Part shown: positions 1 through 64,000 of the stretch, piece after piece
How positions within the stretch are numbered: position 1 is the first letter of the stretch
Layout of the letters: each line of letters starts with the position of its first letter
Assembly: GCF_006345805.1 (NCBI RefSeq)
Contig: NC_043010.1
Span: 31,310,001-31,374,000, forward strand
Direction: 5' to 3'
From: Octopus sinensis
Lineage: Eukaryota
Length of the DNA stretch: 64,000 bases
Program-made: the position numbers and the translations under genes
The notes under the pieces: model-generated
What the model was told of the DNA's origin: nothing
What the model saw: the letters and a program-made list of their open reading frames with translations, nothing else
Database searches by the model: none

Positions 1-12689: not shown

Positions 12690-13725
12690 AAATTCTTGAT
12701 TTAGCTGATCTTTGATGGAAGATATTAAATGAAAATTTTATTACACCTGGGATCACATAACATGCATGTTTGCAATATCACTGAAAACAATGCCCTGAGA
12801 CCTTTGGGGAACTTTGATGCAAAGGCCTCTGCCAGCATCATCTGACACTATGCCTCATCTTCTAGCAACTTGTGCTTGCAGCAGGCCTCCCGGTATGTTC
12901 CACATACCTCCCCATCAAAGGTTCTCAGGTCATAGAAACACACTGGTCCTCTGACCTCGTGCCGTAAAAGACTGGGGTAGAAACACTTCTGTTGACTATG
13001 ATGGACCATGTAAACTCTTCCAAGGCTGGGACTTTGATGCAGCAGTCTCTGCCAGTGCTGCATCCTACAGTGCCCCATCTTCTAGCAACCTGTGCTTGAA
13101 GCAGGCCTCCTGGTATGTTCCACATACCTAGTCTAATGACTACGTCTTTAGATCCTGGAAACACTCCTGTTGACTGGGATGGACTGTGTAAACTCTTCCA
13201 AGGCAATTGCCAGGATGTCCATCAACATCTTGACCAGCCTTTCTTCGTACCCTCCTACGCTGCTCCCTGCTTTCCATGGCTCTTGCTGTGGCTGTCAAAG
13301 GAGTATTTTGTGAATGTCTTTGTCCAGTCTTGTGTAAGGATCGTTTGCTCTCCTTCTCTTCAATGTCTCTGCTGCAGTGGTTTTGCAACCAATATGGGCT
13401 CTTTTCTTAAGTAGCATTATCTCAGAGTTTAGAAGCTTCAATTACAAAATGTGGATATGGCAAAAGTAAATCTAAATGCACAGAGTGCAATAAATTTAGA
13501 GAGAGAAAATGGAGAAAATCAGTTGAAAACTGCAGAAGTTTTTAGAGAAAAACCCGTGTAAAACACTGTTTTTCAGGGTTTCTTGCTTGAAGCAGGAGCT
13601 CTGGGCAAAATGTTATAGTGCATGACCATCCTGGGCGTATAAGTAATGTATGTTTAAAGTTTGGTAAAGACTGGTTGAAAACTGTAGAAATGTATACATA
13701 CTACATACACAGACATCCTTTGTTG
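12690..13725 (-). mobile_element. Helitron remnant with RepHel fragment
   Basis: LGRVYTVHPSQQECF and HEVRGPVCFYDLRTFDGEVCGTYREACCKHKLLED match the conserved Rep-to-helicase linker of Helitrons and are duplicated with ~220-bp period. 13500-13722 is the reverse complement of 10228-10445. Confidence 0.8.
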
Positions 13726-14049
13726 AAAGAACATACAAATACCTATTTCTTTACTACCCACAGTGGGACTGAACCCCAAACCATGTAGTTGCAAAGCAAG
13801 CATCTTTACCACACAACCATGCCTATATGCATATATGTAGTGCACTTTGCTTGTACTCTTTAGGCTGTGTAACCTTTTACTCAGTGGTTTTGATTGTACT
13901 TTGCATTTATCATGAAGACAAATGTCATTTCCCTAAGCATTATTTTATGTCTTTTGAGTTCTTTTGTGGAAATATTTCAGAGGCAAACTTACTGGAAATC
14001 TATTGTATCATGCTGTTGGCATATGAAATGAATACTGTCTATGTGTGTG

Positions 14050-14085
<36 letters not shown>

Positions 14086-14497
14086 TAGAGAGAGTGAGTA
14101 TGTGTGTGTGTGAAGGCATGTGGTCAAATGGTTAGGATGTTGAGCACATGATCATAAAGTAGTGGTCTTGATTTCTGAACCAATTAATGCATTGTATCTT
14201 TGACCAAGGCACTTCACTTCACTTTGTTCTAATCTACTGAGCTGAGCATGAATGACACCCAGCCCAGTGCTAATGCAACCCTCTCCTCCTCCGGCTGTCA
14301 CTTCCCAGATGGTCCACTAGATCAGAGTTTAGGGAGCCAAGTCACACTCACTTGTAAGTGATGGCTGTGTTATATATGGTGGTACAAACAAGAGAAACAG
14401 AACCTCACTATTCAAATAGATATATCATTTTATTTAGTTGTTTATGTGTGCTTATATATATATTATATCTATATATATATTATAATATATATATATA

Positions 14498-15185
14498 GCC
14501 TCCGTGTCGGTGGCACGTAAAAGCACCATCCGTTCGTGTCCGTTGCCAGCCTCGCCTGGCCCCCGTGCCGGTGACACGTAAAAGCACCATCCGTTCGTGG
14601 CCGTTTGCCAGCTCTGTCTGGCCCCCGTGTCAGTGGCACGTAAAAGCACCATCCGTTCGTGTCCGTTGCCAGCCTCGCCTGGCCCCCGTGCCGGTGACAC
14701 GTAAAAGCACCATCCGTTCGTGGCCGTTTGCCAGCCCTGTCTGGCCCCCGTGTTGGTGGCACGTAAAAGCACCAACCGTTCGTGGCCGTTTGCCAGCTCT
14801 GTCTGGCCCCCGTGTCAGTGGCACGTAAAAGCACCATCCGTTCGTGTCCGTTGCCAGCCTCGCCTGGCCCCCGTGCCGGTGACACGTAAAAAGCACCATC
14901 CGTTTCATGGCCGTTTGCCAGCCCTGTCTGGCCCCCGTGTTGGTGGCACGTAAAAGCACCATCCGTTCGTGGCCGTTTGCCAGCTCTGTCTGGCACCTGT
15001 GCGGGTGGCATGTAAAAAGCACCCACTACACTCACGGCGTGGTTGGCGTTAGGAAGGGCATCCAGCCGTAAAAACACTGCCAGATCTGACTGGGCCTGAT
15101 GAAGCCTTCCAGCTTCACAGACCCCAGTTGAACCGTCCAACCCATGCTAGTATGGAAAACGGATGCTAAATGATGATGATGATGA

Positions 15186-15190
<5 letters not shown>
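14498..15190 (+). mobile_element. (GAT)n-tailed retroposon 3' end with amplified ~62-bp GC-rich minisatellite
   Basis: About 8 units of g(g/a)cacgtaaaagcaccatccgttcgtg..., then ggttggcgttaggaagggcatccagc..ccaacccatgctag..(GAT)n. Confidence 0.85.
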
Positions 15191-15216
<26 letters not shown>

Positions 15217-15609
15217 CTCATACACATATACTTATGCCACATGCACACACCAGACACACACGCACAACACAAAACACACACACACCTGTGTATATATGAG
15301 AGCTCCATATACCACTGACCAGGATATAAAAATGAGCTGTGACTCATTTATTGTCTAATTATAAAGTGAATGTAACATTGAGTGTGACAAATAATGTGAA
15401 GTGAGGTGTCAGCTATTAACACTGAACTGACAAAAAGCTTACACACTGGAGTCACTTACATCATATAAACAGCTTGTGTCACTCTCTCACCTGCTGAACT
15501 TAGCATGCCTTGTCAGCTCTTACTATTAATTCCATGTCTTAAATCACAGTGTTTACTTTCAAAAATAGACACAGTGGTACTCCACATATATCTAAAGGTA
15601 TCCATAGTT

Positions 15610-16010
15610 ACTCTTTTACTTGTTTCAGTCATTTTGACTGCGGCCATGCTGGAGCACCGCCTTTAGTCGAGCAAATCGACCCCGGGACTTATTCTTTGTA
15701 AGCCTAGTACTTATTCTATCGGTCTCTTTTGCTGAACCGCTAAGTGACGGGGACGTAAACACACTAGCATCGGTTGTCAAGCAATGCTAGGGGACAAACA
15801 CAGACACACAAACGCACACACACACCACATATATATATATATATACATATATACGACAGGCTTCTTTCAGTTTCCGTCTACCAACTCCACTCACAAGGCA
15901 TTGGTCGGCCCGGGGCTATAGCAGAAGACACTTGCCCAAGATGCCACACAGTGGGACTGAACCTGGAACCATGTGGTTGGTTAGCAAGCTACTTACCACA
16001 CAGCCACTCT
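15610..16010 (-). mobile_element. tRNA-derived SINE family B with internal microsatellite
   Basis: Head gagtggctgtgtggtaag..ggttccaggttcagtcc, central (TA/TG)n, tail ..gactgaaacaagtaaaag. Confidence 0.85.
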
Positions 16011-16359
16011 TATCAGGTTTTATAAAACTCCCACCTCTGCCCACTACATTTGTAATAGCTATGGGACATTTTCTAAGGTGGGAATCAGCAATAGTTGGAG
16101 CCAATTCACAAGTGGAGTCACTCAGATATCCCATGTGGTGTTCTCAGAGTTATACTAATTGTTTTTCAAATTTAATGTATTTGTAAGCTGGCAAAGCATT
16201 TCTTCCAACTTTACATTCTAAGTTTAAATGCTGTGATGTTGACTTTGCCTTTCATCCTTTTGGAGGTTGATAAAATATGTATCACTCGAGCATGGGGGGG
16301 GGGCGATGTAATATACTCACCTCCTCCCCCAAATTTCAGGCTTTAAATCATCTTATTAT

Positions 16360-16552
16360 TTTACTTGTTTCAGTCATTAAACTCCAACCATGCTGGGGCA
16401 CCACCTTGAAAAATTTTAGTCAAATGGTTTGACTCCAAAACTTTTTGTTTTTAAAGTATGGTACTTATTCAAGTGGTCTCTTTTGCTGAGCTACTAAATT
16501 ATGCAGATGTAAATACACCAACACCGGTTGCCAATTGGTGGTGGGGGACAAA

Positions 16553-16591
<39 letters not shown>

Positions 16592-16735
16592 ACAAGCTTC
16601 TTTCAGTTTCTGCCTACCAAATCCACTCATAAGGTTTTTGTTGGTCTGAAGCTATAGTAGAAGGCACTTGCCCAAGATGTCATGCAGTGAAACTGAACCC
16701 AGAACCATGTTTTAGAAGCAAGCTTCTTGCCACAC
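16360..16735 (-). mobile_element. SINE family B
   Basis: Similar to 15610-16010. Confidence 0.75.
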
Positions 16736-17015
16736 TATATTAGGAACAAAAACAAAATGTATTTGTGGTCATTGAACTTTTGATGACTAAGATAGTTTTG
16801 GTGTCATAATTTGCATAATTTATATTTAGAAAAACATTGGCAGTAATAACAAAGGGTAGTGAATAGGGGTATTTTTAGATGTAAGACGTGATATAATATA
16901 CAGGTGGGCCATGGGCAAATATGAGATAAAAAAGAATCAAAATCAAAAGCAGGTCTTCTGTAATTGTTATCTGTATTTCCAAGACTGTGTGTTTGTGTGT
17001 ATATATATGTGTATG

Positions 17016-17058
<43 letters not shown>

Positions 17059-17264
17059 TACAGAAAATAAAGTAAATTTTGAGCATGGGATAGCTGTGAA
17101 AACAGCTAAATTCTCTGTAGCCACCAGCTCACCTTTGTTTCTATTTTCTAGGGGTACTTACCCATTTCTAGGGTGTTTTTATAGCTATTCAGTGTTTGAA
17201 ATTTACTTATATCTATAAAAAATGCCAACCTACTCATGCTTCTAAGTTGTTGATAAAAATATTC

Positions 17265-17343
17265 TCATATATATATATATACTATATCTATATATTATAT
17301 ATATTTATATATATATATATATATATATATTATATTTATAGAT

Positions 17344-17382
<39 letters not shown>

Positions 17383-17560
17383 TATATATATAGATATTAT
17401 ATATTATATTTATCTATATAGAATATATATATAATTATATTTATATAATTATATATATTATATATATAATATATATTATATTTAATATATATATATATAT
17501 AGATATTATATATATATTTATTTTTATATATATATATATATATATATCTATTATTATATT

Positions 17561-17593
<33 letters not shown>

Positions 17594-17811
17594 ATATAAT
17601 ATTATATATATATATATATTATATATATATATTTTATATATATATATTTATATATATATATATATATATATATAAGATTATATTATATATATATATTATA
17701 TTTATATTATATATATATATATATATTTATATAGATATTATAGAGATTATTTTATATATTTTTAATAATCTATATCTATTTTAATATATATATATATATT
17801 ATCTATATATA

Positions 17812-17852
<41 letters not shown>

Positions 17853-19377
17853 ATTCTATATATTTAGATATATATTATATTATTATATATAATATATTTA
17901 TATATATATATTAGATATATATATATATATATATTATATATATTATATTATATATATTATTTATATATCTATATTTTATATATATTTATATATTATTAAT
18001 TATATATATTTATATATATATTATATATATATATATTATATAATTTATATATATATATATATTTATATTAATATATATTTTATATATATATATAGATTTT
18101 ATATTATATATATATTATATATAGTATATATAATATATCTAGATATATATTTATATATATATATATAATTATATTATATTATATATATAATTATATATAT
18201 ATTTATAATAATGAATATTAGATTATATATATTATTTATTATATATATCTATATAATATTTATATATATATATATTAGATATATATATATTTATATATTA
18301 TAATATATATATATATTAGATATATTATTTAATATATAGCTATATATATAATATATTATATATATCTATATATTTTAGATATATATATATATATTTATAT
18401 ATAGATAGATATATTTTATATATTATATATATATATTATATATTATATATATATATATTATTATATATATATATATATATATTTATATAATATATATATA
18501 TATTTATTATATTTATATATATCTATATATTTATATATATATATATATATTTATATATATTATATAATATTTATATATTATATATATATATAGTTATATA
18601 TATATATTATATATTAGATAAATATATATATTATATATATATATATATATTAATATATATATATAGATTATATTATATATATATTAATATATTTATATAG
18701 AATAATATATATATTTATATATATATATATAGATATATTTTATTATATAATATTATATATTATATATATATATAGATATATATATATATTATATATCATT
18801 ATATATATTTATATATATATATATATAGTTATTATATATATATATATTTATATTATATATATATATTATATATATAATATATATATATTTATATATCTAT
18901 ATAGATTTATTATCTCTTATTTATATATATATATATATATTTAGATATATATATATTTATATATATTTATATATATATATATATTTATATATATAATATA
19001 TTTATATATAATATATATATATTTATATATATATATATATATATTTTATATAATATTATAATATTTATAATATATATATATATTTATATATATATATATA
19101 TATATATACTTTATATATATATCTATATATTTATATAGATATATATATATATTTATATATATTATATATATATAATATTTATATATATATATATATCTTT
19201 ATATATATTATATATATATATTTATATATATATATATATATTTATATATTATATATATATAATTCTATTTGATATATATTTATATATATTTATATATATA
19301 ATATATTAATTTATATTATATATATATTTAGCTATATATAATATTATATATTTATATATATATATATATATATATTT

Positions 19378-19414
<37 letters not shown>

Positions 19415-19426
19415 ATATATTATATT

Positions 19427-19491
<65 letters not shown>

Positions 19492-19712
19492 ATTAATATA
19501 TAATTTCTATAATATTATATATATATATCTATCTATATATATATATATATATATATCTATATATCTATTATATATATATATATATATATCTATAATTATA
19601 TATAATATATATATATTTATATATATTTATATATATATATATATTATATATATAATATATATATTTATATTTATATAATAGTATATGTATATATTATATA
19701 TATTATATTTAT
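17265..19712. repeat. long imperfect (TA)n microsatellite
   Basis: About 2.4 kb almost exclusively A/T with irregular indels. Confidence 0.95.
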
Positions 19713-19713
19713 A

Positions 19714-20497
19714 TGCAAAATATCATACTTGGGGGAGTGGTCAAGGAGTCAGTGGTAAATTAGATAAAAGAATAAATAAAAGAATAAAAAAATAAAAAAA
19801 TATATAAAAGAATCGAGTTTTAGGTAAATAAGGAGATTCTCACTTATACCTATACACATATGTATACATATATACACACACACACACACATATATATATA
19901 TACACATACACATACATACATATATCTACACATATATATACATATATATATATATATCTATATATACACACATATATATATATATACATATATATATATA
20001 CACACACATATGCATACACATATACACACACACATGTATATATACACACACGACCACACAACATATTACACACATAAAAATATATACATACACACACATA
20101 CACATACACGCATACACACATATCCACATACACACATGCACACCAACACCACACACACATGTGTGTGTATATATATATATGTATAATATATATATATATA
20201 TGTGTGTATATATAGATATATATATATATGTATATAGATGTGTAGATATATGTAGTATGTGTATGTGTATATATAGATATATATATATATATATATGTGT
20301 TTGTGTGGGTATTGATGGTGTATGTATATGTGTGTGTGGTGTGGGTAGATGTCTACATATGTGTTATAGGTATAAGTGAGAATCTCCTTATTTACCTAAA
20401 ACTCGATTCTTTATATTTTTTTTTTTTTATTCTTTTATTTATTCTTTATCTAATTTACCACTGACTCCTTGACAATCCCCAAGTATGATATTTTGCA
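19714..20497. repeat. large inverted repeat
   Basis: 19714-19855 is the reverse complement of ~20365-20497; inner arms are (CA/TA)n vs (TG/TA)n around ~20160. Confidence 0.85.
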
Positions 20498-20583
20498 CTA
20501 TGCCTACCCCCAAAAAGTCCCCCACCACACCCCTTTTAAACCTGCCTAAATGTATAAATGCCAATTACAATTCTTTGTTAACT

Positions 20584-20634
20584 AGCTTCCTGAAGATTCT
20601 CTTGAATGAAAACAGTTCTAGTCCTGTAGAAGCT
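20584..20634 (+). ncRNA. type I hammerhead-like motif
   Basis: AGCTTC-CTGAAG-ATTC(tctt)GAAT-GAAA-ACAG(ttctagtc)CTGT-A-GAAGCT. All three stems pair but core spacing is off by 1 nt on each side. Followed by AATAAA and (TA)n. Confidence 0.6.
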
Positions 20635-20649
20635 CCTTCTATTAATAAA

Positions 20650-20710
20650 ATATATATATAGATATATATAGATTTATTATATCTATAATTATATATATTT
20701 ATATATATAT

Positions 20711-20764
<54 letters not shown>

Positions 20765-21163
20765 ATATATATATTTATATATTATATACTTATATATATT
20801 ATATTATATATATATAAGATATTTATATTATATATATATATATATATTTATAATATATATATATATAGATTATTATAATATATTTTAGATAATATATATA
20901 TATTTATATATATATATAATATATATATTTATCTAATATATATAATTTATCATATATATATTATATCTATATATATATATATATTTATATAGATATTATA
21001 TATTTATATATCTATATTATATATATATAATATATATATATATTTATATATTATATATATATTAATATATATATATTATATATAGTATATATATATATAT
21101 TTATATATATATTATATACGTATATATATATATACTATATTATATTTATATATATATTATATA

Positions 21164-21207
<44 letters not shown>

Positions 21208-21255
21208 GTATGTATGTATATATATGTATGTATGTATATACATATACATACATAT
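20650..21255. repeat. imperfect (TA)n microsatellite
   Basis: Low-complexity A/T tract. Confidence 0.9.
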
Positions 21256-21324
21256 AATTGATGCATATATACTGACAGGAACCGTAATCACTCAAAAGCA
21301 CTAGTTCAGAATATTTACTATATT

Positions 21325-21368
21325 GATCAATCAGTTTTGGCTTTTACCATAGCCTCATCAGTAGGGAC
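21325..21368 (-). ncRNA. inverted copy of the same hammerhead (decayed)
   Basis: Reverse complement reads GTCCCTA-CTGATGA-GGCT(atggtaaa)AGCC-AAAAC-TGAttgaTCA. Confidence 0.65.
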
Positions 21369-21828
21369 GGCTGATTCCGAATGAAAGTAATCTAACAGCT
21401 CACCTGCAATGATTGAGAAAGTTGTGGCGAAAGATTGAGAAAGTTGTGATGAAACAGTCAGCAGAAGCTTAGGTGTTTCGCTCATAAACGCATACAGATT
21501 CAAACCTGCGATCCCTCGACCACAGGTCCGCTGCTCTATACACTAAGCCAGGTGCCTCCACTGTCAGTATATATGTATACAATTATGTGCTTTGACTACA
21601 GAATTAGAGTAGTTTAACTCTTATTTATAGCAGTGTAGGTGTTCTGACACCGTTAATCATATTTAATGACAATTATAGTTTTCATTTTTGGTAATGCATT
21701 GCATACCACTGTACATATTAATTATTTGTATACACATTCGCAATTCACTAAATCATCCATAGATTTCTATTGCAAATGCATATATATACTGACAGTGAAT
21801 TTTATCTGGAATCAGCCAAGTGGAGCTG

Positions 21829-21881
21829 TCCCTACTGATGAGGCTATGATAAAAGTCAAAACTAACCAATCAGTATAGGGA
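21829..21881 (+). ncRNA. type I hammerhead ribozyme, G12>A decayed
   Basis: TCCCTA-CTGATGA-GGCT(atgataaa)AGTC-AAAAC-taaccaatca-GTA-TAGGGA. Stem I is a perfect 6 bp; the G of GAAA is lost at a former CpG. Confidence 0.75.
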
Positions 21882-22127
21882 ATTCTTGACCAGTACCTTC
21901 AGGCGCTTATGGTCTCTGTCAGTATATATGGATACAATTTTGTGCTTTGTCTACAACATTAGAGCAGTTGAGCTCTTATTTCTAGCAGTGTAAGTGTTCT
22001 GATATCCTTAGTCATATTTAATGACATTTATAGTTTTCCTTTTTGGTAACGCATTGCACCCCTCTGTCCTTATTAATTATTTACATACACACATAAGAGT
22101 GTTTGGGCTAAATTTAACAGTTTGCAT

Positions 22128-24330
22128 ATATTGTGGAAGGATCCTGACCATCCCCACATGACCAAAAGTGGACTGACACATTTCAGTAAAATAAAGAAAC
22201 TGTATGCACTGTCGGCAGTTGACAGTTTTGATTGTTCATATTGGATTACTGTATTAATTTGATATCATATCCACATTTGGCATAGTACAGAGTATGTTCT
22301 GCATGAACATATTAATTCTGCAAAAGGTTATTCTAGATAACCATATCCAATAATTATTTGGGTAATACTATTCCTGCACCCAACGGGCACTACAACGTTG
22401 TCATAGCATTATTGGCAACCTAGGCTGGATAGAATGTTGTTTGGAACATGGAAGAATTACTAGTATCAGTAATTGGATTACAAAAACAGCAACAGCAGCT
22501 GGTGGAATGGCAGAAGCAACAGCAACTGTTAATACAGCTGCTACTCAACAGAACATAAAATACATCAACTTCATTCCCCCCTGATACGGTTGCAAACTCC
22601 ATCGGTGAATTCACATATAACATGGATGAGGGTATTACCTTTTGTGCATACTACAGAAGGTATGAGGAAATTTTTAAAGAAGAGTACTCAAACTGGCAAA
22701 ATGAAAAAAGAACCTGATTTTTGTTGAGGAAGTTGCCCCAGCAGAGCACAAAAAATACTGCCACTATATATTACCAAAGAGACCAGGGGAAGTCTGTTTC
22801 AAAGAAACTGTTGATACCCTTTCAAAGATTTTCAGCAAGAGAAGTTCCTATGGCTATGCATGAATATTACAAAAAAAGAGGACAAAGATTTTATTACATA
22901 CACTGGAATCGTTAATAATGAATGCAAAAAATTTTAAATGAATAAACTAACACCAGATATGTTTAAATGCTGAAATTTGTAACCAAATTCTGACCAAATT
23001 AGAGCAGAATCAGAAGCTAACACTAAAAGAAATATCTGAGGAATGCCAGAGAATAATAAACCTTAGGCATGATACAGAACAAATTGAAGTAAAAAACTGC
23101 TCTCATATACAATTGGGATGACCCAAATGAAAAGCAGAAAATTAACCCATGGTTCAGATTGGAGAATTACACTACAGATTCAACTGTCTTTATAAAAATC
23201 GAAAATGCTTCAAGTGTGGTAAGATAGGTAAAAAAAAACCACACTGTAAGACAAAACCTAAAAAAACAGTCCAACAGAAAAAAATCATGTAAATAGTTTA
23301 TTGATGACAAGAAATACGAATGAGCCTCAAAGGAAATTTGTGTGTATAAAAATTAATAATACAAATGTAAAATTACAGTTAAATACAGCTGGTGACATTA
23401 CTTCAATTAATGAAAACACTTGGAAATAAAAATCAGGAAAGCTACACTACAGAAATCCTCAAAAATTGCCTATGACATAAAAATCCATTTTCAAAGGTGA
23501 AATTATTTGTGTAATATCATACGTGAACTACCAGTTACATTACAAGACATAAAATTAAAAGTAGAAAATGGTTGATGTTTTAAAAAAATTAAAGAAATAC
23601 TGAGGGCTAAAAGAGATAAAAATAAGCATTTTGCTGAAGGCAACAAATTTGAACCTATTCTCAATGTATGACAATGTGTTAATGTAAGTACAAAGAGTCA
23701 TAGTGCCAGCCACACTACAGAAGCGATTACTAAAGCAATTTCACATTAGTCACTCAGCAATTTCAAGAATGAAATTGCTTTGAGAAGTTATGTATATTGG
23801 CCAAGAATGGACTGTGACATTGAAGAACTAGTGAAAGCATGCAGAAGTTGTGCTCTAGCTGCAAAAGGACCTACCACTAAATGGCAACCATGGCCAAAAA
23901 CAGATATTCCTATGTCCAGATTGCATATTAATTATGCAGGTCCACTTAAGGGTTCATATTACCTTGTTGTGGTGGACAGTTTTTCAAAGTGGCCCGAAGT
24001 GCATAAATGTAAAAAACCAACATCTGAAGATACAGTAAGTTTTTTTACACAAATTGTTTACCAGATATGGTATTCCTGATACCAATGTGTCTGATAATGG
24101 AACTCAGTTTACTTCAGATGAGTCCAAAAAATTTTGTAAAATGTTCATTATTGAACATATGACCACTCTGCTGTATCACCCTAGGTCAAATGGTCAAGCG
24201 GAGCATTTTGTTGATACTTTTAAGAGGGATTTATAAAAGGTGAACAATGAAGTAATGGACAACCTAGCACTTCAACAATTTCTAAGAGTATGCCAAGTAA
24301 CACCGAATCTGAATACCCCATCTGATGTGT
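22128..24330 (+). mobile_element. decayed Gypsy LTR retrotransposon, RT/RNaseH deleted, 3' truncated
   Basis: 5' LTR-like TATTGTGGAAGGATCC...CTACAAC (22128-22397), gag from MEELLVSV ~22448, knuckle CFKCGKIG ~23205, decayed protease KLQLNTAGDI ~23370, integrase RSYVYWP/VVVDSFSKWPEV/SDNGTQF/HPRSNGQAE 23780-24236. Same family as 1862-7893. Confidence 0.88.
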
Positions 24331-24394
24331 TTGAGAATAAATCATTTCCTTATCTGTATCTTAAAATACATCTCAGCACTTCTAAAAAAAAGAA

Positions 24395-24955
24395 GCGTTT
24401 CGTAATCCGGCAGGACACGTGAGGCCATAACCCATGGCCCCTACCTGGGACGTAGTCAGTCCACCTGTGCATACCTTCCTTCTTGGGACACTTGTGAAGA
24501 CCTGTTGAGGCAAGTGAAAATCAAACCAAATCAAAATCGATGAACATCAATGGAATTTGTATCTTTGTGGTACCAGTGCCGGTGGCACATAAGAAAACTA
24601 TCCGAACGTGGCCATAGCCAGTACCGCATCGACTGGCCTCCGTGCTGTGGGCACGTAACAAACACCATCCGATCGTGGCCGTTCGCCAGCCTCGTCTGGC
24701 ACCTGTGTCAGTGGCACATAAAAAACACCATCCGAGCGTGGCCGTTCGCCAGCCTCGTCTGGCACCTGTGTCGGTGGCACATAAAATCACCCACTACACT
24801 CTCGGAGTGGTTGGCGTTAGGAAGGGCATCCAGCTGTAGAAACACTGCCAGATCTGACTGGTCTGGTGCAGCCTTCGGGCTTCCCAGACCCCAGTTGAAC
24901 CGTCCAACCCATGCTAGCATGGAAAGCGGACGTTAAACGATGATGATGATGATAT
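24395..24955 (+). mobile_element. (GAT)n-tailed retroposon 3' end with 3 internal repeat units
   Basis: Same family as 14498-15190. Decayed copies at ~34870, 36330, 37230, 52020, 58040. Confidence 0.8.
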
Positions 24956-24957
24956 AT

Positions 24958-25021
<64 letters not shown>

Positions 25022-26095
25022 TGTCATACAAGCAGTGGTGTTCATTTGCAATATTTTGTGAAAACATGTTGAGCGATTGTGTTGTTTGTGTTTGAAGGAT
25101 AAGGGAAAATGTTTGAAAACTAGTGAGGGTCAGCAACAGAAGGGCATCCACCCATAGGAAATCTGCCTCAATAAATTTCATCTGACACAGGTTAAAATGA
25201 TCAAGATCATGATCATGATATATTTATTGAGCAGAAAATGACATGTACACATTAATCAATATACATGTATAAGCAATATATTTAAAAAGAAAAGGAAAAA
25301 AAAACAGGATGATGTCTTCTCTGAACAACACCTGTTCATCAAATAAGCATTGCTAGTAATTATATTGCAACAATGAAGGAAGCATTACTGGTGTCTTGAT
25401 TTTAACTTGTATTGTTTACATATGCATGTCTGATCATGTAAATTGTTTGAAGTATGGAAGAAGAATTAATTCATTATAATAGCTTCATGTTTTGACTTAA
25501 AAACTAAACAATACTAGTAGCTCCATGACAAAAGTTATTTTACCAAACACCTCTTCAAATTCTTTGATTATTTTAAAGGTTAATTAAAATACATGATATA
25601 TTTCATTAGAAATAAATCACAGAAGGGTAACTAATATAAATTGCTATGTAACACACACACCTGTATGCACATACACACACACACACACACACAAAAGTGA
25701 AGTCCGATGACTTTGTGGTTAGGTGTATTCAGCTCACAATCATAAGGCCGTGAGTTTGATTCCAGGCAGCACGTGTCCTTGAGCAAGACACTTTACTTCA
25801 TATTGCTCCACTCCACTCCGGTAGTTATCCTCAAGCCATATACTTGTCCTGAATGCATTCAACTGAGTGGACTCTGCTCAAGGCATCCATGGTATCAGGT
25901 GGTGGTGAAAATACCAATGTATGGATTAAGATTGGGAACAGTTGTATAGAGATGTACTTGTTACATAATGAATATTAAGTGGAAGTAAATGTGATGCATT
26001 TTGTATTTAGAACCAGGACATAAATAAAACAATTTTAGCATGGAAGACACATTTTAACCATTCAAAACTGTACAAAAACTGTTAACTTCACTTAA

Positions 26096-26293
26096 GCCTT
26101 TAGCATTCAGATTAGTTTGTCAAATGTAATGCTTATTTATTCACATTGTTTTGAATTACTTATGCATTATCTTGTAGCTTTGAGATTTCGATTATGGGAT
26201 TAGTAGACATTGTAGGGTGGATGTAAGAGACTGGTTTTGACCAGTTTGAATATAAACAAATAGAATATTTTGGACAGTTTAAATGCTAAAACG
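26096..26293. mobile_element. piggyBac-type MITE
   Basis: TTAA on both sides; ends tttagcatt/aatgctaaa; left ~70 bp and right end align with the termini of the 5785-7617 element. Confidence 0.75.
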
Positions 26294-26477
26294 TTAAACA
26301 TTATTCAATGTCATTTTATTTTTGTACCAACTCTGAATTAGTTACTAATATTGTTCATTTGAAATTGCTGTGGGATTGTGTTAGTGACCAGAATTTCATT
26401 TTTTAAATATTTGTTGTATGTTTTAATTTATTTTTGCAATACTTTGATCTAAATTAATTCCTTTTCTTTTTTCCAGA

Positions 26478-40567: not shown

Positions 40568-40602
<35 letters not shown>

Positions 40603-42069
40603 ATTAACCCAGTAAATTTTCGAAATCCTCAGAGTTGGACAAAACGCCTTATATTTCTTCCAGTTTTTTATGTTCAAGAGTTCAAATCTCATCAAAGTAC
40701 CAGTCTGGAATGGTGAATTGGTAACATTGTTAGAGTGTCGGACAAAATGATATGCGATATTTATTCTAGCTGTTTACAATTTTAAGTTCAAATCCCACTG
40801 AAGTCAGATTTGTTTTTGGTCATTTCTGGGGCCAGTGAAAAGTGCCAGTCAAAATACTGGGGTGCGGTACTCCCTGCCTTCATCTGTCATGCTTTGGAAT
40901 TACTAGTGACTTTAGGATGCAAAGATCAAGAGATGTATTTATCTACTTGTGAGTTTATTGGTACCTAAACCATATGAGGAACAACTCTAAACATATATTG
41001 AAAACATGACTTTCTTTTTTTTTTTAATCTTCTTTACTAGAGGGTTTTTTTTTATTTTAATATTTTTATGAGTTCTTTATATTTTGTTTGGAACACTTCC
41101 CAGGTCTGCTATGATGGATATTGGGTCTTGGATACAACACAACTGAATTTTCAATACAACGCATACTCACACACATACACATTATTCTTTAACAAGAATA
41201 TTGTTGACAGGGAGTTTGAAGGTTTGGACTGCTTAGCCTTCATTGGACTTCAAAGTCACTGTCCATGTTATTATTGTTAAAGAATAATAAATGTGCATTT
41301 TACAAAAAGTATTGAGTAATCCTTCATTTTAATGTAAAATCGTTATTATTATAACTCAACATAACAACAAACATTCAATTACCTATTCACACCTGACAGA
41401 TGCCCAAATGCAAACCTGGAAGTACATATAATACTACTACTGGATAGTACAGGCTAAATCTGAAGGTGGACGAGCTTTATACTGTACTCTACTATGTTCT
41501 TAACAGAATATATCACACACACACACATCATAAAAGATGTTCCTATTAGTAAAATAACATATAAAAAGCTTAATATCCAATTTTTTTGTAGCCCCAGCCC
41601 TAAAAAAAAAAACAAGACATTAAGTATAAGTGATTTTTTCTATGCATTGCTTGTGAATATGTATGTTTGCTGGTGCACACATATATGTTGTTTATAAATG
41701 TTTATATACATAAATCAACCATTTTAAGTTATTGCCATAGGTTTTTGCATCAGGTAAATTTTTATTATTTATTTGCAATATATACACATATATATATTTT
41801 TTCTTTTATGTAATCTTAAAAGACAAAACGATTTTTAATGAAGAATTTACTATTCATGCCTATATCTTTTGAAACAAATAGTTTGTTAGTAGCTGTTATT
41901 CCATGAAAATCATGAATAAAGAAAAAAAGTTTAAAATCTAAAAACAAAAAAGGTGTGTTCATTACTTTTGATTAAATGTCTGAGATGAGATATTAATAAA
42001 ATCAACATTTTCAGCTAATTAACTCCATTGTTAAAGATGAAGTAAATAGTTTGAGATTCTCTGATCTTA

Positions 42070-42920
42070 GGTGCAGACATTGCTGTGTGGTTAAGATGCT
42101 AGCTTTGCAACCATATGATTTTGGGTTCAGTCCTACTGTGTGGCATCTTGGGCTAGTGTCTTCTGCATAGCCCCAGGCTGACCAATACCTTGTAAGTGAA
42201 TTTGGTAGCTAGAAACTGAATGAAAGTCTATTGTATATATCTTTTATCTTTTACTTGTTTCAGTCATTAAACTGTGGTCATGCTGGGGCACCATCTAGAA
42301 GGGGTTAGTTGAACAAGCCAATCCCAGTACTTATTTCTGATTTTATCAGCCTCTTTTCCTGAACTGCTTAGTTACAGGGACATAAACAAACCACCACCAG
42401 TTAACAAGCATTGGTTGGGGACAAACACACACACACACAAAACGGGCATTTTCCAGTTTCTGTCTACCAAATCCACTCACATGACTTTGGTCAGCCCAGA
42501 GCTGTAGTAGGAAGCACTTTCTCAAGGTGTCATCCAGTAGGACTGAACCCAGGACCATGTAGTTAGAAAGTGAACTTCTTAGTACATAGCCAGGCCTGTG
42601 CCTATATGTATGTGTCCCCGTGTTTTTGTGTTTGTCTTCTCTATGACCAAGGCCTTGTGATTGAATTTGGTAAGTAGAAGTTATCATCATGCATGTAAGT
42701 GCTTGTTTCTCCTAACAGAGAGGGAAACTGTTTGACAACTGATGCTGATTTGTTTACATCCCTGTAACTTAGTTGTTTGGCAAAAGAGACCAACAGAATA
42801 AATACTAGACTTTAAGAAAAAAAGTACTTGGGTCAATTTCTTTGATTAAATCCTTCAAGACAGCACCACCACCCCCAATATTGGCCACAATCCAATAACT
42901 GAAACAAATATAAGATAAAA
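42070..42920. mobile_element. nested SINE family B pair in opposite orientation
   Basis: + head 42070-42240, complete - copy ~42242-42603, + tail ~42720-42920. Confidence 0.75.
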
Positions 42921-45566
42921 GTTACTAGTGCTGTTTATTTTTGAATGAACAGCCAATGTTTTTAAGAAATTTGCTTTGCAATTAGGAGGTCTTAGATCTG
43001 ATATCACTGCTTGGTACCATAACCTTAGTTTGACCAGAGCCTTGGGAGTCAAACTGGGTAAATGGAAGCTGTGTTGAAGCTCAATGGTTGGACTGTACTT
43101 ATAATTCAAAGAGTCAGCCTTGTATACAATGTGCCATGCAAATTCTGCCTGAGAATTACATTAAAGATACTTGTGTCTGAGGAATACTCTGCCACTTTGA
43201 CATTAGTTCAAGGAATAGATAGCTCAGTTGATCAAACAACTAATTAATCATTGCTGACGCTGATTACAATTTCTTTCTTTGCTGTAATAAAGGTTAAAAA
43301 GAATAATGCCCTTTCTCAAGTTATATAGACTCATAGGGCAGGTTTCCTGATTTCTGTGGTGTATATATGCCCCATCCCTCACTGGATGGGAATACTCACT
43401 TTTACTGACTGAGTAGACTGGAGCAACGGGAAATGAAGAGCTTTGCTCAGGAACACAACACATCACCAAGTTCAGGAATCAAAACCACAATCTTACAATC
43501 ATGAGTCCAACACCCTACTCATAAGCCACAAATTTCCTTTGATGTAATGTTAGAAACAAATTAAATTGTGGGTGTGTTAGTGTTGGAATTTTTCAGTTAT
43601 AATGTCAAATTCTGTATCTAACATTTATCCAATGTCAGTACAGAGATTCAGGTACATAGGTTGTATTTGAGCACTCTACTATAAAACTGTAAATTTTTTC
43701 CTAATTTCAGATCAAGCTTATGTAAAATAAAATCTTTTATTCTTTTAAGTTATTAGACTCAAGACATGCAGGAACACAACATTGAAGAGTTTAGTCAAAG
43801 GAATCAACTTAAGGACTGATTTTTAAGTCTGGTACTTATTGTAGTAGACATTTTTAGCCAAACTGCTAAGTTATGGAATGTAAACAATCCAACAGGAACC
43901 AAAAGGAACCAGTAAGAGTAGAAATACTGAAGGATTGGCTATATGACACTTTTCAGGTTCCAACACTGTTACAAGAAGTACAAGGAAAAGGAAGAACACT
44001 GAATTCCTTAAAGTTGACCCTAAGAAGAAAAAATATTGAGTATATAAAATAAAAGAGGATGTAGGGCAAATAAAAGAAATTGATTGTTAAATAAAATAAT
44101 TAAAAGAGGAGATGTATAGTGAAACTATAACTCTCCCGGTAATAAGTGGTAGGAACCAGCCATTATAAATAGACCAGTAGCTGATTGTCAAGAGAGGGTC
44201 ATGAGTCAAAGAGTTGAGAGTCAACAGTTCTAGTTGGTATCTTGTGGAGCTGTCAGTGATAGTAAGACAGAAGTTAGTGTATTACTATTCTGGTATGAAG
44301 AGATACATCGGTATCCAATGACTAGTAACTATTGTGGCTACTAGCATAAAACAGCAACTATATTACAATGGCAGTCACATGCCACACCAGTGAACCCACT
44401 TTACAACAGTTTCTATAAATAGAGTTTTTACTCATTTAATTTTGGAGTAAATATTTTGATAAATAAAATGTCTCTCTATTTCCTTCAAGTAATTTGAATC
44501 ATATCTTGTGCTCTCATGGAATTTGATCTTTCTGCAGATTTCTAGAGGTTTGCTTAATGGGATCCTCTCTGACTCTGCATGTTTAATCTACAGTCTATAT
44601 ACTCTTACGTGTTCAGTAATGGAGTTTCCAATCTGACTGATGTATTTTTCTTTGCAGGTGGAGAAGTTTATGCAATATGATAGATTTCTTGTTTTTTGTA
44701 GTTCATGTTTGCATTTATTTGGAAAGGTAATTTGCTTTTAAATATTTTATTGGATCCAGTTTCCAAATATTTGAAATCATTACTGAATATTTCACATTAG
44801 CTGTTTCCACAGAAAGCTTTAACAGAAAGTTCAGAGTTATCTTCTGATGTGGATTCTGCCCATGTGAAGTGTTTTTCCTCAGATATTGTGGTTGATATTT
44901 GCTGTTCATTATACAATGGAGTTATATATTTTTAGGTGGAAGTGTAAAAATGACAGGTCACTACAACTGGTTTCTGTCATGATTTTAATGGATGGATGAA
45001 GGGTTTTCAGAATGATATAAAATGTTTGTAGTTCATACCAATCCTACATGGACACACACAGACAGATAGACACACACACACAATATTTCACAACTTTTAA
45101 AAGTTCCTGTAGGAATGGAAGTGCTAATAAGAGAATGATAAATTATAATGAAAACTATTTGTACAGCACCACATACATTTTTACACACACACACATCAGC
45201 CATTTGGTTAAGATCAAAGTGTAGTATATATATATATATATATATATATACGCACACACACACACATATACATATATAACAGATCAGGATTCAAGTGACT
45301 CAAGCACTTAAATGGTAAGGCAGCAGGTTGGATTGAAAAGTAAAATGTGTATACAGCAAAAATAAAAATAGAGGAATACATACATGGGTACCGAAGTACA
45401 GGCAGAAAAATATTCTGGTTATGTATACAATTAACTGTACCTTGAGTGAGTATATCAATAGCCCCGAGGCTAATCAAGAAGCGCACATTATACTAAATGC
45501 ATGGACCATAATATACATCAGATCTATGCAGGTTCCAAGAGAGGTGAATAATAAATAGATAAGAAA

Positions 45567-45599
<33 letters not shown>

Positions 45600-45616
45600 T
45601 TATATATGTATGTATA

Positions 45617-45676
<60 letters not shown>

Positions 45677-45697
45677 TGTATGCATGTATGTATGTAT

Positions 45698-45730
<33 letters not shown>

Positions 45731-46299
45731 ACAGGCTTCTGCACAGTTTCTGTCTACTAAATTCACTGACATTTGGTCAGTCCAGGGTTTATAATAGGAG
45801 GCATTTGCCCGAAGGTACCTTGCAGTAGGACTGAATCTGAATCATTTGGTTGTGAAGTGAACTCCCTAATCATGCAGCCATGCCTGCACATGTAGAAAGA
45901 ATAAATCTTGAATATACTTGCATGCAGAAAATTAACATCATTACCATTTTACATGCACTTTCTATGCTGGTTTGGACTGGACATACCATCATGATTAGTG
46001 ACAATTCTTATCCAGAGTTACTGCCCTTTTTAGCCAGAGTAGAGGACTATGTCTTATTTGGATTTCCCATTTTAAAATGGTTTCTATATCTGAAAGCTCT
46101 TTTTAAATATCATTATCTCACAATAACTAGATGAAATAAATGTTTTGATTAGATGAAACAAGATCTAACTAGTAAGTTTCTTGTGTATCTACTTACCACT
46201 CTCTCCCTCTCTTTCTTCACCCTCCTCCATCTCTCTTTGTTAGACACATACACACATATATACATTCATGGTGATTACTTCATCTTCACAGATGATTGT

Positions 46300-46715
46300 C
46301 ATCTCTGAACTTCCACATTGCCAATGGCATTTCTGACATTCCATCCATGACCACTCAGGTGACTTCCACCTGTCTAACACTTGTGGACATGTTTACAAAG
46401 TCAGAAAACAGCACAGCTCCCATGACTTTCGAAAACATTTTTTCATGCTCAGAGTTGCTGAAGTACGGAACAAACTGCTGGTATCAGTTGTTAGTTGTTG
46501 GAGCACTGCATCCTTCAAAACTTCCATGCTTCCTGAGATTTGCCAACACTACACCTGATTTTCTCCCCTCCATACACACGCAAGCATGTATCTGACTCAT
46601 ACACTGTTCACTTTCTAGACATTTGCACATTACTGCATATGCTTTATATGCACTTTTGACAAGTTGTGGTGCACCTCAGCACTGTATACAATAATTTTAT
46701 TATTATTTTATTATT
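46300..46715 (+). mobile_element. CR1-type LINE 3' end
   Basis: Translates GHVYKVRKQHSSHDFRKHFFMLRVAEVRNKL..SVV...SFK, followed by a short 3' UTR and (ATT)n tail. Confidence 0.7.
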
Positions 46716-46729
46716 CTGCTACAGGTCTA

Positions 46730-47720
46730 TATTAGATGAAACATATAGGTAAAAGATGTTTTTCTACTGGACTGATCTGGTCACTTTGTGGGATATGATC
46801 TCTGTGAATTGCCATATATCTTTACAGACCTAAAATCATCTTGCAAACTTTTTCACATATTTCACATGTTGAATCACCTGGTCTAGAATGAAGGGCATTG
46901 CGTACAGTTGATCTTTCATGGAAATTCATGTGCTTGACATACCCAACCATAGAAAGAAGTATATATACACAGCTGCTGCTGTTACTACCATCAGGGTTTT
47001 AGTATGTAACAGAGAAGGTGTCTTCAGTAAAATGGCCTTAACTGAACTGCAGAAAAGGCGTAAGTATAAACTCCATACATTGTGCCCAATGTAAGCTATA
47101 GAGCAGGAGAATGACAGTAAATGTAAGCTTTGTATATGCTAGATGCACTGGAGCAGAACATACTATAGGTACACCAGAAGCAATTTCTCTTAAAAGCTGG
47201 ATGGCTCACTAGAAGTTGGTAGCTTTTACTAGATGTAATTAGCAAGATGTAATTTGCAAGGTTGCTTTGAAAGTATAGTGGTCAGAATAAGAGCAGGCCT
47301 GAGGAAGTTTAGGGAACTACTATTGCTGCCATCAACAAATGTTTCAGAGTGAAGGGAAGATTGTATGACACTTGTTAGAACTGCAATGCTGCATGTTCAT
47401 GAGACATGGACCTTGAATACAGAGTATTTGAGAACACTGGAAAAAAAAAGAATGAAGCAGGCATGCTCTGTTGGATGTGCAGTATAAGTGTATATGAAAG
47501 CCATAGTATAGATCTGCTGAGAGATTAAATGAGCATAAGAGAAATCAGATGTAGTGTGCAAGAAAGTGATACATATGGATGAAGACAACTGTAGAAAGAA
47601 GTGAGCAACCTAGGAAGATATGAGATGAAGTGGTGAAGGCTAATCTCAGAACCTCATGTAGGAGATGACATAGACCAACCAGGATGACTGGCAATATGCA
47701 ATTTTCAAGAAAACCTGCCT
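46730..47720 (+). mobile_element. decayed RTE-type LINE fragment
   Basis: Residual motifs RIRAGLRKFREL, RVKGRLYD, AMLHVHETW, NEAGMLCWMC. Confidence 0.6.
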
Positions 47721-48656
47721 TGACAATATTGAGTTCTGGTAGTGCTTTATGTATATTTATACACAGCTAGGCTCTTTGTCCAATTCATTTCCTCCTCAAG
47801 TCAATCCATGAACCATCATCTTTCTAACTGCAGCTCTTTGTTGATACCACTTACTTTTCTTACTACTCAGAATTGTTTCACTTGTTATCCATCCTTCATC
47901 TATCAATACTTTTCTCTCCACCTACATTTTCATTGAACACCACCCCCACTGAGCCATCTAATTATCTTTCCTCCTCTACCACCATACATGTCTCAACTTC
48001 CTCATGCATTATGCCTTTCATTCTTTTCTGATCAATAACATAACTAGCAGTTGAACACTGAAGTTGATTTAATCAACTTACCCTTTCCCCTAAAATTGCT
48101 GCCAAAAATATGAAACCATTATTATTATTTATTATTGTGAAGATCACCCCTACCACCTTCTTTTAACAGGGAAGGGCAGACAATTTTTATATGTTTGGTG
48201 GCCATGGCCAAAGAAATTGTATATGAACAAGATTGAAGGGGCTGAAAACAAACTCTTTCCTCTTTGGCCAATCCCTCATAAACTTCTTAGTCATTTTGCT
48301 GAAAGGGGAATGAGAGTGATGGGAACAGTTCTAGTGATTGGGCCTGCCCTAAGTATATGGCTGTAAATTGGAGATAAAGAACTGAGAAAAGACACCTGCC
48401 CCAGAAGTTAGGGCACCTGTGGTTGTATGGGGATTTTCCATGACCAATCTTGAACGTCTCCTCCCTATTGAGAATTACACAGTTTAAAAAAAATTTTTTT
48501 ATGTTAAACCAGTTTACATGCAAAACCCTCACAGCAATATACACGCATGCACATACACACACACACATTCACTGTTTTGTCTTGTGCCACCTATAATGTT
48601 TTTCTTGGTGTAAGCCTTTGTAGTCAGTAAAGAAATCATTATTATTATTATTATTC

Positions 48657-50956
48657 CTTCGTAACACAGTGTAAATAAAAATGCACCAGAGTTTTTAGTC
48701 ATCTGTCAAGTCACAACAAGGACCTTAGACAGATAATACTTTCCTTAAGATGTGGGCTGTGCCCAATAAGGCTGCTTTTTGCAAGACATCAATCTTGCAT
48801 GGGATTTCCAGTTGCCTTAAGAAGTCATGAAGTTTCAATGGGATTGAGCCCAACACTCCGATCACCACTGGTATCACTTTTACATTACCCTCTCACATTC
48901 CATACAGTCTTGCCATTTCCACTTGCAATTCAGAGTACTTGGTGATTTTTTCAACCTCTTTACTCACAACATTCATGTCATTTGGTATGGCTACATCAAT
49001 GATCTGACAGTATTTGTCTCTCTTACTCAATATGACAATATCCCACTGACGGTGTTCGATTACACAATCTGTCTGAAAATCATAGTACCAGAGTATTGTT
49101 ACTTTTCCATCCTCCTGCATGACTTTATTTGGTACATGCTCATACCAGTTCTCTGTTACTTCATATTGGTATTTATGGCATAAGAGCCCATGGAGATACA
49201 CACACATTTTATTGTGGTGGTACTTGTATTCCTTTTGTGCAAGGCTTTCACATCCATTTACCAAGTGGATCAGATTGTCCACGGTCTTTCCACAGATTCT
49301 GCATTTCTGTGTGTCAGAAGTTTTATAGATGTTATACTTCACTGACTTGGTAGCGAGAGCCTGGTTTTTTAGTCTTTTGGTGGTACACTTCAAATCACCT
49401 CGCTCAAGTCATGCCCACGATGCTGTATTATCCTTAACGTCTTGTGTATTCCTTTCAAACTGTCCATGCAGTCTCTTTTCAATCTCTTCTTTTCTCTTCT
49501 CCTCAGCTCTTTGGTTAAACTCCTCCTTGCCCATCATTTCATCTGCATTTACACCCATATCTTTCAGGGTATATTGCAGCAGGTCTTCATCACTATTTGT
49601 CAAATACTCAGCAAGCGTTCTCCTTTCACTCCTTATACAATGGTCTATACTAGTTAGTCCTCTGTCACCATTCTTTCTTTTCATATGCAGTCTGTATACG
49701 TTTGCTTTAGTTCATATACGTTTGCTTTAGGGTGTAGTGCCCCATGCAGCAGCATCAACTTTCTCGTCCTTCTATCCAGTGTTGATATTTCTTCCTTAGT
49801 CCATTTGAGGATGGACGCACTATATCTGACCACCGCAACTGTCCAGATATTCATTGTGGTAATCAAATTTTTGGCATTCAGGGTGGATTTCAACACCATC
49901 TTCACCTTTTTTGATATGCCTCACTGACCTTGACTTTCATCAGACAATTTGTGATGGTGACTTGCATTAGAAGATTTGTCATGTTGTCAGCAACACCAAA
50001 CATCTGCAGGCATTCAACAATCCAAGAATGAGGCATCATATCATATGCCTTCTTAAAGTCAATCCAAGCCATAGACATGTTTGTATGATGTTTTTAAACA
50101 ATGCTTCAAAACCGTTTTATCAATGACCAGGTGATCCTTGGTACTCTGAGAACTGTTCCTACATCCTTTTTGTTCCCTTGGTAGTATTTCTTCCTGTGCC
50201 AGGAAAGTGTATGTTTTTGCTGCACACATTTCAGTGAGTATCTTCCAGATTATGTTTAGGCATGCTATGGGGACGGTAGTTTCCCACAATATTCCCCTTT
50301 CTTCTATCTTTCACTATAAGTGTTGTCCTCCCATCACCATCCACATGGGAACTGTACCTTTCAGGACACACTCTTTCAATTGGGCTGCTAGTCTTTCATG
50401 CACCATGTGGCATCTCTTCAGCCAAAAGCCATGAATCCCATCTGGTCTGGGGGCTTTCTAGTTAGGCACTTTACCCACTTGTTCTTTCACATCACCTGTG
50501 CTTATGACAATATTCCTTTGTTTCTTTCCTCCTTGTAATTCTGTCTTGATAGTTCCTATCCACATTGCATCCCTTTTATGCAACACATTGTTTCCCCATA
50601 ATCTGCTCCAGAACTTCTTGGCTTGATTTGCATCAGGAGCAACATTTTCCCCAAAGTCTCCTTGTAACATTCAGAAGAATTGCTTTAGGTTATTTTTGAA
50701 GAATCTATTCTCCTCAAACTGCTTATTTCTGTTCACAAATCTTCTGATCTTCTGGCTTTTTGCCATGATCCTCTGTTTTAACTGCTCTATTACTGCACCA
50801 AATCTATTCTTCCGTATTTTATATTTCTTCTCTAATTTTTCTTGGTTGGTCTTTTTCCCATTTTCCCAGTTTCCTCTTAACTATTGCTAAATTTTTTCTT
50901 GGTTTTGCCTTGCACACATTATGTCCCTTTCCACCATAATTCTTTTGCTCCACCAT
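48657..50956 (-). mobile_element. R4/Dong-clade non-LTR retrotransposon (RT + CCHC + restriction-like endonuclease), decayed
   Basis: EQKGCR..STKDHL, AWIDFKKAYD, VVRYSA, CRICGKTVDNLIHLVNGC, HRQWDIVI..IIDVAIP, KITKY. Flanked on both sides by (ATT)n. RT core deleted near 49950. Confidence 0.88.
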
Positions 50957-53939
50957 TTTTATTATTATTATTATTATTATTGTTGTTGTTGTTGTTATTA
51001 GGGCATTATTATTATTGTTATTAGGGCAGCATGCTGGTAGAATTTTAGAGCGTGAGACAAAATCTTTGCGGTATTTCTACCAACTCATTATATTCTGAGT
51101 TTAAATTTCACCATAGTGCCCCTTGCCTTTCATTCCTTTAAGGACTTGATAAAGTAAGTACTCAACTGAGCACTGGGATTCGTGCAACTGACTCACCCCC
51201 TGTCCTCAAATTTCAGGTTTGGTGCCTATAATAGAAAGAATTGGTGTTATTATTTTCTGTTTACAGTAAAAGCTTCTGTGCGCCTAGAATGAGCCTACTT
51301 TGATTTTCAGTCTTGGACATTTCTTCAGCTATGTCACTGACAGCTTTTATGAAATGGATGAATGTTACAATTACTCTTTCATTATAAATAACTTACGAAG
51401 ACCAGTTCATTATTCAGTATCATTATTTATATTTAGCCCCAAGTCAAACCGAAGACAATGTTCCAATGGAGACTATTACATCTTTCTGTACATATAAGAC
51501 TTTTTCACCATGTAGGGCACACATCAAACTTACTAGTGTTTGTACCACAATAAAAAGGGCTATCTGTCATAAAGGTAGACAGATAAAGAAAGTATTTGTT
51601 CAGCAATTTCTGTACAAAATTTTTATTTCTTTAATTTCCTTCAGCTGAATTGTTAATATTTATGCATTTTTGTGTATGTATTACGTGTATTATGTATATG
51701 TATGTATGCATGTATATTTGTGTAAGTACTATGTTTGTGTATTTTTTGTGAAGATATGTGTTTATGTATGTGTATGTATGTATATGTGTTTATGTATGTG
51801 TATGTATGTATATGTGTTTATGTATGTGTATGTATACAAAAATGCACATACATATACAGTACTAACAGAAGTATACATAAGCGATTCAAATGAAAAAAAA
51901 AAAATTAAGAAATAAACACTTTTTACTGAAATTGATGAACAAGTACTTTCATTATCCGTCTACCTTTATCGAAAGAAAGATAGCCATAAAAAGTACCCAT
52001 TACACTGTGGAGCGGTTGCTGCGAGAAAAGCATCCGGCTGGAGAGACCATATGAAAAATGGGCCCAGTGAACGAGACCTTGTCTTCTGACTTGTCAACGT
52101 TGGCAGTGACTCTGAATATGAACTGAGTCAGTCTATGACAACTCACCAAACCCATGTCAGAATGGAAAGCAGACGTGATGATGATGATGATTAGTCTAGT
52201 CCGAACAATAAATAAATAAATAATAATCAAATATTTTATATTAAATCATTGCTGAATTTCCTTTCATTTTATTACAAAACTCCGTGAAATAAAACAAAAA
52301 TTATATTTATATCAATTCATTATCCTGTATCCTTATTTATATTTAGCTCCAAGTGAAACCTAAGACTAATGTTGTTCAATGGGGACTATTTCCTCTTTCA
52401 GCACATATAAGACGGTATTATTCAGTGTGTAACTCAGTAGAATGCGATTTAGGGAAGATGTGGCTGCTACTTCTAGCAAGCCAATCGACCACGTAGGTGT
52501 CTCCCATTGGTTCGTCCAAACAATGTTCAATGAAACAGATGGAAGAGGGAGGAGAGTGAAACGAAGCTTCCTTTTTTTTTTATCTCCTTTTGTGCTACAT
52601 CCGTCTGTCTGTGTGTCGAATTATCTCCCTTTAACGTGTTTACATCCTAAAAAAAAAAAGTTAAAGGATGGTTGCAAGGAACGGTTAGTATATATAATAT
52701 ATATATGTCTATATAAATATAAGCCCATATATTTCATTGTATGTAGCTGACACGTATATATTGGTATTCATTTATAAAATATAGGGTAAATGCATGTGAA
52801 AGCTACAGTGTAAATATATGCATTCTTCTTATAAACTGTATCATATGTATTTGCATGTATGGTGATGGTCTGTTTTGTAGTTGGTTAATTTAAAAACTAT
52901 CCCAAATCCAACAACAAATATGCATTTACTCTAATTCATATTAATTTATTGTACTTGTATTATATTGTGGTCGATGTAAATCACTTTGAGCTTATCTCTT
53001 TCTCTCTTGTGTTGTCCCTGTCTGTGTTTATACTTCACACTATATTTCTGTCTACATCTTTTCTCTTCGCTTGCCTCTTTTCGTCTTTTCTTTTTTTATA
53101 CCTCGCTGTTCTCTCTCTTTCTCTCTCTCTCACTGTTGGTCTGTATTTGTATCAGACTCTCTCTAAATTGTTATGTGTGCTTGTAAAACAGTTTAGAAAA
53201 GACAGACAGAAAAAAAATGAACCTCATATAACTTCTTTGTAAATTAATATTGCCCCGTCCCGTTCTTCCCCATATAAGTATGTTTCTACGGTAACTTATC
53301 AAAATTTACCGTTTCTACACATGTATCGCTACTTGCAAAGTCTCTGTATTACACAAACAAACACAGCTAACGAGGTGGGAACTTCTTCACGATCGCCCGA
53401 TCCGTTAGAAATAGCAGCTAAATATTTCTACTACATCTTATTTTAAATGAAAAAAAAACCCACAAAAACAAAAACAAACCCGGAATGATTAATCCAGCTT
53501 TTACACCTTTGATCATATATAACTGCTCAATTAAGATTGATCTCCGTCTAAACTACAACGTATAGAACAGCTTCTATGAAATATATACAGTAACTGTTTA
53601 TTGTAGAGTTCAACCGTTTAAAGCACCTCCCGAATAACTTGTAAATATTGATACACCGTTTAAGCTGTTATTTCACCAAACATTAAACTTATCTCTAATA
53701 TGCGAGAAAATATTGTTTCTGTACTGTCACCTAACTTCTCTCTGATTTTTTAAAAATACATATAATTAATCCTACTTGTGTGGATTTTCTAAAATTTTTA
53801 GCCAATTATGTCACCCAAAATTTGCTAACTTTTACAAAGTTTTTCATATTTTAAAAGTTGGCTTGTCACCGGTAGATAACTTTTACCATCAAATATTGTT
53901 AATACAGCTAGAATTACACCGTGCTGAAATATATATATA

Positions 53940-54127
53940 TAGTTGAAATTTACATAAAAACAAAAGACGAAGACAAGTGTATAAACAACAAACAGGTGTA
54001 TTAGTTTAACGCCCGGGACGGTGAGAAAGTCTTTTACGTTTCGAGCCTACGCTCTTCAACAGAAAGGAACCCGAGAAAATAAACACAGAGAATAAAAAAA
54101 AACGTTTGGAGTTAGCGGTCAATCATG
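53940..54127 (-). mobile_element. Penelope-like terminal fragment with minimal hammerhead-like motif (54031-54066)
   Basis: Reverse complement CTTT-CTGTTGA-a-GAGC(gtag)GCTC-GAAAC-GTA-AAAG; flanked by (TA)n on both sides. The Penelope assignment is inferred from motif type. Confidence 0.55.
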
Positions 54128-54214
54128 CGTATATATATATCAGCGATGGTTCGTTGCTGGACTGGAAAAAGCATATAGTATTTTGCGAGTGGGGTGAGTT
54201 TTCATTACTAGCTG

Positions 54215-54273
54215 GTGATTAACACACGCTGAGGACGGGTAACCATTCAGAAACTCGAGTCCGTGTGTATCAC
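54215..54273 (+). ncRNA. type I hammerhead ribozyme (intact catalytic core)
   Basis: Stem I ACACACG(54222-28)/CGTGTGT(54262-68), extended by GTGAT/ATCAC across a 2-nt bulge; core CTGAGGA 54229-35; stem II GGGT-aacc-ATTC; GAAA 54250-53; palindromic stem III ACTCGAGT; GTC cleavage triplet 54259-61. Confidence 0.85.
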
Positions 54274-55402
54274 ATAATGCTAGGGATGGGAGTGATGACC
54301 TCCCCTCACAAATACTAATCGGACACAGAATGTGTGTCGTTAGCCATCTGAAGGAGAAGTGTTCCTGGGGCTATAAAAGTCAGTAGCACTATCCCGTTTG
54401 GGACGCCACACATGGCAATTATGTTACGATAAATATATATGCACCTATATGTAATATGAAATAAACATCGACGTGTTGTAATAATAATAATAATAATTTG
54501 AAAATAGGTTTTAAAAATAAACTAAATAGAAACACAAGTAAAAATATTCAGTTTTATAAGAGACATACACACTCATGTAAAGTTTCTAGAATAAATGTAG
54601 TGGTGGGTAATCTTGTACTTTAACGTACCGTTTTCACTTTTGCAGACTAGCTTTTTTTTCTTCTAGTTGTGCAGGGTTTTTTTTTCCTTCCAGTTTCGTA
54701 AATGAATAGTATCAATAGTGATAATAACAACAATGATTTAGTAATTAGAATTTTAAATAAATTCCCTTCAGGAAATATTCTTCACATGTTGCTAGGAGTA
54801 TTTTATTTTTTTCCAAAACTCAGTCACCACCAGGCTTATATACGTTTTTATATTGTGAAGCAGCAAATCCATGTAATTAATAAATAATTACAGAACACAG
54901 CTAGTGTTTGTAGACATACTGAAAGCCAAAAGTTAGAAGAAAACGCCAGCAAAATTAAAAAGTAATACATTACTCATGGAAAATCCCCAGGTAAAAAGAA
55001 AACTACGTCTGCAAAAGTGAAGTCTCTACGTTTATACTCTTAGACAACCTAAACTTATTCTTTCAAAGCATGCCAAAGTTCTTCGAAAATTTGTTCGAAT
55101 TAAAGTGCTTTTCGATCTAAACGTACGTTACAGTATATTTGGCTGTGTTGAACCGGCATCGTTTTGAACAAAAAATGCACACACACACACCACAGTTGTT
55201 TTGTCCCATGTTATCTGTAGCGAAGCAGACCATAGATAATCAAGAGTGGCCAACTGCGTGTATTTGTTGTACATTGTATGTCTTGGACTACATTATCCAA
55301 CATGTCTCATTCTTTTTGAAAGGCTGTATGGTGGAATTTGATTGAGATTCTGTTGTTATTTCTAGCAGGTCATTTGACCTGCTAGAAATAGAGGCTAGTG
55401 TG

Positions 55403-55473
<71 letters not shown>

Positions 55474-57089
55474 CATATATCAAGGTTTGTGTATGTGTAC
55501 ATGTAATTGAATAGTAACTTTGTAACATTCACATATGCATGTACGTACTTACATATACAAATAACTATTTAGACGTTGCTTAAATAAATCGTTTACGAAA
55601 GTATGTCTGCATTATCTGTTTACTGAAAAAGAAAAAGCCATCGATAGCGATCGAGTAACTATTGTTATTCTAGCATTTCTCTGGACACTGTCTTGTCCAG
55701 TTACAGGTGAGCTTTGAATGAACAGGGCTATGTTCAAAGACATTCCAGCTCCGACAATCCAAGATTTATTCAAATATTAACGTTAACATTATCGCTAGGA
55801 CTTGCATCATACGACGTGTCTTATTTTTATAATTTTTTTTCTTTTCCTTTTAAGAGTGTAAGGAATGATTTGAGAGAGATTGAACTGCTATTTGTAGCAA
55901 ATCGATTTACTACATGCATGGAATCTTATTGCTCTGTGGTAACTGTTGCGGTTTAGAATTGTTTTCTCTTTGCTATTTTTATTGCATTTATTTTTCTAAG
56001 CGTGAGGTTTTATCCCTTATTTGGTTCGATGCTCTCTGACTTGGTACTAAATAAAGCACCTGGTTAATTTTGAAGTTTATTTAAACTGTTTCGTAGTTTA
56101 ATTGACGACGTTAGCAACGCCGTCATTATTATTAGAATTCGACAGCAGTTATTATAGTCATCATTCTTGTTGTTGTTATACAAACGAATGTCGCGAATAT
56201 CCCGATTTCTCTTAGCTATCTCCACGTTATTTTGCTTATGTTAGCAGTCACCAACATTCGTAATGTTGCGACTGCCGCTAGTGTTGACGTTACCTGTCAT
56301 CTCTCTCTAGTGTTGATAAACTAGTTAAGTAGGACCAGTTTTGTACGATTAAATTAACAGCACTAGGCCTCGACCCTCCAAAATTAATTGTCACCTTCTG
56401 TCTGTTGAAGTTAGATATCGATATTGTCAGAGTCGGTAGAGTTACCGACAGCATTCCTTGCAGTATTTAGTTATGGTATTTGATTTTTACGTTGAGTTGA
56501 AATACCGTCATGGTCCGGCTTTGCCTGTCATCCTTCCAGGGGCGATAAAATAAGTACCAATTGAATTCTCGAGTAGAACTAATCAACTATATCTATTCCT
56601 TACATTTCAGACCTTGCCTCTATGTAAGAAACTAATATTTTAAATACCTTGGGAACCAATTAGGAAGCCTTTATGTCGACGCTCGAGTATTCTAGAATTA
56701 GCAGCCAAATTTTCCTCATGTCACGCACTATTGTCTTATAGGATACTTTGGATATTGTTGTCTGGAAAAAGAAAAGATGGTCATGGTTGGAATGTCTCTG
56801 ATCAGAGGTTTTGTTCGTTCAGGGTTGATTTTGGACTTGTTACTTTGGATTTCTCAGTCGAAAAAAAGTTGTAACTTTGTGTTATTTCGGAAATCATCAT
56901 CATCATCATCATTATGAACATCATGATTTCAGCTATTTCTTAGGAATTACTGCTGCCCCATCGTATTGCCCCTATGTTTCTGAAGTGTAGGCAGCGTTGT
57001 CTTTTAGGGATGAAGAATTCTCTGTGTATGTTCCACCAGTTTTGCTTTGGTTCTGATATTATTCCAGTGTTCCATTTATTGGTTGGAAT

Positions 57090-57415
57090 ATCTTGTTTCA
57101 GTTATTGGACTGTAGCTATGCTGGGGCATCACCTTGAAGGGTTTAGTCAAACAAATCAATCCCAGTATTCATATGTCTGGTACTACCAAACTGCTAAGTA
57201 ACGTGGACATAAACTAACAAACAACAATTGTCAAGCAATGATGGGGAACAAACACATACACATATATACACAACAAGTTTCGATAAAGTTTCCATTCACC
57301 AAATTTACTTACAGAGCATTAGTTGACCTAGGGCTATTGTAGAAGACACCTAAAATGCTATACAGTTGGACTGAACCCAGAAACGTGAATACAAAGCATA
57401 CTTCTTAACCATGCA
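57090..57415 (-). mobile_element. SINE family B, decayed
   Basis: Tail and head motifs recognisable. Other partial copies at ~34550, 45730, 58755, 58970. Confidence 0.65.
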
Positions 57416-58214
57416 ATATGAGTTGAATTATTGTTGTTTTTACAATAATTAAATAAGTCCAAAATAGTAATTAATTTTTTTAGCTGAGTAAATTGGGGGC
57501 ATGATCAATAGACTATAGAGCAGGTAATTTAATATCAGGAGTAAGTTCAAATCCTTAGTTATCTGTTATATACTGTGTATCAGGGCTCCCCACTGCTTTC
57601 CGGATGGAAAGGCAAATACATTTTATTCTCATAATAAGCAATTGTGTAGAATGCTATAAATATAACATTACTCCAGCTACAAAAGATAAACCATGTTGGT
57701 CATTATTTCTTTGTAACTTCTGGATTCCCTTTGAGATTTGGCTGTTTTCAGTTGAAATATTGTACATCTTAAGTTGCTGTGAGTATTAGCAGGATTCAGT
57801 GATGTTGGCAATATGGATATGAGATGTTTTGGCATTGCCTATTTGATGTTGCTGGTTCAATGCTGACTTATTTCACATCAGGCATTTTAATATTTCTCTT
57901 GTTCTCAACCTCCCCCCCCTTATGTGCAAACATGTTCCTCTACATGTATGTACCATCATTCTTATACATGTCATGTCCAAACTAACACATTGTTTTCTCA
58001 AAATCCTAAAAACCGTGTCTCATTAAAAGCATTGGTGTGGGTTCTGGTGCCATGTAAAAAGCACCCAGTACACTCTGTAAAGTGGTTGGCATTAAGAAGG
58101 GCATCCAGCCACAGAAACCAAAGCCAAAACAGACTGTGGAACCTGATGCAGCCAGTTCTGTCAAGTTGTCCAACCCATGCCAGCATAGAAAACAGACATT
58201 AAATGTTGATGACT

Positions 58215-58680
58215 ACATCCAATTCCTCTTATACCCACTTTTTCTCTTAAATTATCTGTATTTTGTCATTCATGCACATTCAGCAGAGCATGCTTGCTTC
58301 ATTTCTTTCCAGTCTTCATATATTCTTCATATTCACTGACCATATTTTGATTATCATGCAGCATTGCACTTTGTGCACAAGTTGTATTTAATATACTACT
58401 CAGTGGAAGAGAGAATCCCTTTTGTTGTCTTCAGAGAAATTTTCCCACATTGTTCTTGTTCTGTACTTTCAGGACACCCATTCTACTGGGGATTTGGTCA
58501 CTTAGGTAACAGCTGCTGTCAGCTACTTGTATCAAGCCTTCCAAGAATTTGGAAGAATGTATCTTATTTTTGCTCTGATTGCTAACTACTCCTGTTTGTC
58601 TGCCACATGCAAACTTGTTCACCATCAACCTGCCTGTGAGATCAGTTCACCTCTTGTACACCCATAGATCACACCATGTA
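58215..58680 (-). mobile_element. decayed RTE-type LINE fragment
   Basis: Reverse complement encodes RRLERNEASMLC; related to 47300-47500. Confidence 0.5.
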
Positions 58681-59362
58681 CTCTCTAAAGTGTTCCTGTC
58701 TACTTCTCCGCATATTGAACATGACCACACACACACACACACACACATGTATGAAGGTCTTTTATACAATTTCCTTCTACCAAATTCCACTCAAGATATG
58801 GTTGGCGTTATTTGCTCTTAGTACCTTGCAGAGGTATTGAACCTGGAATCAGGTTGTGAAGCAGGTTTCTTAACCATACAGCCATGACTGCCTTTTTATA
58901 TGTACTGCTTCTCAATAGGATCCAGCAAATAGCTTAAAAGTTCTTTAGAATGTGGGGACAAAAAATGCAATTGTGTGGCTTTGTGAGTAAGAAATGTGCT
59001 TTGTAACCCTGTGGTTTTGGGTTCAGCCTCACTGTGCAACACTTTTGCTAAGTGTCTTCTGCTATAGTCCTGTCTTGACTAATATCTTGTGAGTAAATTT
59101 GGTTGATGGAGAATCTGAGCATCCAGCTATAAAACTTTGCTTCAAATCTAAATGATGCTATTATGGAAAAAACAGATGCTAAACAAACTTTGTTGTTTTC
59201 CAAGGGCTCTTTCTGAAAGATGTCTATTACATTGAAGATTGTTACAACTGGCAGACAATACAAGGTCAAATTCTTACCTTATTCAGGAGTTGTTTTTATT
59301 GTTTTTATCTTTCATATTATAAATATCAAAATTTAGATATATTTATTTTTTTTTATTTTTAG

Positions 59363-59712
59363 ATGATGGAATACAAAAAGCAGCTGCTGTTTTTGACAAG
59401 AATTCTTCACTTTTGAATTTTTGAAAGATAATTTCTTGATGTAAATGCATAAATATATCTGCTGAAAATTATTTGGCAGACTTGCAGAAAATAAAAACTG
59501 GTTATGATTTTATACTATTCTGCTATGTCTTTGAAAACTAATGCTGTTAAGAAAAGGAAAAAGACATTACCAAAGTATATTGCCTTCAGATTCTACCCAA
59601 GTGATAGGTTATTGGATAAATGAATATTGACTATGGAATTCTATCAGCCTTTTCATTCTTGATATGTCTTGAAAACAAATTTGATTGCATTTTTCAAATG
59701 GGAGGAGCAACT
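59363..59712 (+). other. candidate 5' non-coding exon of the second zinc-finger gene
   Basis: Bounded by a T-rich tract ending in ttttAG and by a GTAAGC donor, about 300 bp upstream of the coding exon. No transcript evidence. Confidence 0.35.
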
Positions 59713-60016
59713 GTAAGCATTGTTTTCAAAATATTTTTGTTTTCAAAAATTAAAACTGATTTTGGAGAATCTAAATTCAAAAGATGAAGTTATTACAAAC
59801 AATGAAATCAAATTTATAAGTCAAAATTAAAATATATATTTATATATACACACACACACATACGTATGCATGTATGGGTGTGTATGTGTATATATATAAG
59901 TATATGTATGTAAAGAGAAAGGACAATCCACTAACAGTTAAATATACATACTAATTTGTTTCTTTTAAAATACCAATTGTTATTAGTTGCTGTCTAGAAT
60001 TTGACCATTAAAAATT

Positions 60017-61525
60017 ATGGATAAAAACTTGTCACCGAAACCATTTCCTTGTGACTTGTGTGGAGAAAGTTTTTCACGTCGCAGTACTATGCTGCAACAT
60101 AAACGAACTCATACTGGTGAGAAACCGTTCCATTGTGAGATCTGTTCAAAAGGATTTACACGACCATACACACTCCAAAAGCATCGTCGCTGCCACACGG
60201 GTGAAAAACCATTTGCTTGTGATATTTGTGGTCGTAATTTCTCACGCAGCAGTACTTTGCATGAACACAAGCGAACGCATGCCGGTGACAAACCGTTCCA
60301 GTGTGATATCTGTAGGGACAACTTTTCACGGCGGAGCACATTACTCCAACACCATCGCACGCATTCTGGCGAGAAACCGTTTCCCTGCGAAGTTTGCGGG
60401 AAGAAGTTTACGCGTCGATACACTTTGCAGAAACATGCAAGAGACCACACACGTGAAGCACCATATCACTGTGAAATATGCGGGTGCCGGTTCACACGGC
60501 CTTTCGCTCTTCAGAAACATCGCCGCTCACATACAGGAGAAAAACGATTCCATTGTGATGTATGTGGGGAGAGTTTTTCTCGAAGAAGCAACCTGCATGT
60601 TCACCAAAGAACCCACACCGGCGAAAAGCCATTCAGCTGTTCGTTGTGTGGCAAAAGCTTTTCTCGCAGAAGCAATCTACAAGTACACATACGCAGTCAC
60701 TCAGGAATTAAGCCGTACTGCTGTGAATATTGCAGTAAACGGTTTGTTCGAAGCAGCACACTGTTAGAACATAAACGCATTCACACAGGTGAGAAAGCTT
60801 CATTCCAAAATTTCAATCCTCCTCCTCTTCCTCCTCCTCCTCCTGTTGCCATCAATCCAACTACTGTTGTCAGCAACAACAACAACAACAATAATGCTGA
60901 GAAGAATAGTTGCGTCATGAAAAGTTCAATTGATGACAGCCACAAAGAATTCGTTTTCAGTACTAACAATAACAACACCAATACTAATAGTGACGTTGCC
61001 ATGGGAAACGGTAAACAGTTTACCTACAACATAATTACAGCAGCTGCTAACAATACTTTTCAGAATACTAATGGAGACGAAAACTCTCATAATGAGGCAC
61101 TTCTTGCAACAGATAATAATATGCAATTCAATCAACCCAGGCTAGCCACCACCACTACAACTGATGGCTCTATGTTGCACTGCAGCAACTGTGGAAAGCC
61201 ATATGCCCAATGTTGCCATGTACAACACCAGCAGCTGTTGCTGCAAAGGGGAGCAACCTATTTACAGTCGCAAGCCAGGACCCGGTTATCAGCTTTGGTG
61301 ACAGCCAGAAAATGGCTTGAGCCGCCCACTGTGATAGTAGCTGCCTCTACCACTGCAAACCAGACCAGTATGCCCCCGAATGCTGCTGCTACAGCCATAG
61401 CTTATTCTGAACCTTCCAAAACAGGCCTTCAAACTAACCTTGCTGCAGAGACACTGCCACCTACAGCTTGTAATACACTGGTAGTTGTACAACCCCCAAC
61501 TGCTTGCCCTATAATGGAAACCTGA
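60017..61525 (+). CDS. C2H2 zinc-finger protein, 9 tandem fingers plus low-complexity (Pro/Asn/Thr/Gln) C-terminal tail
   Basis: 502-aa ORF with nine fingers (60044-60784) and TGEKP-type linkers, a degenerate CSNC finger in the tail, and an acceptor-like ttgttattag about 30 nt upstream of the ATG. Confidence 0.95.
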   Translation: MDKNLSPKPFPCDLCGESFSRRSTMLQHKRTHTGEKPFHCEICSKGFTRPYTLQKHRRCHTGEKPFACDICGRNFSRSSTLHEHKRTHAGDKPFQCDICRDNFSRRSTLLQHHRTHSGEKPFPCEVCGKKFTRRYTLQKHARDHTREAPYHCEICGCRFTRPFALQKHRRSHTGEKRFHCDVCGESFSRRSNLHVHQRTHTGEKPFSCSLCGKSFSRRSNLQVHIRSHSGIKPYCCEYCSKRFVRSSTLLEHKRIHTGEKASFQNFNPPPLPPPPPVAINPTTVVSNNNNNNNAEKNSCVMKSSIDDSHKEFVFSTNNNNTNTNSDVAMGNGKQFTYNIITAAANNTFQNTNGDENSHNEALLATDNNMQFNQPRLATTTTTDGSMLHCSNCGKPYAQCCHVQHQQLLLQRGATYLQSQARTRLSALVTARKWLEPPTVIVAASTTANQTSMPPNAAATAIAYSEPSKTGLQTNLAAETLPPTACNTLVVVQPPTACPIMET

Positions 61526-61862
61526 ATATTTCACAACAGACTGAACTTCTCTGAGCCTCTCTGAAACTTACTGGTGTGATACACAGATATCCACCAACTT
61601 CTAAAGTGGTAAAATTATACGCAAATACAGCAATGATGGAAAATACAAAATTGGACAATCTCTTTTTCTAAATTGTTAAAATATTCCAGTAATGATGAAA
61701 AAAAAAAAGAAATTTTTTTAAGTAAGGTAAAGTAAGGTAAAGTTTAAAGAGAAAAAAAGAAATGAGAGTTAAAAAAAAATGGGTGACTTTTTTTTTTCAT
61801 GTTATAATTGAAGTTATATTTGGCTAATCTATTTTTGTTTCAACTTTAATATGATTATTATT

Positions 61863-62076
61863 AAGGCGGCAAGCTGGCAGAAACGTTAGCATGCTGAGCA
61901 AAATGCTTAGCGGTATTTTGTCTGTCTTTACATTCTGAGTTCAAATTCTGCCGAGGTCGACTTTGCCTTTCATCCTTTTGGGGTCGATAAATTAAGTACC
62001 AGTTGCATGCTGGGGTTGATCTAATCAACTGGTCCCCTCCCCCAAAATTTCGGGCCTTGCGCCTAGAGTAGAAAAG
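61863..62076 (+). mobile_element. SINE family A (alternative 3' tail)
   Basis: Same head and core, different tail ending in (ATT)n. More decayed copies at ~16190, 37965, 40710, 51023, 56430. Confidence 0.8.
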
Positions 62077-62195
62077 ATTATTATTATTATTATTGATTTG
62101 CATATGAAGTGGGGTTCTTTTTTTTTTTGTTCTATTTAAATACACTTATGATGCATACACTTATAATTTCCACTTGTTATACACAGCACTTCAAC

Positions 62196-62236
<41 letters not shown>

Positions 62237-62857
62237 GTATATGTATGTATGAATGTTCCCCAGCCTGCCTATTTGATACCCCTTCCCTTTTTACTAAACA
62301 TGTGTACATTTGTTTACCCAGGTATTTGTACTCTCCCCTTGCACTCACACACACACATTTGCATTCTCACAAGTCGTTTCTCTGTTATGTACATACTCAA
62401 ACATGCATATAGTTGCCTAATCCAATATATACATATGTGTATACCCAGCCCAGAAATGAGCATTCGCAACACATACATAAATGCATGTGCTTCAGCCACC
62501 ACCACCATGCCTCCTTCAATCCAAATAATATTTCTGTATACCTGGATGATATACATGTGTTTCCTGTCCAGCATACATGCATACATATCTGTGCATGTTG
62601 CAACAATAGTACATGTATTCACATGTGTACAGTAAACTACTGCAGATCCTACTAATGTGTGTATGTGTGTAGTACACATCACACAATATGCACAGCCCTC
62701 AGTCACATGCATGTGTGTGTGTGTGTGTGTAGTTCCTGGTTTTTGCAGATCAGTATTTCTCTCATATAAGTGCACTCATTGAAGTATTATTTTTGACTTG
62801 CACTTCAGCTGGAAAGTCATTTTTGTGATAATACATTTGAGTGATTTTTCAGATGTT

Positions 62858-62868
62858 TTATATATATA

Positions 62869-62916
<48 letters not shown>

Positions 62917-62944
62917 TATATTTATATATATTTATATATATTTA

Positions 62945-62978
<34 letters not shown>

Positions 62979-63086
62979 TATATATATATTTATTTATATA
63001 TTATATTTATATATTATATTTATATATATTTATTTATATATATTATATATATATATTTATATTTATATATATATTTATATTATATA

Positions 63087-63149
<63 letters not shown>
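62858..63149. repeat. imperfect (TA)n microsatellite
   Basis: Low-complexity A/T tract. Confidence 0.9.
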
Positions 63150-63151
<2 letters not shown>

Positions 63152-63277
63152 GTGTACATGTCTACTAATTGTTAGGTTACTTGTTCCTCAGCAATTTCAC
63201 CAGTCCTTTCTCTCTTTCTAGATGTTATTTTGTTCTCCTCTGTATGCAGTCTAATGTATTTTAACGTGTGTGCATGC

Positions 63278-63315
<38 letters not shown>

Positions 63316-63847
63316 ATCGAAATTACCAAATTGATATTGGAATTCAATCTTTTGTGGGGGGAAGAAAATCAAAACACTATTCGCTTTTAATAATTAATGA
63401 ATTTTTTTCTCTATCTGGGGTGTGTCTGTGTGTGTGAGTGTGAGTTAGGAGACGTTTGAATTTCTTTGGGTTAAAATATTAGAAGTAAATGTGATGATGT
63501 TTTAACACATGCACACAAACACACACATATACACAGACACACATATTAAATCTTACCAAAATCAAACTCGTTTAATCTGAAGTGTGGCACGTAACCACTA
63601 AAGAATTCTAAAACAGACAGACAGACACACACACACACACAAACTCTCGTGTACTCTCTCTCTGTCACACACATACACACACACTCACAATGTGCAACAT
63701 ATCCCCTCGAGGAATGGTTTAGAAATAGAATGTCCTATTTTTCCATCAATTTAGAGTAACTGGCCATTTTCGTTGCCTTGTTTAGGCAGTCCCAGGTCAG
63801 CACTGACCAAATAGACATATAATCAAATATTTTCCAGCTGTGCCCAT

Positions 63848-63878
<31 letters not shown>

Positions 63879-64000
63879 GTATATTATGGACTACATTATC
63901 CAATGTGTTCCTCATTTTTAAGACACTTGGGTGTATTTAAAGCTGTTGATTGCTATTTTTAGCATGCAATTGTATATGGCTGGCTCTCTGTCAGTTTTGA

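Follow-up and report, generated by a model that had tools for sequence, protein, structure and literature searches.

The locus at 21251-22091 of the Octopus sinensis DNA analysed here (the window, a stretch of 64,000 nucleotides from contig NC_043010.1) is real and decayed, and probably belongs to a multi-copy family of hammerhead repeats that would work like an animal non-LTR retrozyme; from the sequence we put the probability of this at about 0.75. In the length of the unit, its canonical type I fold and the lack of a coding ORF, the locus agrees with the definition of a retrozyme. The direct array (21561-22091) comprises 1.5 units and carries a single hammerhead, and a 176-nt repeat (21561-21736 and 21916-22091) is 86% identical between the units at a spacing of 355 nt, so that the original prediction of a unit of about 355 bp recurring at 21561 and 21916 was correct. 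The full unit, A (21561-21915, plus strand), contained a clamp arm (21561-76), an AT-rich body, a partner arm (21780-95) and a ribozyme domain (21796-21915), and the partial second unit, B (21916-22091, plus strand), contained the clamp arm and body over 176 nt. Inside the element the only stop-to-stop frames of at least 55 aa were of 71 and 73 aa, with no Pfam matches. The ribozyme part has a GC content of 40%, compared with 25-34% in the surrounding 2-kb bins. Unit B is followed by 37 nt (22092-22128) that aligned poorly with the continuation of unit A; this stretch is repeated in the genome (summed depth 3000-5000) and is possibly derived from another subfamily. By eye, it begins with bases similar to the complement of a clamp-like arm in the loose ends of other subfamilies.

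The ribozyme domain of unit A was predicted to form an extended canonical type I hammerhead (21820-21890, plus strand), in which 19 of the 21 pairs are present as the sequence stands and all 21 with a G restored at 21864, a C restored at 21822 and the letter of the inverted copy at 21856. It consists of a lower stem I (21820-25 with 21885-90), a 3x3 internal loop, stem I (21829-34 with 21876-81), the CUGAUGA box (21835-41), a stem II of 4 bp with an 8-nt loop, an AAAA in place of GAAA (the substitution G12A, at 21858), a 5-bp stem III (21861-65 with 21870-74) and a GUA triplet, with cleavage predicted after 21875. This was the sole locus in the window that passed a strict type I descriptor, which found 0.18 matches per window in shuffled sequence (n=50); the hammerhead originally placed at 21829-81 was confirmed, as a canonical type I fold. 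The inverted hammerhead that had been placed at 21325-68 was also present, with a slightly wider true span of 21315-21367 on the minus strand. It is a decayed type I hammerhead, with G12A at 21338 and with the cleavage triplet and the 3' strand of stem I broken. Scores against the Rfam family Hammerhead_3 were 31.3 bits for the plus copy and 22.0 bits for the inverted copy, both below the gathering score of 48.5. Over the whole window, Rfam gave 121 matches, nearly all of them microsatellite artefacts, and one weak hammerhead match. In the subfamily of the plus hammerhead the 3' strand of helix III is complementary to the core CUGA. The competing fold formed by this pairing was the predicted minimum, 1.6 kcal/mol below the ribozyme fold (-25.0 vs -23.4 kcal/mol) even with the restored letters, in a model without tertiary contacts.

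The 13-mer that forms the clamp occurred four times (at 21266, 21561, 21783 and 21916), compared with 0.33 expected occurrences, and none of 100 shuffles reached four. It had been proposed that a 13-bp stem (21783-95 with 21916-28) clamps the ribozyme domain, and this stem is present and extends to 15-16 bp. The arm at 21780-95 pairs equally well with 21561-76, which closes the body, and with 21916-30, which closes the ribozyme domain. Each arm occurs once per monomer, so that in a circle the two pairings would be the same helix. In other words, the clamp would be the central helix of a circular monomer, dividing a rod-like body from the ribozyme domain. The circular fold of unit A had a z score of -2.6 (0 of 100 shuffles as good), compared with -4.3 for the antisense strand, and the fold of a third copy of the repeat, found at the start of the window, was weak (z -1.7, 7 of 100 shuffles as good). 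Because the antisense strand scored better and the third copy was weak, folding does not fix the strand.

This third copy (1-326, plus strand), which was absent from the original prediction, is diverged, belongs to another subfamily and is cut by the start of the window. It is similar to the body in stretches of 63 nt (83%) and 120 nt (73%), the body as a whole being approximately 25% diverged. The order of its parts was the 3' part of the body, an arm, a type I hammerhead (approximately 98-167), an arm, the 5' part of the body and (TA)n, and 15 of 17 pairs of the clamp were kept despite changed letters. The hammerhead descriptor matched it at 113, in stems that differ from those of the other copies. 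The GAAA keeps its G and has one A missing, so that this motif is damaged in all three copies in the window, and stem II is fully paired only if shifted by one base (by eye). Also by eye, its helix III has no complementarity to the core CUGA. In an ungapped alignment of the three copies, 4 of 15 pairs had changed on both sides and were still paired. Paired cells made up 82% of this alignment. In slid controls they made up 20-44%, and a value as high was reached by 10 of 500 shuffles. The four double changes fell among 11 pairs of stems I and III (p 0.003 as a binomial estimate), which is support and not proof, the test being made on three related sequences only. The stems are preserved across the three window copies and across variants in sequencing reads, which was one of the checks originally proposed. 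No hammerhead family in Rfam scored for the third copy, and a search with a covariance model built from the three copies matched only the training sequences.

To the left of the direct array, the repeat is inverted. The inverted copy at 21256-21372 was 77% identical to 21824-21939 over 118 nt (E 7e-19). The outer end of the inverted segment (21251-21278, minus strand) is made up of the clamp arm and the first 28 nt of the body, with 26 of 31 columns identical to 21561-21591, and reading it as a direct copy of the other arm gave a worse fit (23 of 34 columns, with 6 gaps). Next to it is the inverted ribozyme domain (21279-21390, minus strand, with an approximate 5' boundary near 21390), which belongs to the same subfamily as the plus copy.

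Between the inverted domain and unit A is the 5' part of a high-copy repeat (21408-21560, minus strand), also absent from the original prediction, which we take to be a tRNA-like SINE. It contains an A-box-like sequence (21540-21550), a B box (21497-21506) and a 22-nt duplication (21408-21451). ARAGORN found no tRNA gene, indicating that the SINE head is not an intact tRNA. The 5' end of the SINE abuts 21561 without a gap, and the fragment is truncated at its 3' end and runs in the same direction as the inverted ribozyme. Its summed depth in three DNA runs was approximately 1e4 to 2.5e5, exceeding every other part of the locus in two of them (X1 and X3). One of the variants listed, 21502 A>G, is the majority letter (43137 of 49196 in X1) and gives back the canonical B box. 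Contigs that extended past the 5' end of the SINE at 21561 had unrelated flanks. A family of SINE-hammerhead fusions was considered and rejected, the depth over the junction at 21370-21399 (68, 9 and 4, at 80% likeness) being at or below that of locus-specific contigs, so that the fusion appears particular to this locus. Polymerase III read-through of a whole dimer was also rejected, and is opposed by T4-T5 runs in the body.

The left end of the locus is flanked by a (TA)n/(TATG)n microsatellite (20640-21250, without assigned strand, recognised from sequence and repeat families), which is likely to have been the insertion target. (TA)n adjoins both the left end of the locus at 21250 and the right end of the third copy at 326, which is weak evidence of a (TA)n target, since such repeats are dense in the window. 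No target site duplication was found; the left flank is microsatellite and the right end adjoins a Gypsy LTR, and the longest word common to the two flanks was a low-complexity 8-mer. The right flank is a decayed Gypsy-type LTR retrotransposon (22129-24330, plus strand, right boundary approximate), another feature absent from the original prediction. Its start at 22129 matches two other copies at 2337 and 7891, and it has integrase Pfam matches at 23750-24233. It is a separate insertion.

The sequencing reads showed that this is a multi-copy family, in which the ribozyme subfamily of unit A is a minority. The comparison covered four of the 24 sequencing runs listed. At 80% likeness, 1566, 1440 and 1782 contigs matched in the three DNA runs, counts that include SINE contigs; contig depth is not a copy number. 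Single body positions were covered by up to 114 contigs, and the ribozyme domain of the plus copy by roughly 2 to 18. Among the variants listed, which are 40 of 267 and do not include position 21858, other copies carried the G at 21864 that restores stem III (732/960, 351/445 and 720/844 of the depth) and the C at 21822 that restores lower stem I (949/1106, 247/383 and 272/357). In 44, 45 and 60 contigs, the sequence upstream of 21561 resembled the 3' segment of the hammerhead, and contig joints from 21846 to 21561 and from 21884 to 21561 gave further ribozyme-to-body continuity. Hammerhead-like sequence and joints in this position indicate that continuity from ribozyme to body is the norm and that the junction with the SINE is particular to this place. 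None of the contigs, which are short, spanned a dimer. The fourth run, guessed to be RNA, gave five contigs, including a 258-nt piece over 21610-21866 at depth 2, and was not taken as evidence of expression. A scan with the ribozyme pattern gave 0 matches in metagenome contigs and 0 in viral contigs. The body pattern matched one metagenome locus, which was rejected as a chance 21-nt match with no further homology.

Almost no activity is predicted for either ribozyme at the locus. In the hammerhead, G12 acts as the general base, and G12A slows cleavage more than 500-fold in minimal and approximately a million-fold in full-length ribozymes (PMC2553840). Because both local ribozymes carry G12A, both should be near-dead. 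The locus copy is decayed and probably without function. The GAAA to AAAA change after a C, which had been proposed in both copies, was found at 21858 and 21338. Its attribution to decay of methylated CpG agrees in part with the local pattern: CpG in the window has an observed/expected ratio of 0.35 and there is an excess of TpG and CpA, and the two ribozyme domains are separated by 20 transitions and 3 transversions, compared with 11 and 13 in the bodies (p 0.0002 for transitions). Approximately 7 of 8 CpG copies of a 30-nt loose-end consensus were lost, by eye, across the two local copies, once in opposite directions, a count in which two alignments were ambiguous and agreement with the consensus was only 0.62-0.66. 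Against this attribution, octopus transposons are reported to be poorly methylated, and satellites somewhat more so (PMC9476566). A CpG context was visible for only 7 of the 20 transitions in the ribozyme domains. It is possible that the G12A in both copies was inherited from one donor.

Animal non-LTR retrozymes are described as low-GC tandem units of 150-450 bp that carry canonical type I hammerheads. In coral, mussel and axolotl they are expressed as circles, and Penelope-like machinery has been proposed for them (PMC7229834; PMC7761336). Reported unit sizes are 350-390 bp in mussel and 330/350 bp in axolotl (PMC7229834; bioRxiv 10.64898/2026.07.22.740005). The octopus family is like these in its 355-nt, AT-rich, ORF-less unit, in having one canonical type I hammerhead per unit with a stable helix III, and in its head-to-tail junctions, multiple copies with subfamilies and predicted self-paired monomer. 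It is unlike them in that the locus has 1.5 direct units plus an inverted segment with a SINE, and both ribozymes carry G12A. The available text of bioRxiv 10.64898/2026.07.22.740005 calls a retrozyme active when consecutive hammerheads lie on the same strand, and the locus has none. It had been suggested that the locus is an ORF-less retroelement mobilised in trans by a Penelope-like RT. An ORF-less hammerhead element is the best reading here too, although this class has already been described and there was no mobilising RT among the 17 ORFs scanned.

A different class assignment follows if an autonomous Penelope-like element has the unit as its pseudo-LTR, the locus being a heavily 5'-truncated tandem and inverted insertion of that element acting in cis. 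Penelope-like insertions are described with partial tandems, inverted copies and a bias towards (TA)n, and such elements are reported in cephalopods (PMC6962438; 10.1101/2021.04.23.441226); the octopus locus shares the partial tandem with an inversion, the (TA)n target and the type I hammerhead with the pseudo-LTRs of endonuclease-bearing members (Penelope/Poseidon, Neptune and Naiad; Craig et al. 2021, 10.1101/2021.04.23.441226). In addition, vertebrate retrozymes have been linked to pseudo-LTRs, the two being homologous in Xenopus (bioRxiv 10.64898/2026.07.22.740005), and contigs of the body far exceed those of the plus-copy ribozyme domain, many with other upstream sequence. However, pseudo-LTR hammerheads are described as minimal, without helix III or tertiary loops (PMC7761336), whereas the plus hammerhead is canonical, its helix III having 5 bp and its stem I being extended. 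Neither an RT nor a GIY-YIG domain was found in the subset of 17 ORFs chosen for scanning in the window, and none of the ORFs scanned beside the copies was RT-like. The order body, arm, ribozyme, arm, body is kept in the third copy and in contigs, and closes as one self-paired unit. The architecture originally called Penelope-type is present in its partial tandem and inversion, but the inverted part is not adjacent, a SINE intervening, and the outer ends lie at different points of the unit. The 28-nt overlap at the locus may or may not correspond to the 30-40-bp tail of Penelope elements. Taken together, this assignment appears unlikely.

Far less probable still is a reading in which two MITE-like DNA transposons (21266-21573 and 21783-21928) were inserted at TA sites and have the 13-bp motifs as their terminal inverted repeats, with the hammerhead a passenger or a chance match. 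The four motif copies do form two inverted pairs with TA outside, but homology crosses the motifs on both sides in the third copy and in contigs, the arms change in compensating pairs, and matches to the hammerhead descriptor are rare in shuffles. These observations largely refute the reading, and it was rejected.

As a retrozyme, the element probably entered the TA microsatellite through a single event of reverse transcription, and it decayed afterwards. By analogy with known retrozymes, tandem copies would be transcribed, hammerheads would cut out 355-nt monomers, a host ligase would circularise them, and a borrowed RT would copy the RNA for more than one round. It is reasonably probable, on the same analogy, that the borrowed RT is Penelope-like. 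For the locus itself, we consider the odds about even for a single event with two primers. Synthesis would be primed by two DNA ends at almost identical positions on the RNA, one giving the direct array that starts at body position +1 and the other the inverted segment that ends at body position +28; the latter would continue through the hammerhead domain onto SINE RNA and copy this as far as its 5' end, and there the two products would be joined. The two breakpoints lie within 28 nt on a 355-nt unit, which would happen by chance approximately one time in six (an arithmetic estimate). The duplicated body gave 21 variant entries, of which two with a minority other letter were dropped; the remaining 19 represented 16 informative positions, and among the variants listed 4 non-majority letters were common to A and B and 12 were private. 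This fits a single template or subfamily followed by independent decay. Two further observations favour a single event: transversion divergence did not differ between the body and ribozyme pairs (13/176 vs 3/89, p 0.28), and the two cores come to lie 357 nt apart when 21279-21560 is flipped. Twin priming and template switching to small RNAs have been described for LINE machinery (PMC4476161, PMC13174262). The LINE-1 twin-priming inversions and SINE template-switch chimeras described there have, like the octopus locus, opposed segments in one insertion and a polymerase III-type RNA with an intact 5' end fused in sense to a retroelement piece. They differ in being vertebrate insertions with poly(A) tails and target site duplications; neither was seen at the octopus locus, whose template would have been a ribozyme repeat.

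The same arrangement could have been built stepwise, from a head-to-tail dimer beside an older SINE that was later inverted between short repeats, or by a later SINE insertion with a deletion, the shared G12A possibly coming from a dead donor. Flipping 21279-21560 yields a clean dimer with the two hammerhead cores 357 nt apart, SINE copies are very abundant, and G12A is common to both ribozymes. This series of steps nevertheless calls for additional events and for a 28-nt inverted repeat that was present beforehand. The 5' end of the SINE lies exactly at the junction and its 3' end is truncated, which fits a template switch, and the ribozyme domains have otherwise decayed independently, by the 20 transitions and 3 transversions noted above. 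A stepwise origin is therefore possible but doubtful. More tentatively, and with the chances against it as a whole, the locus may be the fossil of one two-primer event with a switch to SINE RNA, and the family an undescribed cephalopod family of circular RNAs with one kept body, a covarying hammerhead domain and a built-in 'off' fold formed by pairing of the core CUGA to the strand of helix III.

Animal retrozymes are already known, and in the available text of the papers that describe them their mobilisation is only hypothesised (PMC7229834, PMC7761336, bioRxiv 10.64898/2026.07.22.740005). Inverted-plus-tandem insertions into TA repeats would provide junctions able to test the Penelope hypothesis through counts of breakpoints. 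If other loci repeat the pattern seen here, they would supply sequence-level evidence of how, and by which enzyme, animal retrozymes are moved. The family would also add a cephalopod to the hosts of retrozymes, and a circular RNA of approximately 355 nt is predicted to be abundant. In the literature searched, which was mostly open-access, no description of a cephalopod retrozyme was found, and supplements or repeat databases may list the family. The available text on the giant squid genome counts 235 hammerhead matches and leaves their elements undescribed (PMC6962438).

The animal DNA of the window is rich in AT and contains long TA microsatellites as well as C2H2 zinc-finger genes. Several other repeats were observed in it. 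Simple hammerhead-like cores (CUGANGA, stem II and GAAAC) were found at 30640 (plus), 54229 (plus) and 54059 (minus), compared with 0.17 expected in shuffles, and these resemble minimal Penelope-type motifs; similar decayed cores were seen by eye near 556 (plus) and 11886 (minus). In a palindromic repeat at 1441-1605, each arm contains a string like CUGAUGA...GAAAC (1488 on the minus strand, 1542 on the plus strand), and the palindrome is possibly an inverted pair of Penelope-type ends. The Gypsy-type LTR family is represented by decayed pieces at 22129-24330 (plus), 2265-3620 (minus), 5212-5427 (minus) and 7620-7891 (minus), approximately 80% identical to each other and with integrase Pfam matches. 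At 48893-49711 (minus), stop-to-stop frames of 171 and 100 aa had no Pfam match and appeared by eye to be the C-terminal part of a non-LTR retrotransposon. Two copies of approximately 950 nt (31093-32034 and 31915-32858), 96% identical and mostly microsatellite, arose either by recent tandem duplication or as an artefact of assembly. At 14498-15230 and 24562-24997 there is a SINE-like repeat that contains a minisatellite of approximately 61 nt, and two C2H2 zinc-finger ORFs were encoded at 26999-28303 (434 codons) and 60005-61525 (506 codons).

Follow-up and report, generated by a model that had tools for sequence, protein, structure and literature searches.

A hammerhead cassette of Octopus sinensis as a solo, truncated copy of a retrozyme family likely mobilised by Penelope-like elements

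Introduction

A preliminary description of a 64-kb stretch of the Octopus sinensis genome (hereafter, the window) pointed out a hammerhead ribozyme in a hairpin-rich cassette and proposed that it was a young retrozyme or the pseudo-LTR (pLTR) of a Penelope-like element (PLE). This raises the question of what the cassette is, whether it could still give rise to a circular RNA, and which machinery placed it there. Non-LTR retrozymes have been described in metazoans, with units of 350-390 bp in mussel, 330/350 bp in axolotl and 220-240 bp in coral (Cervera and de la Pena 2020, PMC7229834), and those of vertebrates have been presented as derivatives of PLE pLTRs (Li, Clavereau, Pollet 2026, bioRxiv 10.64898/2026.07.22.740005). 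The mobilisation of animal retrozymes by PLEs is a proposal that has so far been drawn from co-occurrence and pLTR homology.

Results

A type I hammerhead motif in the window

We found, both by eye and by script, that the hammerhead core letters are in place: CUGAGGA at 54229-35, GAAA at 54250-53 and GUC at 54259-61. The type I architecture that had been claimed for them, with a 7 + 5 bp stem I carrying a 2-nt bulge, a palindromic stem III and a C-A mismatch, is borne out by the coordinates. Stem I pairs 54222-28 with 54262-68 (7 bp) and 54215-19 with 54269-73 (5 bp), with a TA bulge between them; stem III (ACUCGAGU, 54253-60) is self-complementary; and stem II is closed by C54236·A54249.

54215..54273, + strand: type I hammerhead motif, predicted cut after C54261
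54236-49, + strand: stem II (C·A, G-C, G·U, G·U, U-A, loop AACC)

A structural descriptor, applied to both strands, returned one motif in the 64-kb window; 60 dinucleotide shuffles gave none. The Rfam Hammerhead_1 search that had been suggested as a check turned out differently: across the window nothing reached the gathering threshold, and between 53000 and 55500 no hammerhead appeared at E ≤ 10, so that this model leaves the window copy undetected.

A dispersed family of 352-357 nt units

A genome search with the cassette, also suggested at the outset, uncovered a family of head-to-tail 352-357 nt units; it gave at least 66 places from the best 40 scored of 2155 candidates, and the best non-self full-length matches among the candidates scored were 82-90% identical. 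Pattern matches in the genome numbered 531 for subfamilies A and B, 630 for subfamily C and 891 for all (control 0 in each case), and a pattern scan of metagenomes gave 0 matches. From 108 fetched loci, 18 of which were the same place taken twice, we used 90 (L097 and L098 resemble one duplicated locus, and both were kept); loci were picked by their likeness to the queries, and the ages, end counts and tandem counts given below are therefore biased.

The flanks of other copies show that the unit closes on itself beyond the extent of the window copy, with a natural tandem period of 357 nt in subfamily A, 349-354 in B and 353 in C. We distinguish four subfamilies, A, B, C and D (unit 352-357 nt, GC 42-47%), the split between B and D being fuzzy, as about half of the 13 windows assigned to D are B-D intermediates. 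Mean divergence from the subfamily majority is 7.4% in A (51 segments), 4.7% in B (29), 4.0% in D (12) and 1.6% in C (39), and the majority sequences of A and C are 71% identical. Subfamily A is mostly sub-dimeric; a head-to-tail hammerhead pair occurs at 1/32 loci of A, 13/24 of B, 2/10 of D and 9/21 of C, with B and C enriched by selection. Tandems of 2-3 units are found in B and arrays of up to ~7 in C, where the units of one array (L105) are 99.2-100% alike; in an older subfamily, the units at L037 are 99% alike. A TATAAA of subfamily A (54372-77) was considered as a conserved TATA promoter and rejected, since B, C and D do not keep it (TACAA, TAAAA).

Sequencing runs matching ~210 nt of subfamily C plus flank came to 23 rows from 20 runs, of which 0 are on record as RNA. 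When four of these runs were placed on a C array, the stretch was covered by contigs that bear four organism labels, and to call the runs RNA is a guess. One run (X8) has a 383-letter contig that goes back 353 letters, and another (X5) a 383-letter contig with 3 differences; these contigs look like a closed loop, a shape expected of a tandem array as much as of a circle, and we do not count them as evidence.

The window copy is truncated and decayed

Set against the family, the cassette and its surroundings resolve into the following features:

54130..54139, no strand: (TA)n run at the 5' junction, from the sequence
54139..54430, + strand: solo truncated copy of the 357-nt subfamily A unit, from comparison with the family
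54141..54166, + strand: family hairpin CAGCGA../..TTGCTG, whose stem covaries between subfamilies
54172..54316, + strand: long imperfect rod, a continuation of stem I to either side of the ribozyme, from the predicted fold
54321..54416, + strand: hairpin cluster forming the branched head of the unit, from the predicted fold
54430..54440, no strand: 3' junction, a TA-like run at which the copy stops (family end 1), from the sequence and the family ends

The copy runs from unit position ~237 (cut site = 0), via the ribozyme, to the first fixed 3' end (~173-175). It thus holds ~293 nt of the unit and is ~62 nt short of the full 357 nt, which revises the ~290-nt cassette and ~300-nt circle first envisaged. 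Nor does the epithet 'young' suit it: the copy lies 6.3% from the subfamily A majority, typical of that subfamily, and the genome holds 3 exact matches to a 43-mer of A vs 630 to a 38-mer of C. It also carries a copy-specific 5-nt duplication, CTGGA, directly after the CAGCGA../..TTGCTG hairpin.

Several simpler observations of the preliminary description proved correct. A script recovered all four small hairpins, the TA runs lie at 54130-39 and 54430-40, CpGs are retained (12 per 290 nt in the cassette vs 2.8 per 290 nt across the window), and no ORF of 110 aa or more overlaps the window copy. In the minimum free energy (MFE) fold of the 290 nt, the GGGAG/CTCCC segment pairs into the long stem I extension, its local hairpin being absent, and the hammerhead junction is unformed; the whole-cassette fold scores z -2.4, with 4/200 shuffles equally good. 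We found no second ribozyme motif in the window and no second unit at the locus, and with a single ribozyme the copy could not release a circle. The window copy is likely an old, decayed product of subfamily A, shorter than one unit; given its lone ribozyme and its weakened stem II, it is likely a dead end that would make no circle and cleave slowly at best. The window locus itself is an ordinary decayed insertion.

Ribozyme and fold across the family

The core and helix III are kept across the subfamilies; the exception is U4C, which gives the core CCGAUGA and is a subfamily trait of many, though not all, copies of B (L034-L073). Among subfamily A windows, 28/42 keep the core and 14/42 fail the core test, some of the latter being register shifts. 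Stem II covaries, going from GGGU/ACCC in A and B to AGGU/ACCU in C and D, and the pair at its base varies among C·A, C·U, U·U and G-C. The C·A mismatch of the window copy is an inherited trait of subfamilies A and B rather than damage. The two G·U pairs among its four stem II pairs are specific to the window copy and stem from C>T changes (family ACCC to ATTC); its local stem II hairpin reaches -1.7 kcal/mol vs -5.0 in an intact subfamily A copy. How far the hammerhead fold lies above the MFE in 68-mers (7.9 kcal/mol in the window copy, 4.5 in an intact A copy and 8.7 in a young C copy) fails to separate the copies, and we therefore set this measure aside.

Subfamily C has a canonical G10.1-C11.1 hammerhead, which scores 32.2 bits against Rfam Hammerhead_1 (E=5e-6), just under the gathering threshold of 34. 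Invertebrate motifs with a 2-bp helix III are reported to cleave as monomers (0.8/min in coral, 0.1/min in mussel), and the axolotl motif, whose helix II has a basal U·U, to cleave weakly alone and well as a dimer (PMC7229834). From these published activities we infer that the subfamily C ribozyme should be competent and the window copy poor.

In a hammerhead alignment of 46 rows, hand-picked from 149, 88.7% of cells pair vs 14-55% when the alignment is slid. Two-sided changes fill 14 cells vs 5.8 in shuffles (2/500 shuffles as high), and in the same hand-picked rows the number of pairs with two-sided change (4 vs 3.3; 200/500) and the number of further pair types (476/500) do not rise above shuffles. 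Folded as circles, the four majority sequences score z -5.9 to -6.7 (30 shuffles each), and a natural C monomer scores z -6.4 (0/100 shuffles); 12 of the 104 consensus pairs show two-sided changes. When the structure from one subfamily was tested on another, with redealt substitutions as the null, we counted 3-11 two-sided changes vs 0.6-4.7 expected (6/6 tests, p below 0.001 to 0.03), and the fraction of changed pairs kept was significant in 4/6 (A>C p=0.27; C>A borderline, p=0.05). This excess of two-sided changes in modelled structures points to selection on the RNA structure of the source elements.

Insertion ends carry a Penelope-type signature

Of 140 3' ends (90 loci), none coincides with the cut site and 115 cluster at one or the other of two fixed positions some 45 nt apart, ~+174 and +217 nt past the cut. 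TA directly follows the 3' end in 92/140 cases vs a background of 10.8%. The 5' ends are scattered (TA in 20/139, near the cut in 4/139), and an inverted partner lies at the 5' side of 87/149 segments, both arms of a pair being counted. In subfamily C, picked mostly by the ribozyme alone, 35/36 ends lie at the two fixed sites. Metazoan non-LTR retrozymes lack LTRs, PBS and PPT, and their target-site duplications, where present, are large; we saw no LTR pair in the copies, whose ends lie in (TA)n, which hides target-site duplications. With its 5' truncation, inversion, tail and microsatellite bias, the family bears the insertion signature of PLEs; endonuclease-bearing (EN+) PLEs are described as having truncated copies, some partly in tandem or inverted at the 5' side, with a bias towards microsatellites and a tail of 30-40 bp (PMC8557442).

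At two loci (L107, L108), variants are common to all units of the array and to both inverted arms. Such sharing would fit rolling-circle copying of one template; it also fits local duplication (cf. L037), or a source array of uniform units that was transcribed into a linear RNA.

Penelope-like elements in the same genome

PLE fragments lie near 7/90 loci, and one of them led to a young autonomous Neptune-type family with RVT_1, a CX4CX2C linker and a C-terminal endonuclease region. Its open frames exceed 800 codons and its nearest copies are 97-100% identical, so this family was probably active recently. In a second family, the GIY-YIG match is weak (E=0.004).

L111-L130 and L110: loci of two PLE families of Neptune type, both bearing a minimal U3-A8 hammerhead whose helix III is the palindrome ACCGGU

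The U3-A8 core in the minimal hammerhead of the young PLE is the one described for PLE minimal hammerheads (PMC4209133). The PLE ends in TA, 120-153 nt (12/20) or 166-180 nt (7/20) after the cut, at sites ~40 nt apart. The comparison of the unit with pLTRs covers two PLE families of many (14156 candidates): it revealed no detectable similarity in 20 loci of one and 1 locus of the other. The 3' end of an RT-GIY-YIG ORF runs into the unit at 0/90 loci (flanks of 1.5 kb or more), and the suggestion that the cassette is a pLTR thus finds neither a gene that ends in the unit nor a related pLTR in these two families. The proposed PLE partner is consequently assigned from the end signature.

One locus joins the two kinds of element. 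At L094:13-1708 (G000:C1, ~76386.4-76388.1 kb), the 5' side of a subfamily C copy is joined, with no intervening TA, to an internal piece of PLE ORF and an inverted PLE 3' arm; the PLE piece is 98% identical to its nearest copies, and the retrozyme piece lies 1.6% from its majority. A possible reading is co-insertion by template switching, and insertion into an existing PLE with deletion fits as well.

Discussion

We are confident that the cassette belongs to a dispersed family of 352-357 nt hammerhead repeats, as a solo copy that is truncated and has diverged by ~6%; these repeats are likely non-autonomous non-LTR retrozymes mobilised by PLEs. The proposed cycle would begin with transcripts of tandem arrays, which would cleave themselves after GUC into unit-length RNA that a host ligase could circularise, by analogy with mussel and axolotl (PMC7229834). 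A PLE RT-GIY-YIG enzyme would then nick (TA)n and prime on the side of the circle that faces the ribozyme junction, ~+174 or +217 nt past the cut. It would copy from less than one to ~7 turns of the circle and often add an inverted arm; the window copy would be one such product, issued by an old subfamily.

A more specific version, which we hold tentatively and rate at somewhat below even, is that of a long-lived lineage of circular RNA parasites (71% identity between its oldest and its youngest subfamily, the fold being retained) copied in trans by a still-active Neptune-type PLE, through rolling-circle reverse transcription that primes at two fixed internal sites and with no pLTR shared; L094 would then be one event that used a retrozyme circle together with PLE RNA. 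If this is true, a matched young pair of retrozyme and enzyme would be at hand for a direct test of animal retrozyme movement, and it would be structure, rather than pLTR homology, that is recognised.

The unit might instead be the pseudo-LTR of an autonomous PLE, all copies, the one in the window included, being its 5'-truncated 3' ends. The PLE-type ends, the inversions and the TA targeting would all follow from this, and in Xenopus 24/57 retrozyme families matched known repeats, nearly all of them PLEs (bioRxiv 2026.07.22.740005); moreover, our comparison covers only two of the many PLE families. However, followed upstream, the copies lead into a further turn of the same unit, into an inverted arm or into flanking sequence of no relation, the few PLE fragments nearby yield one direct join, to an internal ORF piece, and arrays consist of ~7 pure units. 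The ribozyme of the unit is canonical, whereas the PLEs of this genome carry minimal variants, and we consider the pseudo-LTR reading unlikely.

We regard as less probable still that the window copy is a functional ribozyme used by the host, for example to cut the transcript of a C2H2 zinc-finger gene that lies downstream on the same strand:

60005-61525, + strand: ORF with tandem C2H2 zinc fingers, 506 aa between stops, 5.6 kb from the cassette on its downstream side

The core is intact in this copy while a third of the subfamily A windows fail; against this, 28/42 keep it as well, the copy has diverged as neutral A copies typically do (6.3%, CpG 14%), and its stem II has gained two G·U pairs. 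The slightest chance goes to a DNA minisatellite spread by recombination, with the hammerhead an incidental relic. Near-identity of units within arrays would agree with it; dispersal over many contigs, fixed 3' ends, strand-polar 5' truncation with inversion, and compensatory RNA-structure changes between subfamilies that are only 71% identical all speak against it.

Returning to a PLE-mobilised retrozyme family, its placement among known systems can be made on several features. Each unit carries a canonical type I hammerhead and is non-coding, within 150-450 bp and below 50% GC; copies run head to tail, a self-paired circle is predicted, and PLEs with minimal hammerheads coexist in the genome. 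By these features the family would be a metazoan non-LTR retrozyme. The window locus itself lacks the two consecutive ribozymes by which Li et al. 2026 define 'active' elements. The term retrozyme, as used in the preliminary description, thus holds for the family (tandem units with one type I hammerhead each, no ORF and a stable circular fold), of which the locus is a solo, truncated derivative.

The closest parallels are the retrozymes of PMC7229834, which share with our family the size, the GC content below 50%, a type I hammerhead with 2-bp helix III and tetraloop, tandem arrays, a highly paired predicted circle, and accompanying PLEs with minimal hammerheads. The axolotl HHR_Amex2 of the same paper shares with subfamily D a basal U·U in helix II. 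For those retrozymes cleavage and circles have been demonstrated, whereas the octopus family is known from sequence and predicted fold; the window copy, unlike them, is a solo fragment. In the parts of that paper considered here, we found no mention of the fixed double 3' end, the (TA)n targeting or the 5' inversions.

The vertebrate elements of Li et al. 2026 resemble ours in their monomer, dimer and multimer organisation and in co-occurring with Neptune/Poseidon PLEs. In the sections covered, solo copies are treated as non-active offspring, 1/9 dimers cleaved in vitro, and the lineages named include no mollusc. Their link to PLEs is pLTR homology; ours is the insertion signature, with homology absent for two PLE families. 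Like EN+ PLEs of the Neptune type (PMC8557442, PMC4209133), our family shows 5' truncation, partial tandems, a 5' inverted copy, (TA)n bias and no visible target-site duplication; it differs from them, as they are presented there, in a unit of 0.35 kb without an ORF and with a canonical rather than a minimal hammerhead. The end tail is ~43-50 nt here vs 30-40 bp in EN+ PLEs (Craig et al. 2021, PMC8557442). A plant-type LTR retrozyme, in which paired LTRs with type III hammerheads flank a central region and the duplication is of 4 bp, was rejected on the type I topology and the pure tandem units.

Literature searches, whose scope ended short of repeat databases and of the PMC7229834 supplement (which may list cephalopod retrozymes), found no description of an octopus retrozyme. 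The words ribozyme, hammerhead and retrozyme have 0 occurrences in the main text of a study of Octopus vulgaris repeats (PMC13282606), and octopus and cephalopod have 0 occurrences in the covered text of PMC7761336 and PMC5680766. For giant squid, 235 Rfam hammerhead_1 annotations are given, without analysis in the part considered (PMC6962438). On sequence grounds, the family would add a further animal lineage to a retrozyme class known from corals, mussels and amphibians. It brings to the proposal of PLE mobilisation 140 insertion ends that carry the PLE signature, and a subfamily diverged by 1.6% that coexists with PLE copies up to 100% identical, which makes it a convenient test of animal retrozyme mobilisation. 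Its series of stem II base pairs (C·A, C·U, U·U, G-C) is a ready set for relating ribozyme strength to transposition.

Neighbouring repeats and other features

A second repeat adjoins the TA tract at the 5' side of the window copy:

53942..54128, - strand: separate adjacent repeat that ends in (TA)n and contains, at 54030-54068, a minimal hammerhead-like motif

This motif consists of the core CUGUUGA, an extra A, GAGC/GCUC, GAAA, CG and UA, and the CUGUUGA core (U replacing A6) recurs in most of the 12 loci shown. The adjacent repeat occurs in at least 42 places from the best 40 scored of 2165 candidates, at 88-92%, and is likely the 5'-truncated 3' end of a PLE, inserted in the same TA tract as the window copy. 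Repeats of this type also adjoin retrozyme copies in L003 and L011.

A hammerhead-like motif at L109:4417-4465 (CUGACGA, a long stem II, GAAA and a palindromic AUCAUGAU) lies in a partly self-inverted repeat unrelated to the retrozyme family and possibly represents a further ribozyme family. Elsewhere in the window, a 171-aa frame on the minus strand (48893-49408) had no Pfam match at E ≤ 0.01; we take it to resemble the C-terminal part of a non-LTR retrotransposon. A degenerate (AT)n tract of 4 kb extends over 17267-21256, and related GC-rich tandem repeats of 62-63 bp lie at 14498-15023 and 24650-24786.
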